Shown here piece after piece: positions 1 through 64,000 of a DNA stretch of 64,000 bases. The stretch comes from Candidatus Iainarchaeum sp. Its GTDB lineage: Archaea > Iainarchaeota > Iainarchaeia > JAGGVJ01. The stretch lies in assembly GCA_021158055.1 (NCBI GenBank), contig JAGGVJ010000019.1:23940-87939 (forward strand). Direction: 5' to 3'. Every line of letters begins with the position of its first letter. Position 1 is the stretch's first letter. Made by a program: the position numbers and the translations under genes. The notes beneath the pieces were generated by a model. The model saw only the letters and a list, made by a program, of their open reading frames with translations. It was not told the origin of the DNA and did no database searches.

Positions 1-1529
1 CAACTCTTGGCCCGAAAGGAATGGACAAGATGCTTGTCGACGAGCTCGGAGACATCATAATAACAAATGATGGCGCAACAATTCTTGACGAGATGAATGT
101 CGAGCACCCGGCGGCAAAAATGCTTGTCGAAGTTGCAAAAACACAGGACGACGAAGTCGGTGACGGCACAACTTCAGCAGTTGTTTTGGCAGGGGAGCTT
201 CTCAAGCAGTCAGAAGATCTGCTTGACATGGGCGTTCACTCAAGCGTGATTGTAAAGGGGTACAGGCTTGCTGCAGAAAAAGCGCTTTCAACGCTTTCGA
301 CTCTTTCCGAGGATGTCACTATTTCTGACGAGGACGTCCTCAACAAGATTTCAGTTACTGCAATGACCGGAAAAGGACCTGAAAAAGCAAGATTTGAACT
401 TTCCCAGCTCGTGGTCACTGCAATAAAGCAGGTTGCTGAAAAAGAAGACGGTGAATATGTCATTGATACGGATCACATAAAGCTTGAAAAAAAGGTTGGT
501 GGGGACATTCTTGACACTGAGCTTATCCAGGGGATTGTTGTTGACAAGGAAAGAGTTCACACAAACATGCCGAAAAAAGTGGAATCTGCAAAAATCGCTC
601 TTGTTGACAGTGCTCTTGAAGTCAAGGAAACAGAAACCGACGCCGAGATAAGAATCACTTCTCCTGACCAGCTTGAAGCGTACCTTGAACAGGAAGAAAA
701 AATGCTCCGCACAATGGTTGAAAATATCAAGGAAAGCGGCGCAAACGTTGTGTTTTGCCAGAAGGGAATTGATGACATGGCGCAGCATTTCCTTGCAAAA
801 GAAGGTATTTTTGCAGCAAGGAGAGTCAAAAAGTCAGACATGGAAAAACTTTCAAAGGCAACCGGTGCTTTGATTGTCTCCAACTTGAAGGATATTTCTT
901 CAACTGACCTTGGAGACGCAGACGTTGTCGAGGAAAGAAAAATCGCAGGCGAGGCAATGACTTTTGTTGAGGGTTGTTCTGACCCAAAAGCAGTTACGAT
1001 TCTTGTTCGCGGAGGAACCGAGCACGTTGTCGCAGAAGTCGAAAGGGCTCTTAATGACGCGGTCGGTGTTGTTGCGGCTTCCATTGAAGACGGCAAGATA
1101 GTTTCAGGCGGCGGTTCAACTGAAATTGAACTTGCTCTTTCGCTCAGGGACTACTCGAAAAGCATAGGCGGACGGGAACAGCTGGCAATCGAGGCATTTG
1201 CAAACGCGCTTGATATTATTCCAAAGACACTGGCTGAAAGCGCGGGAATGGATTCGATTGACACCCTTGTTGATTTGAGGTCAAAGCACGAGGGTTCTCC
1301 TGACGGAAAATACTTTGGGGTTGAAGTTCTCAAGTCACAGACTGCGAACATGTTTGACCTTGATGTCATTGAGCCGCTCCGCGTGAAAAAGCAGGCAATT
1401 TCAAGTGCCGCCGAATCTGCCCAAATGATTTTGAGAATCGATGACGTAATCAGCGGTTCAGGAAAAGGCAAGGGAATGCCCCCTGAAGCGATGGGTGGAA
1501 TGGGCGGCATGCCGCCCGGCATGATGTAA
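1..1529 (+). CDS. ths: Thermosome subunit (group II chaperonin), 5'-truncated by the window edge
   Basis: GDGTTS ATP-binding motif ([17 protein letters not shown]), full equatorial/apical domain order, C-terminal GGM-rich tail ([12 protein letters not shown]). About 40 aa of the N-terminus lies outside the window. Confidence 0.9.
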
Positions 1530-1571
1530 TCTAGTACAATCATGATGTAACCCGGTACGATATCTGAAAAA

Positions 1572-1608
1572 GGCGCGGGATTTTCTTCCGCGCCGTCTTA
1601 TTTTTTTT
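1572..1608 (+). terminator. Hairpin plus T-tract downstream of the thermosome gene
   Basis: ggcgcgg / gattttctt / ccgcgcc stem-loop followed by gtcttatttttttt. Confidence 0.4.
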
Positions 1609-2030
1609 GAGTTTAGTGTTTTAGTTTTTTATTTCTTTTTTGAATTTGGAAGAATTTTTTTAAAGAAGTTGTTGGTTTTTTTATAGGTGAGTGTGCTTAT
1701 TTGGATTCTTTTAATGACTGTGCCTAGCGGCTTGATTTCACTTGTTGGTGTGGTTTACTTTTTGGTCAACGAAAAAATTCTTGACAAGCTTATTTTTTTC
1801 ATGGTTTCTTTTGCAGCCAAACGGTCTTTTGATTTGTGATGTGGTTTTTTAATTTGCTATGCCATATTAATTTGTTATATTTGTTATTCTTTTAATATTA
1901 CTTTTGTTTAATTATTACAGGTAATGTTTGTGCGTTAAACTGTTATTTTGCAGGCAGAAGCATTGCATGGTGAGGTATATTGCATTTTTGAGTTTGTTAT
2001 TCTCTTGAAAATTTTTTAAGGTGGGTGTGT

Positions 2031-3479
2031 ATGAAAAAAAGGTTTGTTTTTGTGTTGAGCGCTGTTTTTGTGTTGATGTTTTTGTCTTTTGCTTTAAGTG
2101 AAAGTGTGCGGGAGTGGAGTGCTTCCGAAGAAGAGTATCGCTTTAGAAGTGAAGGCAAGACTTTTGAAGCGGAGTTTCTTTTTGAAGACATTTCAGACCA
2201 CATTCAGATAGATGCGCTGGTAACTGATGTTTACCTTGAAAGAATCACGGAAACAGAAGGGGCGTTGATTGAATTCAACCAGACGATATGTTACGCGCCT
2301 ATAGGTGAAAAGTACAGTGATTGCCTTGGACTTGACATTGAAACGGATGTGCTTCGGGGAACTATCCACGAGGAGTTTTACCCGCTGCAGTCAAAGTCTT
2401 ATTCTTACAACAAGGGAATCACGGGTGAACGAGGGACGTTTTTTGTGGATGCTTCAGAGGGTTTGAAAGTGAAAGTTATTCTTACTTCTTTGACAGACGA
2501 TGATTTCAAGTTGATTGAGCAAAACGAGATTTACCCTGACAATAACGATGACCCTGAAGACGATGTGCTTTATACTATCATACTTTGGGTTCGCGGGGAA
2601 ACAATTCACGAGCCTGAAACAGATTTGTATTTTCAGGAGTATGATTTTGACGGAAATGTGTCAACAGAGTTTACGGTTCCGATCAGGGTGGTAAATGATG
2701 ACCCTGAAGATGACATAAAAGACGTTGAAATTTCTTTTGACAAAACCGGTTGCGTGATTCTGGACACGGACGACCTTTTCATATTTGACAAGGTAAGCGC
2801 GAACAACTACAGGAAAGTTGATGTGCAGATGCGCTGTGACGAGCCCGGAACGTATTTTTTGAACAACCTTAAAATGTCTTTTTTGAGTTCTGAGGACAAT
2901 TTGTTTGAAAAACAGGCAGGCAAGGACAAAAACGTAACCATTGTCATTCCTGAGCCCCCGAAGCCGGTGATTTTAACAAAAATAACAAAGGTTTCAGTGG
3001 AAAACGAGTATCCGATCAGGCTTGACTTCAGTTTTAAAAACGAAGGCGATGCGGCTGCGAAATCAATAGCGGTTGTTGAAAACTCTGACCTGATTGATTT
3101 TGAGGAAATAAGTGTTACCACGCATTCAGTTAGCCCGGGCGAAACCGTGACTTTTTCAGTGAAAGTGGTTCCTTTGAAAGACAAGGTTGAATTGGTTGAT
3201 TCAATATCAGTTGAATTCGAGGACTTGTCCGGAAACAAGTACAGTTTAGGTTTGCCTCCTCTCATAGTCAACTATGAAAAAATTGAGGAAATCAAGGCAG
3301 GGCAGATAGAAAATCCCGAGGAAGAGCAGCAGTACATTCCGCCTCTTCAGACGTTCCTGGTAAAAAACGAGTCAAACATACCTTTGTTTTTGATTGCTGT
3401 GCTTTTGGCTTTTGTTGTTTACGCCGCATACGAAAAGAAGAAAAAGCAAAATCCAACAGGCCTTAATGTTTTCAGGTGA
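2031..3479 (+). CDS. Secreted, C-terminally membrane-anchored acidic repeat protein (surface or adhesin-like); hypothetical
   Basis: N-terminal signal peptide (MKKRFVFVLSAVFVLMFLSFALS) and C-terminal TM plus KKKK anchor (IPLFLIAVLLAFVVYAAYEKKKKQ). Repeated NDDPEDD motifs. The ORF track start at 2025 is GTG; ATG at 2031 is more likely. Confidence 0.6.
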   Translation: MKKRFVFVLSAVFVLMFLSFALSESVREWSASEEEYRFRSEGKTFEAEFLFEDISDHIQIDALVTDVYLERITETEGALIEFNQTICYAPIGEKYSDCLGLDIETDVLRGTIHEEFYPLQSKSYSYNKGITGERGTFFVDASEGLKVKVILTSLTDDDFKLIEQNEIYPDNNDDPEDDVLYTIILWVRGETIHEPETDLYFQEYDFDGNVSTEFTVPIRVVNDDPEDDIKDVEISFDKTGCVILDTDDLFIFDKVSANNYRKVDVQMRCDEPGTYFLNNLKMSFLSSEDNLFEKQAGKDKNVTIVIPEPPKPVILTKITKVSVENEYPIRLDFSFKNEGDAAAKSIAVVENSDLIDFEEISVTTHSVSPGETVTFSVKVVPLKDKVELVDSISVEFEDLSGNKYSLGLPPLIVNYEKIEEIKAGQIENPEEEQQYIPPLQTFLVKNESNIPLFLIAVLLAFVVYAAYEKKKKQNPTGLNVFR

Positions 3480-3594
3480 GTTGCGATAGTGCACTGATAA
3501 GGGTCGAGTCACTGGCTTAGCGGATGATGCACAAGGTCAGTGGCGCAGTAGACAGCGCGACAGGTTAATGTTGAAGCAGCAGTGCAATAAGTTG

Positions 3595-3762
3595 TTATTG
3601 CAGCGGGATCGTGTGGAGAATCAGCACTACGCCAATGAGAATTCCGGCCGCGACAATAACAATTTCAGGGCTTATCTGAGGCCCTGCGGCATCTCCGTCA
3701 AAAAATCTCATTATCCCGATTGAAGTGTTCGGCTGCTGGACGCTTGTTTTTTTTATTTTCAT
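3595..3762 (-). CDS. secG: Preprotein translocase subunit Sec61beta (archaeal SecG)
   Basis: About 55 aa. Conserved G(I/L)MRFFD motif (SIGIMRFFDGDAAGPQISPE) followed by a single C-terminal TM. The ORF track start at 3789 is TTG; ATG at 3762 fits the family length. Confidence 0.7.
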   Translation of the reverse strand: MKIKKTSVQQPNTSIGIMRFFDGDAAGPQISPEIVIVAAGILIGVVLILHTIPLQ

Positions 3763-3886
3763 TTTATTGCACCTTAAAATTTTTTGCAATTGTTAGTGTT
3801 GTTTATTTTTTTATTTATTTGATAACTCGTTAATTTTTCATTTGTTACCATTATTAATATAAATCAATGGATTAATATTATTTACT

Positions 3887-4816
3887 ATGAAATTGTCTGG
3901 CGCGATAAACAAGAATTTTTCAAGAATACTTATTCTTGGTTTATTGATCTTTGTCCTTGTGCTGATTCTTGTAAGCACTCACATCGTGTCGTGCAGGGCA
4001 ATTCCCGGATTTTGCGGGGTTTATGAGTCTTTTTTTGGAAAGCCTGATGTTCTGATTGTCTACGGCGACGATGGGATGGGTGACGAAAGGGTTTTGTATG
4101 ATACTTTTGTCAAGAGGCTGAATGTGTTTCCCGAATCAATGCATGTGAAGATAATCAGTCCGGGTTATCTTGAAAAATACGAGCTTGTTATCGTGACCCA
4201 TGCAAAGACCATGAGTGTCCAGCAGATAAAGTCACTGATGGATTATGCTCTGAAGGGAGGGCGGCTTGTTTGGATAGGGGATGCAGGAACGGGTTTTCCG
4301 CAGGGTGAATCTCCGGTTTATCTCGATGACATCGAGCAGTGCGTGCAGGAACCCTCAAAACCATTGGACTGCCCTGAACACGAACTGCTTAACCCGTGGG
4401 TCAGAAAAGATTCAAACAGGGTTTACAGGCTTGATTATCTTTTGAATTCCGAGGTAATCGGTTATTTCTCGCAGGATCCGAATTATTTTTCAGGCAAGAT
4501 GCAGATACCGGACAGGTCAGACCCGCTTGTAAAAGGCATTTCTTCAGACCTTTCGCTTAAAACAAACTTTCTGGTAGTCAAACTGACTGACGTCGGCCAG
4601 TTTGAGGCAGGGCGCAAAATAGTCGCCACAGTTACAACGAACGCTTCTTTTGAAAAAGACGGTTTAAAGTACTCTGACCCTTTCCCTGTGATTATTTCAA
4701 GCGGGGTCGGGGGCGGAAAAAGAGTTGTCTATTATGCCTTTTCACCTGAAGAACTTGTAAAATCGCAGAAATGGTACTCGTTTATAGAAAGCATTTACTA
4801 TGCAATGGTTTACTAG
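3887..4816 (+). CDS. Membrane-anchored hypothetical protein, paralog A (possible GATase1/ThuA-like fold)
   Basis: N-terminal TM. Alignable with the next gene: LVIVTHAKTMSVQQIKSLMDYALKGGRLVWIGDAGTG matches DVVMLHQTGADKTVDRKSREEIARRVKNGGKLIVIQNAGTK, and GGGKRVVYYAFSPEE matches GFGGATVYFNFDPST. Confidence 0.55.
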   Translation: MKLSGAINKNFSRILILGLLIFVLVLILVSTHIVSCRAIPGFCGVYESFFGKPDVLIVYGDDGMGDERVLYDTFVKRLNVFPESMHVKIISPGYLEKYELVIVTHAKTMSVQQIKSLMDYALKGGRLVWIGDAGTGFPQGESPVYLDDIEQCVQEPSKPLDCPEHELLNPWVRKDSNRVYRLDYLLNSEVIGYFSQDPNYFSGKMQIPDRSDPLVKGISSDLSLKTNFLVVKLTDVGQFEAGRKIVATVTTNASFEKDGLKYSDPFPVIISSGVGGGKRVVYYAFSPEELVKSQKWYSFIESIYYAMVY

Positions 4817-4996
4817 TAGCAGTTGCACCGTATTTTTGGCACTAACAGGACTTTTTTTAGGAAAGTATTTAAATATACCGTCGCTATTCTATATTCTATA
4901 ATCAGTATTTATGCAATAATTTTATATTTTGTATTGACCTTATTAGAAAGTTGATTTTATTATAAATGGGGATAAATAAAAAAACGGTGTGTAAAA

Positions 4997-5830
4997 ATGG
5001 ATCAAAATGAACGTCAGGATAACGGAAGAAGTGGACTTTCATACCACATGGAAGGTTTTATACCATTGCTGATTGTATTGGTTTTGGTTGTGTTGATTTT
5101 GTCAAGCCAGGGAATGATAAACCTTGGCGGCATTCCTGTTTTGGGTGCTTTTTTCCCGTCAGCCGGCGGGATGAATGTTCTTGTTCTGGGCGAGTCAAAC
5201 GCTAGCATGATGGATATACTTAATTCCAGTGACGCAAAAGCAATGGGGATACAGGTAACTCCTTTTTCAGACCCTAACTCACTTTTCCCGAATTATCTTG
5301 ACGGTTTCGATGTTGTAATGCTGCACCAGACAGGCGCAGACAAAACGGTTGACAGGAAGTCAAGGGAAGAAATTGCAAGAAGGGTGAAAAACGGGGGAAA
5401 GTTGATTGTGATACAAAACGCCGGAACAAAGGTTACAGACGATGCATCTGTGCTTGGATGGGGACTTGGCTACGGTGAAGTAATTCCTGTCGAGTGCGTC
5501 AACGTCCTGAACCCGGGTGAAGCATCCTGCGACACACCGATCAGTATTTCAGGTGTTTTTCAGCCTGCAAAACCAAACCACAAGGTGCTTGAAGGGATTG
5601 TTAAGTATCCTGCACAAGGCACAAGGCACTTCAACATTTATGGCGTGAGGCCAAAAGGAGAGGTTTTGGCGTATATTTCCGAGACATCAACAGGAACACC
5701 TTACCCGGCAGTTGTTGTTGGAAGCGTAGGGTTTGGCGGCGCGACAGTTTACTTTAACTTTGACCCGTCAACTGACCAGAGAATGCCCCAGCTTTTGCTG
5801 AACTCAATTTCCTACCTGACAGGGTACTAG
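4997..5830 (+). CDS. Membrane-anchored hypothetical protein, paralog B
   Basis: N-terminal TM (IPLLIVLVLVVLILSS). Clear paralogy to 3887-4816. Confidence 0.55.
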   Translation: MDQNERQDNGRSGLSYHMEGFIPLLIVLVLVVLILSSQGMINLGGIPVLGAFFPSAGGMNVLVLGESNASMMDILNSSDAKAMGIQVTPFSDPNSLFPNYLDGFDVVMLHQTGADKTVDRKSREEIARRVKNGGKLIVIQNAGTKVTDDASVLGWGLGYGEVIPVECVNVLNPGEASCDTPISISGVFQPAKPNHKVLEGIVKYPAQGTRHFNIYGVRPKGEVLAYISETSTGTPYPAVVVGSVGFGGATVYFNFDPSTDQRMPQLLLNSISYLTGY

Positions 5831-6030
5831 GTGCCCTGGCCGGTTTTAGGAAAAATGTTTTGATCCACCAGGCCTGCAGGGAATTTTCCCATGCAGGCAC
5901 ACCGTTTTTGTCCCGTTTAACTTTTTTTCAAGCGTGGTTTATATATTTCATTTGGTTAATTGTTATTTTAAGTGTTTTTGCCGACAAACTTAAACGCTTG
6001 TTTTGAAATATATTTAGCGGGGCAGGCAGT

Positions 6031-6528
6031 GTGAAAGCAGTAATTTGTGAAGAGTGTGCAAGAAGCGGAAATTTCTGCGACAAGTGCATGGAAAAGATTG
6101 AAAAAAATGAGGTTTCAGACATTGATATTAGTGTTACCCGTGCACTTTACAAGGCATCGGAAAGGTTTTTTTTAAAAGATGTCGAGTTTGTCAAGGCATT
6201 TGAATTCCCTGATTTTGTAGTGGTGATGGTTGGCGGAAACGTGGGTTCGCTTATTGGGAAAAGCGGCAGGGTTGTTCATTTGCTTTCCTTGGAGTTTGGC
6301 AAGACTGTCCGGGTAATAGAAAAAACCGGTGACTTCAAAAAGATGGTTCAGGACATTTCAGGCCGCGCGAGGGTTGTTTCTGTTAATGTGCTGTTTAGTG
6401 CCGGTGAAGAACTCATTGAAGTCGTGGTTCCTGAAAAAGACAAAAAAAAGCTTTTTGCAGACCACGTTCTTCTTGAACAGATGATTGAAGAAATAAGCGG
6501 GAAAAAAGTGAGGTTTGTATTTGTTTAA
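6031..6528 (+). CDS. Predicted RNA-binding protein: N-terminal C4 zinc ribbon plus KH domain
   Basis: CEEC...CDKC zinc ribbon. KH-like GxxG loop (LIGKSGRVVHLL). GTG start. Confidence 0.5.
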   Translation: MKAVICEECARSGNFCDKCMEKIEKNEVSDIDISVTRALYKASERFFLKDVEFVKAFEFPDFVVVMVGGNVGSLIGKSGRVVHLLSLEFGKTVRVIEKTGDFKKMVQDISGRARVVSVNVLFSAGEELIEVVVPEKDKKKLFADHVLLEQMIEEISGKKVRFVFV

Positions 6529-6646
6529 ATACTGAAAAGTTATTTATGTTGTGCCTGGTATTTATATTGTTTAACAGGTCTTTTTGTTGATTTAATTTAT
6601 TTTTGGCGTTGTGATTGATTTTTTATAATATTTTGAAGGTGATTTG

Positions 6647-7957
6647 ATGTTTATCAGACAGGATTATGCAGTGGAAGTGACATCCGAAAGGGATGGTCAG
6701 GAAGTTGTCGTTGCAGGGTGGGCTCATGAAATCCGTGACCTTGGCGGGATAAAGTTCATTCTTGTCCGGGACAAGACAGGTATTGTTCAGCTTGCACTGC
6801 CAAAGAAAAAAGTTTCTGAAAGCATCTGGAACGTGCAGATATCAAAGGAAGACGTTTTGCAGGTGAAAGGCGTTGTCAAAAACTCGCCGAATGCCCCGAA
6901 CGGAGTCGAAGTGATTCCGTCAGAAATCAATGTTTTAAGCAAGGCCGTTTCCCCTCTTCCTCTTGAAGTCACCGGAAAGGTGGAGTCAGAGTTTGACACG
7001 CGTATAAAATCCAGGTTCATGGACCTTAGAAAACCGGACATAGCCGCAATATTCAAGGTCAGGGATGCTGTTTTGACCGGTGTGCGTGACTTTTTTGAGT
7101 CGGAAAAATTCATTGAAATCAACTCGCCGAGAATCATCGGTGCCGGCTCTGAAGGAGGGTCTGAACTTTTTCCCCTTCCTTATTACGGAAAGGAAGCGTT
7201 TCTTGCGCAGTCCCCGCAGCTTTACAAGCAGATAATAATGGCGTCGGGTTTTGACAGGATTTATGAAATCGGCCCTGTTTTCAGGGCGGAAAAGTTTGAC
7301 ACTACAAGGCACATAAGTGAAATAATCATGGTTGACTCGGAAATGTCTTTTATTGAAGATGAGTCAGCTGTCATGGATGTTTTAGGCAAGATGCTTGTGT
7401 CGGTTCTCCGACACGTGAAGAAGGTCTGCTCAGAAGAACTTGAGCTTCTTGGAATTGAGCTGGGAATACCCAACTTGCCTCTGCGCCAGGTAACTTATGA
7501 TGAAGTAATCGCGCTTTTGCAGGAGAACGATGAAAAAATAAGCTGGGGGGAGGACTTGAGTGATCCCCAGGAAAGAAAGCTTGGCGAGCTCATGGCAAAA
7601 GAGGGCTTTGAAGCGTATTTCATAACCAGGTATCCGAGTGACATAAAAGCTTTTTATATCATGGAAGATGATTCAAATCCAAAGTATTCAAAGGCCTTTG
7701 ACCTTGATTACATGGGAATTGAACTTGCTTCCGGGGGCCAGCGTGAACACCGCGTTGACAGGCTTGTTGAGCGCATAAAGAAAAAAGGCATGAGTCCTGA
7801 ACAGCTTGGTTTTTACATTGAAGCATTCAAATACGGGATGCCTCCGCACGGCGGGTTCGGACTTGGGCTTGACCGCATGGTGCAGCTGATTTTGAGGCTT
7901 CCAAACGTAAAAGAGTCTGTTCTTTTCCCAAGGGATATCAAGCGCCTTATCCCTTAA
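6647..7957 (+). CDS. aspS: Aspartyl-tRNA synthetase, archaeal type (class IIb)
   Basis: N-terminal OB anticodon-binding domain. Motif 2 FRAE (PVFRAEKFDTTRH). Motif 3 GGFGLGLDR. Confidence 0.9.
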   Translation: MFIRQDYAVEVTSERDGQEVVVAGWAHEIRDLGGIKFILVRDKTGIVQLALPKKKVSESIWNVQISKEDVLQVKGVVKNSPNAPNGVEVIPSEINVLSKAVSPLPLEVTGKVESEFDTRIKSRFMDLRKPDIAAIFKVRDAVLTGVRDFFESEKFIEINSPRIIGAGSEGGSELFPLPYYGKEAFLAQSPQLYKQIIMASGFDRIYEIGPVFRAEKFDTTRHISEIIMVDSEMSFIEDESAVMDVLGKMLVSVLRHVKKVCSEELELLGIELGIPNLPLRQVTYDEVIALLQENDEKISWGEDLSDPQERKLGELMAKEGFEAYFITRYPSDIKAFYIMEDDSNPKYSKAFDLDYMGIELASGGQREHRVDRLVERIKKKGMSPEQLGFYIEAFKYGMPPHGGFGLGLDRMVQLILRLPNVKESVLFPRDIKRLIP

Positions 7958-7992
7958 ACGGCAAGGCATTTTTTGTTTTTTGCAGAAACATT

Positions 7993-8559
7993 TTAAAGCT
8001 TGAATTCCATGTCCACTGCGTTGTGGCTGAAGTAAGCCGTAAAGCTCACCAGAAAAATCATTGTGCTAAGCAGCACCATGACTGATTCGTCTGGAGTTGT
8101 GCCTGAGTATTCAGCTATTTTTTCAAATGAAAAGTAATAGATTGTAACCGCAACCAGGCTGTAAATAATTGCCGCGCGTATTGTGTGGGTGAAGCCCCTA
8201 TGCCTTGGCTTGAACAGCGTGATTGCGACAAAGGTTATCACAAACCCTGCCACAGCAGCAACAGCCGCAGTTGCCAGGTCGTCGGTGTGCATTAAGGCTG
8301 CTGAAAACAAGGCGATTGCAATCAATACGCACAAAAAGTTTCTTGTCTGCTTGTAGATGTTTGATCTCCTGTGGTCAATGTCCGGAAGAATGCTTCCGAG
8401 AACGGAAAATACAAGGGCAAAAAGTCCTGTTGCGGTGATGAGGGTTGACTCAAAGATGTTTTCTGTAAGTCCGAGGTCTGACGCAAACATGAAAAGAACC
8501 AGTGCAAACATGAAGAAGATCATTATTCCTATGAGTGCATGAACTTTTCCGGACGCCAT
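7993..8559 (-). CDS. Membrane-bound metal-dependent hydrolase-like protein (DUF457/YdjM-like)
   Basis: Multi-TM protein with conserved His/Asp positions (LPDIDHRRS, GFTHT). Confidence 0.45.
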   Translation of the reverse strand: MASGKVHALIGIMIFFMFALVLFMFASDLGLTENIFESTLITATGLFALVFSVLGSILPDIDHRRSNIYKQTRNFLCVLIAIALFSAALMHTDDLATAAVAAVAGFVITFVAITLFKPRHRGFTHTIRAAIIYSLVAVTIYYFSFEKIAEYSGTTPDESVMVLLSTMIFLVSFTAYFSHNAVDMEFKL

Positions 8560-8598
8560 TTAAAAACAACCCTGTTGTTACTTTGTTTGTTTTTGTTT

Positions 8599-9042
8599 TT
8601 AATTGTTTTCGAGTTTTTTGAGGCACTCAAGGAGTGCCGGGTGAACGGATGTCGTGAAGTGGTCAGTCACTTTTGTTGGTTTCACCCACTTTGTCTCTTT
8701 GAATTTCTCCCCGGCTTTTTCAGTCCCGCTTGTTGGTTCGCACAAGAAGTAAATTGAAAGAAACTCCCGTTTTTCAGGGTATGTTTTTGCAAAAACGACA
8801 TTGTTTATTTGTATCTCAAGGCCTGTTTTCTTTTTTACTTCGCGCTTTAAGTAAAACTCAAGTCCTTTTTCATATCCTGGTCTTCCGCCCGGAAATGTCC
8901 AGGAAAGCTCTTTTATGAACGGGTCGTTTTCGCGTTTTCCAATGAGTATTTTTTTGGTTTTTTTGTCAAATATTATTGCAAGCACGTTTACAAGAAATGC
9001 TCCCCTGTCAAACTGCGCGAAATCAACGTTTGTTTTGTCCAT
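8599..9042 (-). CDS. NUDIX hydrolase
   Basis: Nudix box GGRPGYEKGLEFYLKREVKKKTGLE, matching Gx5Ex7REUxEExGU. Confidence 0.75.
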   Translation of the reverse strand: MDKTNVDFAQFDRGAFLVNVLAIIFDKKTKKILIGKRENDPFIKELSWTFPGGRPGYEKGLEFYLKREVKKKTGLEIQINNVVFAKTYPEKREFLSIYFLCEPTSGTEKAGEKFKETKWVKPTKVTDHFTTSVHPALLECLKKLENN

Positions 9043-9325
9043 GGATTAATTGTGATTTAAGCCACATAAATTCTTTTTCAAAAATCAGGGGAAAAATTCC
9101 CAAAGATTAACCGGGTTTTATTCCTTTTTTTGGCCAAATAATACCGGAAGTGTGGGGGGTGGTATTTTTGGATTTCAACCGGGTTTAATATTTGATTTCA
9201 GAAGAATTTAGACAGCTAAAGCTGATAATAAGTGGAATTAAAAGAATTTAATTTTTTAAGCGAAGAAGTGCAGAATCGGGGGGCGATTCTGCGGGGGGAT
9301 TTCTTCGCCTTGGTCATTTGACCGG

Positions 9326-9838
9326 TCACCGAACGCCTTTTTGGGGGGATGGAATAAAATAGAATACTTTTTTTCCAAACCGTTCTTTGGTGAGTAGGAA
9401 TTGGGCGGAAAGCTTGTTCAGTCGTGCGCAGGCGGCGTTTGTTCCTTTATAGCCAAGCGCCATCTGAACTTCCTTTGCTTCTACACGCCCTTTTTTCCTT
9501 GCTATGGCAAGGATTGCCTTGTCCTGTTCGGGCAAAAGTTCAACAAGCAATGTGTTGTCCCTTGCTTCTTCTGCTTTTTTTGAGTATTCACTCGTGTTGG
9601 TTTTTGAATTCTGCGTCACGGTGTTGATTTGTGCTTCGAGTTCGTGTATCCTTTCTTCAAGCAACATCAACTGATCTATTTTTGCATTGAGTTCTTTCAA
9701 GATCAGGTTTGTTGACGCTCGTTCCTCTGCCAATCTAAAGAGAAGCGACCCGATATAGACAGGGTTTTCAAATTTTTCCATATCAGACCTAACATCACTT
9801 GTAAGGTCCTCATATTTTTTTTCGTGATGATTTTTCAT
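9326..9838 (-). CDS. Coiled-coil plus C-terminal winged-helix protein; putative transcriptional regulator
   Basis: Central heptad-like region. C-terminal wHTH-like segment (AILAIARKKGRVEAKEVQMALGYKG...ARLNKL). Confidence 0.4.
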   Translation of the reverse strand: MKNHHEKKYEDLTSDVRSDMEKFENPVYIGSLLFRLAEERASTNLILKELNAKIDQLMLLEERIHELEAQINTVTQNSKTNTSEYSKKAEEARDNTLLVELLPEQDKAILAIARKKGRVEAKEVQMALGYKGTNAACARLNKLSAQFLLTKERFGKKVFYFIPSPQKGVR

Positions 9839-9935
9839 TCATTCACCGAAACGTTTATGAATGGCATTTCACTTTGTTGTATTCAGTTTTGTGCATTCAC
9901 GACCTAAAATTGTAAGGCATTTGACTGCAACTGAC

Positions 9936-10012
9936 CATCATGATTAACACGGGTTGAGCCCGTGATTGTGTCATGACCGTTCACAAACATATCATGATAG
10001 TATCATGACATA
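9936..10012 (+). promoter_or_regulatory. Cluster of palindromic (A/G)TCATGA(T/C) boxes plus a hairpin upstream of the wHTH gene; putative operator
   Basis: catcatgatt, gtcatgacc, atcatgatag, atcatgacat, plus hairpin cacggg-ttga-gcccgtg, 100-170 bp upstream of the 9838 start. Confidence 0.3.
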
Positions 10013-10089
10013 TAAAAAGGTTTCTGTCTTTTAAATTCTGATTTTTTTTGTGGCTTATTTGCTGAAAGGTTGAAAAACCGGCGGGTAAG

Positions 10090-10549
10090 CTAGATTTTTT
10101 TCAGGGATGTTTCACTGATAACATTAAAACCCATTTTTTCGTAAAACTGTCTGGCGTTTTTGTTTGCTTTATAGTAGTTTACTGAAATTGATCTGCGGTT
10201 TTTTTCTTTGAACTGTTTTGTAAGTTCTGTCATTAATTTTTTGCCAACGCCTTTTTTATGGTATTCTTTTTTTATGTAGATGTCAAAATTGCCTTTTTTC
10301 TGGTTGACTCCTTTTTGACTTTCGCCTACTGCAAAACCCACTAAGTTTTCATTTGTTTTTGCAACCAGCACAGTGATGTTGTCTGAGTGCAGATACCGGG
10401 TAATTTCTGCGGTGGTTTTCTTTTTTTTCATAATCTGCCAAAATATCCCTGATTTTTTTGCCATGCAGGGAAATTTCAAACTCTCTTAAATCATCATACA
10501 TTTTTTTAATGGATTTTACATCAGACCTTTTTGCTTTTCGTATTTTCAT
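10090..10549 (-). pseudogene. GNAT family N-acetyltransferase, frameshifted in a homopolymer
   Basis: The N-terminal GNAT part (MKIRKAKRSDVKSIKKMYDDL...) is in ORF 10349-10549. The C-terminal part (VLVAKTNENLVGFAVGE...HKKGVGKKLM...FYEKMGF) is in ORF 10090-10479, another frame. The switch maps to the T8/A8 run at about 10421-10428. Confidence 0.6.
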
Positions 10550-10615
10550 AAGGGCCAGCTTTTAAATATCTTTATAACTGCAACATTTTTATAAGTTGTC
10601 TTCCATTCACCTGTT

Positions 10616-10900
10616 ATGGAACAAAAATCACTTACTGTAGTTTTGGTTTTCCTGGCGGTATTGATTGTCGGTTCGGCTGCGTGTTATCTCGGATATCTTG
10701 ATGCCGGCACACCAAAAGAAAGTCCGGCTTCGGGTGGGGCTTCGGAAGAAGAATGCGGCCGGTATTCTGAACTTGAATGCCCGTCAGCTTGTGCTGTGTG
10801 CCCGCCGTGCAAGGCATGCAGTTCTATATCCTGCCATTCAGTTGACTTCTGCGAAGAGATCGGATTTTCAAAGGACTGGTATCAAAGCCTTGCCGATTAG
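10616..10900 (+). CDS. Small secreted cysteine-rich protein (12 Cys); hypothetical
   Basis: N-terminal TM/signal peptide, then CxxC-rich region (CPSACAVCPPCKACSSISC). Confidence 0.4.
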   Translation: MEQKSLTVVLVFLAVLIVGSAACYLGYLDAGTPKESPASGGASEEECGRYSELECPSACAVCPPCKACSSISCHSVDFCEEIGFSKDWYQSLAD

Positions 10901-11048
10901 CTAATTTTAGAACAGTGGCGGGTCTAAGAAAAATTTTATGATTCCGGGGTGTTTGTTTATTGCGCGGAAAAATAAGGCAAAGTGATTCGCGTCAGGGCAA
11001 GACAATAGTTTGGGGACGTTTTTTAAAGCCGGCTTCTTTAATTAAAGC

Positions 11049-11774
11049 ATGGGAAATGAGTTGTTGTACACGGATCTTGCAAACTATTACAATTTGATCT
11101 ATTCGCACAAGGACTACAAAAAAGAAGCAGTCAAGGTAAAAAAGTTGATTTTAAAGTACAAAAAGTCAGGCGGGTCTGACTTGCTTGAAGTCGGGTGCGG
11201 TGCAGGAAAACACCTGGATTTTTTTAAGGACAGTTTTTGTTGCACTGGAATTGACTTGAACAAGGGGATTCTTTCCGTTGCAAAGAAAAATGTAGAGGGA
11301 GTTGTCTTTAAACAAGGCAACATGATTGATTTTGATCTGAAGAAAAACTTTGATGCAATCACCTGCCTGTTTAGTGGGATTGGTTACGTGAAAACGTATT
11401 CAAACCTGAAAAAAACAATTAAAAACTTCTCAAGGCACTTGAAACCGGGTGGAGTGATGATAATTGAGCCGTGGTTTTCCAGGTCGGCGTTTAAGCAGGG
11501 TTCGGTTCACCTGACTGTTTGTGACAGGGAAGAAAACATAAAAATAGCCAGGTTAAGTGTTTCAAAGGTAAAGGGAAACATTTCAGTTGTTGACATGCAT
11601 TATCTTGTTGGCGAAAAAGGAAAGGGAGTAAGGCATTTCGTGGACCGGCACGAACTTGGATTGTTTGAGGTTGACAAGATTTTGGATTGCATGGAAAAAG
11701 CAGGGTTGAAGGCAAAGTTCCTGAAAAACGGTTTAACGAAAGACAGGGGTCTTTTCATTGGAGTAAAAAAGTGA
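11049..11774 (+). CDS. Class I SAM-dependent methyltransferase (small-molecule type)
   Basis: Motif I LLEVGCGAGKHL. No DPPY/NPPY DNA-MTase motif. Confidence 0.7.
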   Translation: MGNELLYTDLANYYNLIYSHKDYKKEAVKVKKLILKYKKSGGSDLLEVGCGAGKHLDFFKDSFCCTGIDLNKGILSVAKKNVEGVVFKQGNMIDFDLKKNFDAITCLFSGIGYVKTYSNLKKTIKNFSRHLKPGGVMIIEPWFSRSAFKQGSVHLTVCDREENIKIARLSVSKVKGNISVVDMHYLVGEKGKGVRHFVDRHELGLFEVDKILDCMEKAGLKAKFLKNGLTKDRGLFIGVKK

Positions 11775-11850
11775 GATGTTTAAAGGTTTCTGTTGAGTCA
11801 TGATTGTTCTTTTTGAATAGTTATTTAACCTATTTTCACTTATACGTATC

Positions 11851-13005
11851 ATGGCAAATTATTCGCATTCGCGGCTTTCCACGTTTGAGCAGTGCAGGTA
11901 CAGGTACAAGCTTCAGTACATTGACAGGGTAAAAGTGGATGTCCCGACGACAGTCGAGGCTTTTTTGGGCGATCTGGTTCACAGGGCGCTTGAAAAGCTT
12001 TACGTTGACCTTGGCTTTCAAAAGATGAATTCGGAAAAAGAGATTCTTTCTTTTTACGACAATCTTTGGGATCGGGAGTGGACAGACAGTATCCTCATAG
12101 TGAAAAATGAGTACAGGGCTGAAAACTACAAAAAGATGGGCCAAAACTATATTTCTGATTACTACACTCACTATCACCCGTTTGACCAGATGACTGTTAT
12201 CGGCATTGAAACCCAGGACATGCTCACTCTCCCTGACGGGAACAAGTACCATGTGAGGATTGACCGGCTCGGGTGCAGGGGGAGCACTTATTTTGTCTGC
12301 GACTACAAAACCAACTCGCGCATGAAAAACAAGGCAGAATTAGATGAGGACAGGCAGCTTGCGATGTACTCTCTCTGGGTTAAAAACATGTTTCCTGATG
12401 CAAAAAAAGTGGTTCTCTTGTGGCACATGCTTGCCTTTGACAAGGAAGCAGTTTCTGAAAGGACGGAAGAGCAGCTTGAAAAACTCCAGCAGGACACAAT
12501 GAAGATCATAAGCGAACTTGAATCATGCACGGAATTTCCAACCAGCGTAAGCGGGCTTTGCAAATACTGCTCTTACAAAAAAATTTGCCCTTCTTTCAGC
12601 CACAAGGTTGAGCTTGAAGAGAAAATGCTCAAAAAATTCAAGGAAGACGACGGCGTAAAACTAGTCGACGAATACTCAAAGCTTTTGGCTGAAAAAAACA
12701 TGATTGAAAACAAGGCAGGAGAAGTCAAAGCAGATCTTGTTGAATTTGCAAGGCAAAAAGAGATTGATATGGTTTACGGGAGCAACGAAAAAGCTTCAGT
12801 CAAAGAATACAAAAAAATTGTGTACCCGCAGGACAAGGAAAAGATCACAAGAGTGCTGAAGGAAAAAGGTTTGTATGACGAAAACTCAATGGTTTGCTAT
12901 TCAAAGCTGAATTCAAAAATACTCAAAAACGATATTGACAAGCAGATAATCGGCATGGTTGAAGAAGAAAAGGACTACAGGGTTTCACTCTCGAAAAAAC
13001 CGTGA
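11851..13005 (+). CDS. Cas4/RecB-like PD-(D/E)XK nuclease with 4-Cys cluster and C-terminal extension
   Basis: N-terminal MANYSHSRLSTFEQCRYRYKLQYIDRV, typical of PDDEXK_1. DYK core (YFVCDYKTNS). First Cys near the N-terminus plus C-terminal CKYCSYKKIC (FeS-type Cys4). About 130 aa of unknown C-terminal sequence. Confidence 0.7.
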   Translation: MANYSHSRLSTFEQCRYRYKLQYIDRVKVDVPTTVEAFLGDLVHRALEKLYVDLGFQKMNSEKEILSFYDNLWDREWTDSILIVKNEYRAENYKKMGQNYISDYYTHYHPFDQMTVIGIETQDMLTLPDGNKYHVRIDRLGCRGSTYFVCDYKTNSRMKNKAELDEDRQLAMYSLWVKNMFPDAKKVVLLWHMLAFDKEAVSERTEEQLEKLQQDTMKIISELESCTEFPTSVSGLCKYCSYKKICPSFSHKVELEEKMLKKFKEDDGVKLVDEYSKLLAEKNMIENKAGEVKADLVEFARQKEIDMVYGSNEKASVKEYKKIVYPQDKEKITRVLKEKGLYDENSMVCYSKLNSKILKNDIDKQIIGMVEEEKDYRVSLSKKP

Positions 13006-13023
13006 TTTTTCTGCTTTTAACAG

Positions 13024-13329
13024 TTATATTTTTGATATATAAAATTCCAAAACTTTTTTTGCAGCTTCAAGTTCTTCTTTTCCTTGCGCGGTTATGGTGT
13101 AGTAGACAAATTTTCCTTTTTTTTGCGGTTTTACGTAACCGCTTCTTTTCAGCAGGTAAAGGACTTTGTATGCGGTTACGTTTCCGTACACAAACCCAAA
13201 CCTTTCAGTTATCAGTGACCTGAGCTCGCTTCCTGATTTTTTTCCTTTGTGTTGAAGCAGGCTTAATATGAAGAGCCACAGGTTTTCCTTTTCAATCTTT
13301 TTTTTCAGCCTTTCAGACGGTTTTTGCAT
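13024..13329 (-). CDS. PadR-family transcriptional regulator
   Basis: wHTH GSELRSLITERFGFVYGNVTAYKVLYLLKRSGYV. Confidence 0.7.
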   Translation of the reverse strand: MQKPSERLKKKIEKENLWLFILSLLQHKGKKSGSELRSLITERFGFVYGNVTAYKVLYLLKRSGYVKPQKKGKFVYYTITAQGKEELEAAKKVLEFYISKI

Positions 13330-13420
13330 ACAATCACGTAAGGTATGTATATCCGATAACTATAAATAAAGATAGGTTGTTTTACAATATAGTAAATTTA
13401 CTATACTGTAAAACATAATT

Positions 13421-14539
13421 TTGCTGGTGATTTTTTTGGAAAAGATAAGAATAGCAATTGCAGGAATTGGAAACTGTGCGAGTTCTTTGATTCAGGGAAT
13501 TTATTATTACAAAGACAAGAATGAAAAAGATGCAATTGGCCTCATGCACTGGGATATTGGAGGTTTCACGCCTTGTGATATTGAGGTTGTTGCTGCTTTT
13601 GACATTGACAAAAGAAAAGTGGGAAAGGAAGTTAACGAGGCGGTGTTTGAGTTTCCAAACAACACAACGGTTTTCTGCAAAGACCTGCCCAGGACAGGGG
13701 TCATGGTCAAAATGGGAAAACTGCTGGATGGTTTTTCAAGCCACATGCAGGACTTTGATGAAAAGTACAGGTTTGTTTTGTCAGGTGAAAAAGAATCCAC
13801 AAAAGAAGAAGTTGTGCGCGGGTTAAAGGACTCAAAAGCAGAGGTTTTTTTGAATTATCTTCCAGTGGGCTCTGAAGAGGCTGTAAAGTTTTACGCCGAG
13901 TGTGCCCTTGAAGCGGGGGTTGGTTTCATAAATAATATGCCTGTTTTCATTGCAAGCAAGGGTGATTGGGCGCAGAGATTCAAGGAAAAAGGAATTCCGA
14001 TTATCGGCGATGACATCAAGGCGCAGCTTGGGGCCACGATTACTCACAGGACTTTGACTGACCTTTTCAGGAAAAGAGGTGTGAAGCTTGAGCGCACTTA
14101 CCAGTTAAACACCGGCGGGAACACTGATTTTTTGAACATGCTTAACAGGTCAAGGCTTGAATCAAAAAAAGAGTCAAAGACAGAGGCAGTGCAGGCTGTT
14201 ATTGGCGAGAGGCTTGACCCTGAAAATATTCACATCGGCCCAAGCGATTACGTGCCATGGCAAAAAGACAACAAGCTTTGTTTTATCCGTATGGAAGGGA
14301 AACTTTTTGGAGATGTGCCGATGAATATTGAATTAAGGCTTTCTGTTGAGGACTCGCCGAATTCAGCAGGCGTTGTAATAGATGCAATAAGGTGCTGCAA
14401 GCTTGCGCTTTTAAGAGAGGCTGGTGGTGTTTTGGAGTCTCCTTCGTCGTATTTCATGAAACACCCGCCAAAGCAGTTTTCTGACGATGAAGCCTGCAAA
14501 AGGACAAACGAGTTTATTGAAGGAAAAAGGGAAATCTGA
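13421..14539 (+). CDS. myo-Inositol-1-phosphate synthase (archaeal type)
   Basis: N-terminal NAD-binding IAIAGIGNCASSLIQGI. NYLPVGSEEA region. The start may be a TTG a few codons inside. Confidence 0.8.
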   Translation: MLVIFLEKIRIAIAGIGNCASSLIQGIYYYKDKNEKDAIGLMHWDIGGFTPCDIEVVAAFDIDKRKVGKEVNEAVFEFPNNTTVFCKDLPRTGVMVKMGKLLDGFSSHMQDFDEKYRFVLSGEKESTKEEVVRGLKDSKAEVFLNYLPVGSEEAVKFYAECALEAGVGFINNMPVFIASKGDWAQRFKEKGIPIIGDDIKAQLGATITHRTLTDLFRKRGVKLERTYQLNTGGNTDFLNMLNRSRLESKKESKTEAVQAVIGERLDPENIHIGPSDYVPWQKDNKLCFIRMEGKLFGDVPMNIELRLSVEDSPNSAGVVIDAIRCCKLALLREAGGVLESPSSYFMKHPPKQFSDDEACKRTNEFIEGKREI

Positions 14540-14790
14540 CGAAAAACAGATTTTGCATAGGCAAAGTTTTATATGTGAAAGTTGGCATAGGTGCTTATGG
14601 GTTTTCGTTTTATTGTGTTGACTTTGCCATTGGTTTTAGTTGCATTTAGGTTGAGATAAACTGGAGATGCACGGTGTGTTATAGCTGGTTTCTGGAAAAA
14701 ATAGCTGTGGCTGTTGTTATTGTTTTATTTGCAGGTTATCAGAATGATTAATTTGTGGGTTTGCGGTATTTGCGGGTTTGCGGTATTGTG

Positions 14791-15306
14791 ATGGATTTTC
14801 AGGAATTGGCCGAGGTATTAAGTGTTTTGGAAGAGATGAAAGTTCCGTATTATATTCACGCGGGTATCGCTTTATCGCTTCACGGCATGGACGGTGAGTT
14901 GGATGACTGTGATATATGGATTTTTCATCATGACATAAGGCAGTTTTACAAAACATTTAAAGATTATTTCCCGGGAAAAGTGCGGTTAAGAAGTCCTGTT
15001 GCGTATTCCCGGGGAATTTATAACAATTATTGCGTGTTGTTTTCAGGCGACATGAAAATAGATATTTGTGCGGAGATGGTGGCTGATTGTGACATTGGCA
15101 TGTTTGAATTCCCGCTTGATGAATCTGCTTTTAAGGATGCTGATTTTTTTGACTGCGGGTCGTTGAACCTGCCTGTCGCTTCAATAGAAAATCTTTTTCT
15201 TTACTATCTTGTGTTGAGGCGGACAAAGTATCATGACGAAAAAAAAGATGAGTTTCACGTGAAAGAAATGTTGGGCAGTGGAAAGTTTGATGAAAAAAAT
15301 TCATGA
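14791..15306 (+). CDS. Hypothetical protein, possibly nucleotidyltransferase-fold
   Basis: HAGIALSLHG...DDCDIWIF weakly resembles GGWAxD / hxDIDI of Lnu/ANT(2'')-like NTases. The ORF track start at 14755 runs through a direct repeat; ATG at 14791 is preferred. Confidence 0.3.
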   Translation: MDFQELAEVLSVLEEMKVPYYIHAGIALSLHGMDGELDDCDIWIFHHDIRQFYKTFKDYFPGKVRLRSPVAYSRGIYNNYCVLFSGDMKIDICAEMVADCDIGMFEFPLDESAFKDADFFDCGSLNLPVASIENLFLYYLVLRRTKYHDEKKDEFHVKEMLGSGKFDEKNS

Positions 15307-15480
15307 ACATAGTTGAAGCTCATTGTTTGGCTGATAATGTGCTGGCTCTTTACAGGGACCGGATTCAGAAATGATAAAAATTAGCTGTATTTTTAAATGG
15401 AGTGAAATATATTATTGATGTATAACGTGGTTTTTTATATTTTTCAAGGCAAAAGCAGTTGATTGTGATATTGTGATATT

Positions 15481-16713
15481 ATGATAGAAACCCAGATATT
15501 GATTTTGATTGTGCTGATTTTATTCTCGGCGTTTTTTTCCGGGGTGGAAACGGCTTTGATTTCCCTTAACCGTGTTAAAGTCAAGTCACTTTTGAAACAA
15601 AAAAAGAGGGGTTCAGAAGCATTGTATCGTTTGAAAGAGAATCACCACAAGCTGTTGATCACCATACTTATAGGGAATAACATTGTGAACATAGGGGCTG
15701 CTTCTTTTGCAACTGTAATATTCATTGATTTGTTTGGCTCAAGCGGTGTTGGTATTGCAACGGGAGTAATGACTTTTTTGATCCTGGTGTTTGGAGAGAT
15801 TACTCCAAAGACATTTGCAGCGCAAAACGCCGAGAGAATTTCTTTGTTTGTGGCAAGGCCGATTGAATTGTTGTCTTTTGTCTTGAGCCCGTTTGTAGCT
15901 GTTTTTGAGGTCATATCAAAATTCGCGGTAAAATTAACAGGTTTAAAGCATGAAAATGAAGTTTCGGAAGAAGAGTTGAAGACAATTGTCACAATGGGGA
16001 GGGACGAGGGCATTCTCAGCAGGGAGTCTGCTGAAATAATGCATAACGTGCTTGAGTTTGAAGGAACTAACGTGGTTGAGATAATGACTCCGAAAGTTGA
16101 CGTGGAAATGATTGACGGTAACTTGAAGCTTAAAAAAGTGATTGATTTTCTTATAAAAACCCCTTATTCAAAATACCCTGTTTACTCGAAAACCCCTGAT
16201 AAAATAATTGGTATATTGGATGTGGATGATGTTCTTAAGTATGTGAAAGATGCCAATCTGGATGTGCGGGTAAAAGAACTTGTAAATCCGGTGTATTTTG
16301 TTCCGGAGTCAAAGGAAATAGATGATTTGCTTACTGAATTTGAGGGAAAAAAGATTCCAATGGCTGTTGTTGTTAGTGAGTACGGTTTTGTTTCGGGCCT
16401 TGTTACTGTTGAAGATATTTTGGAGGAGATTGTGGGGGACATTTTCGACAAGAGCAGGCGAAACAGCGTTTACATCAGGAAAATAAATGACAAATTAGCC
16501 AAGGTTGATGCAAAAGTTTCAATTGAAGAAATAAACAAAGTGCTTAATCTGGGCCTTAAAGAAGGCCACTTTGACACTATTGCAGGTTTTATCGAACACA
16601 AGCTTCAGAAAATCCCGAAGAAAGGAGAGAAAATTATTTTAAAGAAGTTTACGATTGAAGTGGATGAGGTTACTGACCAGGGAATAGCAATAGTCAACAT
16701 CATTAAAACCTGA
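15481..16713 (+). CDS. CNNM/CorC/HlyC-family transporter (DUF21-CBS pair-CorC_HlyC)
   Basis: N-terminal 4-TM DUF21, two CBS motifs, C-terminal transporter-associated domain. Confidence 0.8.
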   Translation: MIETQILILIVLILFSAFFSGVETALISLNRVKVKSLLKQKKRGSEALYRLKENHHKLLITILIGNNIVNIGAASFATVIFIDLFGSSGVGIATGVMTFLILVFGEITPKTFAAQNAERISLFVARPIELLSFVLSPFVAVFEVISKFAVKLTGLKHENEVSEEELKTIVTMGRDEGILSRESAEIMHNVLEFEGTNVVEIMTPKVDVEMIDGNLKLKKVIDFLIKTPYSKYPVYSKTPDKIIGILDVDDVLKYVKDANLDVRVKELVNPVYFVPESKEIDDLLTEFEGKKIPMAVVVSEYGFVSGLVTVEDILEEIVGDIFDKSRRNSVYIRKINDKLAKVDAKVSIEEINKVLNLGLKEGHFDTIAGFIEHKLQKIPKKGEKIILKKFTIEVDEVTDQGIAIVNIIKT

Positions 16714-16986
16714 TTTTCTGCATGGTTTCAGTTTTATTTTCAGTTATTAAAACAGGTTTGTCCGCCTGTAAAAATGCATTGTGTTTAAGCACGTTGTATT
16801 TAAATGCATTGTATTTATATACTTTGGCTGTCTATTTAGATAGTTTGTTGTATTGTTTCAATACTGCAAAAAGGCACTAGTCTGTTTTTAAGAACGATAT
16901 CTTAGATAGTTATTGTTTTGGACGTGGTGTTAGTTAATAACATAAGAACTTTGGTTTTTTGTGTTGTTTTAAGGAGTTGAAAGTAT

Positions 16987-17172
16987 ATGAGTGAAGAATC
17001 AAACGAAGGTGGCTTCAAAAGGGATTTTGGACCACGCGAAATGCACAAAGCGATTTGTTCTGAATGTGGAAACGAATGCGAAGTCCCGTTCAAGCCAGTT
17101 GATGGCAGACCTGTTTATTGCAGAGACTGCTACCAGAAAAGAAGGAATAACTTCAAAAGAGACAGGTATTAA
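16987..17172 (+). CDS. Small CxxC-x17-CxxC zinc-ribbon protein (FmdB-like)
   Basis: CSECGNECEVPFKPVDGRPVYCRDCYQKRR. Confidence 0.55.
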   Translation: MSEESNEGGFKRDFGPREMHKAICSECGNECEVPFKPVDGRPVYCRDCYQKRRNNFKRDRY

Positions 17173-17191
17173 TTCTTTTTACTTGCAAAAA

Positions 17192-17280
17192 GCGGCTGTG
17201 TTTGCAGCCGCACAGTTTTTTATTTTTTATTTTTTATTTTTTTCTTTTTATTTCTTATTTTTTAAATTTTCTATTTTTTA
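17192..17280 (+). terminator. Hairpin followed by an extended T-rich tract
   Basis: gcggctg / tgtttg / cagccgc, then acagtttttt and about 60 nt of T-rich tandem sequence. Confidence 0.4.
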
Positions 17281-17742
17281 AGGTCCTCTTAACTTGTTGT
17301 TGATGAGTTAACGATTAAAATCTTTATTTCATTTGCCTTTTTTATGCTGGTAGGTTCATAAAACTTTAGGCAAAACTGGTCTCCGATATCAGAGATTAGA
17401 AAGAGCATAAGTTGATTGTGACGCCAAGGGTTAATATTATCAAACGCAGGTGGTTGTCTTTTTTTGGATGATCATTCCCGATTTCTTGTTGGAACGGATT
17501 TGTTCAGGAAGTTATCACTGACCACGGTTCATAATATTATTCTGTTCGCAAAGCCACTTTTTTGTTTGTTCAATGACCTGAACAAATTCAAAGAATACTG
17601 CAACTTCAATGAACTACACGGGGGAATATGTTATAAAAACCCCGGAGGACTATCTTACAGCAAGTGAGGCCTGAGTGGTGGGAATTACATTCCCTATTCA
17701 TTAATATATAATGCTAAATATTCATTTATAGGGGTAAAATAT

Positions 17743-19119
17743 ATGAATGCAAAAAGAGGATTAAAAACAAAATATAGTGTAATTGTAATTGGCGGCGGTC
17801 CGGCGGGCGTTATCAGTGCAGTGACTGCAAGAAAGTATTATCCCGGCAAGAGAATTTTGTTGATAAAAAGCGTTGGCTCGGGAGTGATCCCTTGCGGGAT
17901 TCCATATATGTTTACTTCATTGAAGAAACCAGAGGATAATGCTCTTGGAAATGCCCCGCTTAAGAAAAATAATGTTGATGTGGAAGTTGATGAAGTTATC
18001 AGCATAAATGCCGGCGATAAAAAGATTCAAACAAAGTCCGGCGAAGCATTTGAATATGAAAAGCTTATCCTTGCTACAGGTTCAGAGCCGGTTATGCCTG
18101 TTATAGAAGGAAATGACAAAAAAGGTATATATTATATCCTCAAAGAAATGGATTACTTGAAAAATTTAAAGCAAGACATTCTTAAAGCCAAAAATATTGT
18201 CATTATCGGAGGCGGATTTATAGGTGTTGAATTTGCGGATGAGCTTTCCGGGCTTAAAGGCGCGAATGTTTCTCTTGTAGAGATGATGCCTGAAATTCTG
18301 GTGAATTCATTTGATGAAGAGTTTTCAAAGTTAGCAAGAGAAAAACTGACCGAGAAAGGAGTCAATATAATTACCGGGAAAAAGGTTGTTCGATTTACCG
18401 GGAGCGAAAGAATAAAATCAGTTAAGCTTTCTGACAACAGCGAACTTGCTGCTGAAATAGTTATTTTGGGTGTAGGTGCAATCCCTAATTCTTCAATAGC
18501 CAAAAAAGAGGGTTTGGAGATAGGGAATGGCGGCGGGATATTGGTGGATGAATATTTGAGAACATCACAACCGGATATATTTGCAGTAGGGGATTGCGCT
18601 GAGAAAAAAGATTTTTTTACAAGGAAAAGGATTAATATTATGCTTGCCTCCACTGCGACAGCAGAAGCAAGAATTGCAGGGGCAAATTTGTATAAAATAA
18701 ATCTTCTGAGAGAAAATAAAGGAACCCTTGCTCTTTGTTCAACACAGGTGGGCGATTTGAGTTTGGGTTCAGCTGGCCTGACAGAAAAAACTGCTTTGGA
18801 AGAAGGGTTTGAAATCGTTGTCGGCAATGCAGAATGCCCGGATAGGCATCCCGATGCAATGCCTGGTGCAAAAAAACTTAAAGTCAAGTTGATTTTTTCC
18901 AAGCAATCAGGGATTCTCCTTGGCGGCCAGGTTGCTGGTGGAAGTTCCGCAGGCGGGGTAGTGAATATAATTGGTCTTGCGCTTCAAAAAACAACTTCAA
19001 TGACAGAGCTGGAAACTTTGCAGGTAGCGACCCACCCGAAACTTACACCTTCCCCGACAGTTTACCCGCTTATTACGGCAGCGCAGGACGCCTTAAGCAA
19101 ATGCGGATTAGGAAAATGA
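17743..19119 (+). CDS. Pyridine nucleotide-disulfide oxidoreductase (NADH oxidase / CoA-disulfide reductase family)
   Basis: FAD site VIVIGGGPAGV. NAD site IIGGGFIGVEFA. Redox Cys in GVIPCGIPY (compare SFxxCxLPY). Confidence 0.8.
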   Translation: MNAKRGLKTKYSVIVIGGGPAGVISAVTARKYYPGKRILLIKSVGSGVIPCGIPYMFTSLKKPEDNALGNAPLKKNNVDVEVDEVISINAGDKKIQTKSGEAFEYEKLILATGSEPVMPVIEGNDKKGIYYILKEMDYLKNLKQDILKAKNIVIIGGGFIGVEFADELSGLKGANVSLVEMMPEILVNSFDEEFSKLAREKLTEKGVNIITGKKVVRFTGSERIKSVKLSDNSELAAEIVILGVGAIPNSSIAKKEGLEIGNGGGILVDEYLRTSQPDIFAVGDCAEKKDFFTRKRINIMLASTATAEARIAGANLYKINLLRENKGTLALCSTQVGDLSLGSAGLTEKTALEEGFEIVVGNAECPDRHPDAMPGAKKLKVKLIFSKQSGILLGGQVAGGSSAGGVVNIIGLALQKTTSMTELETLQVATHPKLTPSPTVYPLITAAQDALSKCGLGK

Positions 19120-19232
19120 TATGGAAACAACTGATGATTGAGATAAAAAAATAATGCCTTAGGTAGTGGTTTATTGTATTTTATGTCTAAACTGATTTTC
19201 TATTTTTGCGGTTTTGTTTATTTTAGGCAGTT

Positions 19233-20372
19233 TTAATTGTTTTTGCGTCGCATTTGCTCCATGTTTTTTGTTTTGTCTTTTTTGACTCGTTCTTCAAGTT
19301 TTGATAACGAGTCGCACAATGCAATTATTAAATCCCGGTCTTCTGCAGTGCTTTTGTAAAACCCTGATTTTGTGTCAAGATGTGTTTTGACAATGTATAT
19401 GCGGTCGTTGTGGATGTTGTGTTGTCTTTTTACGTGAATGCTGAAATCAATGATTTTTGTAAGGATCTCCAGTTTTTCTTCCCGGTTTTCTGCAGTTGAT
19501 ATCACTTTATTGATGATAAAAGGGTCTTCGTTTTTTATTCCCGAGATCTTGACTCTTATTTCGTTTCGTGTGGATTTTCTTACAAGGTAGCGAAGAATGT
19601 CTTTTGTGGTCACTATTCCGACAAGGTTTTCCTTGTCAAGTACGACGCTGCTTGATACAGTTTTTTCTATGAATTTTTTTGCAACGTCTTGGACAGTGTC
19701 TTGCGGTGAGCAGTGACTGACAAGTTTGCTCATGAAATCACTGACAGGCAGGGAACCGAAGTCTTCCTGTTCACCTTTTACTTCTCCGATTGTCATTTTT
19801 TCGGTTTTGAATTCCTTGTTTTTGATTATGTCAAACGCGGAAACCAGCCCTTCAACTGTTTCGTTGTTTTTTAAAACAGGAAGGTGGTGGATTGATTCTT
19901 TTTTCATTATACTGATTGCTTTTTTTATTGCGTCTGTCTGGTTCACTGTAAGCACGGGGCTGACCATTAATTCAGCAACGCTTGAATTGTCTCTTATTTC
20001 TGACACGGTTTTTACAAGGTCATATTCGGAGATTATGCTTACAAGTTCGTTTTCCCTGACCACGGGCAGACCGCGTGTATCTGAAGAAATCAACAGGGCT
20101 GCAGCGTCAATGATTCCTTTGTCAGGTGAAATTGTCGGCGAGTGCTTGACAAACCCGGTAATTTTAGTGGTGGAAGTGTCTCTTATGCTTGAATACAAAA
20201 GGTCTTTGTGGGAAATCGTGCCTTTTATTTTGTTGTCTTCAGTCACTATCAACTGGTGGATATTGTTTTTTTTCATTTCAGAAAGTGCATCTGACACGGT
20301 TTTGTCGTTTTCGATAGTTATGGGGCTTTTCCCTGACATTGATTCTCCGACTTTTAAATCATTGAAATTCAT
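19233..20372 (-). CDS. CBS-domain protein (four CBS domains plus C-terminal domain)
   Basis: Repeated CBS motifs (HQLIVTEDNKIKGTISHKDLL, HHLPVLKNNETVEGLVSAFDII and others). Confidence 0.7.
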   Translation of the reverse strand: MNFNDLKVGESMSGKSPITIENDKTVSDALSEMKKNNIHQLIVTEDNKIKGTISHKDLLYSSIRDTSTTKITGFVKHSPTISPDKGIIDAAALLISSDTRGLPVVRENELVSIISEYDLVKTVSEIRDNSSVAELMVSPVLTVNQTDAIKKAISIMKKESIHHLPVLKNNETVEGLVSAFDIIKNKEFKTEKMTIGEVKGEQEDFGSLPVSDFMSKLVSHCSPQDTVQDVAKKFIEKTVSSSVVLDKENLVGIVTTKDILRYLVRKSTRNEIRVKISGIKNEDPFIINKVISTAENREEKLEILTKIIDFSIHVKRQHNIHNDRIYIVKTHLDTKSGFYKSTAEDRDLIIALCDSLSKLEERVKKDKTKNMEQMRRKNN

Positions 20373-20640
20373 TTTCAGTTCACCTCAATAGTGCAAAATT
20401 ATTATGTCCTTTGACAGCGTGTTGATTTCAAGAGTTTTTTGTTTGTTTAATAATTTTTATTTGTTTATTAATAAAGTGTCAACTCTTTAATTAACTTTGT
20501 CAAATAAGCAATGGGTTTGTCACGGGCTAAGTGATGTAAACAAGTAACTTATTTAATGCTGAAAGAGTTTATTTTATTGTTTTTACCTTCCCCGGTTAAA
20601 GAAGAAATATGCATGTATCTTTTGTGTTTCAGGTGAAATT

Positions 20641-23331
20641 ATGGTCAATGATTATGAAATAAAAGAAAAGCTTGAATTGCTTGAGTCCCCTGGCCAGGAT
20701 GGCTTTTTTATAGGCATGAAAAAAAGCGCGGTTTCTCAAGGTGCCACGCAAACTTCTCTTTTTGTCGGAAAAACAACGGAAAGTTCGCAGGACATGGAAA
20801 AAATCAGTCTTGATTCGTCTTCCCCGCACGTTGTTTTTATCTGCGGTATGAGGGGTTCTGGAAAGTCTTATTCTCTGGGAGTGATTGCCGAAGAACTTGC
20901 GCTAAAGAACAAGAACATAGGGATAATTTTAATTGACCCCATAGGGGTTTTCTGGAGCATGAAATACCCGAACAGCGAGGAAAAAGAGATAAAGCGGCTT
21001 GCTTCCTGGGAGCTGATGCCGAAAGGTGTTGACGGGGTAAAGGTGTTTGTTCCGCTCGGGGCTTCAAAAAAAGTTCCGAAAGAAACAATCGACAGGACTT
21101 TTTCGGTTTCCCCCGCAGAGCTCACGGTTGACGAATGGTGCCTTACTTTTGGCATGGACCGGTTTTCTCCGGGCGGTTTGTTGATTGAAAAAGTGCTTGA
21201 GCGGGTAAGGGAAGGCTACAAAACAAAGACAGGCACGGCTCCTGCAAAAGGAAATTCTTACGGCATTGAAGATATGCTTTCGTGCATTGATGAAAGCGAT
21301 GACATTACAAGCGCAAGAAGGGGTTATAAGCAGGAAACCAGGCGTTCGGTTATGTCAAGGCTTGAAGCGGCCAAGTCATGGGGGATTTTTTCAAGTTCCG
21401 GAACCCCTCTTAGCGAGCTTTCAAGGGAAGGCCAAATCTCGGTTGTTGACACGAGTTTTCTTGAAGAAAACGTGGCTGCTCTTCTCATAGGGATACTTGC
21501 AAAAAAAATTCTTGCTTCAAGGAAGCTTGCTGCAAGGTCAAGTGCCATGAGCCGGCTTAGCTCACTGGAAGTGAACGAGTTAATGGAGTCAGATATTCCC
21601 CCGACATGGCTTTTTTTGGACGAAGCCCATACTTTGATTCCGAGCGGCACAGGGAAAACTGCCGCGACAGATGCATTGATTGAGTATGTCAAGCAGGGCA
21701 GGCGCCCGGGCTGTTCTCTTGTGTTTGCTACCCAGCAGCCGTCGGCAATTGACATGCATGTGCTTTCCCAGGTGGACATAATGATGGTTCACAAGTTGAT
21801 TTTTGACGATGACATAAAGGCAGTTTACAAGAGGATGCCGTGCGTTATGCCTAAAGAAATCACAAAACAAAACATCATAAAGTCGCTTCCGGTTGGCATT
21901 TCGATAATCGGTGACAGGAGAGAGGAGACTTCACGTGCGTTTTTGCTTGAGATTCGCCCCAGGCTTAGCCAGCACGAGGGCCGGGACATGCAGACAGGTG
22001 AATCAACGCAGGTTCTTGGGACAGAGGGGGTCAAAGACCTTGTTGAGACCATGCTTTTGAAAAAGCTTGAACAGTCACGGATAAGCGAGGCAAAGCTGAA
22101 AGAGTTGATTTCCACTTTGAACAAGCGTTACAATGTGTCTTTGACTGAAAAAAAGATCATAAAAAGCCTTGTTGATTCAAAACAAGCTGTTTTTGAAGGC
22201 GGTTTCCTGATGCTTCCCGGAAAACAGCGTTTTGCATTGTCGTCTTCCGCGAAGAAAGGGGCTGTTGATGAAAATCCTTCCGGTGTTGAAAGTGAAGCTG
22301 AAGTGGACACAAAGCTAAAATTGATTTCAAAAAAAATCAGGAAAAAAGGTTTAAGCGGAGAGCCGGATGAAAAAAATGATGGGGGTTTGGATTCAGGAAA
22401 AAATGTTGATTCTGTAAAAACAATACTGGAAAAAGAAAACAAAAAACCGGCTTCTTTAGAAAAGAGTCTTTCTTCAGCGCTTGAAACCGTGAATTCTGCT
22501 TCAGGCAATGAATTTGATGTGGTTTCTGAAAACACTGAAATGGTATCGTTTGTAATAGGCATCTCAAAGGAAAAGGTGCGCAGGATAATTGAAAAGGTGC
22601 GCAGGAAAAAAACTTTTGGGGTTTTTGGCGATGAAGAAGAGATCGAGGAAATCGACCAGGTGTTTTTGCCTGTCTGGAAAATCCAGTTCAATCATTTCAG
22701 GGAACCGAAAAAGTTCAGGAAACTTGAGTGTTTTGTTGACGCCTTAAACGGAGAGTTCTTGTTTTACGGGGGCCCTCAAAAAGGGTTTTTTCATTCAAGC
22801 GGTTTTGCCGTGATGGCTTCCCTTAATTATAACAAGCAAAGGGTGCTTTGGCTTTTAAGCGAGAACTTAAACGGTTTATCATTCAGTCAGGGGAAAGTTG
22901 ATTTGGCTGCATTGTCAGAAAAAATAGACATGAAGGAAGAGTCGTTGAAATCCGTATTGAACCAGCTCATTGAAAACGGGCTTGTGGAAAAAAACGAGGA
23001 AAAAGACGCTTATTTCCTTTCGCATGAAATATCTGTTCCGAAAGACCCTGATTCAAAAATTGTTTCAAGCCCGCAAGACATTATTTTTATGGAGACGGAG
23101 CCGGAGGGTTCTTTTGTGAAGCATCCGGAAACAAGGTCAAAGGACATCGCGCTGCACTTGAGGCAGATCTGGCCGAATGTTTCCGTGAAAAAAGTCGAGA
23201 CGGTTTTCAGGCCCATGTGGAGGGTCACCCTTGACCTTCTCGGAAGGAAACGCGAGGTTTACGTGGACGCGGTCACAGGCAAAACTTACCTTGAGAAAAA
23301 GAACGTGGGGCTCAGGAAAAGAATTGAGTGA
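20641..23331 (+). CDS. HerA/FtsK-superfamily (DUF87-like) P-loop ATPase fused to a roughly 450-aa uncharacterised C-terminal region
   Basis: Walker A VFICGMRGSGKSYSLG. Walker B DEAH-type WLFLDEAHTLIP. HerA-like LVFATQQPSAIDMHVLSQVDIMMVHKL. Low-complexity linker, then a wHTH-like segment and two copies of a VFxPxWxxx...VDAxxGxxY motif (VFLPVWKIQF...FVDALNGEF and VFRPMWRVTL...YVDAVTGKTY). Confidence 0.65.
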   Translation: MVNDYEIKEKLELLESPGQDGFFIGMKKSAVSQGATQTSLFVGKTTESSQDMEKISLDSSSPHVVFICGMRGSGKSYSLGVIAEELALKNKNIGIILIDPIGVFWSMKYPNSEEKEIKRLASWELMPKGVDGVKVFVPLGASKKVPKETIDRTFSVSPAELTVDEWCLTFGMDRFSPGGLLIEKVLERVREGYKTKTGTAPAKGNSYGIEDMLSCIDESDDITSARRGYKQETRRSVMSRLEAAKSWGIFSSSGTPLSELSREGQISVVDTSFLEENVAALLIGILAKKILASRKLAARSSAMSRLSSLEVNELMESDIPPTWLFLDEAHTLIPSGTGKTAATDALIEYVKQGRRPGCSLVFATQQPSAIDMHVLSQVDIMMVHKLIFDDDIKAVYKRMPCVMPKEITKQNIIKSLPVGISIIGDRREETSRAFLLEIRPRLSQHEGRDMQTGESTQVLGTEGVKDLVETMLLKKLEQSRISEAKLKELISTLNKRYNVSLTEKKIIKSLVDSKQAVFEGGFLMLPGKQRFALSSSAKKGAVDENPSGVESEAEVDTKLKLISKKIRKKGLSGEPDEKNDGGLDSGKNVDSVKTILEKENKKPASLEKSLSSALETVNSASGNEFDVVSENTEMVSFVIGISKEKVRRIIEKVRRKKTFGVFGDEEEIEEIDQVFLPVWKIQFNHFREPKKFRKLECFVDALNGEFLFYGGPQKGFFHSSGFAVMASLNYNKQRVLWLLSENLNGLSFSQGKVDLAALSEKIDMKEESLKSVLNQLIENGLVEKNEEKDAYFLSHEISVPKDPDSKIVSSPQDIIFMETEPEGSFVKHPETRSKDIALHLRQIWPNVSVKKVETVFRPMWRVTLDLLGRKREVYVDAVTGKTYLEKKNVGLRKRIE

Positions 23332-23380
23332 TTTTTCCTGTGTTGTTTCGAAGACCGGCTTGCAGTTTTAAGTAAATGAC

Positions 23381-23420
23381 GGTTGAATGGATTATTTGAT
23401 GGTTGAATGGATTATTTGAT
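23381..23420 (+). repeat. Perfect 20-bp tandem duplication (GGTTGAATGGATTATTTGAT x2) spanning the helicase start codon
   Basis: Copy 1 is 23381-23400 and copy 2 is 23401-23420. Copy 1 ATG (23387) opens a 10-codon uORF that stops inside copy 2. Copy 2 ATG (23407) is the helicase start. Confidence 0.8.
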
Positions 23421-25608
23421 TGTTTTAAATGCGTTGAAAGAGATTCCTTTTGGTGTCGGAAAAAATCTTTTGATAGATTTTTTGACTGGGAACAAAACCA
23501 ATGCTTCAGTTGTGAAAAACAGGCTGCACCTGAAAAAAACTTTCGGTTCCATGAGTTATGGCAAAGACGAGTTGAATGCAGTCATAGACAGCCTTATCCT
23601 GAACGGCATGATTCGGGTTGTTTCTCTTCCGGGCAACAGGTTTTGGAGAGTGCTTGAGTTGAGTTCAAGGGGAAGAAAAGAAATCCTTGAGCCGACAATG
23701 CATAAGAGGAAACTTTCCTTTAATTTTAAGGAGACAAAAACAGAAATCACTGAAAATGACAGAAAATTGTTTGAAAAATTCAGGGGATTTCTTTCCGGCT
23801 TCAACGACGAACAAAAAAAATCCATAACATGCGGTAAAAAGCAGGTTTTGTGCATTGCGGGGCCCGGTTCCGGCAAAACCACGGTTCTTACAAAAAGAAT
23901 CGAGTTTTTTGTAAAGCACTGTTGCGTGGACCCGAAACGCATTCTTGCAATCACTTTCACAAGGAAAGCAAGACAGGAGATGGAATCAAGGATTAAAGAA
24001 CTGTCCGGGGATAAGGGTCTTGATTTGGCGCGTGTTGAAACGTTCAATTCTTTTTGCGAGAAGATCTTAAGGCACCACAACAATATTGTCTACAGCAGGC
24101 CTGTCAAGGTGCTCAATTACAGGGACAGGATATCCCTTGTCAACAGGGCTCTTTCAGGCAACGGGCTGAACATGCATCAGGCCGTAAGCAATTATTTCAG
24201 CCCCGCGCAGAGAAGGGGGAAAACACAGGACCAGTTGGCAAACATATTTGTGAATGACTGTTTTTTCATAAGGGATTTTTTCAAATTCAAAAACAAGCCG
24301 ATTACCGGGTCTTTTTTTGACGTGCTGAACGCAGATCACAAGAAAACCGTGAAGATAGTTTTGACTGTCTGTCATTTTATTGAGAAAGCAATGCAAAAAC
24401 AGGGCCTTCGGGATTTTGCAGACCAGCTTGTTGACACGATAGGCCTTTTTGAAAAGCACAGGGAATTGATCCCAAGCTTTGACCATGTGCTGATTGACGA
24501 GTACCACGATGTAAATTCAACCCAGATAAAACTTGTTGATTTGTTGTCCCCCAAAAACCTGTTTTGCGTGGGGGACCCGAGGCAGTCGATTTACGGGTGG
24601 CGCGGTTCAGACATCAAGTACATATTGAATTTTGAGGAAAAGTACCCTGACTGCGAAATAATCACCCTTAAAAAGAACTATAGGTCAACAAAACACATTG
24701 TGGATTTTATAAACACGTCAATCAAGGGCATGGGTTTGCCTGATTTGGAATCCGTGCTCACGGGAAAAAAGGACATTTTTCTTTTGAAATGCGGTTCTGC
24801 GGAGTCAGAGTTTGATTTTGTGGCGAAAAGAATAATTGCCTCACGTGTTCCAAGAGAGGAAATATTTGTGCTTGCAAGGACAAATAAGCAACTGAACGAA
24901 TTGTCCCAGGCAATGAATGTATATGGAGTAAGTCACATTGTCAGAAGCGACGAATTAAGAAAAACCACTTATTTAAGAGAAGGGAACGTGACGCTTGCAA
25001 CAATTCATGCGATAAAAGGGCTTGAAGCGGAAATGGTTTTTGTCATGGGCTGCAACGGCGCAAATTTTCCCTGCAAGGGAAGTGAGCACCCGGTAATTGA
25101 AATTTTGAACCTGAACGATTATGACAAGGAAGAAGAGGAAAAGCGTCTTTTTTACGTTGCATTGAGCAGGGCGAAAAAGTCCATTTGTCTGACGTATTCA
25201 GGTAAAAAGCCGACGAATTTTATCACAAAAGACATGCTTGAATTGATTGGGAAAGATTCAGTTGAAAAAAATTTGGTTTCGCGCGCTAAAAAGCAAAGCG
25301 GCAAAGCAGGCAATGCGATTGCGTCGAAAGTTGTGAGAGCCGGCGGCGGAGCAGTTTCAGGTTTATATGGAAAAAAAGGCGGTGAAACAGGCCATGTTGC
25401 AAGCTTGATGAAAAGGCTTAAGGATTGGAGGCTTGCGTTAAGCAAAGAACAGGGGGTCCCTGCATTTATGGTGATGCATGACCGCACTTTGTTAAACATT
25501 GTGCAAATGAACCCGGCAACACTTGTTGACCTGAAAAACGTGCATGGTCTTGGCCCTGCAAAAATAGAAAAATACGGCCAGAAGATTTTAGATATTGTTA
25601 ACGGTTGA
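23407..25608 (+). CDS. UvrD/PcrA-like SF1 helicase with N-terminal wHTH and C-terminal HRDC domain
   Basis: Walker A AGPGSGKTT. VLIDEYHD (motif II). YRSTKHIVDFIN. TIHAIKGLEAEMVF (motif VI). C-terminal LKDWRLALSKEQGVPAFMVMHDRTLLNIVQMNPATLVDLKNVHGLGPAKIEKYG is HRDC-like, as in RecQ/RNase D. Confidence 0.8.
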   Translation: MDYLIVLNALKEIPFGVGKNLLIDFLTGNKTNASVVKNRLHLKKTFGSMSYGKDELNAVIDSLILNGMIRVVSLPGNRFWRVLELSSRGRKEILEPTMHKRKLSFNFKETKTEITENDRKLFEKFRGFLSGFNDEQKKSITCGKKQVLCIAGPGSGKTTVLTKRIEFFVKHCCVDPKRILAITFTRKARQEMESRIKELSGDKGLDLARVETFNSFCEKILRHHNNIVYSRPVKVLNYRDRISLVNRALSGNGLNMHQAVSNYFSPAQRRGKTQDQLANIFVNDCFFIRDFFKFKNKPITGSFFDVLNADHKKTVKIVLTVCHFIEKAMQKQGLRDFADQLVDTIGLFEKHRELIPSFDHVLIDEYHDVNSTQIKLVDLLSPKNLFCVGDPRQSIYGWRGSDIKYILNFEEKYPDCEIITLKKNYRSTKHIVDFINTSIKGMGLPDLESVLTGKKDIFLLKCGSAESEFDFVAKRIIASRVPREEIFVLARTNKQLNELSQAMNVYGVSHIVRSDELRKTTYLREGNVTLATIHAIKGLEAEMVFVMGCNGANFPCKGSEHPVIEILNLNDYDKEEEEKRLFYVALSRAKKSICLTYSGKKPTNFITKDMLELIGKDSVEKNLVSRAKKQSGKAGNAIASKVVRAGGGAVSGLYGKKGGETGHVASLMKRLKDWRLALSKEQGVPAFMVMHDRTLLNIVQMNPATLVDLKNVHGLGPAKIEKYGQKILDIVNG

Positions 25609-25694
25609 GGGAGAGAACTTTTGGAAAAGATAAATCAAATTTTTTCAAGGCGTCTCTAATCTGTAATTGTAATCTTTGATTTCTTTAATTTAGT

Positions 25695-26213
25695 TCACCA
25701 TTTTTCAAAGTGAATGATTTCCTCAATTTCAGTCAGTTTTTTTGAGGTTGGTTTTGAAGCTGGGTAGCCGACAGGAATCATGCACAATGCATTAATGTGT
25801 TCCGGGATGCTTAATGTGTTTTTTACTTTTTGTTCAATTTCCGGTTCGTTGTAATCTTTTATGTAAACCCAGCATGTCCCGAGCCCGAGCGAGTTTGCGG
25901 CAAGCAATATATTTTCAGCTGCAACTGAAGTTGTTGCAATGTTTGAGGGTGAGAGATTGAGTTTGTTTGAATCAAAACAAACAACGATTACAACAGGAGC
26001 ATCTTTGATAAAACTGCACCAACGGTGTGCTTCGGATAGTTTTTCTTTTGTTTCTTTGTTTCTTATTATGATAAATTCCCATGGTTGTGTATTGCAGGAT
26101 GAAGGGGCGTGTATCGCACAGTCGATCAGTTCTGTGATCAATTTGTCAGGAACGTCCTTTTCCAAATAGGTGCGTATTGACCGTCTTGATTTTAAGCACT
26201 TTATTGTGTCCAT
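25695..26213 (-). CDS. Nitroreductase-family NAD(P)H-flavin oxidoreductase
   Basis: RRSIRTY...HAPSSCNTQPWEFIII N-terminal signature. Confidence 0.8.
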   Translation of the reverse strand: MDTIKCLKSRRSIRTYLEKDVPDKLITELIDCAIHAPSSCNTQPWEFIIIRNKETKEKLSEAHRWCSFIKDAPVVIVVCFDSNKLNLSPSNIATTSVAAENILLAANSLGLGTCWVYIKDYNEPEIEQKVKNTLSIPEHINALCMIPVGYPASKPTSKKLTEIEEIIHFEKW

Positions 26214-26228
26214 GTAATCAATTGTTAA

Positions 26229-26369
26229 TTATTGTTTTCCGATTCTTGACATGCATCTGCTGCACAACCGCGTTTTAGGGTCAAAGCATTTTAGGCAAAC
26301 TTGTGTGCCGCATGCCTGGCATACATTCAGTTCTGCTACTGCACCGCATATTCCGCAAATCCCTTCCAT
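26229..26369 (-). CDS. Unannotated 46-aa zinc-ribbon protein with four CxxC pairs
   Basis: Hand translation of the minus strand gives MEGICGICGAVAELNVCQACGTQVCLKCFDPKTRLCSRCMSRIGKQ*. It lies directly upstream (same strand) of the nitroreductase gene and is below the ORF-track length cutoff. Confidence 0.5.
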   Translation of the reverse strand: MEGICGICGAVAELNVCQACGTQVCLKCFDPKTRLCSRCMSRIGKQ

Positions 26370-26523
26370 AAAAAATCACTCCCAATGTTATTAATTAAAG
26401 TTCGTGTTTAAAAAACAATTGTTTAATAAATTCACTTAGATTAGTAATAGGTAATAGTTTACTGATAGATGGCAATGTATTTATGTGTATAAATTGTGGT
26501 TTATCTGACAAGAGAGTGGTTGT

Positions 26524-27591
26524 TTGAAGACATCATTTCGGTTATTTACGCTTTTTGGAATAGAGGTCCAGTTGCACTTCACTTTTTTGTTTTTATTGTT
26601 TCTCATGGCTCTTTTGGGGCTGACTCCTCTTATTTTTTTTATTGTGTTGTTTGCGTCAGTTATTGCCCACGAGTTTTCCCATTCTATTGTTGCAAAATAC
26701 AGGGGCCTTGAAGTAAGCAGGATCATTTTGACTCCCATCGGGGGAATCGCATTCACGGAAGACATTACAACAGATGCGAAAACCGAGCTGATGGTCTCTT
26801 TTGCAGGACCTGGCTTCAATTTTCTTGTTGTGGCAGTGGTTTGGATGTGGGGGGTTTTTTCCGGAAACACGCAGTTGTTGATTTCAAGCCTTACGGCCGG
26901 GGAAATACCTGAAAGCATTTTCGGGATGATTTTCTACTCAAACTTTGTGCTTGGGGTGTTTAACTTCTTCATGCCTGCTCTTCCTCTTGACGGCGGGCGT
27001 TTTTGGCGCTCGCTTTTGGCATTGAAGATAGGTTATCTGCGTGCAACAAGAGTTTTGATAAACGTAAGCATGATGGTTGCTTTTCTCATGTTTTTGGCAG
27101 GGGTCTTGTTGCCGAGCTTTTGGCTGATGTTAATTGCTGTGTTTATTTACTTTTTTGCTTCAATTGAATACCAGACAATTCTTTTGCAGAATTGCCTCAG
27201 CAGTTCAACTGTCAAAGATGTCATGCAGGAGCATTTTTTGGAGTTTGATGAAGATGTGTTGTTTGAGAGGGCAGTCAATGAACTTCACGAAAAACGCATG
27301 TATTTTGCAGTGATAAAAAAAGGCAGTGAGTTTTTTGTTTTTGATGTGAATAATTTTGAAGTTCTAGACGATACCGTTGAGCTGTGGCAGGCAAAAATAA
27401 TTGACTTTTCAGTTCCGGTTGAGCCGTTGTCGCCTGATGAAAGCGCGATGGATGTTTTCAAGAAAATGGCGAAACAAGGATTGAATGTTGTTCCTGTCCA
27501 GTCAAGAGGAAAAGTTTTGGGGATTGTAACGCGCGAAAGTCTCAGCCTTGAGCTCAAGTTCAAAAGGATTTTGAACGCGGAAAACGAGTGA
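26524..27591 (+). CDS. Site-2 protease-like M50 zinc metalloprotease with C-terminal CBS pair
   Basis: HExxH (IAHEFSHSIV), LDG motif (PALPLDGGRFW), multi-TM core, then two CBS domains. TTG start. Confidence 0.8.
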   Translation: MKTSFRLFTLFGIEVQLHFTFLFLLFLMALLGLTPLIFFIVLFASVIAHEFSHSIVAKYRGLEVSRIILTPIGGIAFTEDITTDAKTELMVSFAGPGFNFLVVAVVWMWGVFSGNTQLLISSLTAGEIPESIFGMIFYSNFVLGVFNFFMPALPLDGGRFWRSLLALKIGYLRATRVLINVSMMVAFLMFLAGVLLPSFWLMLIAVFIYFFASIEYQTILLQNCLSSSTVKDVMQEHFLEFDEDVLFERAVNELHEKRMYFAVIKKGSEFFVFDVNNFEVLDDTVELWQAKIIDFSVPVEPLSPDESAMDVFKKMAKQGLNVVPVQSRGKVLGIVTRESLSLELKFKRILNAENE

Positions 27592-27667
27592 TCTAATCCT
27601 GCTGTTGCAGGAGCCCCACTGAACCCATGTCTTGTGTGATTCCCGCGATGCAGTCAAATGCATGCTT

Positions 27668-28067
27668 TTACTGGTATTCAGTGTATTTTTTGCACGAACC
27701 CCTTGATTTTTCAACAGGGTATTTCTGGTTGTTTTCAATCATTTTTTTGTCAAATTCAGTTACAAGGTCAATGTTGTATTTTTGAGCCATCCTCAAGATG
27801 CAGTAAAGGATGTCTGCGAGTTCCTTGCAGATCTCGTTTCTTGCAGATCTCGTTTCTTGTTTTCGGGGAGTCAAACAGTTCTTCGCATTCTTTTTCTGTT
27901 TTGTATCGAAAGTGTTCCAAAAGTTCTGCGCATTCAATGATTGTTGTTATTGCAAGCTCTTTTCCGCTGTGAAACTGGTCCCAGTCCCGTTCTTCACAAA
28001 ATTCCCTGACTCTTTCCTTCAGTTCTTGCACGTTTGTTTTTGAGTCCATCAAAGACACCTTTTTCAA
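27668..28067 (-). pseudogene. MazG-like NTP pyrophosphohydrolase disrupted by a 16-bp tandem duplication
   Basis: ORFs 27768-28067 and 27668-27937 are the two halves in different frames. A direct repeat ttgcagatctcgtttc x2 sits at 27825-27856. Removing one copy restores an approximately 127-aa MazG-like ORF (EExxE-type helix IIECAELLEHFRYKTEKECEELF). Confidence 0.7.
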
Positions 28068-28214
28068 TGGTTTTTGATTTTTTTAAGAGGCGGTTTGATT
28101 GCTTTGCCTTCAGGTTGGCAACCGGCATTTTTACTACTTTGTCATTTGAAGTTTTAGTACTTTTTGATTGCTTTTGATTGGCGGGTCTCATTTGAACTTT
28201 CAGCTTCGGCACCG

Positions 28215-28303
28215 GCACTGTTGCGAATGCAAAGGGAGCACCGTTGCAAATATACGGGGGCACCGTTGCAAATATACGGGGGCACCGTTGCGAATATAAA
28301 GGA
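28215..28303 (+). repeat. About four tandem copies of a 22-bp repeat (GCACCGTTGCAAATATACGGGG) upstream of a TIM-barrel gene
   Basis: Two perfect copies at 28238-28259 and 28260-28281, flanked by degenerate copies (gcactgttgcgaatgcaaaggga, gcaccgttgcgaatataaagga). Confidence 0.75.
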
Positions 28304-28330
28304 TTGCACCCTTATATGTTGTGTGAAAAT

Positions 28331-29164
28331 ATGTTTCGGATGGGCGTGAACAATGCAGTAAAGTTTGAAAATCCGGTTGAAGAGTTCCTGGATTTTATAA
28401 AGACAGATTTTAGCGCAGCTGAACTTGTTTGCGATTCCCCTGGAAATCTTCCTTCTGATTTTGATTCCGAAAGAATAAAGATTATTCGCGACTTAAGCGA
28501 GTCCCGTGATATCAGGATTTCTTTGCATGCCATTTATCTGGACATAAATCCTGTGAGCGTGGTTCCCCAGGTGCGCGAGTTTGCTGTTGATGAGTTGAAA
28601 AAATCAATTGAGCTTGCATCAGACTTGGGTGCGGGTGTTGTTACAATGCACGCCGGGTATTGTTTTCACTGGTGGAGAATTGACCCGGCCAAAAAGCGCA
28701 TCTTTGACGAGCACGCAGCAGATGTTTTTTGCATGTTAGGGGATTTTGCGCAGGACTGCGGTGTTGTGATCGGGATTGAAAACGGTTCCTGGTTTCTTGG
28801 AACCCCGAAAAAAAACCAGTTGGGTGATGGCTTGACCCCCATGCATTTTTGCATAGATGCCAGGGAGCATTTTGACTTTATAAAAAAAATAGACCATTCT
28901 TGTGTCGGCGTCACCTTTGATATCACAAAAAGTTTTTGCTCCGGAAACGATGTCATAAAACATTTTAAACTGCTGTCAAAAAACATTGTAAACGTGCATT
29001 TGGCAGACCTTTCAGCCATGGAATTTGACAAAAAAGCATTGTTTGCATATCTTGCAAAAAACTATTCCGGAAACATTATCTCCGAAATATGCAATTATGA
29101 TATTGCCCTTTCAAACAAGCTGCAGGTTGAATCCTTTATTGCCACCGGCGCTGATTTTACTTAA
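28331..29164 (+). CDS. Xylose isomerase-like TIM-barrel protein (sugar-phosphate isomerase/epimerase or AP-endonuclease-2 fold)
   Basis: ISLHAIYLDINPVS and ELASDLGAGVVTMHAGY, typical of PF01261. The ORF-track start (28244) reads through the tandem repeats; ATG at 28316/28331 is preferred. Confidence 0.6.
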   Translation: MFRMGVNNAVKFENPVEEFLDFIKTDFSAAELVCDSPGNLPSDFDSERIKIIRDLSESRDIRISLHAIYLDINPVSVVPQVREFAVDELKKSIELASDLGAGVVTMHAGYCFHWWRIDPAKKRIFDEHAADVFCMLGDFAQDCGVVIGIENGSWFLGTPKKNQLGDGLTPMHFCIDAREHFDFIKKIDHSCVGVTFDITKSFCSGNDVIKHFKLLSKNIVNVHLADLSAMEFDKKALFAYLAKNYSGNIISEICNYDIALSNKLQVESFIATGADFT

Positions 29165-30240
29165 TGAAGCAGGAAAATAACTATCAAGGGCAGGATGAAA
29201 AACGCAAAGATAACAAATGACACCGGGTATATTCTGGATCTGAACGACAAGTGAGCAAGGGATTTAGACAGGCCGATTGGTATTTTTCTGATCGGATAAA
29301 TCATAACAGAGCCAAAGGTGTTGAGCAGCACGTGGGCAAGTGCAAGTGTAACCCCTGCCGGTGACCCTGTTACCATGGCTGCCATCAATGCCGTGAACGT
29401 GGTGCCGATGTTTGCGCCGAGAATATACGGGAATATGCTTTCGATAGTCAGGATTCCGACTCCCGCCAGTGGGACTATTAAAGACACGCAAACTGAACTG
29501 CTTTGGATTAAGGCAGTCAAAAACAAGCCGGTGAAAAAACTTCTCATAGGAGTCCTGAACACGTGCTTGTTCAGCAGGTGATTGAACTCGGATTTAGCCA
29601 GTGGCTTTATTAGTTTTATAAAACATTTCAGTGAAAAAAACAGCATGGCCAGTGACAAAACAAAAATGATCACCGGGTTGTTTGACAGAAGATTCTGGAT
29701 GAAGTGGGTTGTGGGGTCAGTAAAGTAATTCAGCGGGCTTGAAAAAGAAATGTTCATATTTGAGCCCAGCAAAAATTGTGTCAGCAACAACGCGCTTTTT
29801 TCCAGGACATGGAAGTATATTTCCAATGGAAGCAGGACTATTACAATCATGATATTAAACAGATCGTGAACGGTCGCCACTTCAAATGCTTTCTTGAATT
29901 CTTCTTTTCGCGTGATGTGCCCTAAAGAGACGATTATGCCAGTGATGCCTGTTCCTATGTTGGCACCCATCAGTATTGGTATTGCTCCGGTGATTGTCAG
30001 GGCCCCGCTGGCAGTCAACCCGACCAGTATGGAACTGGTAACTGAAGAACTCTGGATAATGGACGTTGCAAGGATCCCTATAAAAAGCCCTGCAATGGGG
30101 TTTGTTGTGAATGAAATCAGCTGCTGCGCAAAATCGGTTCCAAGCAGTTTAAAAGAACCGGTCATTAGTTTAATGCTTAACAGGAAAAGAAACAGGACTG
30201 CTGCCAATAAAATAAGTCTGAAGATTATTTTTTTTTTCAT
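29161..30240 (-). CDS. Na+/phosphate cotransporter (NptA / Na_Pi_cotrans family)
   Basis: Duplicated GANIGT(G/T) motifs (MGANIGTGITG and LGANIGTTFTAL). Multi-TM. Confidence 0.75.
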   Translation of the reverse strand: MKKKIIFRLILLAAVLFLFLLSIKLMTGSFKLLGTDFAQQLISFTTNPIAGLFIGILATSIIQSSSVTSSILVGLTASGALTITGAIPILMGANIGTGITGIIVSLGHITRKEEFKKAFEVATVHDLFNIMIVIVLLPLEIYFHVLEKSALLLTQFLLGSNMNISFSSPLNYFTDPTTHFIQNLLSNNPVIIFVLSLAMLFFSLKCFIKLIKPLAKSEFNHLLNKHVFRTPMRSFFTGLFLTALIQSSSVCVSLIVPLAGVGILTIESIFPYILGANIGTTFTALMAAMVTGSPAGVTLALAHVLLNTFGSVMIYPIRKIPIGLSKSLAHLSFRSRIYPVSFVIFAFFILPLIVIFLLH

Positions 30241-30475
30241 TGAATATGCAAATAGTTATATGCTGTTTAAAAAGTTATCCTGCGTAAAACATGCAGCGAC
30301 AAAAAGTTTATAGATGCCAAAAAGTTCATGCAGGAAGTTTTGTGAAAGTTTTGCAAGGTTATAAGGACAGGAAAAGTGCATGGAAAACAAAGAGTTTGAG
30401 GAAACTTTTTTTAATCTGTAAAGACGAATTTACTTTGTCGCAAACCTTGTTTTGCCGCGCTTAAAGAATTGTTTT

Positions 30476-30579
30476 GCGGGGATCGCATAGCCTGGTAGTG
30501 CGCTGGTCTCGAAATCGCCCGAAAGGGCCCAAGGCAGCCAGTGTCCCTGGACACGGGGGTTCGAATCCCTCTCCCCGCG
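30476..30579 (+). tRNA. tRNA-Ser (anticodon CGA) with a 22-nt canonical intron between positions 37 and 38
   Basis: Acceptor GCGGGGA/TCCCCGC. D arm GCAT-AGCCTGGTA-GTGC. Anticodon stem CTGGT/GCCAG with loop CTCGAA[intron ATCGCCCGAAAGGGCCCAAGGC]A. Long variable arm TGTCCCTGGACAC. T arm GGGGG-TTCGAAT-CCCTC. Discriminator G, no encoded CCA. Confidence 0.7.
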
Positions 30580-30836
30580 TTTATGCGCAATGAGAATAAG
30601 ATTTATTAAGCAAATCCAAGGGTTTTAGACAAAAGCATGGTGGGGAATCAGGAATTTGCAGTTGTTAGTTATTTTGCAAGGAAACTCCTAATTTGCTCTC
30701 AAAGCTATTCTGCTTTTGAATTGTGGCCTGGACCAGTTAATCTCACCTCTAAGGTTTTGAATGCTTTTTTTGAGTTTGTCTTATTGTAGAACTTTTAATA
30801 ATAAAATTTAAATATGTAGTCCCCTATTAATTATAT

Positions 30837-31778
30837 ATGTTTATAGAAGTACGTAAGGTAGGCAAGAACAAAAAGTATTACGTTGCGCATTCTTTTCGTC
30901 ATGAGGGAAAGGTTAGGAAAATCCGCAGGTATCTTGGACAAAACCTGACAAAAGACCGGATTGAAAAACTGAGACCGGTTGCAGAACAGCAGGTTCTTAA
31001 CAGGGCCGACGTTTACAAGTCAATTTGTGATCCCTTTTTAACTGTTTTATCAAACGAAGAACAGGAGATACTTAAGAACTTGGAGAAAAAAGCAGACTTC
31101 AAGTTTTTCCATTTGTCTGAGGAAGAATGGTGTAAATTCTCTGAAATATTCACTTACAATACTAATGCAATAGAAGGCTCTGAGATAACGCAGAGTGAAG
31201 TTAAGCAAATAGTTGAAAAAGACAAATGGCCGACTGATAAAACAAAAGAGGACATATCTGAAATTTACGGCGTGATGGAAGCAGTCGATTACATAAGAAA
31301 AACAAAGGACGCTTTGGCGATTGGATTAATTAAAGAGCTGCATAAAATTGTTTTCAAAAATTCAAAGTCTTTTGCAGGACAGCTGCGAAGAAAAGGAGTT
31401 GAAGTGGTTGTCAGAGATAGCCATGGCAACGTTGTACACCAGGGAGCCCCTGCTGAAAAAGTACTTAGTTTGTTAAAAGAGCTTATTTGTTGGTATAATA
31501 AGTACAAAAAGAAATATTCTCCACTGGTCTTAGCAGCGGTTGTCCATAACCAGTTTGAGAATATCCACCCGTTTGCAGACGGCAATGGCAGAGTTGGAAG
31601 ATTGTTGCTTAACAGTATTCTAATCAAGCACGGTTTGCCCCCTGTAAATATTGACTTCGAGAAACGGCGGGAATACTACTCTGCTTTGCAGGAGTATGAA
31701 AATAATCATAATTTAAGGCCAACAATAGAATTATTGCTGTCAGAGTACAAAATATTAAGAAGGTTGCTGAAGAGATAG
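30837..31778 (+). CDS. Fic-family protein (class II, with N-terminal inhibitory motif)
   Basis: Fic motif HPFADGNGRVGR. Intramolecular inhibitory (S/T)xxxE(G/N) motif TNAIEGS near the N-terminus. Confidence 0.85.
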   Translation: MFIEVRKVGKNKKYYVAHSFRHEGKVRKIRRYLGQNLTKDRIEKLRPVAEQQVLNRADVYKSICDPFLTVLSNEEQEILKNLEKKADFKFFHLSEEEWCKFSEIFTYNTNAIEGSEITQSEVKQIVEKDKWPTDKTKEDISEIYGVMEAVDYIRKTKDALAIGLIKELHKIVFKNSKSFAGQLRRKGVEVVVRDSHGNVVHQGAPAEKVLSLLKELICWYNKYKKKYSPLVLAAVVHNQFENIHPFADGNGRVGRLLLNSILIKHGLPPVNIDFEKRREYYSALQEYENNHNLRPTIELLLSEYKILRRLLKR

Positions 31779-31942
31779 GTGACCACAAACCATGCAAGTG
31801 TGGTCACCCGAAAATGCCTGTTAAGCAGGATCATGGATAACGGGTTATATGCCGTTTCAAATATCCTGCACAGCATTGAAATTGATACTTTTATATTTCT
31901 TTGAGTTAAATATATTATTACGCTGAACTGTTTTTTGCAGGT

Positions 31943-33334
31943 TTGGCAAAATCGGATGCAATGAGGTTAAATGGTATGACAGGCAGTAAAATCAATTATT
32001 ACAGCACCAACCGCAACTCAGAGCCTGTTGATTTCAAGGAGGCGTTGATGCGCGGCCAGGCAGAAGACAAGGGCTTGTATTTGCCTGACAGGATACCGAA
32101 GATATCTTCTGAAATGATTGATTCAATGAAGGACATGTCTTACCCTGACATTGCGTTTACTGTTACCAGAGAGTTCCTGAAAGATGACATTGATGAAGCT
32201 GATTTGAAAAGCATAACCAGGTCGGCTTACAATTTTGACATTCCTTTGGAGAAAGTTTTTGGCAGCAATTACCTGTTGAGGATGGACAGGGGCCCTACGG
32301 CTTCTTTCAAGGATTTTGCGGCGAGGATGCTTGCACGGCTCATGCAGCATTATTCAAAAGACAAGGAAAGCGAGCTTGTGGTATTGACAGCCACTTCCGG
32401 GGACACGGGAAGTGCTGTTGCCAATGCGTTTTTTGGCATGGATAATATCCGGGTTGTGGTCTTGTTCCCGAGAGACGAGGTAAGCGACCGGCAGAGGAAA
32501 CAGATGACTACTCTTGGAAAAAACATTTCTGCCATTGCAGTTGACGGAAAGTTTGACGACTGCCAGGCAATGGTAAAAAAAGCTTTTTGTGACAAGGATC
32601 TGGAATCTATTGACATGACTTCTGCGAATTCCATTAATTTCGGACGCCTGGTTCCGCAGTCTGTCTATTACTTTTATTGTTATTCAAGGGTTGTGAAAAG
32701 CAACAATGAAAAAATGGTGTTTTCTGTCCCGTCAGGAAATTTCGGAAACCTTACAGGAGGAATTCTGGCAAAAAAAATGGGCCTTCCGGTACACAAGTTT
32801 GTGGTTTCGGTCAATGAAAACGACGAGTTTCCAAAGTTTTTGGAGACGGGAAATTATTCCCCCATATTGCCTTCAAAAGCGTGTTTGTCAAGCGCCATGA
32901 ATGTGGGTCACCCGAGCAATTTTGCAAGAATAATTGATTTTTACGGCGGCCAGATTGACGAGAAAGGAAGCATGGTAAAAGCGCCGGACATGAATTTAAT
33001 GAAGCATGACCTGTATCCTGTAACTGTTTCAGACAACGAAACAGTGATGACGATTAACAATGTTTACAACAATTACGGCGTTGTTCTTGAGCCTCACGGC
33101 GCGGTTTCGTGGGCCGGTTTGGAGCACTTTTTGTCAGAAACCAGTATGCCTGTTACTGCTGTTTCTTTTGAAACCGCTCACCCTGCAAAGTTCAACAGCA
33201 AGCTCAATGAAATTCTCGGCATTGAAGTTGATTTGCCTGAAAGCATGCGCGGTCTGGAAAACAAAAACGAGTCTTTTGAAAGCATTCCTGCAGACTATGG
33301 GACGTTTAAGAAATTTTTGAAAACTTCTTTTTGA
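31943..33334 (+). CDS. thrC: Threonine synthase
   Basis: PLP-lysine motif GPTASFKDFAARM. Fold II PLP-enzyme length. The track start is TTG; an internal ATG is possible. Confidence 0.8.
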   Translation: MAKSDAMRLNGMTGSKINYYSTNRNSEPVDFKEALMRGQAEDKGLYLPDRIPKISSEMIDSMKDMSYPDIAFTVTREFLKDDIDEADLKSITRSAYNFDIPLEKVFGSNYLLRMDRGPTASFKDFAARMLARLMQHYSKDKESELVVLTATSGDTGSAVANAFFGMDNIRVVVLFPRDEVSDRQRKQMTTLGKNISAIAVDGKFDDCQAMVKKAFCDKDLESIDMTSANSINFGRLVPQSVYYFYCYSRVVKSNNEKMVFSVPSGNFGNLTGGILAKKMGLPVHKFVVSVNENDEFPKFLETGNYSPILPSKACLSSAMNVGHPSNFARIIDFYGGQIDEKGSMVKAPDMNLMKHDLYPVTVSDNETVMTINNVYNNYGVVLEPHGAVSWAGLEHFLSETSMPVTAVSFETAHPAKFNSKLNEILGIEVDLPESMRGLENKNESFESIPADYGTFKKFLKTSF

Positions 33335-33366
33335 AAAAGTTCATGCATTGAGTTTGTGAACCGGTT

Positions 33367-33669
33367 TCATTTGAACTTGTGCAGATAGCGCGGCAGGTCT
33401 ATTATTCTGTTGTTTTTGATCCGGAGTCCTTCTTTTTTGAGAAGAGTAGTTTTTTTTCTTTGCCTTGCTGAGTAGCCCCCTATTTTACCTGTTTTTTTCA
33501 CCACGCGATGGCATGGAATTGTTATTGGCTGATTGTTTTTGTTGAGTGCGTTTCCTATTGCGCGGCAGGCCATTGGGTTGCCCAGGGCTTTTGCAAGTTC
33601 CTGATATGTTGTGATTTTTCCTTTTGGTATTTGTCTTGTAAGCTCCAGTACTTTTTCTGAAAATCTCAT
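33367..33669 (-). CDS. ogt: Methylated-DNA-protein-cysteine methyltransferase (Ogt/MGMT)
   Basis: Active-site PCHRVV. HTH (TYQELAKALGNPMACRAIGNAL). Confidence 0.85.
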   Translation of the reverse strand: MRFSEKVLELTRQIPKGKITTYQELAKALGNPMACRAIGNALNKNNQPITIPCHRVVKKTGKIGGYSARQRKKTTLLKKEGLRIKNNRIIDLPRYLHKFK

Positions 33670-33735
33670 GTGTTAACCTGATTGTTTTTATGAAATGCAT
33701 TGTGTATAAATATAAGCTTATCGAATCATATAATT

Positions 33736-34380
33736 ATGAAAGAAGTGTTTTTTGCTTCCGGAAACAAAGCCAAGGTGAACCAGTTCCAGTTTGTGGCTGA
33801 TTCAACGGATCTGCAGGATGAAGTGTGTGTTGTTTCTGTTTATGAACGGTTTCCGCAAATAAAAAAGTACAGCGAGGATTTCAAGACCCAAAGGGAAATT
33901 GCAGAAAACGGCGCAAGATTTATTTTTAATCAGGTGCAAAAGCCGGTTGTCACAGAAGATTCAGTGATTGAGATTCACGCTTTTGGAAACAAACCGGGCA
34001 TAAGGTCAAATGCTTATCTAAAGGAAAAAGGCCTTGAGGGTCTTCTTGAAGACATGAAGACAAAAACAGACAGGAAAGCTGAAATTGTTTCAGTTGTTGC
34101 GTTTTTTGACGGTGTGGACATGCTTGTTTTTGAAAACAGGGTTTCAGGTTCAATTGCGCAAAAGCTTTCTTTTTGTCAAGGGGAACCTGACTGGATAGGG
34201 CCGTTGTTTAACAAGTTTGGCGGCGGGTATAACGCGGTTTTTTTGCCTGATGCCGTGAATGAAACCGGCTCAAATGCAGGTGAAAAGGTAACTCTTGCTG
34301 ATTTGACAGCAGGGGACGGGCTAAAATTTGGTTACAGGGAACTGAATTTCAGGAGATTGCTGAAAAAACTTTTTGGTTGA
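33736..34380 (+). CDS. Ham1/RdgB-like non-canonical purine NTP pyrophosphatase (divergent)
   Basis: N-terminal VFFASGNKAKVNQFQ (compare ATGNxxKxxE). C-terminal GGGYNAVFLPD (compare FGYDPIFIP). Weak overall. Confidence 0.4.
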   Translation: MKEVFFASGNKAKVNQFQFVADSTDLQDEVCVVSVYERFPQIKKYSEDFKTQREIAENGARFIFNQVQKPVVTEDSVIEIHAFGNKPGIRSNAYLKEKGLEGLLEDMKTKTDRKAEIVSVVAFFDGVDMLVFENRVSGSIAQKLSFCQGEPDWIGPLFNKFGGGYNAVFLPDAVNETGSNAGEKVTLADLTAGDGLKFGYRELNFRRLLKKLFG

Positions 34381-34427
34381 TCAGAACATAGAGCATGTAA
34401 AACACATGTAAAACGGGGTTAATTGTT

Positions 34428-35060
34428 ATGCTGGGTAAAAAATACAGGGATTTGGCGCAGGAAAAAGTACTTTTTCCGATAGGCAGGATTATCGCAAAAA
34501 CAGGTGTTTCTCCAAACCAGATCACTCTCGCGTCTGTTCCGCTGGCGCTTGCAAGTGCGTGGTTTATCATAAACGGGAATTTGGTGCCTGCTCTTTTTTT
34601 CATGGTGCTTTCAATATTTTTTGACAATCTGGACGGCGCGGTTGCAAAATCAACAAACCAAACGACTTTGTTTGGAAATTACCTTGATGCGATGATGGAC
34701 AGGTATGTTGAACTGATTCTCATAAGCGCGTTTGCTTTCACAGGGCTTTGGTTTGAATCCATTCTTGCACTGGGCGGGAGTTTGCTTCCAAGCTATGCAA
34801 AAGCAAGGGTTGGCTTGATAATCCCTTCAGACAACAGTGACTGGCCTGCAATAGGGGACCGCGCAGACCGGCTTTTGATTCTTATAACAGGCACTGCAGC
34901 TGCAGTGATCTATCCGGTTGTTTTTGGGTATTCAATGCTTGGCATCACCCTCTTGGCTATCGCGTTTGTTTCGCACGTTTCAACGCTTCAGCGTATGGCT
35001 TATGCCGCCGCGTTGATAAGTAAGCATGAAGAAACGCTTCAGCAAAAAAGTAAAAAATAA
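34428..35060 (+). CDS. CDP-alcohol phosphatidyltransferase-family protein
   Basis: DNLDGAVAKSTNQTTLFGNYLDAMMD fits D-G-x2-A-(R/K)-x8-G-x3-D-x3-D. Multi-TM. Confidence 0.75.
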   Translation: MLGKKYRDLAQEKVLFPIGRIIAKTGVSPNQITLASVPLALASAWFIINGNLVPALFFMVLSIFFDNLDGAVAKSTNQTTLFGNYLDAMMDRYVELILISAFAFTGLWFESILALGGSLLPSYAKARVGLIIPSDNSDWPAIGDRADRLLILITGTAAAVIYPVVFGYSMLGITLLAIAFVSHVSTLQRMAYAAALISKHEETLQQKSKK

Positions 35061-35154
35061 GTGGCTGAATAATTCAAGTTTGTTTTTGCAAAAAACGTTT
35101 ACTTTTTGAATTTGTTTTTGTGCGTTTTGCACCTGGGATTTTGAAAAATAGTCA

Positions 35155-36054
35155 CTATTTTAGTGAGTGATGTCTTTCAAGAATGTTGCCTGCAAGCTTA
35201 AAGTTTCCGAAAGGCATTATGTGCGCGCCTGCAAAGCCCAGCTTTTTTGCCTTTTCCAGCATTTCATTGGAAAATTTCAGGTTGCTTTGTGTGTCTTCTA
35301 TTTCTGAAATGACTTCTTCGGGAATTGTTATTCCAGGCACATGTTCATTAAGGAACTTTGCTGTTTTTGCAGAGGTGAGCAAAAGGATTCCGGGAAGGAT
35401 TTTGGTGTTGATGTCTTTTGTTGCTTTAAAGAATTCTTCAAGCAAAGTTAAGTCAAAAAAAGGCTGGGTCTGAATAAATTGCGCTCCAAAAAGTGCTTTT
35501 TGCCTGATTCTTTTTATTTCAGGGTTTTTTGCTGTTGCAAAAGATCCTCCGCCTATGAATGCATCAAACTTGTTTTCAAGGGGGTTTCCGGCAAAGTCAG
35601 CTGAATTTTCAATCATGGTGTTTACTTTTGAGATCAGTTCAATTGAGTTCATTTCAAAAACTGCTTTGGCTTTGGGGTTGTCCCCGAGTTTCGGGGGGTC
35701 GCCTGTTAAAAGCAAAAAGTTGTCTATTCCTTTTGCTTTTGCGCCAAGCAAGTCGGATTGTATTGCAATTGAGTTCCTGTCCCGGCATGTTATCTGCATA
35801 ATCGGTTCAAACCCAAGCGAAACAAGTTCAATTGACGGCACAAGCGAGTTCATTATGACGTTTCCCATGGGACAGTCCACTACATTCACTGCGTCTGCAA
35901 GCACGCAGGCTTTCAGAGCACTGTTTGTGAACTGGAAGGAGGGGGACTTCATAGGGTCTATTTCAATTGTGAGTGCAAACTGATTGTTTTCAAGTTTTTC
36001 CCGGAAAGTCTGGATTTCCTTAAGATCGTGGTTTTGAAAGTTGTTTTTTTTCAT
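35155..36054 (-). CDS. metF: Methylenetetrahydrofolate reductase (MetF family)
   Basis: IMQITCRDRNSIAIQSDLLGAKAKGIDNFLLLTGDPP, matching hlTCRDrN...GirNiLaLrGDPP. Confidence 0.75.
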   Translation of the reverse strand: MKKNNFQNHDLKEIQTFREKLENNQFALTIEIDPMKSPSFQFTNSALKACVLADAVNVVDCPMGNVIMNSLVPSIELVSLGFEPIMQITCRDRNSIAIQSDLLGAKAKGIDNFLLLTGDPPKLGDNPKAKAVFEMNSIELISKVNTMIENSADFAGNPLENKFDAFIGGGSFATAKNPEIKRIRQKALFGAQFIQTQPFFDLTLLEEFFKATKDINTKILPGILLLTSAKTAKFLNEHVPGITIPEEVISEIEDTQSNLKFSNEMLEKAKKLGFAGAHIMPFGNFKLAGNILERHHSLK

Positions 36055-36110
36055 GTTATCCTTGGTTTGCTTTTGTTTTACGTTAAAGATTGTTTTCGTT
36101 TTTACTGAAA

Positions 36111-36518
36111 TTATTTTTGGCTTTTTGAAATTTCAATGGGTTTGTCCTGAGTATATTGCAGACCGAATTTTAAAGACATTTCTGCCTTGTGCAATTCTTT
36201 TCCAAGGTATGCGTAGTGTTCGGGAAGAGACGCTTTTTCGTTTTCGATTATTGCCTGGTATACTGCAGTGGCGGTTTTTCCTACTATTGTGCTTGTCAGT
36301 TTTCCTGTAAGCATGGCACCGCCGTCAAGCACATTTTCGTAGTGTTCTGCTATAATTTGCTTTTTTTCCAGGTCATTGTGGATTACAAAAAACCCGTTCG
36401 GATCGTATTCAATTGATTTGCGTTCTTTTGCCTTGATTAATCTTACGTTATTGTCGTCGTTTTTGTTTTCTTCTGTTATTTTGAATTGTCTTTTGAGGAA
36501 TTCTATTTGTTCACTCAA
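36111..36518 (-). CDS. Hypothetical protein inside the C1 operon
   Basis: 135 aa with no recognisable motif. Its end overlaps thyA by 8 nt. TTG start. Confidence 0.4.
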   Translation of the reverse strand: MSEQIEFLKRQFKITEENKNDDNNVRLIKAKERKSIEYDPNGFFVIHNDLEKKQIIAEHYENVLDGGAMLTGKLTSTIVGKTATAVYQAIIENEKASLPEHYAYLGKELHKAEMSLKFGLQYTQDKPIEISKSQK

Positions 36519-37197
36519 TATTCAACACCTCTTTTACGTTTTCCCAGTTGTGGTCATAGATGTGGGCTGAACCGGAAACACAAGTGATGCTGCCGGTTTC
36601 AAAACCGCTTCCGTCTGCGACTTTTTTCATAAGGTTGGCAAGGCCGTACATATTTGCGGGCCAGGCTCCAAAACAGTCGTGAGAGCGAAAGTAAAGGTGA
36701 AGATGCAGCTTGCTGTCTCTTACCTGGAAATGAGTGAATATGAGGCAAGGCGCTTCATCGGATTCGGTGTCAATTGGAGGAATCCAAGTGTGGCATATTG
36801 CTCTTCTTGTGTTTGATGAAGCTTTCAGTTTTTTTATCACCCAGTCAATCTGGTTTAATTCATTGTTCCATTTGTGCAGGCGGTTCCCGTAAGTGTATTT
36901 GAATTCTCCCGGGTCGCTTGAAAGAATCGTCTGGTTTGTGTACTGTTCAAGCCGTTCTTTTGACCAGGGAAACCCTTTTGGTGTCATTGGCTCTTCAAGC
37001 GGGTTTTCTATGTATGCCAAAAGCTGGAGTATTTCTTTTGTGTCGTTGTCGTACTCGCTGTGAAGAATGTGCCCCCGTTTCCATATTGCCTTGATTACTT
37101 TTGGCCAGGTTTCCCCGATTGTTTTTCCTTTGACAAAAGTTCCGATTTTTGTCGGCTTTCCTGGTTCATTGCTTTCAAAAGTCAAGTGTGTCCCCAT
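36511..37197 (-). CDS. thyA: Thymidylate synthase (ThyA family, short archaeal form)
   Basis: APCLIFTHFQVRDSKLHLHLYFRSHDCFGAWPANMYGLANLM aligns with the E. coli ThyA [40 protein letters not shown] active-site region, including the nucleophilic Cys. Confidence 0.8.
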   Translation of the reverse strand: MGTHLTFESNEPGKPTKIGTFVKGKTIGETWPKVIKAIWKRGHILHSEYDNDTKEILQLLAYIENPLEEPMTPKGFPWSKERLEQYTNQTILSSDPGEFKYTYGNRLHKWNNELNQIDWVIKKLKASSNTRRAICHTWIPPIDTESDEAPCLIFTHFQVRDSKLHLHLYFRSHDCFGAWPANMYGLANLMKKVADGSGFETGSITCVSGSAHIYDHNWENVKEVLNIE

Positions 37198-37263
37198 CTA
37201 TTCTTGTTTTTTTGTTCATTTATAGTTTGCGTAGGTTTCGTGAAGTTTGTGTTTTTTGTTTTT

Positions 37264-38160
37264 TTATTTATAGATATTTAACCCGAAATCGTTTTCCGCT
37301 TCTTTTTGCATCTCGTGCACGAATGCTGCTGCGGGAAACACGTTTTCTGCGAGTTCGATTGGTCCGAAAAGCAAAAAGTTTGAACCAAAAGCCATCTGCA
37401 TTGAATTTGCAGCTACATTGCATTCGTTTTTGAATTTTTTGTGGTTTGAGTCTGAAAGCCATTCCCACGACGATATCGCATTGTGTATTCCGTTTCCGGA
37501 TGGAAGCCCGAACTTTGCTTTAACTGAAGAAACGGCGCGGACAGATGCCGCGGCACCATGGCCCAGCGGAGTGGTTGCCGTGTCAATCAAAAAATTCTGC
37601 ACCCCTGCTTCTTTTGCAATATCAACAAGGCTTTTTTTAAGGAGATTGTCTTCGCAGAGCAGGTTTAGCTTCCCGGCAAGCGATGAATCCTTTGGATTGT
37701 ATAAGAGGATTATCGCCGATTCAACGTCTGTGTTTTTGAGTTCGGTTATTTCTTTTTCAGTTACTGAAAAATTTATGGAGTTATAAATCATTTGGTCGCT
37801 TACGCCTGTTTCTGTTGCGTACTCGGCGCCGTAAAGGCGTGTTTCCGATTCTGTTGAGTCAATTATAATTGGGCCTTCAAAGAGATTGCATGCAAAATCA
37901 ATGCGTTCTTCCATTGACTGCGGGCTGTCTGCAAATATTTGTATTGCGCCGGGTATTCCTGTTGAATCTGATGCTTCAAGCTGTTTGTTTATGAGGTCTT
38001 CAGCGCGTTTTGAGTCAAATGAACCTGATTCGCCGGTGAGTATGTTGTGTTTTGAATAAAAAATTGTTCCGCAAAGCATGGTTGGTGTTTGCCCTGGCTG
38101 GCCACCGATTTTTGTTCCGGCAATGTCAAAAATTTTTTGTGGTTTTGAAAAAACAAACAT
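37264..38160 (-). CDS. MtrH-like methyl-tetrahydromethanopterin/tetrahydrofolate:corrinoid methyltransferase (pterin-binding)
   Basis: N-terminus MFVFSKPQKIFDIAGTKIGGQPGQTPTMLCGTIFY, compare MtrH [30 protein letters not shown]. Confidence 0.7.
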   Translation of the reverse strand: MFVFSKPQKIFDIAGTKIGGQPGQTPTMLCGTIFYSKHNILTGESGSFDSKRAEDLINKQLEASDSTGIPGAIQIFADSPQSMEERIDFACNLFEGPIIIDSTESETRLYGAEYATETGVSDQMIYNSINFSVTEKEITELKNTDVESAIILLYNPKDSSLAGKLNLLCEDNLLKKSLVDIAKEAGVQNFLIDTATTPLGHGAAASVRAVSSVKAKFGLPSGNGIHNAISSWEWLSDSNHKKFKNECNVAANSMQMAFGSNFLLFGPIELAENVFPAAAFVHEMQKEAENDFGLNIYK

Positions 38161-38177
38161 TTACTTCACCGTTTTTA

Positions 38178-38789
38178 CTATGCTGTCTGGTTTGCCTCAC
38201 TGGATTTTTCACCTATCACGCCTGTTTCGGGATCGAAAACTATTTTGTTTTCCGCGTCAATAACTGCGATATTTTCGCCGAGATTTAGGTTTATTTTTTT
38301 TTCTTTTTCTTTTTTTGTCACAAAAAACGGTTCTCCAAAATACCCCTGGTTTTCAAGTGCGCATCGTTTGATTTCTTTTATGATTGTGTCTTTGTTTTGT
38401 GTTCCCGTTAAATCAATGACCTGGACCTGTTCCCTGAAACGGTTCACTGCTTCCTGCGGAAGGTTTTCAAGAAACGGGATGGCTCCCTTTGAATTTATGA
38501 TGCGTTTGTTTTCGTCCAACCCAAACCTGCTAAGTGAAACAATTGATTGTCCTGTAAAGTGTCCTGTGACTTCTTCCCCGCACACAATTAAAAATCTTAT
38601 GTTCGGGTTTGCAATCAGGTTGGTTACGACGCGCTCTATTCCAAGGTTTTCTGTGAGAGCGCGCCCGTACAAGGCAACTTCGTTCAAGTCAAGTTTTATG
38701 TCTGAAAAAAGAGTGAGTACTGAAATGCTTGCGTTTGGATTTACAACAGTATAGCTCCCCTGCAGCACAGGCCATTTTTGTTTTTCCAT
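38178..38789 (-). CDS. MtrA-like corrinoid-binding protein (soluble MtxA-type, no C-terminal TM)
   Basis: WPVLQGSYTVVNPNASISVLTLFS...NPNIRFLIVCGEEVTGHFTGQ, matching the MtrA WPxxKGxY...NPNIRYLIVCG signature. Confidence 0.7.
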   Translation of the reverse strand: MEKQKWPVLQGSYTVVNPNASISVLTLFSDIKLDLNEVALYGRALTENLGIERVVTNLIANPNIRFLIVCGEEVTGHFTGQSIVSLSRFGLDENKRIINSKGAIPFLENLPQEAVNRFREQVQVIDLTGTQNKDTIIKEIKRCALENQGYFGEPFFVTKKEKEKKINLNLGENIAVIDAENKIVFDPETGVIGEKSSEANQTA

Positions 38790-39201
38790 CACTATGAATA
38801 TGGCAACGGATTCTTTTATAGATTTACTTTGCTTTGTTTGTTTGGTTTTATACCTGGTTTTTGTTTAGCTTTAATGCAAATTTTGTTCTCAAAAGGCTCC
38901 TTCAAGAAGCCCTTATTTTTTACAGGGATGCACTATTATTTGATGAAAATATAGTGGTTTAGAGGATTTATTTTTTTGAAAAAAACAAAAATGTATGTTT
39001 TTTCGACAATAAGTTTAAAAATAAGTTCTGTAAGTAAAATTAATTACAGTTTATGAGTTATTTTGGCATGCATCAGAAAACCTTGTTTTTAGTTATTCTG
39101 ATGCATAAGGGTTTTTTGTTACCGTGTGGTTATTATTTGCGGCGTGTATTTATTATTTGCAGTACTTTATTATTTGGTTTTGAAAATTTAAAATGTGATT
39201 A

Positions 39202-39529
39202 TATGAAAACTCATGAAATCATCTTGGACATAAAAAAGGCAGAAGAAGAATCAGATAAAGTTTTGGCTGAAACAAGGGAAAAGAAAGAAAAGCTAATTTC
39301 GAAGACAAAAATTGAAGCAGAGGAAATAATTTCTTCTTCTGAAAAAACTTTTGAGAACAAAAAGTCGACAAATTTGAAGGCAGTGTCTAAAAAGATTGAA
39401 GCAATGAAAAAGGAGATCATTTCTGATGCCGGGTCTGAGATTAAGTCCATGGAAAAATCAGCATTAAAGAACATGGATAAAGCAGTTGATTTTTTGATTG
39501 TTCAGTTTAAAAAAAATGTGGGATTGTAA
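39202..39529 (+). CDS. atpH: A-type ATP synthase subunit H
   Basis: Small, charged, coiled-coil protein at the operon head, where H is expected in the archaeal atpHIKECFABD order. ATG at 39202 is preferred over the track start. Confidence 0.65.
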
Positions 39530-39649
39530 AAATAACAATCTCTAAACTGTAAGATAATTAACTTTGTAGTAATTATTGTTTGTTATGCTTGCGGGTAATT
39601 AGTATTTGTTAGATTCATAAATCAGTATTTGTCAGGTAAGTTGGATTGA

Positions 39650-41533
39650 ATGATTAAACCAAAAAAGATGAAACGCGTTACGATAGTGGGGTCAAGGAGA
39701 CTTCTGAAACCGATTGTGGAAAACCTTTACAATCAAAAAGTGCTTCATATAAATGATTATTCAAAAATCATGTCAGATGAATATCTGGACATCGGTCACT
39801 CTCTTAAAAATGCCGATATCTATTCCGAGTCTCTTGTGAAAATAAAATCTGTGTGCAGTTACCTGAACATTTCTTTTGATAAGGGATTGCAGGGTGTTGA
39901 TTCAAAGCTTTTGAGCAGGGACCTGTCAAAAGAAAACTTACGCGATTTGCGCTCAAAAATCAATAATATAGAAAAAGAAGTTGTTGAAAAAGTAAATAAA
40001 AGAAAATCCCTTGAAGAGGAGCTTTCGGGATTGAGTTCAGTCAGGAAAGAACTTGAACCGTTTACTGCTCTCGCTTTGCCGCTTAACTGTTTTCATGAGT
40101 CAAAATCTGTTTCGTTTGCTGTCGGCTTTACGCCTGTCAACATTGCGGCAAGTGATTTTGAAGACATTACTTCGCGCTTGAAAGTTGTTTCTGCAAAACA
40201 CGGCAAAAAGCAGGTTGTTGCAGTGTTTGCTGAATCCGCAAAGATGGCTGCTGTTTTGGAGCGGATTTCTTCAAAGGGTTTTTCTGAAATAAGTATGGAA
40301 AACATTGCAAAATTAAGCGGTTCTGCTAAAGACAACGTCAATTCAATCGAGTCAAATGAAAACAAGATTCTCAGGGAGATTGAAAATCTTAAAGTGGATT
40401 TGTTTGCCATAAGACAAAAATGGGAAATTCAACTGTTTGAATACAATGATTTTCTTTCGCAGGAAATTGAAAAGGCAAGTGCTCCGCTTAAGTTTGCCGT
40501 CACTAAAACTACTTTTATTGTAAAAGGGTGGATTTTGGAAGAAAATTACAAACATGTCACAAAAGAAATTGAGCGTGCAGGAAAAGGAAAAGTACTTGTT
40601 AACATTCACAAGGACGTGAGAATCAAAGAAGCTCCCATAGCGTTGAAGGACAAGGGTCCGGCAAATTCATTTGAAATGTTTTTGGACCTGTATTCGTTGC
40701 CAAGGTATAACGAGATTGACCCCACGCTGATAATGGCTTTGGCGTTTCCTTTATTTTTCGGGTTTATGCTTGGAGACATCGGATATGGCCTTGTGCTTCT
40801 GGCTTTGACTGTGGCGTTGAAGAAAATGAAGCCCGAGTTAAACAAGTTTTTGAACGTGCTAATGTTTTCTGCCATAGGCACAATGATTTTTGGATTTGTT
40901 TTCGGTGAGTTTTTCGGCGCCACAGATATTTTTGGAATGCCGTTGTATCACTATATCAACAGGGAACACGACGTAAATTTTATGATGACTCTGTCTATCT
41001 TAATCGGGGTCGTGCACATAAACCTGGGCCTGGTAATCGGCTTTTACAACAAGATGGTTGAGCACGGCATGAAAATGGCATTTTATGAAAAAGGCAGTTG
41101 GATCCTTCTTGAGATCGGAGCCGCGTTGCTTGGGGCATCAATGATGGGGTTGCTTCCTTTAAGCCCTGTTTTTGGAGGAGTAGTGTTGCTTGCGTCAATT
41201 GTGTTCATTTACCTGGGTGAAGGAATAAAAGGGCTTGCAGAACTTCCTTCAATACTCAGTAATATCCTGTCTTACTCGCGTTTAATGGCAGTGGGGCTGG
41301 CTTCGGTAAGCCTTGCGGTAGTCGTGAACGAAATGGCAGGAGACCTTATTGAGTTTGGCGGAATAGGCATGATTCTTGCTTTAATAGTTCTCATACTGGG
41401 GCATTTGATAAACCTTGCGCTTGGCATACTTGGCCCGTTTTTACATTCACTCAGGTTGCATTACGTGGAGTTTTTCGGTAAGTTTTATGAAGGCGGAGGG
41501 GAAGAGTACTCTCCGTTTGGAAAAAATAAGTAG
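39650..41533 (+). CDS. atpI: A-type ATP synthase subunit I (stator a-subunit)
   Basis: 627 aa. Hydrophilic N-terminal half plus C-terminal multi-TM domain. Operon position. Confidence 0.85.
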   Translation: MIKPKKMKRVTIVGSRRLLKPIVENLYNQKVLHINDYSKIMSDEYLDIGHSLKNADIYSESLVKIKSVCSYLNISFDKGLQGVDSKLLSRDLSKENLRDLRSKINNIEKEVVEKVNKRKSLEEELSGLSSVRKELEPFTALALPLNCFHESKSVSFAVGFTPVNIAASDFEDITSRLKVVSAKHGKKQVVAVFAESAKMAAVLERISSKGFSEISMENIAKLSGSAKDNVNSIESNENKILREIENLKVDLFAIRQKWEIQLFEYNDFLSQEIEKASAPLKFAVTKTTFIVKGWILEENYKHVTKEIERAGKGKVLVNIHKDVRIKEAPIALKDKGPANSFEMFLDLYSLPRYNEIDPTLIMALAFPLFFGFMLGDIGYGLVLLALTVALKKMKPELNKFLNVLMFSAIGTMIFGFVFGEFFGATDIFGMPLYHYINREHDVNFMMTLSILIGVVHINLGLVIGFYNKMVEHGMKMAFYEKGSWILLEIGAALLGASMMGLLPLSPVFGGVVLLASIVFIYLGEGIKGLAELPSILSNILSYSRLMAVGLASVSLAVVVNEMAGDLIEFGGIGMILALIVLILGHLINLALGILGPFLHSLRLHYVEFFGKFYEGGGEEYSPFGKNK

Positions 41534-41589
41534 AAGTAGTAGAAGTGAGATGAATTTAGCAAAAATAAATAAGATATGGAGGAATTGAA

Positions 41590-41847
41590 ATGGCAGAACC
41601 AGTATCAACAGCAATTTCGGCAATTGCGTCTGACCCGTCGGGAATGATTGCAATCGCAGCGGGTTTGGCAATAGGTTTGAGTGCTATTGCGTCAGCCATG
41701 GCAGAAAAAGACATTGGCGCAGCAGCAGTCGGCGCAATGGCTGAAAACGAAAATCTTTTCGTCAAGGGTCTGATTTTAACGGTTATTCCTGAAACACTTG
41801 TGATTTTCGGGCTTGTTATCGCAATTTTGCTTCTCGGAAAAATATAA
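41590..41847 (+). CDS. atpK: A-type ATP synthase proteolipid subunit K (c)
   Basis: 85-aa two-TM hairpin with the conserved Glu in IPETLVIFG. Confidence 0.85.
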   Translation: MAEPVSTAISAIASDPSGMIAIAAGLAIGLSAIASAMAEKDIGAAAVGAMAENENLFVKGLILTVIPETLVIFGLVIAILLLGKI

Positions 41848-41889
41848 ATTTGCAGGCATCAAAACTGCCGACAATAACGAGGGGTAAAG

Positions 41890-42450
41890 ATGGGATTGGA
41901 AGATGTCTTGGAAGACATAAAAAACACCACTCAAAAAGAAGTGCATGAAATTGAAGTAAATGCATTTGCAGAAAAAAAACGCATTCTTTCAAGAGCAAGG
42001 GAAAAAGTTGCTTTGGCAGAAAAGCGCCTTGAACAGGATATTGCAGATGCATCCGTTTCAATGAAAAAACGCGAAGTTGCAGCTGCAAAGATTGAAGGGA
42101 AAAGGCTGCACCTGAACGCGCGAAAAAAAATAGTGGACAAAGCGTATGCGATGCTCAGGGAAAAGCTCAGTTCCCTTGATAGAGAGGAACGCGCAAAAAT
42201 TCTTTCAAAGCTTGTTGAATCCGCTATTTTGGAAGTTGAGCCGGCATATGCTTATGTGTTAAAGGAAGACACAGAACTTGTAAAAAAGCTTGTTCCGAAA
42301 GTAAAATGCATTGAAACCACCGGTATTCTTGGAGGCGTAATCCTTGAGAATGCCGACGGTTCGGTCCGCGTTAACAAGTCGTTTGACTCCATACTTGACG
42401 AGATGAAAAGCAGTTCTTTAAAAGAGCTTTCAGAGGTTATTTTTGATTAA
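41890..42450 (+). CDS. atpE: A-type ATP synthase subunit E
   Basis: 186 aa, N-terminal coiled coil. Operon position. Confidence 0.75.
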   Translation: MGLEDVLEDIKNTTQKEVHEIEVNAFAEKKRILSRAREKVALAEKRLEQDIADASVSMKKREVAAAKIEGKRLHLNARKKIVDKAYAMLREKLSSLDREERAKILSKLVESAILEVEPAYAYVLKEDTELVKKLVPKVKCIETTGILGGVILENADGSVRVNKSFDSILDEMKSSSLKELSEVIFD

Positions 42451-42470
42451 TTTGTTGATTGGGTGCAAAA

Positions 42471-43550
42471 ATGAAAAAAGAAAGGAATGTGTCTTCAGGT
42501 AATTATCCGTACATCAACGCAAGAGTCAGAGGTATGAAAAGCAAACTCATAAAAAAAGAGGATTATGAGAAATTGCTTCATATGGGTCTTGAAGAATTCA
42601 TTCATTTTCTTGAGGAAAGCGACTACAAAAAAGAGATTGATTTTTTTGCTATGCACCGCAGCGGTTGTGCTTTGGCGGAGTTTGCTGTTGCTGAAAATTT
42701 TTCAAAGACAATGAAAAAACTGAAAAGTATCTCTAAAGGAACTGATGTGAATACGATTGTCAGGGGATACCTGAAACGGTGGAGCATCTGGAACATAAAA
42801 ATAATCGTCAGGGGAAAATACGCGGGGGAATCCCCTGAAACAATTAAGTCATGTGTTTTGGATTTGAGTGACCCAAAAGTAAACATAGACGAACTGGTTG
42901 AAGAAAAAGTAACGATTGAAGATGTCATGGAAAAAACAGGCCTGACAAGAAATTGTTCAAGAATGATTGATTCCATTAAACTTTTCCGTGAAAAGAACAG
43001 TCTTTCTTACCTGGAAAATTGTCTTGACTGGTATTATTACAGCCTTATAACAGAATTTGCAAAAAGGATACCTGCACAGGAAAGTTTTATCAGGAAGTTT
43101 ATTGAAAAAGAAGTTGACACTTTGAATATCAAGATCATACTGAAGATGAAGCGTGAAAAATTTTTAAGAGAAGAGATTTTAAAAAATATTATCCGGTACA
43201 GGTCAGCCCGCGGGAAATTGAAAACATGGGATGAATTTGTTAACGCGCCTGACATGGATTCGTTGCTGGAGCTTTTTTCCAAAACTTCTTACTGGCCGGC
43301 AATGGAGCCCGGCGTGAAAGATTTCAAAGAGTCAAACCGGCTTTCCATGCTGGAATCTGGTCTTGAAAAGCACGTGCTGGAGCACGCGTTTCTTTTGCTG
43401 CACCAGCAGCCTCTTTCAATCAGCCCCATAATCGGGTACATGATTGCAAAAAGAGTTGAAATGAAAAATCTCGGAATGCTGGCGCGTTCAAAAGAAGTGA
43501 GTCTTGACGAAGATTTTATGCGCCGCCATTTGGTGATAGCGGGTGCGTGA
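42471..43550 (+). CDS. atpC: A-type ATP synthase subunit C
   Basis: About 360 aa helical protein (PYINARVRGMKSKL...). The track start at 42459 is TTG; ATG at 42471 is preferred. Confidence 0.75.
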   Translation: MKKERNVSSGNYPYINARVRGMKSKLIKKEDYEKLLHMGLEEFIHFLEESDYKKEIDFFAMHRSGCALAEFAVAENFSKTMKKLKSISKGTDVNTIVRGYLKRWSIWNIKIIVRGKYAGESPETIKSCVLDLSDPKVNIDELVEEKVTIEDVMEKTGLTRNCSRMIDSIKLFREKNSLSYLENCLDWYYYSLITEFAKRIPAQESFIRKFIEKEVDTLNIKIILKMKREKFLREEILKNIIRYRSARGKLKTWDEFVNAPDMDSLLELFSKTSYWPAMEPGVKDFKESNRLSMLESGLEKHVLEHAFLLLHQQPLSISPIIGYMIAKRVEMKNLGMLARSKEVSLDEDFMRRHLVIAGA

Positions 43551-43554
43551 TTGA

Positions 43555-43866
43555 ATGAGCCAAAGAATAATGGTTTTTGGAGACAAGGAATTTACGCTGG
43601 GTTTCAGGCTTGCGGGCGTAAGAGATTGTATTGAGGTTACAGATGAAAACAGAGTGGAAGTGTTCCGGGAACTTGTTAGTTCAAAGGAAAACGGAATAGC
43701 TGTTCTTAATCAAAAAGATGTTGATTTGGTGCCTGAAAGAATCAGGGAAGATGTTGAAAATTCAATATCTCCGACAACTGTAACAATTTCCGATGAATAC
43801 GGGGCTGAAGAGACCCTCAGAAAAATGATATTAAAATCGATAGGTGTTGATTTATGGGAGAATTAA
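43555..43866 (+). CDS. atpF: A-type ATP synthase subunit F
   Basis: 103 aa ([17 protein letters not shown]). Operon position. Confidence 0.75.
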
Positions 43867-45635
43867 AGCCAGGGAAAAAGAACGAAAACACAGTTGAATC
43901 AAAAGCTTCAGCCGGTAAGATTTATCGCATAGCAGGTCCTGTAGTGGTGGCTAAAGGGATTAACGCTAAAATGTATGATGTTGTCAAAGTGGGAAGAGAA
44001 CAGCTGATGGGTGAAGTCATTGAGATGGAGGGTGACAAGACCATAGTTCAGGTTTACGAAGACACCGAAGGGATAAAACCAAACGAGCGCGTTGAAACAA
44101 CCGGGCAGTCTCTTTCAGTTTTCCTTGGTCCCGGTCTTTTGACTTCAATCTATGACGGGATTCAAAGACCATTGCCTGTTCTTGCAGAAAAAATGGGCAA
44201 TTTCATTGAAAGAGGAGTCAGTGCACCGGGTCTTGATGAAACAAAAAAATGGGACTTTGCTGCAACTGCAAAAGCAGGGGATAAGGTTTCAGGTGGCAGT
44301 GTGATAGGGACCGTTGAAGAAACCGAAGGATTGGAGCACAAGGTAATGGTGCCCCCGAAAATGTCTGGAAAAATAAAAGAGATTTCTTCAGGAAAGTTCA
44401 CTGTCAATGATGTTGTGGCTGTTCTTGAAGACGGCTCTGAACTGAAGCTTGCGCACCACTGGCCGATCAGGGTTCCAAGACCTGTCAACAAAAAACTTCT
44501 TCCGAATATTCCGTTGATAACAGGTCAGCGTATTCTTGACACGTTTTTTCCCCTTGCAAAAGGAGGAACTGCGGCAATACCGGGTCCGTTCGGCGCTGGA
44601 AAGACCGTTACTCAGCAGTCGCTTGCAAAATGGTGTGACGCTGACATAATCGTGTACATAGGTTGCGGTGAGCGCGGGAACGAAATGACTGAAGTTCTTT
44701 CAGAGTTTCCGGAACTCAAGGATCCGAAAACCGGAAACCCATTGATGAACAGGACTGTCTTGATTGCAAACACTTCAAATATGCCTGTGGCTGCAAGGGA
44801 AGCTTCGATCTACACAGGAATAACGATTGCCGAGTATTACCGTGACATGGGCTACGATGTTGCGCTCATGGCTGATTCCACTTCCAGGTGGGCAGAGGCC
44901 ATGAGGGAAATTTCCTCGCGTCTTGAAGAAATGCCCGGGGAAGAAGGATACCCGGCTTACCTTTCAACAAAGCTGGCGGCGTTTTACGAGCGTGCCGGAC
45001 GGGTAAAAACTCTCGGGGTTGAAGAGCCGGGTTCGGTTTCCGTAATCGGTGCTGTCTCGCCTCCGGGAGGGGATTTTTCAGAGCCGGTAACCCAGAACAC
45101 ATTAAGGGTTACAAAATCGTTTTGGGCCCTTGACGCAAAACTTGCTCAAAGAAGGCATTTTCCTTCAATCAACTGGATTAATTCTTACAGCCTTTACCTT
45201 GACAAATTAAACGATTGGTTTTCTTCAAACGTTGCAAGTGACTGGGCAGAATACGTCGAAAAGTCAATGAGGATTTTGCAGGAAGAAGAAAAGCTTCTTG
45301 AAATCGTTCAGCTTGTGGGTTCTGATTCGCTTCCGGACGAGCAGCAGTTGACTCTCGAGGTTGCAAGAATGCTCAGGGAATTTTTCCTGCAGCAAAACGC
45401 CTTTCACGAGGTTGACACTTACTGCACGCCCCAGAAAAGTTACGCGTTGCTGAAGACGATTCATCAGTTCAGCAGCCTGGCAGAAAGCGCACTTGAACGC
45501 GGCATGAAAATAAAAGACATTTTGCTTTTGAAGTCAAAAAACAAAGTCGCAAATGTTAAATTTGAAGCGGATTATGAAAAAATACTTAAGGAAATCGAGT
45601 CTGAAATGCAGAAAGAGTTTGAGGGCTTGAGGTGA
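43854..45635 (+). CDS. atpA: A-type ATP synthase catalytic subunit A (no intein)
   Basis: Walker [10 protein letters not shown]. 593 aa. 13-nt overlap with atpF. Confidence 0.9.
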
Positions 45636-45639
45636 TTTT

Positions 45640-47118
45640 ATGAAAGAATACAAAACAATAAGCAAGATTGCAGGTCCCCTGGTGTACGTGGAAAAAACCG
45701 AACCCGTCGGTTACGGTGAACTCGTGAAGGTAACGCTTTCAGACGGCTCTGTTAAAAGGGGACAGGTTCTTGACACTTCAGAGGAAATTGTCGTGGTGCA
45801 GATATTTGAAGGCACAAGCGAGATTGACAAGGATTCAAGGGTCACTTTTTTGGGCGAGACAATAAAGCTGGCTGTTTCAGACGATATGCTCGGAAGGATT
45901 CTTTCAGGTTCAGGCCAGCCGCTTGATAACGGTCCTGAGATCGTTCCGGAAAAAAGGGTGGATATAAACGGTGCCGCAATAAATCCTTTCATGCGTGACT
46001 CTCCAGCGGATTTTATCCAGACAGGGATTTCGACAATTGATGAGATGAACACTCTTGTCCGCGGCCAGAAACTGCCGATCTTTTCAGGAAGCGGCCTTCC
46101 GCACAACGAGATTGCTCTGCAGATTGCAAGACAGGCCAAAGTTGTCGGGCAGGAAGGGGACTTCGCAGTGGTCTTTGCCGCAATGGGAATCACAAACGAG
46201 GAAGCGCAATATTTTATCAATGACTTTGAACAGACCGGTGCTCTTGAAAATGCAGTTGTGTTTTTGAACCTGGCAGACGACCCGGCGGTTGAAAGGCTTA
46301 TCACCCCGAGGATGGCGCTTACTGCGGCAGAATACCTTGCTTACGAAAAGGACATGCACGTGCTTGTAATCCTGACAGACCTCACCAACTACTGCGAGTC
46401 CTTAAGGGAAATAGGGGCGGCAAGGGAAGAAGTGCCCGGGAGACGGGGTTATCCTGGTTATATGTACACGGACCTTGCAAATATTTACGAGCGTGCGGGA
46501 ATGATTAAAGGCAAGAAAGGGTCTGTTACGCAGATACCCATCCTTACCATGGTCGGGGATGACATAACCCACCCCATACCTGATCTCACAGGTTACATCA
46601 CTGAAGGGCAGATCACTCTTTCAAGAGAGCTTCACATGAAAAACATTTACCCCCCGGTTGATGTTTTGCCCTCGCTTTCAAGGCTTATGAATTCCGGGAT
46701 CGGGCCGGGAAAAACCAGGGAAGACCACAAGCAGGTTTCAGACCAGCTTTACGCGTTTTATGCAGAGGGCCGTGACCTTCGCGGTCTTGTTGCGATAGTC
46801 GGAAAAGAAGCGCTTTCACAGCGTGACCAAAACTTGCTTGAGTTTGCAGATGCTTTTGAAGACAAATTTGTAAGACAGGACAAAAACGAAGACAGGTCGA
46901 TTGAAGACACGCTTGCTATTGCATGGAAACTTCTTTCAGATGTTCCAAGAGACGAGCTCACAAGAATAAAAGACGAGTTCAAAGACAAGTATTATATAAA
47001 ACAAAAAGAAGACAACAAGATTGAGGAAGGTAAAAAGGGAAGCAAAACCGGGGAAGAAAAAGACAACAGCACTGAAGAAGCAAAAGAAGGAGAACAGCGG
47101 GCAGAGGAATCTGCTTAA
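45640..47118 (+). CDS. atpB: A-type ATP synthase subunit B, with an acidic/lysine-rich C-terminal tail
   Basis: Conserved B-subunit core ([16 protein letters not shown]). About 40-aa tail [23 protein letters not shown]... Confidence 0.9.
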
Positions 47119-47159
47119 ATCAGGCAGGTAAAATGAATCAGTGGCAGGAGATGGATTAA

Positions 47160-47771
47160 ATGTGCGCGGAAATAAAACCAACACGGTCAGAACTTATGAA
47201 GCTTAAGAAAAAAATAAAGCTTGCTGTTTCCGGGCACAAGCTTCTTAAGAAAAAACGCGACGGTCTTATTCTTGAGTTTTCAGAAATATTGAAAGATGCA
47301 AAAACGGTTCGTTCGGAACTCACTGAAGCATACATTAATGCAAAAAAGTACCTGAAGATTGCGCACGCGCTTGAAGGTGTTGTGATGGAGTCGACAATAA
47401 TGGCCTTGAAAGAGCACCCGACAGTTGAAATAGAAAACAGAAACATAATGGGTGTGGTGGTGCCTAAAATTGAATCAGAAAAGGTTGTAAAACACTTTCC
47501 AAAAAGAGGCTATGGTTTGGTCAGGGGTTCGTCTTCAATTGATGAAGCGGCTTTTGCATACGAAAAGCTTCTTGAAAAAGTGATTGCGGCAGCTGAAATA
47601 GAAAACACCATGAAAAGGCTCTTGTACGAAATAGAAAAAACAAAAAGAAGAGTCAACGCACTGGAATTTTCTGTCATCCCAAAAACAGTCGCTGATTCAA
47701 AATTTATAACCTTGCGCCTTGAAGAAATGGAGCGCGAAAACGTTTTCAGGTTGAAGAAAATAAAATCTTGA
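47160..47771 (+). CDS. atpD: A-type ATP synthase subunit D
   Basis: 203-aa coiled-coil (RSELMKLKKKIKLAVSGHKLLKKKRDGL). Confidence 0.8.
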   Translation: MCAEIKPTRSELMKLKKKIKLAVSGHKLLKKKRDGLILEFSEILKDAKTVRSELTEAYINAKKYLKIAHALEGVVMESTIMALKEHPTVEIENRNIMGVVVPKIESEKVVKHFPKRGYGLVRGSSSIDEAAFAYEKLLEKVIAAAEIENTMKRLLYEIEKTKRRVNALEFSVIPKTVADSKFITLRLEEMERENVFRLKKIKS

Positions 47772-47829
47772 GCTTTGTAAACTTTTTTTCCGCACTGGTT
47801 TTTAATCATTTATTCTTGCAAATTTGCAG

Positions 47830-48702
47830 TCAGTTTTTTATTGCGTTGACAATGGCACTTGTCACATCCACGTTTGCTTCGTTTCTGCAGACACTGTTTG
47901 TCAGGTAAAGTTTGGCGTATTTGCTTTTGATTCTTTTTATTCCTGCCGGAAGAACGCCGTGCGTGATTAATGCAATGACTTCTTTTGCACCGCATCTCAT
48001 GCACTCGTCGTGAAAACGATCCAGTGTCCCGCCTGTTTCCAGCAGATCGTCGACCACTCCGACCACTTGGCCCCGGACAAGTGTTTTGAATTCTTCGTTG
48101 CTTTGAATGTTTGTCAGGTAAGAGTTTACCCTTTCTTTTTCCGTGCCTTTCAACCCTGTTCTTCTCTGGGAGCCGGCGTCGGGAGCGAGATAAACTGCTT
48201 TCGGGTAATCGTTTAAAGCCGCACGCATCAGCGAGTCGACAACTGAGACATTTGTTACAGGATATTTTTCAAGCCAGCTCTTGCCTGCAAAGTGAGCGTC
48301 AAGGGTATAAATCCGCTCGACATGATGGTAATCAACCAGTTTTTTAATCAGGTCTTCTGCTGCATTTGTTTCCCCGGTTTCCCAGATGTTGTCCTGCATG
48401 CCGTAAGGAAAATAAGTAAAAAATACTTCAAGCGGATGGATTTTTTGTGATCTGTTCAGGATTGACAGGATCATCTCCAGCTCCACCAAGCCGCTGTTGC
48501 AGTCGGGAGCGCCTGAGCAAAGAACAACGGTTTTTCCGTTTAACTCATTGATTTTTGAAATTCTTGTGTAAACTTCCCGGTCAGGAAAATGCCTTTTTCC
48601 TTCCTTGTTCTTATCAGTAAACACTACCTGCACTTTGCCTTCGCCGGCTATTTTTGCCCCGATGTGCTCTGCTGACGCAGTCGGTATGATGTTTAGTTGC
48701 AT
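47830..48702 (-). CDS. prs: Ribose-phosphate pyrophosphokinase (PRPP synthetase)
   Basis: PRPP-binding VVGVVDDLLETGGTL. 290 aa. Confidence 0.8.
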   Translation of the reverse strand: MQLNIIPTASAEHIGAKIAGEGKVQVVFTDKNKEGKRHFPDREVYTRISKINELNGKTVVLCSGAPDCNSGLVELEMILSILNRSQKIHPLEVFFTYFPYGMQDNIWETGETNAAEDLIKKLVDYHHVERIYTLDAHFAGKSWLEKYPVTNVSVVDSLMRAALNDYPKAVYLAPDAGSQRRTGLKGTEKERVNSYLTNIQSNEEFKTLVRGQVVGVVDDLLETGGTLDRFHDECMRCGAKEVIALITHGVLPAGIKRIKSKYAKLYLTNSVCRNEANVDVTSAIVNAIKN

Positions 48703-48992
48703 TGTTTTATATTGGTCGGCCTGGGATTTAAAACTTTTGAAAACCGGAAATAAACAGGAAAAATTTGAGTTTTAAACAAGGATAATCTTTTATACCAATT
48801 TGTTTCTTTTATTCTATGTAATTGAAAATTGACAATAAAAAAATATTGTTTCAGGTTTAAAACCGAATTTAAGCAAACCCGTGTAAATTTATTTTGGGAA
48901 AATTGCTCAGCAAGAGCGTATTTCACTGATTTTTTAAATCACATATCATACTGGGCGCTTGTTTGAAATGAAATAAACGAATAGTAGGAGTT

Positions 48993-49562
48993 TTGGAAAA
49001 TATGAAAACAATTCAACGCGCTGGAGTAAACATTCCTACCGGTACGCATATCGGCAGGAAGATAGTTATCGGTGCAGATCACCGCGGTTTTGAGATAAAG
49101 AAGTTTCTTTTGGGAAAGCTGAAAGAAAAAAATCACAAAGTTATTGACGTGGGGTCATATGATTCAAAGCGCACGGATTACCCTGTTTTTTCAAAAAAGA
49201 TAGGTGAGTTGTTGGTCCTGAACATTCAAACGCATGTCGGAATCGGCATTTGCGGCTCCGGAATCGGAATACAATACCCTGCAACAAAATACCCTGGAGT
49301 TATTGCTGCAAGGTGCCTTAACAAAGAAGACGCGGTTTCAAGCAGAAAGCACAATAACTCAAATTTTCTCGCGTTGTCAGCAAACGCCACCGACTGTGAA
49401 ACGGCATTTGAAATAGTTGATTCATGGCTTAACAGCCCGTTTTATTCAAATCCGGCGGAAGAAGAGCATTACCTTAAAAGATACATGCAGACAATTTACT
49501 GCCACAATGTTCTTCTTGAAAAAGAAAAGAAAGGAATTTATATATTCAATTCTCATTTTTAG
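48993..49562 (+). CDS. rpiB: Ribose-5-phosphate isomerase B (RpiB/LacAB family)
   Basis: IGADHRGFEIK...DYPVF...GIGICGSGIGIQYPATKYPGVIAARC...SRKHNNSN. Confidence 0.75.
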   Translation: MENMKTIQRAGVNIPTGTHIGRKIVIGADHRGFEIKKFLLGKLKEKNHKVIDVGSYDSKRTDYPVFSKKIGELLVLNIQTHVGIGICGSGIGIQYPATKYPGVIAARCLNKEDAVSSRKHNNSNFLALSANATDCETAFEIVDSWLNSPFYSNPAEEEHYLKRYMQTIYCHNVLLEKEKKGIYIFNSHF

Positions 49563-49607
49563 CGGTGCGCAGTTTGCTTTAACAGATATGTGAACGGAGT
49601 TGATTTG

Positions 49608-50039
49608 ATGGTCGCAGGAAAAGGAAACAGGGTAAAAGTTGAGTATGAAGGGACATTGGAAGACGGTTCAGTTTTTGACAGCTCTAAAGCGCACGGCAGT
49701 CTGCTTGAGTTTGAGCTCGGCGCCAAGCAGATGATCCCCGGCTTTGAAAACGCAGTTATCGGTATGAAAAAAAATGAAGAAAAAAAAGTAACTTTGAAAC
49801 CTTCAGAGGCATACGGCGAAGCCGACCCTTTGATGACAAAAGAAGTTCCAAAAACCCAGCTTCCGCCTGATTTGGATGTGAAGGTCGGCATGACTTTGGC
49901 TGCGAGTCTTCCGGAAGGAGGGCAGTTGCCGGCAACAGTTGTTGAGGTAAATGAGGACGCTATTATTATCGACCTTAACCACCCGTTGGCTGGAAAAACT
50001 TTGACTTTCAAGATAAAAGTGGTTGAAATATCTTCTTGA
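49608..50039 (+). CDS. FKBP-type peptidyl-prolyl isomerase (short archaeal/SlyD-like with IF insert)
   Basis: VKVEYEGTLEDGSVFDSS...LEFELGAKQMIPGFENAVIGM. Confidence 0.8.
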   Translation: MVAGKGNRVKVEYEGTLEDGSVFDSSKAHGSLLEFELGAKQMIPGFENAVIGMKKNEEKKVTLKPSEAYGEADPLMTKEVPKTQLPPDLDVKVGMTLAASLPEGGQLPATVVEVNEDAIIIDLNHPLAGKTLTFKIKVVEISS

Positions 50040-50476
50040 TTGTTTTTGTTTTATTTTAACCATAATCATGTTGCATAAAGGCACCATTGAATTAGGTGTC
50101 TTTATCGCCCATGGTTTGATCAGGTTATATTTTAGTTCTATTTTTTATAAATGTCAGATTACAAAATAATAAGCATCAAAATACAGGATAATACGTATCA
50201 AAACAAGAAAAATGAAAGTCGGCGTAAACGTGAAGGCATATATACAAGTTTATGCATAAATATTATATAATTAACTGAAGCAATACAGTTGTTTTTATAA
50301 TCTATTTGTAAAAAAAGATAGTTGAAGCCCTTCTTATTTTTCAGGTTTTCAGAAGGCCTGTTTAATGTATTTATCTGTAAACTGTAATTCGCTCTAGTTA
50401 GCGTTAGGTTTACAGGAATGTGCTTAACGTGTTATATTTGATATATTAGATAGCAGTTTAGGAATTGTGATTAATA

Positions 50477-51700
50477 ATGGAAAAATTTAAAAAATTAGGT
50501 ATTTCAGAGTTTGTTTTAAAATCAATTAAAGAACAAAAATTTACTGAACCGACAGAAATACAGGAGAAGTCAATCCCCCTGGTTCTTGAGGGAAAAGACG
50601 TTATGGCTGAATCAGCCACGGGTTCAGGAAAAACACTTGTTTTTGCAGCCGGGATTATACAAAGTTCTGAAAGAGGAAAAGGAATACAGGCATTGATATT
50701 GACGCCGACAAGGGAATTAGCGGAACAGGTTGCAAAATCTTTTGAGTTGTTCTCAAAGTATTCTCCACTATCCATTGTAGCTGTTTATGGTGGGTTATCA
50801 ATTGGTCCGCAGATCAGGGCACTAAAAACAGCAGATGTCGTGGTCGGCACCCCAGGCAGGATCTTGGACCATTTAAACAGGAACACACTTGAGTTAAGTT
50901 CAATCAACACTGTTGTTCTTGACGAAGCTGACCGTATGCTTGACATGGGTTTTGCAGCGGATGTTGAAAAGATACTTAATGAATGTCCTGTGGAAAGACA
51001 AACCATGTTGTTTTCGGCAACTTTTTCAAAAGACATGATCAGGATTGGAAAAAAACATATGGATTCACCGGTCAGGATTTCTGCAGAACCCCATGTTGAT
51101 CCAAAAAAATTAACTCAGGTTTGTTATGATGTAAGAGGCAACATGAAATTTTCACTTTTGGTCCATTTGCTCAAGGAAGAAAAATCACACAGGGTAATGG
51201 TTTTTTGCAATACCCAAAGAAATACTGATTTTGTTGCAAATAACCTGAAATCAGTAGGCATTAATGCATTGCCTATGCACGGCGGGTTTTCACAAAACCA
51301 AAGAGGAAAAACAATGGTGCAGTTTAATTCAAAGGCACAAAAATCATATGCCCTTGTCTGCACAGATGTCGCATCAAGAGGGCTTGACATAAAAGGTGTT
51401 TCTCACATCTACAATTTTGATTTCCCAAGAGAAATTGATAACTATGTGCACAGGATAGGCCGTACTGCAAGGGCAGGTAAAGAGGGCATGGCCGTAAGTT
51501 TGATTGCTGAAAATGACGCGGATAATCTTAAAGCAACGATTAAAAAAACCAAGTTGAAACTTACCTGGAAAAAAGTTCCTGAAATAGAACGATTGAGAGT
51601 AAAAAAAGTTGAGCAAGCACCACCAACACGATACAGCAGAAAATTTAATTTTAAACAAAAAAACCATAAAACAGGTTTTAGAAAATACAGCAGACGCTGA
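50477..51700 (+). CDS. DEAD-box ATP-dependent RNA helicase
   Basis: Q motif, AESATGSGKTL, PTRELA, VLDEADRMLDMGF, SAT, HRIGRTARAG. Confidence 0.9.
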   Translation: MEKFKKLGISEFVLKSIKEQKFTEPTEIQEKSIPLVLEGKDVMAESATGSGKTLVFAAGIIQSSERGKGIQALILTPTRELAEQVAKSFELFSKYSPLSIVAVYGGLSIGPQIRALKTADVVVGTPGRILDHLNRNTLELSSINTVVLDEADRMLDMGFAADVEKILNECPVERQTMLFSATFSKDMIRIGKKHMDSPVRISAEPHVDPKKLTQVCYDVRGNMKFSLLVHLLKEEKSHRVMVFCNTQRNTDFVANNLKSVGINALPMHGGFSQNQRGKTMVQFNSKAQKSYALVCTDVASRGLDIKGVSHIYNFDFPREIDNYVHRIGRTARAGKEGMAVSLIAENDADNLKATIKKTKLKLTWKKVPEIERLRVKKVEQAPPTRYSRKFNFKQKNHKTGFRKYSRR

Positions 51701-51820
51701 AATGCCAATTGCAGGCGTTTGTATTTTTATGCATTAAAAAGCCTGCTGTCTGGAGTGGTTAGGTTATGGCAAGATATTTAAACTTTTTAGGTCCTAATTT
51801 GGTTTAAGGAGTATTTTGCC

Positions 51821-54076
51821 ATGGAAGAAACTGATTTTGCAAAGAACAACAAGTATGCCTGGCGGGAATTTAAAGGAGGCGCATGGCAAAACGAGATCAA
51901 TGTGCAGGATTTTATTCAAGCCAACTATTTTTTTTACTCGGGAAACGAGTCGTTTCTTGAAAAGCCGACTCAAAGGACCCTGGAACTTTTTTCCAAAAAG
52001 AAAGAACTTTTGAAAAAAGAAGCGAAAAGAAACGGGGTTTATGATATCGACGTGAAAACCCCTTCAACGATTATTTCTCATGCTCCCGGCTATGTTGACA
52101 GAAAACTTGAGCTCATTGTCGGCTACCAGACAGACCAGCCTCTTAAAGTCGGAATAAAACCGAAAGGGGGGATAAAGTTTACTGAAAAGGCCTGCAATGC
52201 CTACGGTTTTGAGCTTGATGAAACAGTAAAGGATATTTTTGAAAATTATTCAAAGACACACAACGACGGTGTTTTTTCCGCTTATTCAAAAGACATCAAA
52301 AATCTTCGCCACAATTGTCTGATTACAGGCCTTCCTGACAACTACGGCAGAGGGCGTATAATCGGTGACTACAGGAGAGTTGCCCTTTACGGCGTAAAAA
52401 AACTGATTGCTGAAAAGCAAAAGGACTTTGAAAAACTTTCATTTTCAGACATACAGCTGCGGGAAGAAGTTTTCGAGCAGATAAGCGCTCTTGAAGAACT
52501 GATTGAAATGGCTTATTCTTACGGGTTTGACCTGACCCGCCCGGCACTAGACGCAAGGGAAGCGGTTCAATGGACCTGGTTTGCATACCTTGCGGCAATC
52601 AAGGAACAGGACGGCGCTGCCATGTCTTTTGGAAGGGTTGATTGTTTTTTTGACATATTTATAGAACGCGACTTAAAAGAAGGAACCCTGACTGAAAGCC
52701 GGGCGCAGGAACTTATTGACCAGCTTATACTTAAAATGAGGTTTGTAAGGCATTTAAGGCACCCGGAATACAATGCCTTGTTTGCAGGACAGCCGACGTG
52801 GATAACTTGCGTGATAGGCGGCATGACTGTTGCCAACGATGTTGACAAAAAACCCCTTGTGACAAAAACTTCTTTTCGCATGCTTCACACTTTGACTAAT
52901 CTGGAACCTGCACCTGAACCCAATCTCACTGTGCTTTGGAGTGAATCCCTCCCAGGTGATTTTAAGGAATATTGCTGCAGGATAAGCATTGAATCAAGTT
53001 CCATCCAGTACGAAAACGACGACCTGATGAAACCGCTGTTCGGAACCGATTACGCGATTGCCTGTTGCGTAAGTGCCATGAGAATCGGAAAAGAAATGCA
53101 GTTTTTCGGGGCACGGTGCAACGGCCCAAAACTGCTTTTGCTTGCATTGAACGGCGGAAAAGACGAGCTGACCGGAAACCAGATTGCCCCTGCCAAGCCG
53201 GTTCCCTCCGGAGAGTTTCTGGATTATGCTGAAGTCAGGGAAAAATATTTGTTTTACTGCGACTGGCTTGCAGAGCAATACGTTAACGCAATGAACATAA
53301 TTCACTTCATGCACGACAAGTATGCCTATGAAAGTTTGCAGATGGCTTTGCATGACACCAGTGTAAAGAGGTTTATGGCCTTTGGCCTTGCAGGGCTGAG
53401 CGTGATTGCCGACTCGTTGTCTGCCATCAGGTACGCGAAAGTCAAACCTGTAAGGGATGAAAACGGTATTGCAGTTGATTTTGAAGTGCAGGGTGATTTT
53501 CCAAAGTTTGGAAACGATGATTCAAGAGCAGATGATTTGGCTGTTGAAGCAGTGAATGCATTCATCGGATTTCTGAAAAAATATCCGACTTACAGGAATT
53601 CAGAGCACAGCCTTTCAATTCTCACAATCACTTCAAACGTAGTATACGGGAAAAAAACCGGTGCAACACCTGACACGAGAAAAAGCGGCGAGCCGTTTGC
53701 TCCGGGCGCAAACCCAATGCATGGAAGAGACACAGAGGGAGCGGTTGCTTCTTTGAACAGCGTTGCCAAAATCCCTTATTCCTCGTGCCTTGACGGCATT
53801 TCAAACACTTTTTCCATTGTTCCCGCGTTTCTTGGAAAAACAGAGAAAGACAGGATAGCCAACCTCAAAGGCCTTATTGAAGGATATTTTGCCAAAAACG
53901 GGCATCATCTCAATGTAAATGTGCTTGACAGGGATCTTTTGCTTGACGCCATGAAAAACCCGCAGAAATATCCGAATCTCACCATAAGGGTTTCAGGTTA
54001 TGCCGTTAATTTCACAAGATTGAATAAAGAACAGCAAAAAGAAGTGGTTTCAAGAACATTTCATTGCTCGGTTTAA
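51821..54076 (+). CDS. pflB: Formate C-acetyltransferase (pyruvate formate-lyase-type glycyl radical enzyme)
   Basis: Glycyl-radical motif [11 protein letters not shown]. Adjacent catalytic cysteines ACCVSAM. Confidence 0.85.
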
Positions 54077-54127
54077 TTTATTTGTTTGTTTTGTTAATTT
54101 ATTTGTTTTGATTTAAGGGTGCTTTTG

Positions 54128-54874
54128 ATGGATTCTGCCAGGGGAAAAATTGAAGGGCAAATTAACTCTCTCCAGTCTTTTGGAACCCTTGACGGCCCGG
54201 GGATACGTTATGTTGTTTTCATGCAAGGATGCCCACTAAAATGTGTTTTTTGCCATAACGCCGGTGCGATTGACCTGAAAGGTGGAAAAAAAGTCACTTT
54301 GGACAAACTCATGGAAAAAATTGACAAATGCATTCCTTACCTTAAGCAAGGCGGAATAACTGTCAGCGGCGGGGAGCCAACTCTTCAGTGGCGGTTTGTC
54401 AAGGAGTTTCTTTCAGCGTGCGGGCAAAGGGGTCTCCACACAGCGCTGGATACGTGTCTTTTCACTAAAAAAGATGTTTTAGTCAACCTTATCCCGGAAG
54501 TTGATTTGTTTTTGGTTTCAGTCAAGCACATGGATGCGGAAAAACACTTTGGGTTGACCGGAAGGGACAACAAGCTGATTTTGGAGAACATCAGGTATGC
54601 GGCGTCAAAAAAGCCTGTCTGGCTGAGGTATGTGTTGATTGAAGGCATAACTGATTCAGAGGAAGACCTGCTTGACCTGATTGGTTTTGCAAAAAAGCTT
54701 GAAAAGCTTGAGTTAATTGAACTTCTTTCATTTAGTTCAATGGGTGTTGAAAAGCAAAGGGAATTCAAGGGTTTTAAAATCACGAAAACAAAAGATCTCA
54801 AGGCGCCTTCCCTGAAAAAAGTGCTTTGGGCAAAAAAACTGCTTGAAGAGAACGGGTTTAAAGTGGTTGTTTGA
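54128..54874 (+). CDS. pflA: Pyruvate formate-lyase activating enzyme (radical SAM)
   Basis: CPLKCVFCHN (Cx3Cx2C). GGITVSGGEP. Confidence 0.85.
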   Translation: MDSARGKIEGQINSLQSFGTLDGPGIRYVVFMQGCPLKCVFCHNAGAIDLKGGKKVTLDKLMEKIDKCIPYLKQGGITVSGGEPTLQWRFVKEFLSACGQRGLHTALDTCLFTKKDVLVNLIPEVDLFLVSVKHMDAEKHFGLTGRDNKLILENIRYAASKKPVWLRYVLIEGITDSEEDLLDLIGFAKKLEKLELIELLSFSSMGVEKQREFKGFKITKTKDLKAPSLKKVLWAKKLLEENGFKVVV

Positions 54875-54961
54875 CCGGGGTTTTTTGTGGTTTTGAATTG
54901 ATTACATATTTTGAATTGATTACATAATCACATTTATATTTTTGTTTTGCTTATTTATGTC

Positions 54962-55414
54962 GTGGCAGATAAAGAAGATGTAGTCAGGGAATTTTTGTCC
55001 ACTGTTTACGTGGTGGACGGTGGAAAAGTGCTGATGACCTGGAACAGGAAAGTCCGTGCGTGGATTCCTGTCGGCGGTCACATAGAGTAAAATGAGCTCC
55101 CGTGCAGTTCAGCGATAAGGGAAGCAAAGGAAGAGTCAGGCCTTGATATTGAACTGGTTTCTCCTTTTGACCGGTCAAATACAGGCAACCTTGTCCAGCC
55201 TGTCCACGTTCACCTGGACCACATAAAAGACGACCACAAGCACATAAACCTTATTTATTTCGGCGTCGTGAAAGGAGGAACTTTTTTAAAGGAAAGCGAC
55301 GAGCAAACTCCTTTGAAGTGGTTTTCAAAGCAGGAAATTGAAAAAGAGGACTTGCTTCCAAGCGTCAGGGAATGGGCGCTTGAATCACTGCACCATCTGG
55401 GAAGCAAATATTAG
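54962..55414 (+). pseudogene. NUDIX hydrolase gene with an in-frame TAA inside the Nudix box
   Basis: The continuous frame from GTG 54962 reads ...WIPVGGHIE*NELPCSSAIREAKEESGLDIE... TAA at 55088-55090 falls where GxxxxxE expects a residue. The frame continues to TAG at 55412. It is absent from the ORF track because of the stop. Confidence 0.6.
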
Positions 55415-55439
55415 GTTTTACAAAAGCATTCAGGGCTTT

Positions 55440-56495
55440 TCACAGCGAATATTCCCATATCCTTTTTTCTTTCGGGCTTCTTATGTCTGAAACTTCGCCG
55501 CTGATGTCTTTTAAGAAAAGCTTTTTTATTTGCCTGATATTGTATTCAGGGTAGTTCCCGAGAATCCACATAAGTTTTGTCATGGCAGTCTCGCTTATCA
55601 TGTCATGTCCTGGAATGGCGCCTGCATCCAGTGCTTTTTTCCCGCATTCGTAGAGATACATCCAGGAAAACCCGATTGCGCATTGCGAGGAAATAACAAT
55701 TGGAACGCCTTTGTTTACGGCGTTTTTTATCTCCGGTATAAGTGAATTTTCGTCAATCGGAACGTTTCCGGCTCCGAAACCTTCAATGACTATTCCCTTG
55801 TAGCCGAGTTCTATGAGTTTTGAGATGATCTCAGGGTTGAACCCGGGGGTTATTTTTTGGATGCATATTTTTTCTTCAAGCTTGTCAAAGAATTTTAGTT
55901 TTGCATCAGCATTGTCGTTTTGATAGTGTTCTCCTGTGTGCCTTATGTCGTGTTCTATTATTCCAAGCGGAAGCATCCCGACGCTTTCAAATGCCTCAAA
56001 TTCAACTTCCCTGAATTTCTTGACGCGGTTTCCCCGCAGTATTTTGCTGTTAAATACAATTATCACTTCGTGAATGTCTGCGTCGGTCGCAACCCTTACT
56101 GCATCCAGTACGTTTCTTTTTGTGTCCGAGCCGAGTTGTTGCGGCGGCACCTGTGAACCGGTCAGGACAATGGGTTTGCTCAGGTTCTGCAGCAGGAAAG
56201 ACAAGGCGGATGCAGTGTAATGCATTGTGTCTGTCCCGTGTGTTATTATGAACCCGTCGTATTCCAGATAATTCTCGTTGATTATTTCAGCAAGTTTCAG
56301 CCAGTATTTCGGCTGCATGTTTGAAGAGTCAGTGTTAAACACAATGACTGTTGTGATTTCAGCTATGTTTTTTATTTCAGGTATAAAATTCAAGAGTTCT
56401 TCTTCAGTGAATTCCCCGGGTTTCCAGCTTCCGTCAATCATTTTGGCAGTTATTGTGCCGCCTGTTCCGATAAAAAGTATTTTCTTTTTGGCCAT
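55440..56495 (-). CDS. L-asparaginase (type I asparaginase/GatD-like family)
   Basis: ILFIGTGGTITA. HGTDTM. The ORF track start at 56597 is upstream; ATG at 56495 (MAKKKILFIG) fits the family. Confidence 0.75.
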   Translation of the reverse strand: MAKKKILFIGTGGTITAKMIDGSWKPGEFTEEELLNFIPEIKNIAEITTVIVFNTDSSNMQPKYWLKLAEIINENYLEYDGFIITHGTDTMHYTASALSFLLQNLSKPIVLTGSQVPPQQLGSDTKRNVLDAVRVATDADIHEVIIVFNSKILRGNRVKKFREVEFEAFESVGMLPLGIIEHDIRHTGEHYQNDNADAKLKFFDKLEEKICIQKITPGFNPEIISKLIELGYKGIVIEGFGAGNVPIDENSLIPEIKNAVNKGVPIVISSQCAIGFSWMYLYECGKKALDAGAIPGHDMISETAMTKLMWILGNYPEYNIRQIKKLFLKDISGEVSDIRSPKEKRIWEYSL

Positions 56496-56618
56496 ACAAT
56501 CACGGTTTCGATAAGTTTCAATAAATAGTGTTTTTGTGTATATGAACATCAAACAACCGGCGGATATATACTTTTTTCCTTTGCAGATTTTACCCAAGCT
56601 TTTGGTGCGCTTTTTCGG

Positions 56619-57107
56619 TTATTTGAGGTCTTCGAAACCTTTTGTTGTGTGTTCTTTTATGTTTTCAAAGCTTTCCACAAAACGAGTTGCTTGTATGTGG
56701 TTGTCGTCTATATAGTGGTAGTTTCCGCCTCTTGGTTTTCCAAATACTATGCAATGGTATTTGAACCCGCGTTCTTTAAGCCATTTTTCTGTTGTTCTCC
56801 TGTGTTCTTCTGTCCTTGCAGTGAAAAAAGTAATTATGTGGTTTTCCTCAAACCATTTGTTTATTTGCTCTTTTGACCCTGGAATCTCAAAAGCATCCGG
56901 CATTCTTTCCGGCTCTTCGTTTGGTATGTCTTCACATATCACACCGTCAATGTCAATCAAATAGTTTTTTAATCCAGGAAGAAGTTTTGGGCTGCTCTTT
57001 TTCCCGTTTTCGGTTAAAGATTCTTTTAGGTATCCTGATTGTTTTTCTGCTTCTGTCATGTAATCAACCAAAGTTTGTCTTTTAACAAAATTTACCTTTC
57101 CTTTCAT
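56619..57107 (-). CDS. HAD-superfamily phosphatase/nucleotidase-like hydrolase
   Basis: Motif I LIDIDGVICED. Confidence 0.55.
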   Translation of the reverse strand: MKGKVNFVKRQTLVDYMTEAEKQSGYLKESLTENGKKSSPKLLPGLKNYLIDIDGVICEDIPNEEPERMPDAFEIPGSKEQINKWFEENHIITFFTARTEEHRRTTEKWLKERGFKYHCIVFGKPRGGNYHYIDDNHIQATRFVESFENIKEHTTKGFEDLK

Positions 57108-57484
57108 TTTTTCCGGCTAAGAATGTAGCCTATGGCGATGCTCATAACCGGGATTACAAGGTATCTCAAGCCGATTTGAGCAAAGTAAGTTCCTGTTTCC
57201 ATTCCTGACATGGGCAGCAGTATCAGTAAATCCAAAATGAGGTTTGTTGCAAGCCAGGCAAGTCCGACAGCGATTCCTTCGTTTAGGTAGTTTTCCTGCA
57301 CTTGCCTGAAATAAAACACAAGCAATGCAGCTCCCGTAGCTGAACCGGTTACTATCATTATTGACTTAAACAGGAAAATATCAATACCCAACTCACCTTG
57401 CGGCGAGTAAAACAAAAAGGCAAACAGGAAGGGAACCAGCCAGGATGCAACCCCGAGCAATGCAATTTTTATGATTCTACCCAT
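57104..57484 (-). CDS. Small 4-TM membrane protein; hypothetical
   Basis: Hydrophobic segments only. Confidence 0.4.
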   Translation of the reverse strand: MGRIIKIALLGVASWLVPFLFAFLFYSPQGELGIDIFLFKSIMIVTGSATGAALLVFYFRQVQENYLNEGIAVGLAWLATNLILDLLILLPMSGMETGTYFAQIGLRYLVIPVMSIAIGYILSRKK

Positions 57485-57556
57485 ACTAACATAGGAGTAA
57501 TAGTTTTATTTATAGGTTTTTGTTTGGCAACGCTTTGAAATCTACCAATTAAAAAC

Positions 57557-57665
57557 TGGCGGACGGGGAGGGATTCGAACCCGCGATCTGCAGATTAGAA
57601 GTCTGCCGCCCTATCTGCCAACAATCCCTTTGAAAGGTATTGGTTCCTGGCTAGGCTACCCGTCC
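57557..57665 (-). tRNA. tRNA-Arg (anticodon TCT) with an approximately 31-nt insertion (non-canonical intron) in the D-loop; CCA encoded
   Basis: Acceptor GGACGGG/CCCGTCC. GCCT-AGCCAGG[AACCAATACCTTTCAAAGGGATTGTTGGCAG]ATA-GGGC. Anticodon stem GCAGA/TCTGC, loop CTTCTAA. T arm GCGGG-TTCGAAT-CCCTC (one C-U mismatch). Discriminator G plus CCA. Confidence 0.55.
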
Positions 57666-57766
57666 ACTGGATTAAGTAATATATCACTTGTTTTATTAAA
57701 ATTCTTTTCTTTATCGGTTCTTTTAATATTCTTTTAATGTGCTGTGTTGTTTTTGACGTGAATGTT

Positions 57767-59731
57767 TTACATTTTTTCAGGCACTTCGATCCCCAAAAGC
57801 TTCAACGCTGCTTCAAGCGTGTTTTTGGTTGCAAGGACAAGCGCGAGCCGTGCCTGGCGCTCTTCTTGTTTTTCAGCGTTCAGGACCTGTTTCAGATTGT
57901 AAAAAGAACTGAAAGCGCTTGCAAGTTCTGTTGTGTATTCTGTGAGAATGTTTGGCTTGAGTTCAAGCGCAGTCTTGTCAACTGCTTCGCAAAACCCCCA
58001 TAGTTTTCTGACAAGGGCTTTTTCAACTTCGCTTGAAAGAACGCTTGCGTCAAACTTGCTTAAGTTGCTTGTATCGATTTGTTTTTCCTTTGCTTTTGAA
58101 AGTATTTTTGAAGCACGCACGCACGCGTACTGCAGGTACGGCCCGCTTTCGCCTTCAAAGCTCAAGACCTCATCCCACTTGAAAATGATTTTTTTGTCAG
58201 GGCTTACTTTTGCAAGGGCAAAAATCACTGCTCCAACCCCCACTTTTTCGCTGACGTCAGCCAGTTCTTTTTTGTTCATTGAAAGGCTCGGGTCTGTTTT
58301 CGCACGTCCATTGATAAGAGTTTTCACGCGTTCAACTGACTCGTCCAGCACTTCGTCAGTGCTTACCCCTGCCCCGACCCAAGTGCCTTTTCTTCCGGAA
58401 ATTTTTGCATCAGGCAAAACCACAAACTCGTAAGACAAGTGATGCAGGTTTTCGGCTTCTTTCACAAAACCCATTGCCTCAAGTGACTTTTTAACAACTT
58501 TTTGCGGGTATTTTTGCTCCGAGCCGATCACGTTGATGGCTGCGTCAACAGAGTTGAACTCCGGCTTTTCCTCTCCCCTGCTTTCGTGTTCATGCTCCTG
58601 TACGCCTGAATCTTTGCTTACCACGCACCATAAGACAGCGCCGTTTTTTTGAACAAGGTGTTTTTTGTATTTGAGCTTGGTGTCGGAAAGCCCGAATTTC
58701 CACAAGTGAAACCCGATGTCTTTTCCAGTGTAAGTGGTTGCGCCGTTTGAGCGCACAATAATTTTGTCAGGGTTTTCCATTCCCCTGAATTCGTCAAGGT
58801 GTCCGAGTTTGACCACAAAACAACCCTTGTTTGGCCCTTGTTCTTCTTTCACAAGGCTTTTGCCTTTTTTCAGGTGCTCAATGGCTCTTTCAACCACTCC
58901 GTTTTTAACAAGGTCTGACTCGCGGACCATGACATCTGAAAAAACATTCATGCGCTGTGTAGTAATTTTTTGTGCGTCAACTGACTCAAGAGCAATTTTT
59001 TCAGCGAAAGTTGCAGTTTCGTTTCCGCCTTCCTCCATTTTTTTCATGATCCCGTTGACTTCTTTGCTGACTTTCGGGTCATCGATTTTTTTTGCGACTT
59101 CAACGTATTGTATTCCCTGCCAGTAATCAAGTTTCATTGACGGGTCCGGCGTGCCGCAAAGGTTTTGATAACCCCAGACAGTTTGCGCGACCTGCAGCCC
59201 AAGGTCGTCAGGGTAATCCATCCTGACAACAAGGTTTCCCACAAACTCAAGGGCGTTTGACACGATCATCCCAAGAACAGCATTTCTTGCGTGCCCGATG
59301 TGAAGCGGTTTTCCAGGGTTTACTGAAGGAAACTCGACAGTTATTTTTTTGGTTTTTTTAGCAGGCTTTGGCTTGATTTTTTTCCCGATTGCAGCAGAGA
59401 CAGTGTCTTTTGCAAACCCTTCAAATTCAAGGAAAAAATTGACGTACCCTGGCCCGGCTGTTTCAACGCGTTCAAAAGAACTCCCTTTAATCCCTATTTT
59501 TGAAGCAAGTTTTTTTGCAATGAGTGCAGGCGGTTTTTTGAGCATTTTTGACAAATCAAAGCAAATGGTTGATGAAAAGTCCCCGAGTTTCGGGTCAGGC
59601 GGCACTTCAATTGAAGAAAGTATTTTTTCGCTGTCAAAATCCTTATCAGCTTCAAGGAGTTTTGAAACCCCTAATTTCACAAGTTCCGCTGCCTGTGTTT
59701 TGTATTTGTTTGTCAAAAAATCAACCTGCAA
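57767..59731 (-). CDS. argS: Arginyl-tRNA synthetase
   Basis: HIGHARN class I motif. C-terminal DALR anticodon-binding region. TTG start in the ORF track. Confidence 0.9.
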   Translation of the reverse strand: MQVDFLTNKYKTQAAELVKLGVSKLLEADKDFDSEKILSSIEVPPDPKLGDFSSTICFDLSKMLKKPPALIAKKLASKIGIKGSSFERVETAGPGYVNFFLEFEGFAKDTVSAAIGKKIKPKPAKKTKKITVEFPSVNPGKPLHIGHARNAVLGMIVSNALEFVGNLVVRMDYPDDLGLQVAQTVWGYQNLCGTPDPSMKLDYWQGIQYVEVAKKIDDPKVSKEVNGIMKKMEEGGNETATFAEKIALESVDAQKITTQRMNVFSDVMVRESDLVKNGVVERAIEHLKKGKSLVKEEQGPNKGCFVVKLGHLDEFRGMENPDKIIVRSNGATTYTGKDIGFHLWKFGLSDTKLKYKKHLVQKNGAVLWCVVSKDSGVQEHEHESRGEEKPEFNSVDAAINVIGSEQKYPQKVVKKSLEAMGFVKEAENLHHLSYEFVVLPDAKISGRKGTWVGAGVSTDEVLDESVERVKTLINGRAKTDPSLSMNKKELADVSEKVGVGAVIFALAKVSPDKKIIFKWDEVLSFEGESGPYLQYACVRASKILSKAKEKQIDTSNLSKFDASVLSSEVEKALVRKLWGFCEAVDKTALELKPNILTEYTTELASAFSSFYNLKQVLNAEKQEERQARLALVLATKNTLEAALKLLGIEVPEKM

Positions 59732-59760
59732 ATTCCAGTTTTTAAATTTTTGAATGCATG

Positions 59761-59870
59761 CGGGCCGAGGAGGATTCGAACCCCCGACCTGCGGGTGACT
59801 TCAACAGGATTCTTTTTGAAAAAACCTGTTTCCGAAGCCCGCCGCAATATCCAGGCTATGCTACCGGCCC
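59761..59870 (-). tRNA. tRNA-Arg (anticodon TCG) with an approximately 34-nt canonical 37/38 intron
   Basis: Acceptor GGGCCGG/TCGGCCC. D arm GCAT-AGCCTGGATA-TTGC. Anticodon stem GCGGG/CCCGC, loop CTTCGG[AAACAGGTTTTTTCAAAAAGAATCCTGTTGAAGTC]A. T arm GGGGG-TTCGAAT-CCTCC. Confidence 0.65.
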
Positions 59871-60064
59871 ATGTTATGCTGTTTGTAATATAATCAGTAT
59901 TATTTAATTGTTTTATTATTTATACAGTTTGTTTCAATAAAAACAATTGGTTTGCTTTTGTTCCGGTTAAAACAAGCAGTGATTCTTTTAAAGATAGAGC
60001 AGTGATTCCTTTAAAAGCAAATCAGTGGATCTTTTAAAACCATAAAAGCAGTTATTTCAAAACT

Positions 60065-60171
60065 TGGCGGGCCCGGAGAGATTTGAACTCTCGATCTCTG
60101 GCTCCGCAAGCCAGCGCCCTATTTGCTTATCAAATGCATCCGCAGTTGATTCCAGGCTAGGCAACGGGCCC
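60065..60171 (-). tRNA. tRNA-Arg (anticodon GCG) with an approximately 29-nt D-loop insertion; CCA encoded
   Basis: Acceptor GGGCCCG/CGGGCCC. GCCT-AGCCTGG[AATCAACTGCGGATGCATTTGATAAGCAA]ATA-GGGC. Anticodon stem CTGGC/GCCAG, loop TTGCGGA. T arm GAGAG-TTCAAAT-CTCTC. Confidence 0.65.
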
Positions 60172-60684
60172 TTCAAGTACTTTTTTCACTTTGTCAAGCG
60201 TGTTTTCAAAGTTTTTTATGAAAATGATGTCGTTGTATTTTTTGCTTACCTTAATCAGCTGGTTTTCTACATTGAAGTCTTTTATGGCACTTTCTTTTTC
60301 ATTGCTCCTGAACACAAGCCAGTCTTGTGCATTCGCATCGTATATCAGACTGAATATGTCTTTTGCGTTGTCAATTGTGAGGTAAGTTATAAAACAGCCG
60401 TATTTGAATTCAAAATCAATGTTTTTTTTCTTGAGTTTTTCCCGCAAGATTTTTTCGTTTCCCCCGCTTATGAGAACGCTCCACCCGTTTTTTAGCTCCG
60501 TGAGTTCCAGAACCAGCTTTACCGTAAGGTCTTGCGAATAGTTGCGCGAAAGGTAAAGCCATTTTTTTATGAACGGAATCTTTTTCATGGTTCCGATAAA
60601 AACAGCTGTTTTGTCTTCAAGAGACCACATATATCCTTTTCCGATTTCTTTGGCGCAACGGGCATCAAGTTTTATTTTATCCAT
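60157..60684 (-). CDS. Hypothetical protein embedded in the tRNA-Arg cluster
   Basis: 175 aa with no motif recognised. Its last codons overlap the 5' end of tRNA-Arg(GCG). Confidence 0.35.
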   Translation of the reverse strand: MDKIKLDARCAKEIGKGYMWSLEDKTAVFIGTMKKIPFIKKWLYLSRNYSQDLTVKLVLELTELKNGWSVLISGGNEKILREKLKKKNIDFEFKYGCFITYLTIDNAKDIFSLIYDANAQDWLVFRSNEKESAIKDFNVENQLIKVSKKYNDIIFIKNFENTLDKVKKVLEGPVA

Positions 60685-60807
60685 TTTTAAATCCCAGCCA
60701 TCTTTTGTATATAGCTTGTTTAAAGCTATTTAAACAAGTATTATTCAGTTTATTATCTTATTCTTTTTTTGTCAATTCAGCCATAATTCAATTGTTTTTT
60801 TGTTTAT

Positions 60808-60999
60808 TTATGTTTTGTTGTAAAGGTACAGGCCTGCCGAAAAAAGAACCAGGGCTGCTATTATCGGTGCAAAAATAATCAGGAAATTGACTGTAAAGAC
60901 TGCGAAAATCAGCAATGCCAAAAGCATTGCAATAACACCTGCAATCTGGTGTATCCTGTTTGGCTTTTTCGGGCCGCCGACGATTTCTACTTTTATCAT
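60808..60999 (-). CDS. Small 2-TM membrane protein; hypothetical
   Basis: 63 aa, two hydrophobic helices. Confidence 0.3.
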   Translation of the reverse strand: MIKVEIVGGPKKPNRIHQIAGVIAMLLALLIFAVFTVNFLIIFAPIIAALVLFSAGLYLYNKT

Positions 61000-61042
61000 G
61001 CAATCTCTCTTATAATGTAATTCGTTTCTTGTTTGTGTTTTT

Positions 61043-61172
61043 CTGGCGGACCCGGAGAGATTTGAACTCTCGACTTACAGCTTTCACCAACCAAGGCTGG
61101 TTGTAGGAGGCTGTCGCCCTATTTTCCCACAATGCTTTTAACGGCATTGGCTCCAGGCTAGGCTACGGGTCC
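61043..61172 (-). tRNA. tRNA-Arg (anticodon CCT) with two insertions: about 30 nt in the D-loop and about 21 nt at 37/38; CCA encoded
   Basis: Acceptor GGACCCG/CGGGTCC. GCCT-AGCCTGG[AGCCAATGCCGTTAAAAGCATTGTGGGAAA]ATA-GGGC. Anticodon stem ACAGC/GCTGT, loop CTCCTA[CAACCAGCCTTGGTTGGTGAA]A. T arm GAGAG-TTCAAAT-CTCTC. Confidence 0.6.
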
Positions 61173-61308
61173 AGTTTCCGGTCTTTGCGGTTAATGGTTT
61201 GGTAGTTTAGGGATTATAGTTTCATATGTATGGTTCTTTAATATGTTTTTTATGGTATTTTTATTTTACGTTATATTTTTTATAGTTTAATACTTATTTG
61301 TTAAATTA

Positions 61309-61776
61309 ATGTTAAATAACTTTCTCTCGTTTTTTTCTGAAAACAATGAATTATTGCTTGTTTTGTTTTACGGGTTTGCCCCGATAAGCGAGGTCCGCGG
61401 AGCAGCTGCTTATGCTTTTGCTGTCGGGAGTCCTGAACTCATGGTGCTCGGGGCTCTTGCAAACATTGCTGTTGCACCTGTGTTGATTGTTTTTTGGAAC
61501 CTGTTGAATTTTGAGTTGATAGGGAGAAAAATAATGGGCCACAGGCTTGAAAAAAGAAAAGAGCAGCTGGTCGGAAAATACAAAAAATACGGGGTTTTCG
61601 GTCTTGCGTTCTTTATCGGAATACCGCTTCCAATCACAGGCGTCTATTCCGGAGTGCTTGTTGCAAAAATCCTCGGGATAGAAAACAAACAAATCCTAAT
61701 TGGCTCTGTTTTAGGGGTCCTGATGTCTTCAACAATAATGTTTTTGCTGCTTTCAGGGTTTTTTTCGTTTTTTTAA
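61309..61776 (+). CDS. Small multi-TM membrane protein (COG2426-like); hypothetical
   Basis: Four predicted TM helices, no catalytic motif. Confidence 0.4.
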   Translation: MLNNFLSFFSENNELLLVLFYGFAPISEVRGAAAYAFAVGSPELMVLGALANIAVAPVLIVFWNLLNFELIGRKIMGHRLEKRKEQLVGKYKKYGVFGLAFFIGIPLPITGVYSGVLVAKILGIENKQILIGSVLGVLMSSTIMFLLLSGFFSFF

Positions 61777-61798
61777 ATTTTTGCATGCCCTTTGAGTT

Positions 61799-62455
61799 TC
61801 ATTTCTTTTTGCACAAAATCAGAACGTGGTCTTTTTCATATGGCTCAAGCGGCACCACCTGGAGAATTTCAAGTTCTTTTCCAAGGTCTTTTTTTGCCTG
61901 TTCAAAAACTTGTTTCGGCTCGGATACCACGTCAACGCTTCTTGATTTTATCACAAGCATCCCAAAGTCGCCTTGTTTAAGGTATTGCCTTGCGTTTTTC
62001 AAGAAAATGCCTGCCTGATCCTTTTGGGCGATGTCCTGAAACAACACGTCGCAGTCAATGACCGTGTCTGAAAATGACTGCGGGTCGCAGGCATCTGCTT
62101 TGATGGGTATCATGTTTTCTTTCCTGGTGCAGACTTCAATGAGCTTGGTCATGACTTTCGGGGCAAAATCAACGCAAAACACTGCCCCGTCTTCTCCGAC
62201 TATGTCAGAGACGTGAGATGCGGTGGTTCCTTCGGCTGCCCCGAGGTAAAGGACATAAGACCCTTCTTTTATCGGAAGCTGCTTCAAGCCATTTAGTATG
62301 GCGGCACCCAGCTTTGACCTGTACGGCTCCCAAAACCTGTACTCTTTGCCAAGTATGATGACTCGTTTTTCCCCGTAAACAGAGTACTCTGGGGAATTGT
62401 TGAGTGTTGCAATCTTGTCTTTTATTTTGAATACTCCGGGAAAGTATTTTTTCAA
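61799..62455 (-). CDS. flpA: Fibrillarin-like rRNA/tRNA 2'-O-methyltransferase
   Basis: VLYLGAAEGTTASHVSDIVGEDGAVFCVDFAPKVM SAM-binding core. Confidence 0.9.
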   Translation of the reverse strand: MKKYFPGVFKIKDKIATLNNSPEYSVYGEKRVIILGKEYRFWEPYRSKLGAAILNGLKQLPIKEGSYVLYLGAAEGTTASHVSDIVGEDGAVFCVDFAPKVMTKLIEVCTRKENMIPIKADACDPQSFSDTVIDCDVLFQDIAQKDQAGIFLKNARQYLKQGDFGMLVIKSRSVDVVSEPKQVFEQAKKDLGKELEILQVVPLEPYEKDHVLILCKKK

Positions 62456-62515
62456 AAAATCACGTCTTTAAAATCTTCAAAAATAAAAAAACTCCCAAAA
62501 AAAAGGTTACAGAAA

Positions 62516-63436
62516 TCAGCTGTGTATTTCAGCCAGGCGTTTTTCAAAGTCTTTTTTCAGGTTTTTGTCCACTTTTTTGTTTCCGAAGTAGTCCTCGCGT
62601 GCGGCAATCGCAAGCTTTCCTGCCAGTGCCCGCGCGATTTTTCCCCTTTCGTTTGCGGGAGCGCTCCTGATCTGCGGAAACTGGTAGATTATGCCGTGTT
62701 TGGGCGGCCGAATCGACTTGTTTTTCAGGTGCCGGAACAATGCTTTTTCAGCCCCGATTACTTGGATTGTGCTTGCGGGCATCATGGCAAGTTTCCAGAG
62801 CGATCCGGCTCTTGCAAGAAGCTTCGCGCCGACTGTTTCTCCCACAAGAGAGTTTACGTTCGGGGCAACTTCATCCATTTTTTTGCCCAGGTATTTCAGG
62901 ACAGAATCCCTTTCGTCTTCAATTGCAAGGACTGTTGAGGCAAACCTTTGCATTTCCTTGAAATCATCCCTGGTGATCTCTATGCCGATTGAGCCTTCTT
63001 TTGCTTTTTCAATGCTTTCGATTTTTTTGTCGCTCAAGCCCGCAGACGCAAGCTTTTTTGAGGTCATGCTTTTTCTTTCGCCGCATTTTTCAACAAATTC
63101 AGTGAACTCGCGGTTGTCTTTGAGTATTCGCGCGGCTTCGGGAAAATGAACAGAATACCATTCCCGCAGCCTTGTTGCAAACAGGTTGATGTTGTGGTCA
63201 AGGTCCTCGTAGAGCGCAACAGCTTCTATTGCAAGCCTGTCAGGCCCCACTTCTTCAACGACCGCTTTTTTTGAAGCTGCAATGGCTTTTTTCTTCAGCT
63301 CGGAAAGCTTCCTGCGCGAGTTTCTTTTCTCGTCCCTTGCAGGTGATTTATCAGGTTCTCCTGTTTTTTTTGAGGTTTTTGAAGCTATTTTGCCTGTTTT
63401 TTTCTTTTTTTCTCTTTGAGTCCTTTTAATTGCCAT
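62516..63436 (-). CDS. Nop5/Nop56/58-like C/D-box RNP protein: NOP domain only, lysine-rich N-terminus
   Basis: NOP domain (LYEDLDHNINLFATRLREWYSVHFPE...KHGIIYQ). K-rich 50-aa N-terminus. No N-terminal fibrillarin-binding domain, and no upstream coding capacity (AT-rich region with stops). Confidence 0.75.
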   Translation of the reverse strand: MAIKRTQREKKKKTGKIASKTSKKTGEPDKSPARDEKRNSRRKLSELKKKAIAASKKAVVEEVGPDRLAIEAVALYEDLDHNINLFATRLREWYSVHFPEAARILKDNREFTEFVEKCGERKSMTSKKLASAGLSDKKIESIEKAKEGSIGIEITRDDFKEMQRFASTVLAIEDERDSVLKYLGKKMDEVAPNVNSLVGETVGAKLLARAGSLWKLAMMPASTIQVIGAEKALFRHLKNKSIRPPKHGIIYQFPQIRSAPANERGKIARALAGKLAIAAREDYFGNKKVDKNLKKDFEKRLAEIHS

Positions 63437-63736
63437 TGAATCACCGAAAATATGAACGTGCAGTGTATACTGTGCATGAAATGTTATAATATGCTAAATC
63501 ACAATATGCTAAATTATAATATATTAAAGGTTAATTAATACATATCAAATAATACACATATCAAAGCATATAATATATGCCAAAACATGTCAAAATCTGT
63601 AAAGATATAAGATATTAAGGTGTCAGGTTTATATTAAATTGTTCTTCTTTGTTTCAAAAAGAGCACAAAATTCAACAAAAAGCCGGAAAATGAAACAAAC
63701 CAAAAGAAAAACAAAAAAAAATAAAAAATCAAAATT

Positions 63737-64000
63737 ATGGCAGACGGTGAAAAAATGAAATCAATTGATGAAGTGACTGCTTTTTGCAAACGCCGCGGGT
63801 TTGTATTTCCAAGCTGCGATATATACGGCGGACTTTCAGGGTTCTGGGATTTTGGTCCCGTGGGTGTCGAGCTCAAAAACAACATAAAGTCTGAGTGGTG
63901 GAACTCATTTGTTGTAAGGCGGGAAGACGTTGTAGGAGTGGACGGCTCAATCGTCAACTCGCACGCAGTGTGGAAGGCAAGCGGTCACGTGGACGGGTTT
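63737..64000 (+). CDS. glyS: Glycyl-tRNA synthetase (archaeal/eukaryotic type), 3'-truncated by the window edge
   Basis: [55 protein letters not shown], the typical GlyRS N-terminus. It runs off the window end. Confidence 0.7.

Follow-up and report, generated by a model that had tools for sequence, protein, structure and literature searches.

Does the archaeon sampled here still carry a working copy of the small nucleotide pyrophosphohydrolase encoded on the minus strand at this locus, or has the gene been lost to a 16-bp tandem duplication that throws it out of frame? In the window (the whole stretch of DNA that was analyzed, 64 kb), the sequence TTGCAGATCTCGTTTC stands twice, head to tail, at 27825-27840 and 27841-27856, as the original prediction had it; reading out the sequence directly and by script showed the two copies to be 100% identical, in the plus-strand context gagttcc TTGCAGATCTCGTTTC TTGCAGATCTCGTTTC ttgttttcgg. 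Tandem Repeats Finder agrees, calling a tract from 27820 to 27859 with a period of 16, 2.5 copies, and 95% matches. In gene orientation, the copy met first is the one at 27841-27856 (TTGCAGATCTCGTTTC on the plus strand and GAAACGAGATCTGCAA on the gene strand), followed by its identical twin at 27825-27840. Chance as the source of this duplication is excluded: only about 1.5e-5 exact 16-mer tandem duplications are expected in the window (64000 x 4^-16), and exact tandem duplications with a period of at least 12 number four in the window and zero in 30 Markov-1 simulations of it. We favor the reading, at a probability of roughly 0.86, that the locus is a real frameshift pseudogene of slippage origin, recently formed and already fixed in the population.

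What was the gene before it was interrupted? Deleting one copy restores an ORF of 127 amino acids when counted from a TTG at 28067, the length originally predicted, and of 121 amino acids from the ATG at 28049 (MDSKTNVQELKERV...SCKKYTEYQ). The 121-amino-acid ORF matches the Pfam MazG-like family PF12643 at 46.1 bits (cut-off of 27; E of 6e-12) over profile positions 1 to 84 of 85. Against canonical MazG (PF03819), it scores 18.2 bits with a cut-off of 22, and NCBIfam holds no specific model for the restored protein. A phmmer search of PDB sequences found mouse RS21-C6/DCTPP1 (2a3q/6sqw; E of 3.6e-19), with query residues 7 to 119 aligned to chain residues 31 to 143 without a gap, straight through the repaired junction; human DCTPP1 is matched as well. 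The similarity to DCTPP1 is thus collinear and full length, taking in the C-terminal tail. The label of MazG-like NTP pyrophosphohydrolase, which had been proposed from the letters alone, is borne out by the PF12643 match and by this gapless alignment, and it is right at the superfamily level. More specifically, the gene belongs to the DCTPP1/RS21-C6 type within the all-alpha NTP pyrophosphohydrolases. Enzymes of this superfamily are "house-cleaning" enzymes that convert (d)NTPs to monophosphate and pyrophosphate, and mammalian DCTPP1 acts on dCTP and modified (5-modified) dCTPs. By homology to DCTPP1, the intact archaeal enzyme would probably have hydrolyzed substrates of the same class, (d)NTPs, to monophosphate and pyrophosphate.

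Structural comparison points the same way. The AlphaFold model was built for the closest ortholog, P0001, which is 96% identical, rather than for the window protein itself; it consists of helices only, in an all-alpha bundle (pLDDT of 88.2, pTM of 0.78), and the junction falls inside its helix 63-86. The top PDB matches of this model in Foldseek are all DCTPP1, AF1178, or MazG-type pyrophosphohydrolases. Mouse and human DCTPP1/RS21-C6/XTP3TPA (PDB 2a3q, 2oie/2oig, 6sqw, and 7mu5) form the closest known system, with about 30% identity to the restored protein; the mouse dCTPase superimposes on the model with TM-scores of 0.78/0.83 and an rmsd of 1.9 Å. A C-terminal tail of the form KYP...S/KGS..KYT is common to DCTPP1 and the restored protein, whereas the N- and C-terminal extensions of about 25 residues found in the mammalian proteins are missing from the archaeal protein of 121 residues. 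AF1178 of Archaeoglobus fulgidus (PDB 4qgp) is in the same size class, at about 120 residues, and has the same fold (sequence match with E of 2.1e-13; TM-scores of 0.76/0.86 and an rmsd of 1.5 against the model). Escherichia coli MazG (PF03819) belongs to the same all-alpha superfamily and follows the same ExxE...ExxD logic; however, canonical MazG is a tandem-domain protein and the restored protein is one short domain, and MazG proteins are weak structural matches to the model (E above 0.1). In the restored protein, the ExxE motif is formed by E39 and E42 on helix 2, and the ExxD motif by E71 and D74 on helix 3. These four residues (E40, E43, E72, and D75 in ortholog numbering) are invariant across 30 homologues and correspond to mouse residues 63, 66, 95, and 98, each 24 above its number in the restored protein; in the mouse RS21-C6 enzyme, these four residues are the Mg2+ ligands.

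The duplication strikes between the two motifs. The whole disrupted gene occupies 27668-28049 on the minus strand, from the ATG at 28049 to a TAA stop at 27670-27668, with alternative starts at TTG 28052, GTG 28058, and TTG 28067. With the restored protein as the query, tblastn places residues 1 to 70 at 28049-27840 and residues 64 to 121 at 27844-27671. Two minus-strand ORFs are read in the DNA as it stands, one at 27768-28067 (99 amino acids from the longest TTG start and 93 from the ATG) and the other at 27668-27937 (89 amino acids); they lie in different frames, overlap by about 170 nt, and, as had been noticed at the outset, both contain the peptide RNEICK. The duplicated unit of 16 nt amounts to five codons plus one nucleotide, and the junction in gene orientation reads AAA ACA AGA AAC GAG ATC TGC AAG, then AAA CGA GAT CTG CAA GGA ACT. 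The normal frame is lost right after K70, at the codon of the metal ligand E71.

Translation from the ATG as encoded (27768-28049, minus strand) gives a product of 93 residues, made up of residues 1 to 70 and an out-of-frame tail of 23 residues, KRDLQGTRRHPLLHLEDGSKIQH, before a stop. It keeps E39 and E42 and lacks E71 and D74, and so contains the first of the two metal motifs only. The frameshift also removes the greater part of the long helix 63-86, together with the last helix and the C-terminal tail, which is conserved, and 15 of the 29 invariant family columns in the alignment of 30 homologues fall past the junction. No Pfam match was returned for the N-terminal ORF as encoded, at either 93 or 99 residues. 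Given the loss of two metal ligands, most of a helix, the last helix, and the tail, the 93-residue product is almost certainly inactive. The stranded 3' part (27668-27823, minus strand) holds codons E71 to Q121 and the stop in the +1 frame relative to the start; this frame is still open, and the C-terminal ORF by itself matches PF12643 at 35.5 bits (1.2e-08). We also considered that the two ORFs might work as a split protein. This was rejected, since the downstream piece has no ATG ahead of M82 and its sole long-ORF start is a TTG within out-of-frame sequence. AF1178 and the DPANN proteins annotated as nucleotide pyrophosphohydrolases are intact single ORFs; in the window, the 16-bp duplication shifts the frame, and the second half of the protein cannot be made, which is also the main difference from DCTPP1. 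Judged from its sequence, then, the locus is a pseudogene of the PF12643 family and not a functional member of it.

All of this presumes that the second copy exists in the organism. Short tandem repeats can be misassembled, and a 22-bp array close by is in fact broken in several assemblies, so one could suppose that the true allele is single copy and the gene intact. We therefore turned to public contigs carrying the region, reached both directly and via the neighboring S2P protease gene. Eleven were retrieved, from five datasets and three assembly pipelines: JGI metagenome 3300016457, ENA ERZ23499370 (SAMN18353073) and ERZ23499350 (SAMN18353072), and Logan SRR14000037 and SRR14000038. (The JGI metagenome has five such contigs, of which four, L026, L027, L029, and L030, were retrieved and examined.) All 11 have both 16-bp copies, without a base changed. 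Relative to the window, the contigs show 0, 4, 10, 11, and 13 single-nucleotide polymorphisms (SNPs) over 6.3 kb, which makes at least five haplotypes, and the truncated 93-residue product (P0069) turns up repeatedly among public gene calls.

The assembly graph argues in the same direction. At k of 21 and above, there are no repeated k-mers over the site, leaving no de Bruijn cycle to be traversed wrongly, and 26 31-mers occur in the duplicated allele but not in a single-copy one; these junction k-mers must come from reads. The Logan contigs continue unbroken across the site. The exact restored sequences of 121 and 122 amino acids are absent from a collection of 15 billion proteins, in which the sole full-length relative above 90% identity is P0001, a cluster of one member. 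Two scans of metagenome contigs, one for the one- and two-copy patterns and the other for a 36-mer shared by the two alleles, gave no matches in a collection that does not include these samples; the duplicated allele that JGI 3300016457 is known to contain was itself missed. With an identical two-copy sequence coming out of three independent pipelines, an artefact of assembly or sequencing is extremely unlikely, and of the two origins first proposed, it is replication slippage that stands. A duplication common to all haplotypes is not an event in a single clone. It appears to be fixed, as read from assembled consensus sequences and for the population sampled, which may be one site or enrichment.

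When was the gene broken? The restored protein has 2,767 homologues, the closest named ones, at 55 to 68% identity, being from Aenigmarchaeota, Pacearchaeota, Woesearchaeota, Nanoarchaeia, and Micrarchaeia metagenome-assembled genomes (MAGs). A scan of genome contigs returned an Aenigmatarchaeota MAG as its best match, at 66%, and no genome belonging to the species sampled here; the gene neighborhood of the window does not recur at any of the 25 loci, and the host is accordingly placed as a DPANN-like archaeon. The ortholog P0001 itself is a protein of 122 residues encoded on JAUVJJ010000063.1 of GCA_030592315.1 (locus L033). The DNA of this locus is 89.6% identical to that of the window and has the same divergent AP_endonuc_2 neighbor. 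It contains exactly one 16-bp copy in an intact ORF of 122 codons, and the alignment gap is exactly 16 bp, coinciding with the copy at 27841-27856.

Comparing the restored window gene with L033 gives 17 synonymous and 5 nonsynonymous differences (dN/dS of about 0.07). Downstream of the junction, the counts are 4 and 1 (dN/dS of about 0.05, a coarse dating on five substitutions only), where about 82% of changes would be nonsynonymous under neutrality. Nearly all of the divergence from L033 must then have built up while the gene was functional, and on this substitution pattern, inactivation is recent relative to the split from L033. The identity of the two copies agrees with a recent event, as does the lack of any second lesion seen in the gene, the remainder of which is undamaged, and so does the sole SNP within the population that falls in it, at 27695 in L029 (TCG to TCA), which is synonymous in the old frame. 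The description of the pseudogene as "fresh" holds in this sense. It does not hold in the sense of an event confined to a single clone, as the break is already present in at least five haplotypes.

A young break with its downstream half still open might also be bypassed, the full-length enzyme being made through programmed +1 ribosomal frameshifting or other recoding, with an insertion of five residues. Both halves do remain open over the overlap of about 170 nt, and the promoter and start-region sequences are conserved with L033. We regard recoding as very improbable all the same. In the closest ortholog, as in each of the 30 aligned homologues, the protein is encoded by one ORF without a shift, and reading the sequence near the junction turned up no known +1 shift-prone site. 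A shift close to the junction would put five residues into the helix directly ahead of the invariant ExxD, and one farther downstream would exchange ExxD for out-of-frame sequence. The duplication, moreover, is recent and not a conserved feature.

How might the pseudogene have formed? The ends of the periodic tract at 27820-27859, which spans 2.5 units, are an imperfect direct repeat of 8 bp, GTTCCTTG and GTTTCTTG on the plus strand or CAAGAAAC and CAAGGAAC on the gene strand. When one copy is deleted, the gene strand reads CAAGAAAC GAGATCTG CAAGGAAC, that is, the two repeats with 8 nt between them. They are alike in seven of eight bases, with exact cores of CAAG and AAC, and their spacing of 16 bp is the length of the duplicated unit. 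It is this flanking microhomology, an imperfect repeat at 16-bp spacing, that makes Tandem Repeats Finder see an extra half copy. The single-copy ancestor would have had this repeat, CAAGAAAC...CAAGGAAC, in the long helix that carries the second metal motif. We propose that the nascent strand mispaired between the two microhomologies during replication and that 16 bp were copied twice, adding five codons and one nucleotide; translation from the normal start would then leave its frame at Glu71 and stop after 23 unrelated residues. An exact tandem copy as long as the distance separating two short direct repeats in the sequence before duplication is the mark of microhomology-mediated tandem duplication (MTD), or slipped-strand mispairing, and we infer that the duplication arose by microhomology-mediated replication slippage of this kind.

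MTDs account for about half of the fixed insertions of at least 10 bp in natural fission-yeast isolates (Dan et al. 2021, PMC8639346). Like those described there, the window duplication is an exact head-to-tail copy, sits in coding sequence, and causes loss of function (PMC8639346). In other respects it is different: the described MTDs are mostly subclonal, rapidly reverting, and from a eukaryote (PMC8639346), whereas this duplication appears fixed, is archaeal, and yielded no revertant that we could detect, and its microhomology, at seven of eight bases, is imperfect.

Perfect tandem duplications revert at high rates (PMC8639346), which raises the question of whether the break is a switch rather than a loss, a contingency mutation silencing the gene until slippage restores it exactly, as in fission yeast. 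Several observations would fit. No difference has arisen between the two copies, the gene shows no other damage, and exact tandem duplications of 16 to 22 bp number four in the window, compared with three in 241 kb of unrelated control loci (a small sample). Frequent reversion should, however, keep the site polymorphic and break unitig assemblies, and neither is seen. All 11 contigs, as assembled consensus sequences, have two copies; the single-copy allele is found in 0 of the 11 contigs and 0 of the five haplotypes and is missing from the protein collection; and no selective benefit is in evidence. A reversible switch is therefore unlikely in our estimation, a little less so than the further idea that this lineage acquires microhomology-mediated short tandem duplications at an unusually high rate and that the break in the dCTPase-like gene is a precisely reversible off-state. 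If this further idea were true, the break would be a natural archaeal case of a mechanism, "rapidly reversible mutation," that to date has been demonstrated in fission yeast. A switch is compatible with the pseudogene reading and does not exclude it. Under the latter, loss of the gene would have been neutral or tolerated in the sampled population.

The three other exact tandem duplications in the window may be described here. At 28234-28298, three 22-bp units of GGGGGCACCGTTGCAAATATAC, each with a TATA-like AAATATA, lie in tandem in the intergenic promoter region that separates the broken gene from the divergent AP_endonuc_2 gene, which starts at 28316. The array is one unit shorter in L033 than in the window, the ENA scaffold L034 has a gap of 100 Ns inside the array, and the Logan and JGI contigs L030 to L032 end there. 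Given this gap and these contig ends, three is a provisional count, and the number of copies may vary. At 23381-23420, an exact 20-bp duplication, GGTTGAATGGATTATTTGAT twice, spans the ATG (23407) of a UvrD-like helicase of 733 amino acids; the upstream copy provides a second ATG (23387) and with it an upstream ORF of 10 codons ending in TGA, and the helicase ORF is intact despite the duplication. At 54891-54926, an exact 18-bp duplication, TTTTGAATTGATTACATA twice, is intergenic, just after the ORF at 54119-54874.

The genes around the broken one are of the cellular kind rather than part of a mobile element; they encode an S2P/CBS protease, a nitroreductase, the UvrD-like helicase, the AP_endonuc_2 TIM-barrel protein, a Na/Pi cotransporter, and Fic. 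No paralogue of the broken gene was found within the 64-kb window. Bases 430-631 of L033 match 30579-30379 of the window and adjoin the AP_endonuc_2 gene of L033, indicating that the Na/Pi cotransporter gene (29161-30240) is missing at this place in the relative. The SNPs among haplotypes are clustered at 28915-28973 and 28523-28531, with seven in 59 bp inside the AP_endonuc_2 gene, which looks like a recombination tract rather than scattered mutation. Three of the four Rfam tRNA matches in the window (30476-30579, 59761-59870, and 61047-61172) are 104 to 126 nt long, a length that indicates intron-containing archaeal tRNAs; ARAGORN, in bacterial mode, reported only one tRNA.

Upstream of the broken gene on the minus strand, an intergenic block of about 100 nt at 28105-28205 (CTGAAAGTTCAAATGAGACCCGCC...GTAGTAAAAAT) is 100% identical to L033, in contrast to the 89.6% of the loci overall and the 25% difference at synonymous sites of the adjacent gene. 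It has an internal near-repeat of 14 nt, AAGTTCAAATGAGA and AACTTCAAATGACA, and a short ORF (MRPANQKQSKSTKTSNDKVVK...) starts in it, the 3' end of which is not conserved. A structured RNA was considered for this block and rejected: Rfam gave no family, with only a subthreshold CRISPR-DR hit at E of 0.07, and the predicted folding on either strand is no stabler than that of shuffled sequence (z of +0.58 and +0.29).

For annotation, the consequence of our findings is that the locus should be labeled a frameshifted DCTPP1-like nucleotide pyrophosphohydrolase pseudogene instead of two hypothetical proteins, and that it is not to be "corrected" as an assembly error. The DCTPP1-like family, frameshifting short tandem duplications, and microhomology-mediated slippage are already well known, and the locus is a new instance of them. 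What it provides is a clean natural case, in an uncultured archaeon, of a gene inactivated by microhomology-mediated tandem duplication and caught early, given two copies without a mismatch, a gene otherwise free of damage, and a signature of purifying selection that can still be seen. It also suggests that the population sampled here can do without a house-cleaning enzyme that is widely conserved among small-genome archaea.

Follow-up and report, generated by a model that had tools for sequence, protein, structure and literature searches.

A five-gene archaeal operon joining soluble MtrA and MtrH to ThyA suggests a B12-linked route to thymidylate

Introduction

Why would an archaeon keep a thymidylate synthase (ThyA) in one operon with the methyl-transferring proteins MtrA and MtrH? 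The question is raised by a metagenome contig from a very small, uncultured 'Ca. Diapherotrites' (DPANN) archaeon, of which we analysed a stretch of 64 kb (hereafter, the window). A sequence-only reading of this DNA had called the arrangement non-textbook, and we agree; no paper describing an MtrA/MtrH-ThyA linkage was found in the literature. According to published work, archaeal ThyA has never been purified and its C1 donor is not defined, and in archaeal crude extracts formaldehyde-derived C1 units, together with modified folates, yield dTMP. The crude-extract result is compatible with both a corrinoid donor and a conventional ThyA. The operon described here, together with single-chain fusions in related archaea, suggests an undescribed B12-linked thymidylate route.

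Results

Five intact open reading frames occupy the minus strand at 35155-38792 (Table 1), and the same genes were recovered by independent gene calls on 4 public contigs. The tight, partly overlapping layout seen in the sequence-only reading holds in its ORFs, coordinates and spacing: 17 nt separate mtrA from mtrH, 66 nt mtrH from thyA, and 56 nt the DUF4346 gene from metF, with an 8-nt overlap between thyA and the DUF4346 gene. An alternative ATG start for mtrA lies at 38789. The TATA-like box upstream of mtrA is a putative promoter for the whole five-gene operon. The putative terminator region lies between convergent genes, and an Rfam hairpin match at this site was rejected as spurious.

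Table 1. Genes and putative signals of the operon (window coordinates).
Feature	Coordinates	Strand	Remarks
mtrA, soluble (cytoplasmic-type) MtrA corrinoid protein	38178..38792	-	204 aa; PF04208 profile
mtrH, MtrH-type methyl-pterin:corrinoid methyltransferase	37264..38160	-	298 aa; PF02007, TIGR01114
thyA, archaeal short-type thymidylate synthase ThyA	36511..37197	-	228 aa; TIGR03283, PF00303
Stand-alone PterinBD-DUF4346 protein	36111..36518	-	135 aa, TTG start; PF14251
metF, MTHFR-family methylene-pterin reductase MetF	35155..36054	-	299 aa; PF02219
Putative archaeal TATA-like box TATAAAAG	38813..38820	-	~25-30 nt upstream of mtrA start; read from sequence
Putative terminator, T-runs and GCAAAACG/CGTTTTGC hairpin	35088..35150	-	past metF stop; read from sequence

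Profile searches upheld four of the five earlier family calls. The MtrA-like and MtrH-like proteins matched PF04208 (E=2e-51) and PF02007 (E=4e-97), respectively, and neither was reassigned to an unrelated family. MtrA aligns across the entire cytoplasmic domain of the solved MtrA 5LAA (E=3e-43). Conserved in this alignment are Glu54 (TENLGIE), the GAIPFLEN motif and His84 (EVTGH), which ligates the cobalt. The GAIPFxEN motif, Glu54 and the His84 cobalt ligand of MtrA were defined in PMC4915002, by whose criterion an MtrA of <215 aa is a cytoplasmic homologue. Since the window protein falls below this length and ends in a hydrophilic C-terminus, it lacks a membrane anchor. By sequence it belongs with the cytoplasmic MtrA homologues of Wagner et al. 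2016, and cobamide binding is predicted. MtrH exceeds the TIGR01114 cutoff (322 bits, cutoff 271), matches the solved MtrH 9QTP at full length (234 bits, residues 1-296) and the methylcorrinoid:THF methyltransferase MtgA 6SJ8 over its full length (141 bits), and groups in a DPANN-type clade with other ThyA-adjacent MtrH genes.

Two known MtrA-containing systems were considered for this pair and rejected. The energy-conserving Mtr complex (mtrEDCBAFGH) was defined by an eight-subunit operon with membrane MtrB-G and by an MtrA that measures ~240-250 aa and ends in a transmembrane helix; of these subunits only MtrA and MtrH were present across ~20 kb of Pfam context. For the Mtx (MtxXAH) operon of Methanosarcina, no MtxX was found in the neighbourhood and MtrA scored 178 bits against the MtxA-type model NF010654 (cutoff 279); with MtrH in the DPANN-type clade, the earlier "mtx-type" label proved loose. 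Pfam annotation across the window showed no reductive activase (RamA/RACo-like) for Co(II), and genes for cobamide uptake or synthesis and for pterin biosynthesis were likewise not seen in the 64 kb.

ThyA was confirmed as a bona fide family member, scoring 215 bits against TIGR03283 "thy_syn_methano" (cutoff 175) and E=3e-24 against PF00303. In a comparison with an E. coli reference sequence, in which the N-terminal alignment is less certain, it conserves Y94, R126', R127', C146, R166, S167, D169, N177, H207 and Y209 (E. coli numbering); the catalytic cysteine and the dUMP-binding residues are intact. The W80/W83 loop and the ~45-aa C-terminal tail (lid) are missing from the window protein and from its relatives, which share the substitutions H147L, Q165F and F176A. 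The window ThyA also carries L172G, leaving the folate-contacting set of classical ThyA (W80/W83 loop, F176, L172 and C-terminal lid) unmatched. Asp169, the side chain that touches the pterin ring in classical ThyA, is retained.

The one family call that fell was that of the 135-aa ORF, described as having no recognisable family. It matches PF14251 PterinBD-DUF4346 well above cutoff (E=3e-24, 86 bits, cutoff 30) and carries the conserved motifs DPxGFF, EHY, HxxYLGxELxKAE and YxQD. DUF4346 is the family that ties the cluster together. Its 510 cluster representatives include fusions with MtrA, with ThyA, with both, or with DHPS-like barrels, and some members bear 4Fe-4S ferredoxin domains. An AF2 model of the 135-aa protein (pLDDT 83.8) had no structural relatives in the PDB, and the predicted fold is not reductase-like and does not resemble dihydrofolate reductase. 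The MTHFR call for MetF stands on a PF02219 domain match (E=5e-25, 89 bits, cutoff 24). Its best NCBIfam match was the MTHFR half of NF006396, a bifunctional Hcy-methyltransferase/MTHFR (219 bits, below cutoff); no NCBIfam equivalog cutoff was reached, and matches to solved MTHFRs were weak. A MetFV-type MTHFR was considered and rejected, as no MetV-like gene was found beside metF.

The linkage extends well beyond this contig. A relative at 83% identity retains MtrA-MtrH-ThyA-DUF4346, and adjacency is kept in relatives whose MtrH is 83% and ~45-49% identical. Distant DPANN MAGs retain MtrH-ThyA. The two genes are adjacent at four loci (L011, L013, L020 and L172) and lie 5 kb apart at another (L012). 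Among 68 multidomain DUF4346 proteins, an MtrA domain occurs in 50 and Thymidylat_synt in 8; seven of the 68 are single chains of MtrA, ThyA and DUF4346, from Aenigmarchaeota and Nanoarchaeia. His84, Glu54 and the GAIPF motif are missing in 6/7 of these triple fusions, which therefore may not bind corrinoid in the known mode. In other archaea, MtrA·DUF4346 with the canonical His is part of dTTP operons of the form MtrA·DUF4346-ThyA-Dcd(-Tmk): the locus L101 reads Tmk-MtrA·DUF4346-ThyA-Dcd-Tmk, and L095, L105, L134, L141 and L157 are similarly arranged. No MtrA was found within 8 kb of several MtrH-ThyA pairs, and no MtrH within 6 kb of several MtrA·DUF4346-ThyA loci. Neither outcome that the sequence-only reading held to tell against it, reassignment of the MtrA/MtrH-like ORFs or lack of conservation in any relative, was observed. 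A functional coupling between ThyA and the MtrA/MtrH/DUF4346 module is, in our view, very probable.

At 7/80 DUF4346 loci the architecture is (MetF)-MtrA-MtrH-MesA-DUF4346, each gene having its counterpart in the window. The core methionine synthase MesA (PF01717; NF002119 248-270 bits, cutoff 258) has no pterin domain. In these sister operons, as proposed for the window, a corrinoid protein would serve a pterin-independent acceptor enzyme, and MesA-type enzymes are predicted to accept a methyl group from MtrA (Price et al. 2021). ThyA holds the slot in the window that the methylcobalamin-dependent MesA holds in the sister operon. MesA-linked MtrH genes form a separate clade, however, with 31-36% identity to the window-type MtrH, and the analogy is thus architectural, not orthologous.

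Discussion

In an effort to account for this gene content, we tentatively propose, at a little less than even confidence, a cytoplasmic modular corrinoid methyl-transfer operon in which ThyA is the output enzyme, taking the MtrA methyl group onto dUMP. MetF would reduce methylene-pterin to methyl-pterin, and MtrH, as the loading methyltransferase, would methylate cob(I)amide bound to soluble MtrA. The short ThyA would activate dUMP in the usual way, its Cys adding at C6, and the C5 carbanion would accept the methyl group of methyl-Co(III)-MtrA, giving dTMP directly. DUF4346 would assist MtrA and MtrH as a conserved accessory, either an adaptor or a pterin-presenting domain. Since dihydropterin would not be formed, DHFR would not be needed. 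From the analogous MesA operon we infer which way the methyl group flows and that MtrA donates it to the enzyme downstream. The transfer from corrinoid to dUMP is purely hypothetical; we know of no ThyA-fold enzyme that methylates a nucleotide carbon with a corrinoid as donor.

The tight operon, its conserved linkage, the fusions, the presence of MtrA·DUF4346 in dTTP operons, the MesA-slot analogy and the missing folate elements all speak for this proposal. Against it stand the degenerate MtrA in most triple fusions, the retention of Asp169, the loci lacking MtrA or MtrH, the non-orthologous MesA-linked MtrH, and the activase and cobamide genes not seen in the window.

The main rival is a C1 branch point, an explanation that we regard as somewhat unlikely. 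Here a conventional ThyA would use methylene-pterin and release dihydropterin, while MetF, MtrH and MtrA turn the same pool into methyl-corrinoid for a MesA-type methionine synthase or another acceptor encoded elsewhere. DUF4346 would be a pterin-binding or adaptor protein for both branches and may stand in for the folate-binding elements that the short ThyA lacks, and the fusions would scaffold pterin-dependent enzymes. Such a reading is in line with the retained Asp169 and complete dUMP site, with the degenerate MtrA domain of most triple fusions, and with the entry of methylene-level C1 into dTMP in extracts. DUF4346 follows ThyA in the fusions, at the place of the classical folate-closing tail; its Pfam name is "PterinBD", it occurs in fusions with DHPS-like pterin barrels as well, and in MesA operons the MtrAH module serves methionine synthesis. 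Nonetheless, tblastn with two MesA sequences (E<=0.01) found no MesA in the 64-kb window, the operon offers no dihydropterin reductase candidate, the modelled DUF4346 fold is not reductase-like, and a branch point leaves unexplained both the fusion of MtrA to ThyA and a canonical corrinoid protein in dTTP operons without MetF, MtrH or MesA.

An improbable variant also keeps ThyA conventional and has MtrA·DUF4346, a corrinoid protein joined to a pterin-binding domain, regenerate tetrahydropterin from dihydropterin, much as DHFR-TS does. Fusions of ThyA-DUF4346 and of MtrA-ThyA-DUF4346 echo DHFR-TS logic, the ferredoxin domains on some DUF4346 proteins are suggestive of such a role, and FolA is absent from many ThyA-bearing archaea (background in PMC9931769).

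The earlier suggestion of a methyl-corrinoid-fed C1 pool with MetF in reverse is less supported than forward flow from MetF through MtrH to MtrA, and we consider it very unlikely. A methylated substrate would load MtrA, MtrH would form methyl-pterin, and oxidative MetF would supply methylene-pterin to a conventional ThyA. In principle each of the four enzymes can run its reaction both ways, MtgA-type MtrH homologues work from corrinoid to THF, and other C1 sources may be lacking in DPANN genomes. However, neither operon nor window contains an MtaB/MttB/MtgB-like, substrate-specific methyltransferase to load MtrA, and the sister operons run from pterin through corrinoid to methionine. With pyridine nucleotides, moreover, thermodynamics disfavours the oxidation of methyl-pterin by MTHFR, and there would be little reason to fuse MtrA to ThyA if the partners acted three steps apart. 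Chance adjacency or a decaying methanogenesis remnant, although non-methanogenic archaea commonly carry MtrAH "remnants", is effectively refuted by five intact ORFs with conserved catalytic residues, an arrangement kept across lineages and independent fusions, and is exceedingly improbable.

A broader form of the corrinoid-donor proposal, which we think doubtful at best, would make the entire short archaeal ThyA family, methanogen enzymes included, a methylcorrinoid:dUMP methyltransferase fed by MtrA-type proteins. If true, it would add a third, B12-dependent thymidylate route beside ThyA and ThyX, without dihydropterin. It would also explain the absence of DHFR from many ThyA-bearing archaea and why the C1 donor of a purified archaeal enzyme was never established, and would make DUF4346 the domain dedicated to coupling in soluble MtrA systems.

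Compared with known systems, the window operon combines familiar parts. Its MtrA and MtrH genuinely belong to their families and are ~45% identical to the subunits of the methanogen MtrA-H complex (N5-methyl-H4MPT:CoM methyltransferase), with the His84/Glu54/GAIPF cobalamin site in MtrA and presumably the same first half-reaction (methyl-pterin to Co(I)). Unlike that complex, the window has no MtrB-G, membrane anchor or sodium pumping, and transfer to CoM via MtrE is impossible; in methanogen mtr loci, MtrA and MtrH are spaced as expected, and ThyA, MetF or DUF4346 never lies within 8 kb. Like MetH, MtaABC and MtgABC it combines a pterin-binding barrel with a corrinoid carrier and an enzyme that activates the acceptor, much like a disassembled MetH; in MT1-CP-MT2 terms MtrH would be MT1 and MtrA the CP, and ThyA, by analogy with the MesA operons, would take the MT2 position. 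Its corrinoid domain has the MtrA fold, however, not the B12-binding fold of MetH and MtaC, no reactivation module was seen, and the methyl group is proposed to go to a nucleotide carbon, not to a zinc-activated thiol. Classical ThyA shares the fold, nucleophilic Cys and dUMP-binding residues, and bifunctional DHFR-TS the fusion of ThyA to partner domains, whereas here the loop and lid are gone and the partners, MtrA and DUF4346, are not DHFR-like.

Also comparable are the non-methanogen MtrAH pairs of Thorarchaeia, Bathyarchaeia, Methanomassiliicoccales ("MALP") and Asgard archaea, with soluble MtrA and MtrH and no other Mtr subunit. Unlike the window, they have been read as supplying methyl groups to the Wood-Ljungdahl pathway or to CoM, the literature calling the fate and acceptor of the methyl group unknown and reporting neither ThyA adjacency nor DUF4346 linkage. 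DUF4346 may account for the "unusual C-terminal extension" described for MALP MtrA. At a Thorarchaeota locus (L083), MetF adjoins MtrH-MtrA-MtrH, and a MetV-type gene may be present.

Organization of the operon

Five minus-strand open reading frames, mtrA, mtrH, thyA, a 135-aa ORF and metF, lie exactly where a sequence-only reading had placed them, and the same five genes were called independently on four public metagenome contigs with identical proteins. They are separated by 17 nt (mtrA/mtrH), 66 nt (mtrH/thyA) and 56 nt (135-aa ORF/metF), with an 8-nt overlap between thyA and the 135-aa ORF. Profile searches upheld the four family assignments of that reading (MtrA, MtrH, ThyA and MetF) and corrected the fifth, as the 135-aa ORF said to have no recognisable family belongs to the DUF4346 family (see table). 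A TATA-like box was read from the sequence ~25–30 nt 5' of mtrA, and metF is followed, between convergent genes, by T-runs and a hairpin; all five genes therefore appear to be transcribed together. No riboswitch or other known RNA was found in or beside the operon, the only hits being two sub-threshold chance matches.

Among archaeal markers, an A-type ATPase operon lies directly upstream, and fibrillarin/Nop5 and Sec61-beta are also encoded in the window. The window MtrH is identical to an NCBI protein from a 'Candidatus Diapherotrites archaeon' MAG. After one relative with an 83% identical MtrH, the next homologues are only ~45–49% identical, marking this as an isolated DPANN lineage. Membership of MtrA and MtrH in an 'Mtx operon' was rejected on profile scores and gene neighbourhood. 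No homologues of MesA (core methionine synthase), Dcd or Tmk were found within the 64-kb window, and no C1, cobamide or pterin genes were seen in the right flank beyond it. The window also encodes a 751-aa pyruvate-formate-lyase-like glycyl radical enzyme with its radical-SAM activase, a possible formate/C1 source for this archaeon. GC skew is positive over 1–56 kb, negative over ~56–60 kb and then near zero, with a cumulative peak at ~56 kb.

Features of the window and of homologous loci (L-handles, mostly metagenome contigs)
Feature	Location	Strand	Profile match or composition
Window operon	35155–38792	−	mtrA, mtrH, thyA, DUF4346, metF
MtrA		−	PF04208, E=2e-51
MtrH		−	PF02007, E=4e-97; TIGR01114, 322 bits (cutoff 271)
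ThyA		−	TIGR03283 'thy_syn_methano', 215 bits (cutoff 175)
135-aa ORF		−	PF14251 PterinBD-DUF4346, E=3e-24
MetF		−	MTHFR PF02219, E=5e-25
Glycyl radical enzyme and activase, window	51821–54874	+	
L083	4690–10362		putative MetV-like ORF, MetF, divergent second MtrH, MtrA, canonical MtrH, 471-aa ORF
MesA operon L091	58–2751		archaeal, overlapping genes
MesA operon L093	3582–6321		archaeal, overlapping genes
MesA operon L104	623–4348		archaeal, overlapping genes
MesA operon L114	3503–6318		archaeal, overlapping genes
MesA operons L092, L094, L106			archaeal, overlapping genes
DUF4346 majority class: L116, L127, L139, L163, L164, L169	~4700–6400 in each		400–420-aa protein: Cys-rich N-terminus (..KCHKCGC..), MtrA, DUF4346
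L173	2877–11170		archaeal; 255-aa MtrA and MtrH; URO-D-family (MtaA-like) methyltransferase and classical B12-binding protein nearby

A canonical MtrA and a short archaeal ThyA

The window MtrA aligns with solved MtrA structures across their entire soluble domain (5LAA, E=3e-43). All three cobalamin-binding elements described by Wagner et al. are retained, namely Glu54 (TENLGIE), the cobalt ligand His84 (EVTGH), which corresponds to His78 of the window protein, and GAIPFxEN. Judged from its 204-aa length and hydrophilic tail, this protein is a 'cytoplasmic MtrA homologue' and not the membrane-anchored subunit. MtrH aligns end to end with the solved MtrH 9QTP, and a weaker match is to the methylcorrinoid:THF methyltransferase MtgA. 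MetF belongs to the MTHFR family as a divergent member, and MetV is not encoded beside it.

ThyA keeps the nucleophilic Cys and all dUMP-binding residues and lacks both the folate-contacting Trp80/Trp83 segment and the ~45-residue C-terminal lid, two elements that are also missing from the other archaeal short ThyAs collected. It carries the substitutions H147L, Q165F and F176A and retains Asp169, which touches the pterin ring in classical ThyA; these positions refer to an E. coli reference sequence, and the N-terminal alignment is the less secure part. Three PDB entries (9IQC, 9IQU and 9IR2) hold unusually short 'thymidylate synthase' chains (234–238 aa) that end like the archaeal short type, and may by this likeness be the first structures of the class and the right templates for its cofactor site. 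Chadwick et al. 2022 and Filée et al. 2023 describe archaeal ThyA biochemistry as essentially unknown; by their account, archaeal dTMP synthesis is documented in crude extracts only, with formaldehyde and endogenous modified folates and an unpurified enzyme.

Conservation and fusion of the module

The arrangement is kept in relatives in several independent ways. The 83% relative carries MtrA-MtrH-ThyA-DUF4346, at which point its short contig stops. Within the DPANN-type MtrH clade of the window, ThyA directly follows MtrH in four loci (L011, L013, L020 and L172) and lies 5 kb off in L012; only the L171 neighbourhood is without it, and in L027 a stand-alone DUF4346 directly follows MtrH. None of ThyA, MetF or DUF4346 was found within 8 kb of ~65 mtr/mtx loci from methanogens, methanotrophs and alkane-oxidisers (ANME-1, GoM-Arc1), so the linkage is specific to this MtrH clade and not general to MtrH. 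MetF-MtrAH linkage recurs, as the Thorarchaeota locus L083 places MetF beside MtrH-MtrA-MtrH (identities by tblastn). The 471-aa ORF of L083 may be a corrinoid activase.

Word-indexed homologue searches returned four relatives for ThyA and two for DUF4346, and an exhaustive HMMER search gave 510 DUF4346 cluster representatives at 50% identity. Among the best 150 of these, 68 are multidomain, with Pfam partners that include MtrA (50), thymidylate synthase (8), DHPS-like Pterin_bind with DUF6513 (6) and 4Fe-4S ferredoxin domains (3). Seven, among them MBI4896267.1 and HLD19244.1, are triple fusions of MtrA, ThyA and DUF4346 with all three domains above Pfam thresholds, those with named sources coming from Aenigmarchaeota and Nanoarchaeia MAGs; the family of the 135-aa ORF is thus fused to two of its operon neighbours in other DPANN. 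Chance adjacency of the five genes, one outcome that would have undone the sequence-only reading, is excluded by the synteny and fusions together. His84, Glu54 and the GAIPF loop are lost in six of the seven triple fusions. Corrinoid binding of the established kind may be lacking in the MtrA-like domain of these six, although His-off corrinoid proteins exist.

DUF4346 has no match in the PDB by sequence. An AF2 model built on an 18-sequence alignment reached pLDDT 83.8 (a single-sequence model, at 49.6, was unusable), and its fold, together with the presence of the family in MesA operons, ruled out a DHFR-like or flavodoxin-like reductase.

DUF4346 in dTTP and methionine operons

We surveyed the 80 best of at least 533 DUF4346 metagenome loci, from a search seeded with a 6-sequence alignment. 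In six of the 80, an MtrA·DUF4346 fusion stands alongside ThyA and dCTP deaminase, and the MtrA part, where present in such dTTP-type loci, keeps the His ligand (L101, L105, L134 and L157). L101, ordered Tmk - MtrA·DUF4346 - ThyA - Dcd - Tmk, is by gene content a dTTP-synthesis operon enclosing a predicted corrinoid protein.

Another seven of the 80 read (MetF)-MtrA-MtrH-X-DUF4346, where X is a ~300-aa core methionine synthase (PF01717; NF002119, 248–270 bits, cutoff 258). Its sequence, with no pterin domain, is of the MesA type and predicts the use of methylcobalamin. Price et al. predicted that MesA takes its methyl group from MtrA. L104 is the window operon gene for gene, save that MesA stands in the place of ThyA. 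The MesA-linked MtrH nonetheless forms a separate clade with 31–36% identity to that of the window, so the two operon types are alike in architecture but not orthologous, and a recent MesA-to-ThyA swap is ruled out.

Proposed route to dTMP

The MesA operons call for no new chemistry: methylene-pterin would be reduced by MetF to methyl-pterin, MtrH would pass the methyl group to give methyl-Co(III)-MtrA, and MesA would use it to form methionine. MetF, MtrH, a canonical MtrA and DUF4346 are all present in the window too, where ThyA occupies the acceptor slot. In all ThyA, and likewise in SAM-dependent m5U methyltransferases, Cys addition at dUMP C6 generates a C5 carbanion. In the proposed route this carbanion would take a methyl group from methyl-Co(III), with neither a pterin hydride nor a dihydropterin involved; the missing folate-binding loop and lid of the short ThyA would fit such chemistry. 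Since ThyA fills the MesA slot and is tied to MtrA and DUF4346 in fusions and dTTP operons, ThyA as the acceptor enzyme is the most economical reading. We hold it very probable that ThyA is coupled in function to the module of MtrA, MtrH and DUF4346. Methyl transfer from methyl-Co(III)-MtrA to dUMP by ThyA, proposed by analogy with MesA, is put forward tentatively, and beyond family membership and conserved residues the mechanism is what we infer.

Several observations count against the corrinoid route: the degenerate MtrA of six triple fusions, the retained Asp169 and the non-orthology of the MesA-linked MtrH. MtrA is also missing from the vicinity of some MtrH-ThyA pairs, as is MtrH from that of some MtrA·DUF4346-ThyA loci. 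In the main rival reading, the operon would mark a C1 branch point, at which a conventional ThyA uses methylene-pterin while MetF, MtrH and MtrA supply a methionine synthase elsewhere, DUF4346 possibly providing the pterin-binding lid missing from the short ThyA. The crude-extract dTMP result is compatible with this and with a corrinoid-dependent ThyA. The branch point does not account for dTTP operons that enclose a canonical corrinoid protein, and we consider it rather unlikely. That MtrA·DUF4346 serves in recycling, in the manner of DHFR, is improbable and weakened by the same fold and MesA-operon evidence that bears on a reductase. The reverse flow of the sequence-only reading, from methyl-corrinoid into a C1 pool for ThyA, is disfavoured as very improbable, since no substrate-specific methyltransferase to load MtrA is encoded in the window and the fusions are left unaccounted for; the observation behind that reading stands with DUF4346 as its one correction, and its interpretation is supported in part.

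According to Adam et al. 2022 and Valentin-Alvarado et al. 2024, it is unclear what stand-alone MtrAH does and where its methyl group goes, and Speth & Orphan 2018 noted MtrA with an unexplained C-terminal extension. New here is a form of the soluble MtrAH corrinoid methyl-transfer systems that is wired to thymidylate synthase via the uncharacterised DUF4346; in the openly accessible literature searched, no paper was found to mention DUF4346/PF14251, a link between MtrA and ThyA, or thymidylate synthesis that depends on a corrinoid. Even on a conservative reading, the operons and fusions reveal a soluble MtrA system that is modular and whose acceptor enzymes can be exchanged, and give the first genomic support for the Price et al. 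prediction, the MesA operons supporting it directly and outside classical methanogens. If true, the corrinoid-to-dUMP step would be a new enzymatic route to dTMP, a DNA precursor, and would make genome-reduced DPANN dependent on B12 in a new way, bearing on the reliance of these symbionts on hosts for cobamides and pterins. The hypothesis is concrete and cheap to test: one small recombinant set addresses the role of MtrA/MtrH outside methanogenesis, the C1 donor of archaeal ThyA and the function of DUF4346.

Other contexts of DUF4346 and MtrH

Three DUF4346-family proteins of ~520 aa (P0166, P0185 and P0240) carry an extra ~250-aa N-terminal region with CxxCxxC ahead of MtrA-DUF4346; the 4Fe-4S ferredoxin domains found in three family members may point to reductive activation within the protein itself. 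Most DUF4346 loci fall in a class that is probably bacterial (GC 0.47–0.64), with an ArsR-type regulator ahead and CcdA-like membrane proteins flanking; in L116 a heavy-metal P-type ATPase and an MBL/rhodanese protein flank it as well. By its appearance, this class is a corrinoid system that responds to metal(loid)s.

A separate clade of 285-aa MtrH-like proteins adjoins mevalonate-pathway genes in L079, L080, L084 and L086, from DPANN-type MAGs labelled Nanohalarchaeota, Aenigmatarchaeota and 'Bathyarchaeota'; none of MtrA, ThyA and DUF4346 lies close by. The neighbourhood of L173 suggests that soluble MtrAH modules pair with yet further acceptor enzymes.

Follow-up and report, generated by a model that had tools for sequence, protein, structure and literature searches.

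The DNA analysed here is a stretch of 64,000 nucleotides (hereafter the window), in which an earlier note had described argS within a cluster of four tRNA-Arg genes on one strand. All of these features were found on the minus strand, exactly where that note had located them. In minus-strand order they are tRNA-Arg(CCT) (61044..61172), a 63-aa ORF for a predicted membrane protein (60808..60999), a 175-aa orphan ORF (60157..60684), tRNA-Arg(GCG) (60065..60171), tRNA-Arg(TCG) (59761..59870), argS (57767..59731) and tRNA-Arg(TCT) (57557..57665), the last of which lies downstream of argS, 101 nt past its stop codon. Pfam searches gave no match for either of the two unnamed ORFs. A 63-aa gene was also called at the equivalent place in a contig of a sister species (L052). 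The final 15 nt of the 175-aa ORF overlap the 5' end of tRNA-Arg(GCG). A search of 5.8 billion clusters and 1.84 billion representatives returned only one homologue of this ORF, with 78% identity, and its AF2 model had a pLDDT of 54.

The argS ORF, read from a TTG codon, encodes 654 aa, and the database protein has 649 aa. The product has the domain composition of a class Ia arginyl-tRNA synthetase, namely the N-terminal Arg domain (Pfam Arg_tRNA_synt_N, E = 1.8e-19), the class I core (tRNA-synt_1d, E = 5.3e-32) and the DALR anticodon-binding domain (DALR_1, E = 1.7e-30). An NCBI MAG protein named 'Candidatus Diapherotrites archaeon' matches it at 100% identity, and the next relatives reach 45%. 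Among its 1099 homologues, the annotation is ArgRS wherever one is named.

A T-arm scan of the 64 kb found only five tRNA-like genes, four of which are the Arg genes, which speaks against a chance grouping. CCA is encoded in tRNA-Arg(CCT), tRNA-Arg(GCG) and tRNA-Arg(TCT). The tRNA-Arg(TCG) gene, without an encoded CCA, has an intact D-loop (AGCCUGGAUA); it scored 45.5 bits in Rfam and was called by ARAGORN, when introns were allowed, as tRNA-Arg(tcg) i(40,35). ARAGORN and Rfam missed or mis-called the unspliced tRNA-Arg genes and scored them poorly. The Rfam values were 27.9 bits for a partial match in tRNA-Arg(GCG), 31.9 bits on the 3' part of tRNA-Arg(TCT) and 45.1 bits for tRNA-Arg(CCT). 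The poor scores would suit a reading in which the three genes with D-loop inserts are decaying duplicates, their functional counterparts being intron-free tRNA-Arg genes outside the 64 kb plus 2.9 kb of the genome covered here. The T stem of tRNA-Arg(TCT) carries one mismatch (C50.U64), which would also fit pseudogenes. However, when the five inserts described below were removed in silico, four clean tRNA-Arg cloverleaves resulted, with all stems and conserved nucleotides intact, and ARAGORN assigned the expected anticodon to each (tct, tcg, gcg and cct). In other lineages, too, metagenomic tRNA-Arg(TCT) genes show variation or a mismatch at the 50:64 pair.

The four anticodons are UCU, UCG, GCG and CCU. 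Since AGR makes up 66% of the Arg codons in 25 genes of the window, the UCU and CCU tRNAs are needed. No tRNA-Arg(CCG) gene was found in the window or in the 2.9 kb beyond it, in agreement with the earlier remark that only CCG is missing. Because the search covered only the window and these 2.9 kb, the further claim that all cognate tRNAs are gathered at this locus is unsupportable.

Two of the five inserts are introns at the canonical position 37/38, and both form textbook bulge-helix-bulge (BHB) motifs. The 35-nt intron of tRNA-Arg(TCG) (59797..59831, minus strand) has a central helix CUUC/GAAG without mismatch (4/4 pairs), an outer helix of 5 bp and an inner helix of 6 bp. The 21-nt intron of tRNA-Arg(CCT) (61083..61103, minus strand) gives the best BHB in that gene, with 3/4 central pairs and outer and inner helices of 5 bp each. 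The other three inserts lie at one and the same site in the D-loop of tRNA-Arg(TCT) (31 nt, 57615..57645), tRNA-Arg(GCG) (29 nt, 60123..60151) and tRNA-Arg(CCT) (30 nt, 61123..61152), all on the minus strand, so that tRNA-Arg(CCT) carries two introns. They begin with AACCAA, AATCAA or AGCCAA. The lengths of 29-31 nt, the shared site, the leading motif A(A/G)(C/T)CAA and both 37/38 introns had all been recognized in the earlier note, which took the D-loop inserts for non-canonical introns and proposed folding the junctions in search of BHB motifs.

A BHB was found at the exact junction of each D-loop insert. Two 3-nt bulges on opposite strands, G18-G19-A and N-N-A20, are separated by a 4-bp helix, and the splice sites lie inside the bulges. 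In tRNA-Arg(TCT) the central helix GCCA/UGGC is fully paired (4/4), the bulges are GGA and AGA, and the outer helix is CCUA/UAGG; the minimum free energy fold reproduces both helices together with a 3-nt bulge. In tRNA-Arg(GCG) the central helix GCCU/AAGC has 3/4 pairs with one C.A mismatch, the bulges are GGA and AAA, and the inner helix AUCAA/UUGAU comprises 5 bp. The motif in tRNA-Arg(CCT) has a central helix GCCU/GGGA with 3/4 pairs and one G.A mismatch, bulges GGA and AAA, and the outer helix CCUA/UAGG. In an unbiased scan of all junction pairs, G19|A20 ranked first in tRNA-Arg(TCT) and tRNA-Arg(GCG), where it is the top BHB of the gene, and third in tRNA-Arg(CCT). When each insert was shuffled 20,000 times, the junction BHB matched or surpassed the real one in 0.6% (TCT), 0.35% (GCG) and 3.5% (CCT) of cases. 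The 4-bp outer helix CCUA/UAGG exists only when the D-stem is shifted by one nucleotide in register, and the inner helix beside the bulge, 5 bp in tRNA-Arg(GCG), is only 2 bp in tRNA-Arg(TCT) and tRNA-Arg(CCT); in these two genes a slipped hairpin of 6 bp competes with it. Given these flanking helices, the D-loop motif may count as slightly relaxed.

Owing to a repeated A, a junction at 20/20a would be equivalent in sequence, and it is the BHB geometry that sets the splice site between G19 and A20, rather than at about 20/21 as first proposed. After splicing in silico, the D-loop reads AGCC(U/A)GGAUA, identical to that of the intron-free tRNA-Arg(TCG) paralogue. All four tRNAs then have C35, G73 and A20, the last of which is the main one among the identity elements of tRNA-Arg (PMC9976931).

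The same architecture was found in metagenomes from many environments. A scan returned 40 loci, and at 38 of them a tRNA-Arg gene carries an insert in the G19/A20 position; together with the three genes of the window, the metagenomic carriers make up 36 distinct sequences, that is, about 33 further distinct genes. Three metagenomic sequences depart from 19/20: one (L027) fits 20a/21, and two (L024 and L043) have no clear fit. T-loop introns were also found in metagenomic relatives. The BHB model was compared across 35 splice-anchored sequences, in which 84% of its cells are paired, versus 28-50% in slid registers; for the central helix the value is 81%. The covariation score was 0.382 versus about 0.1 in slid registers, a level reached by none of 500 shuffles. 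Double changes occur in 5/5 pairs of the inner helix. Position 17a covaries with intron nucleotide -6 (A17a with U in 8/9, U17a with A or G in 27/27; Fisher p = 3e-7), and the C17 pair fails in 16/35 homologues.

These comparisons bear on whether the D-loop inserts might simply stay in the mature tRNA. Position 20 lies in a variable region of the D-loop that tolerates extra nucleotides, and every insert forms a hairpin. A retained hairpin, however, would need no pairing with the exon, whereas the insert ends pair with it in exact BHB register and with covariation. From lineage to lineage the inserts differ freely in sequence and in length (24-45 nt), whereas the exons remain constant. An insert that stayed in the tRNA would tie up G15-N17a and shift A20, on which arginine identity chiefly depends (PMC9976931), out of its place. 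In addition, the intron-free orthologues, like the paralogue in the window, carry exactly the D-loop predicted for the spliced form. It is therefore extremely unlikely that the inserts are retained, and the earlier reading of them as non-canonical introns held up.

The sister-species contig points in the same direction. Its gene order is that of the window, and four intron sites are shared, among them the 37/38 intron of tRNA-Arg(CCT) and the D-loop intron of tRNA-Arg(GCG). The D-loop intron of tRNA-Arg(CCT) has an orthologue there, whose hairpin is CGUGCC/GGCACG versus CAAUGC/GCAUUG in the window, with 4 compensatory changes; the 37/38 intron of tRNA-Arg(TCG) shows one. Exon sequences hardly differ between the two contigs, while the intron loops diverge. 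Decaying duplicates would not be expected to keep their exons and change their intron helices by compensation, nor to recur in about 33 other distinct genes. We therefore regard the pseudogene reading as very unlikely, and the four cloverleaves, including that of tRNA-Arg(TCT) with its T-stem mismatch, as genuine.

From the observed sequence anatomy, BHB geometry, covariation and conservation of the site and gene order, the locus is very probably a lineage-specific arginine-decoding neighbourhood of an uncultured DPANN archaeon, in which four genuine tRNA-Arg genes flank argS and contain five short BHB introns, two canonical at 37/38 and three homologous between G19 and A20. Before splicing, pairing between G15-C16-C17-N17a and the 3' end of the D-loop intron would give the 4-bp central helix, nucleotides 11-14 of the D-arm would re-pair with 20a-23 to form the outer helix, and the intron hairpin would supply the inner helix. 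The two 3-nt bulges thus left, G18-G19-A (intron nucleotide 1) and N-N-A20, would be the substrate of archaeal EndA; once both had been cut, the D-loop would be restored by RtcB-type ligation. We infer these enzymes, and the splicing itself, from the sequences. Neither an EndA nor an RtcB gene was found in the 64-kb window; the canonical BHB introns in tRNA-Arg(TCG), tRNA-Arg(CCT) and tRNA-Ser imply that the splicing machinery is present in the genome. In one metagenomic carrier (L018), an ORF judged by eye to be RtcB-like lies a few kb from the tRNA-Arg gene.

The link between argS and tRNA-Arg, which the earlier note had called unusual, is real and partly conserved in several Micrarchaeota-like contigs, although not universal. 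Besides the sister species (L052), four contigs (L045, L049, L050 and L054) have tRNA-Arg(TCT) downstream of argS at a distance of 0.07-4.8 kb, and two (L046 and L051) have tRNA-Arg(CCT) upstream of it at 1.5-4.6 kb. Four other contigs, two from Micrarchaeota and two from Thermococcus (L001, L053, L047 and L055), have no tRNA gene near argS. It might be supposed that the proximity is functional, for example as a co-expressed unit in which read-through of tRNA(TCG)-argS-tRNA(TCT) balances enzyme and substrate, or through binding of ArgRS to the precursor in cis. The adjacency recurs across relatives whose ArgRS proteins are only 41-45% identical, tRNA-Arg(TCG) lies only 30-45 nt from the argS start, and in the window no T5 run occurs between the argS stop and tRNA-Arg(TCT), which is directly followed by one. 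Judged by the positions of the T-runs, read-through would be feasible in the window but not in two other contigs, L045 and L054. There, argS is separated from the tRNA by T5 runs, which speak against an obligatory co-transcript, and by AT-rich boxes that resemble promoters. In L050 and L049, inserted genes set argS and the tRNA 1.9-4.8 kb apart, and argS was found at none of the 38 metagenomic D-intron loci, the one carrier checked (L041) being of Woesearchaeota/Nanoarchaeota type. A functional role of the proximity thus appears unlikely, and any regulatory meaning would be putative. The gene order is most simply explained by inherited synteny (CCT ... argS-TCT) together with local duplication of tRNA genes.

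A bolder interpretation can be proposed for the D-loop introns. The G19/A20 intron abuts A20, the main identity nucleotide for ArgRS, and A20 falls in the 3' splice bulge; the intron could therefore be a checkpoint against arginylation of unspliced precursors. It may also be old, specific to tRNA-Arg and conserved in several DPANN lineages, namely Woesearchaeota/Nanoarchaeota and the Diapherotrites-labelled one, with the lineage of the window keeping its intron-bearing tRNA set beside argS as one arginine-decoding module. We consider this interpretation speculative and rather improbable. If true, it would set an old tRNA-Arg intron apart from the non-canonical introns reported to date, which are sporadic and restricted to particular lineages.

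The arrangement may be compared with several known systems. In pylT-pylS, a synthetase gene adjoins its cognate tRNA gene, the two forming a dedicated orthogonal pair for the 22nd amino acid. The locus resembles it in that a synthetase gene lies beside cognate tRNA genes in an order kept in related genomes. It differs in that the synthetase is a housekeeping ArgRS with ordinary isoacceptors around it, the linkage is patchy, and any co-regulation would be putative. As in Thermoproteales, where introns spread and duplicate among tRNA genes (intron transposition), introns of similar sequence are present in more than one tRNA gene of a single genome: the D-loop introns of tRNA-Arg(TCT) and tRNA-Arg(CCT) have about 22/31 nt in common. 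In one metagenomic gene (L011), two introns have about 35 nt in common. Here, however, the similar introns occupy one position in paralogous isoacceptors, and gene duplication or gene conversion accounts for them no less well than transposition.

D-loop BHB introns and broad-specificity EndA are documented in DPANN (PMC4090602, PMC5829648, PMC3241643, PMC3239211). ARMAN-2 / Candidatus Micrarchaeum and other DPANN have multi-intron tRNAs, whose genes hold at most two or three introns each, and a broad-specificity EndA of the epsilon2 type or of the alpha4 type with an L3 loop (PMC3239211, PMC5829648). The host here is likewise a DPANN archaeon with tRNAs disrupted at several positions, whereas the main-text examples from ARMAN-2 lie at 37/38, 53/54 and 59/60 (PMC3239211, PMC5829648). 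D-loop BHB introns are known from pre-tRNA-Thr(UGU) of Aeropyrum pernix, from pre-tRNA-Glu(UUC) of Methanopyrus kandleri at 20b/21, and at the '20/21' site in Crenarchaeota and Nanoarchaeota (PMC3241643, PMC5829648, PMC4090602). The present introns share with them the short length, the location by position 20, the exon-intron BHB and, often, a 37/38 intron in the same gene. They differ in the site (19/20), in a motif close to a strict 3-4-3 BHB rather than the relaxed HBh' of M. kandleri, in their presence in three isoacceptors of one amino acid, and in their recurrence at one site in tRNA-Arg of many DPANN-type contigs. As both D-loop BHB introns and DPANN tRNAs with several introns have been described before, the locus is a well-supported but largely ordinary example of them.

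The argS gene (59731..57767), the product of which carries three ArgRS Pfam domains, lies within four tRNA-Arg genes on one strand, as the earlier note had claimed. All features of the cluster are on the minus strand: tRNA-Arg(CCT) (61172..61044), a hydrophobic 63-aa ORF (60999..60808), a 175-aa orphan ORF (60684..60157), tRNA-Arg(GCG) (60171..60065), tRNA-Arg(TCG) (59870..59761), argS and tRNA-Arg(TCT) (57665..57557). The tRNA region is identical in two other assemblies of the same population. An NCBI MAG labelled Candidatus Diapherotrites archaeon encodes an identical ArgRS, and the next-closest relatives, mostly labelled Micrarchaeota, show about 45% identity. Since fibrillarin, Nop56/58, a thermosome subunit and an A-type ATPase operon are encoded near the cluster, the host is an archaeon. 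A T-arm scan found five tRNA-like genes in the 64 kb, namely tRNA-Ser(CGA) at 30476 and the four Arg genes, and no tRNA is present in the 2.9 kb of the contig past the window end. Two further synthetase genes on the contig, a class II Asp/Asn/Lys-type gene (6644-7957, plus strand) and a GlyRS gene directly past the window end (1574-3136 of L003, a locus on the same contig), have no adjoining tRNA gene; the tRNA clustering is therefore specific to argS here. Neither EndA, the splicing endonuclease, nor an RtcB-type ligase was found by Pfam scans among 57 of the 64 window ORFs of at least 70 aa. Elsewhere in the window, genes for MTHFR, a pterin-binding DUF4346 protein, a thymidylate-synthase-like protein, MtrH and MtrA (35155-38792, minus strand; other Mtr subunits absent) form an unusual C1/pterin set for a small DPANN-type genome, and a PFL-like glycyl-radical enzyme (751 aa) adjoins its radical-SAM activase (51821-54874, plus strand).

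ARAGORN reported only one gene in the unspliced window and mis-called it Leu. The Rfam tRNA model recovered TCG and CCT in full but TCT only in its 3' part, and the hit to GCG fell below threshold. Inspection showed that TCT, GCG and CCT have in common the D-arm GCCU-AGCC(A/U)GG ... AUA-GGGC, which is broken after GG by 31, 29 and 30 nt, respectively; TCG has the same D-loop, unbroken (AGCCUGGAUA). Further inserts follow position 37 in TCG (35 nt) and CCT (21 nt). Removal of the five inserts left four 75-nt sequences, with CCA in addition in three, and ARAGORN then called all four as tRNA-Arg with the anticodons tct, tcg, gcg and cct, in agreement with the earlier assignment. All four of these sequences have the classical set of arginine identity elements, A20, C35 and G73 (PMC9976931). 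The 3' CCA is encoded in TCT (57557-57559), GCG (60065-60067) and CCT (61044-61046), which are the three genes with D-loop introns, and not in TCG (59758-59760); the CCT orthologue of the sister species has CTA instead.

The mature sequences show 68-80% mutual identity, the closest pairs being GCG/CCT (60/75) and TCT/CCT (59/75). The D-loop introns of TCT and CCT have about 22 of 31 nt in common, and this similarity is consistent with duplication or gene conversion. The arginine codons of 25 genes of the window are AGG or AGA in 66% of cases and CGC or CGU in another 23%. Barring additional copies in the rest of the genome, the decoding of most arginine codons therefore falls to the three interrupted genes.

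Every possible cut-site pair in each precursor was scored against the archaeal bulge-helix-bulge (BHB) motif, the substrate of EndA, in the order outer helix, 4-bp central helix, 3-nt bulge and inner helix, with the mirror arrangement on the 3' side; the 5' strand of the central helix consists of the last exon nucleotides before the 2-nt overhang. The canonical 37/38 introns previously proposed for TCG and CCT proved to be textbook BHB structures (4/4 central, 5 outer and 6 inner pairs in TCG; 3/4, 5 and 5 in CCT). A cut after G19 and before A20 gave the top motif of the whole precursor in TCT and GCG, and the third in CCT. The central helix, in which G15-C16-C17-N17a pairs with intron nucleotides -6 to -3, is GCCA/UGGC in TCT (4/4), GCCU/AAGC in GCG (3/4, with one C.A) and GCCU/GGGA in CCT (3/4, with one G.A). 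One bulge is G18-G19-A, and the other is A-G-A20 or A-A-A20. The outer helix pairs C11-C12-U13-A14 with U20a-A21-G22-G23, which is the D-stem register shifted by one nucleotide. MFE folding of the D-arm recovered the outer helix in TCT and GCG, and in TCT also the 3-nt bulge and the central helix. When the introns were shuffled (20,000 trials each), an equal or better motif arose in 0.6% of the trials for TCT, 0.35% for GCG and 3.5% for CCT, a count that includes every junction giving the identical mature sequence.

Other arrangements were also considered. A strict BHB with the normal D-stem as its outer helix fails, as the motif requires positions 11-14 to pair with 20a-23. The junctions 20/20a, 20a/21 and 21/22, which give the identical mature sequence in many homologues with an AUA intron start, showed no BHB, unlike 19/20; the exception is the metagenomic locus L027, where the motif lies 2 nt further 3' and 20a/21 is better. 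The tRNA-Ser(CGA) gene of the window (30476-30579, plus strand) combines a long variable arm with an insert of about 22 nt in the anticodon loop, the BHB of which looks imperfect by eye (central helix 3/4, slipped inner helix).

The 175-aa ORF had no Pfam match, and two exhaustive protein searches, one of them covering 1.84 billion representatives, found a single homologue (78% identity). The contig of this homologue (L052, 4.3 kb), from a sister species, carries tRNA-Arg(CCT), a 63-aa ORF, a 174-aa ORF, tRNA-Arg(GCG), tRNA-Arg(TCG) and argS in the same order as the window. All four introns on this contig are at the same sites as in the window, with exon differences of 1-6 nt. The hairpin of the CCT D-loop intron is CAAUGC/GCAUUG in the window and CGUGCC/GGCACG in the sister species, which amounts to four compensatory double changes; the helix of the TCG intron is AACAGG/CCUGUU and AACAAG/CUUGUU, respectively, and the hairpin loops have diverged freely. 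If the interrupted genes were pseudogenes, such a pattern would not be expected. It is the pattern expected of spliced introns under structural constraint. At pLDDT 54, the AF2 model of the 175-aa ORF was of insufficient quality for searching by fold. The first 15 nt of tRNA-Arg(GCG) (60157-60171, minus strand) encode the last five codons and the stop of this ORF (...EGPVA*), the stop being the TAG in GCCTAGCC, and the overlap is kept in the sister species (L052, 2593-2607).

Metagenome contigs were scanned with one pattern, GCCTAGCCWGGA-N19-49-ATAGGGCG-NNNRNCT. Forty loci were found, of which 2 were chance matches and 38 were tRNA genes with the acceptor, anticodon and T arms in place. All 38 have an arginine anticodon, although the pattern was built on an Arg-type D-arm and is thus biased toward tRNA-Arg, which limits any Arg-only reading. 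Together with the three of the window, there are 36 distinct sequences (29 TCT, 4 CCT and 3 GCG). Their inserts are 24-45 nt long and highly diverse in sequence, and many of the metagenomic carrier genes have extra introns at 37/38 and in the T-loop. Three introns, in the D-loop, the anticodon loop and the T-loop, interrupt a metagenomic tRNA-Arg(TCT) on L011 (about 3560-3782, minus strand). The anticodon-loop and T-loop copies have about 35 nt in common (AGCCCTTTCTT...AGAAAGCGCTT[C/A]AGCGGAAAGA), which looks like an intron copied inside one gene.

Where nucleotide 17a is A, intron nucleotide -6 is U in 8 of 9 cases; all 27 sequences with U at 17a have A or G at the partner position (Fisher p = 3e-7). 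For 35 sequences, an alignment was anchored on the splice sites only (11 nt of the 5' exon, 8 nt at the intron start, 12 nt at the intron end and 8 nt of the 3' exon). Under the BHB model, 84% of cells were paired, compared with 28-50% when the partners were slid by 1-3 columns, and the covariation score was 0.382, compared with 0.07-0.11 for the slid registers; none of 500 shuffles matched the observed values. Both sides have changed at all five pairs of the inner helix; the outer helix was fixed by the search pattern, so that its invariance is uninformative for or against the model. In 16 of the 35 sequences the C17 pair does not form, and two loci (L024 and L043) gave no good fit. The topoisomerase VI B subunit encoded on one carrier contig (L041) shows 92-95% identity to proteins of Nanoarchaeota- or Woesearchaeota-labelled MAGs, and the G+C content of the carriers ranges from 26% to 53%. 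The genome of the window is therefore no special case: a 19/20 intron in tRNA-Arg is widespread in DPANN-type archaea.

The earlier reading of the D-loop inserts as non-canonical introns is thus upheld by the BHB and the covariation, but the splice site is 19/20 rather than 20/21. As the main explanation, it is very probable that the inserts are BHB introns at 19/20 in genuine tRNA-Arg genes. EndA would cut the near-strict BHB, and ligation would then join the exons, a mechanism that the sequences and their covariation support well.

None of the 40 metagenomic loci, the 38 carriers included, has argS near the matched site. Among the genome contigs, argS homologues were found at only two loci, and the closest (L001) has no tRNA nearby. 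In a clade at 45% ArgRS identity, TCT lies downstream of argS on the same strand, at 0.1 kb (L045), 1.9 kb (L050) and 4.8 kb (L049), and in an Anstonellales MAG (L054) an intron-free TCT lies 72 nt downstream. In two other relatives, CCT is upstream of argS on the same strand, at 1.5 kb (L051) and 4.6 kb (L046). No tRNA-Arg is near argS in the Micrarchaeota loci (L001 and L053) or the Thermococcus-type loci (L047 and L055). From these argS loci, the order CCT ... argS-TCT looks inherited in this part of DPANN, and GCG and TCG look as if they were added, or retained, in the lineage of the window. The TCT genes of the 45% clade have an intron near 29/30 and no D-loop intron.

In these TCT genes of the 45% clade (L045, 7957-8048; L049, 9207-9298; L050, 8761-8850), which ARAGORN mis-calls, the D-loop is intact, and a GCAAG repeat flanks an anticodon-stem insert of 16-17 nt; the best fit by eye is a relaxed BHB at about 29/30 (central GCGG/CCGC, 4/4) with no outer helix. 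A divergent tRNA-Pro(CGG) directly upstream of argS (L045, 5880-5952; L049, 2460-2532; L050, 4878-4951; L054, 5370-5442) is a second conserved, non-cognate tRNA neighbour on four Micrarchaeota-type contigs. On the Thermococcus-type contig L047, an HgcC-family RNA (7885-7993, minus strand; Rfam 53 bits) lies directly downstream of argS and overlaps the start of an IS605 OrfB/Cas12f-like gene. In the window, a T5 run is absent between the argS stop and tRNA(TCT) and present directly after tRNA(TCT); L045 and L054 have T5 runs and AT-rich boxes within the argS-tRNA spacer. The partly conserved gene order is a candidate for co-regulation, and alone it leaves current understanding unchanged. A literature search found nothing relevant on argS-tRNA-Arg linkage.

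Automated annotation could score this organism, and many DPANN MAGs, as lacking decoders of AGA/AGG and CGU/CGC, given that the three genes with D-loop introns are missed or mis-called by ARAGORN and the Rfam tRNA model. The tRNAs in question serve about two thirds of the arginine codons here. A non-canonical site recurring in one amino-acid family on distant DPANN contigs also provides a clean comparative data set for distinguishing inheritance of such introns from spread by gene conversion and from re-insertion. For the EndA enzymes of DPANN, these introns offer a naturally occurring substrate with a near-strict BHB that lies outside the anticodon loop.

D-loop introns are established in archaea, with 20/21 as a recurrent site and with examples in tRNA-Thr of A. 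pernix and, at 20b/21, tRNA-Glu of M. kandleri (PMC4090602, PMC3241643, PMC5829648). Multi-intron tRNAs and broad-specificity endonucleases are likewise established in DPANN (PMC3239211, PMC5829648, PMC12397907). The models with which tRNAscan-SE 2.0 seeks such introns were trained on Crenarchaeota, Euryarchaeota and Thaumarchaeota (PMC8450103). The introns of the window therefore belong to a known type. Three features may be novel: one site recurs in a single isotype across DPANN, this site lies directly 5' of A20, the main arginine identity nucleotide, and there is partial synteny with argS.
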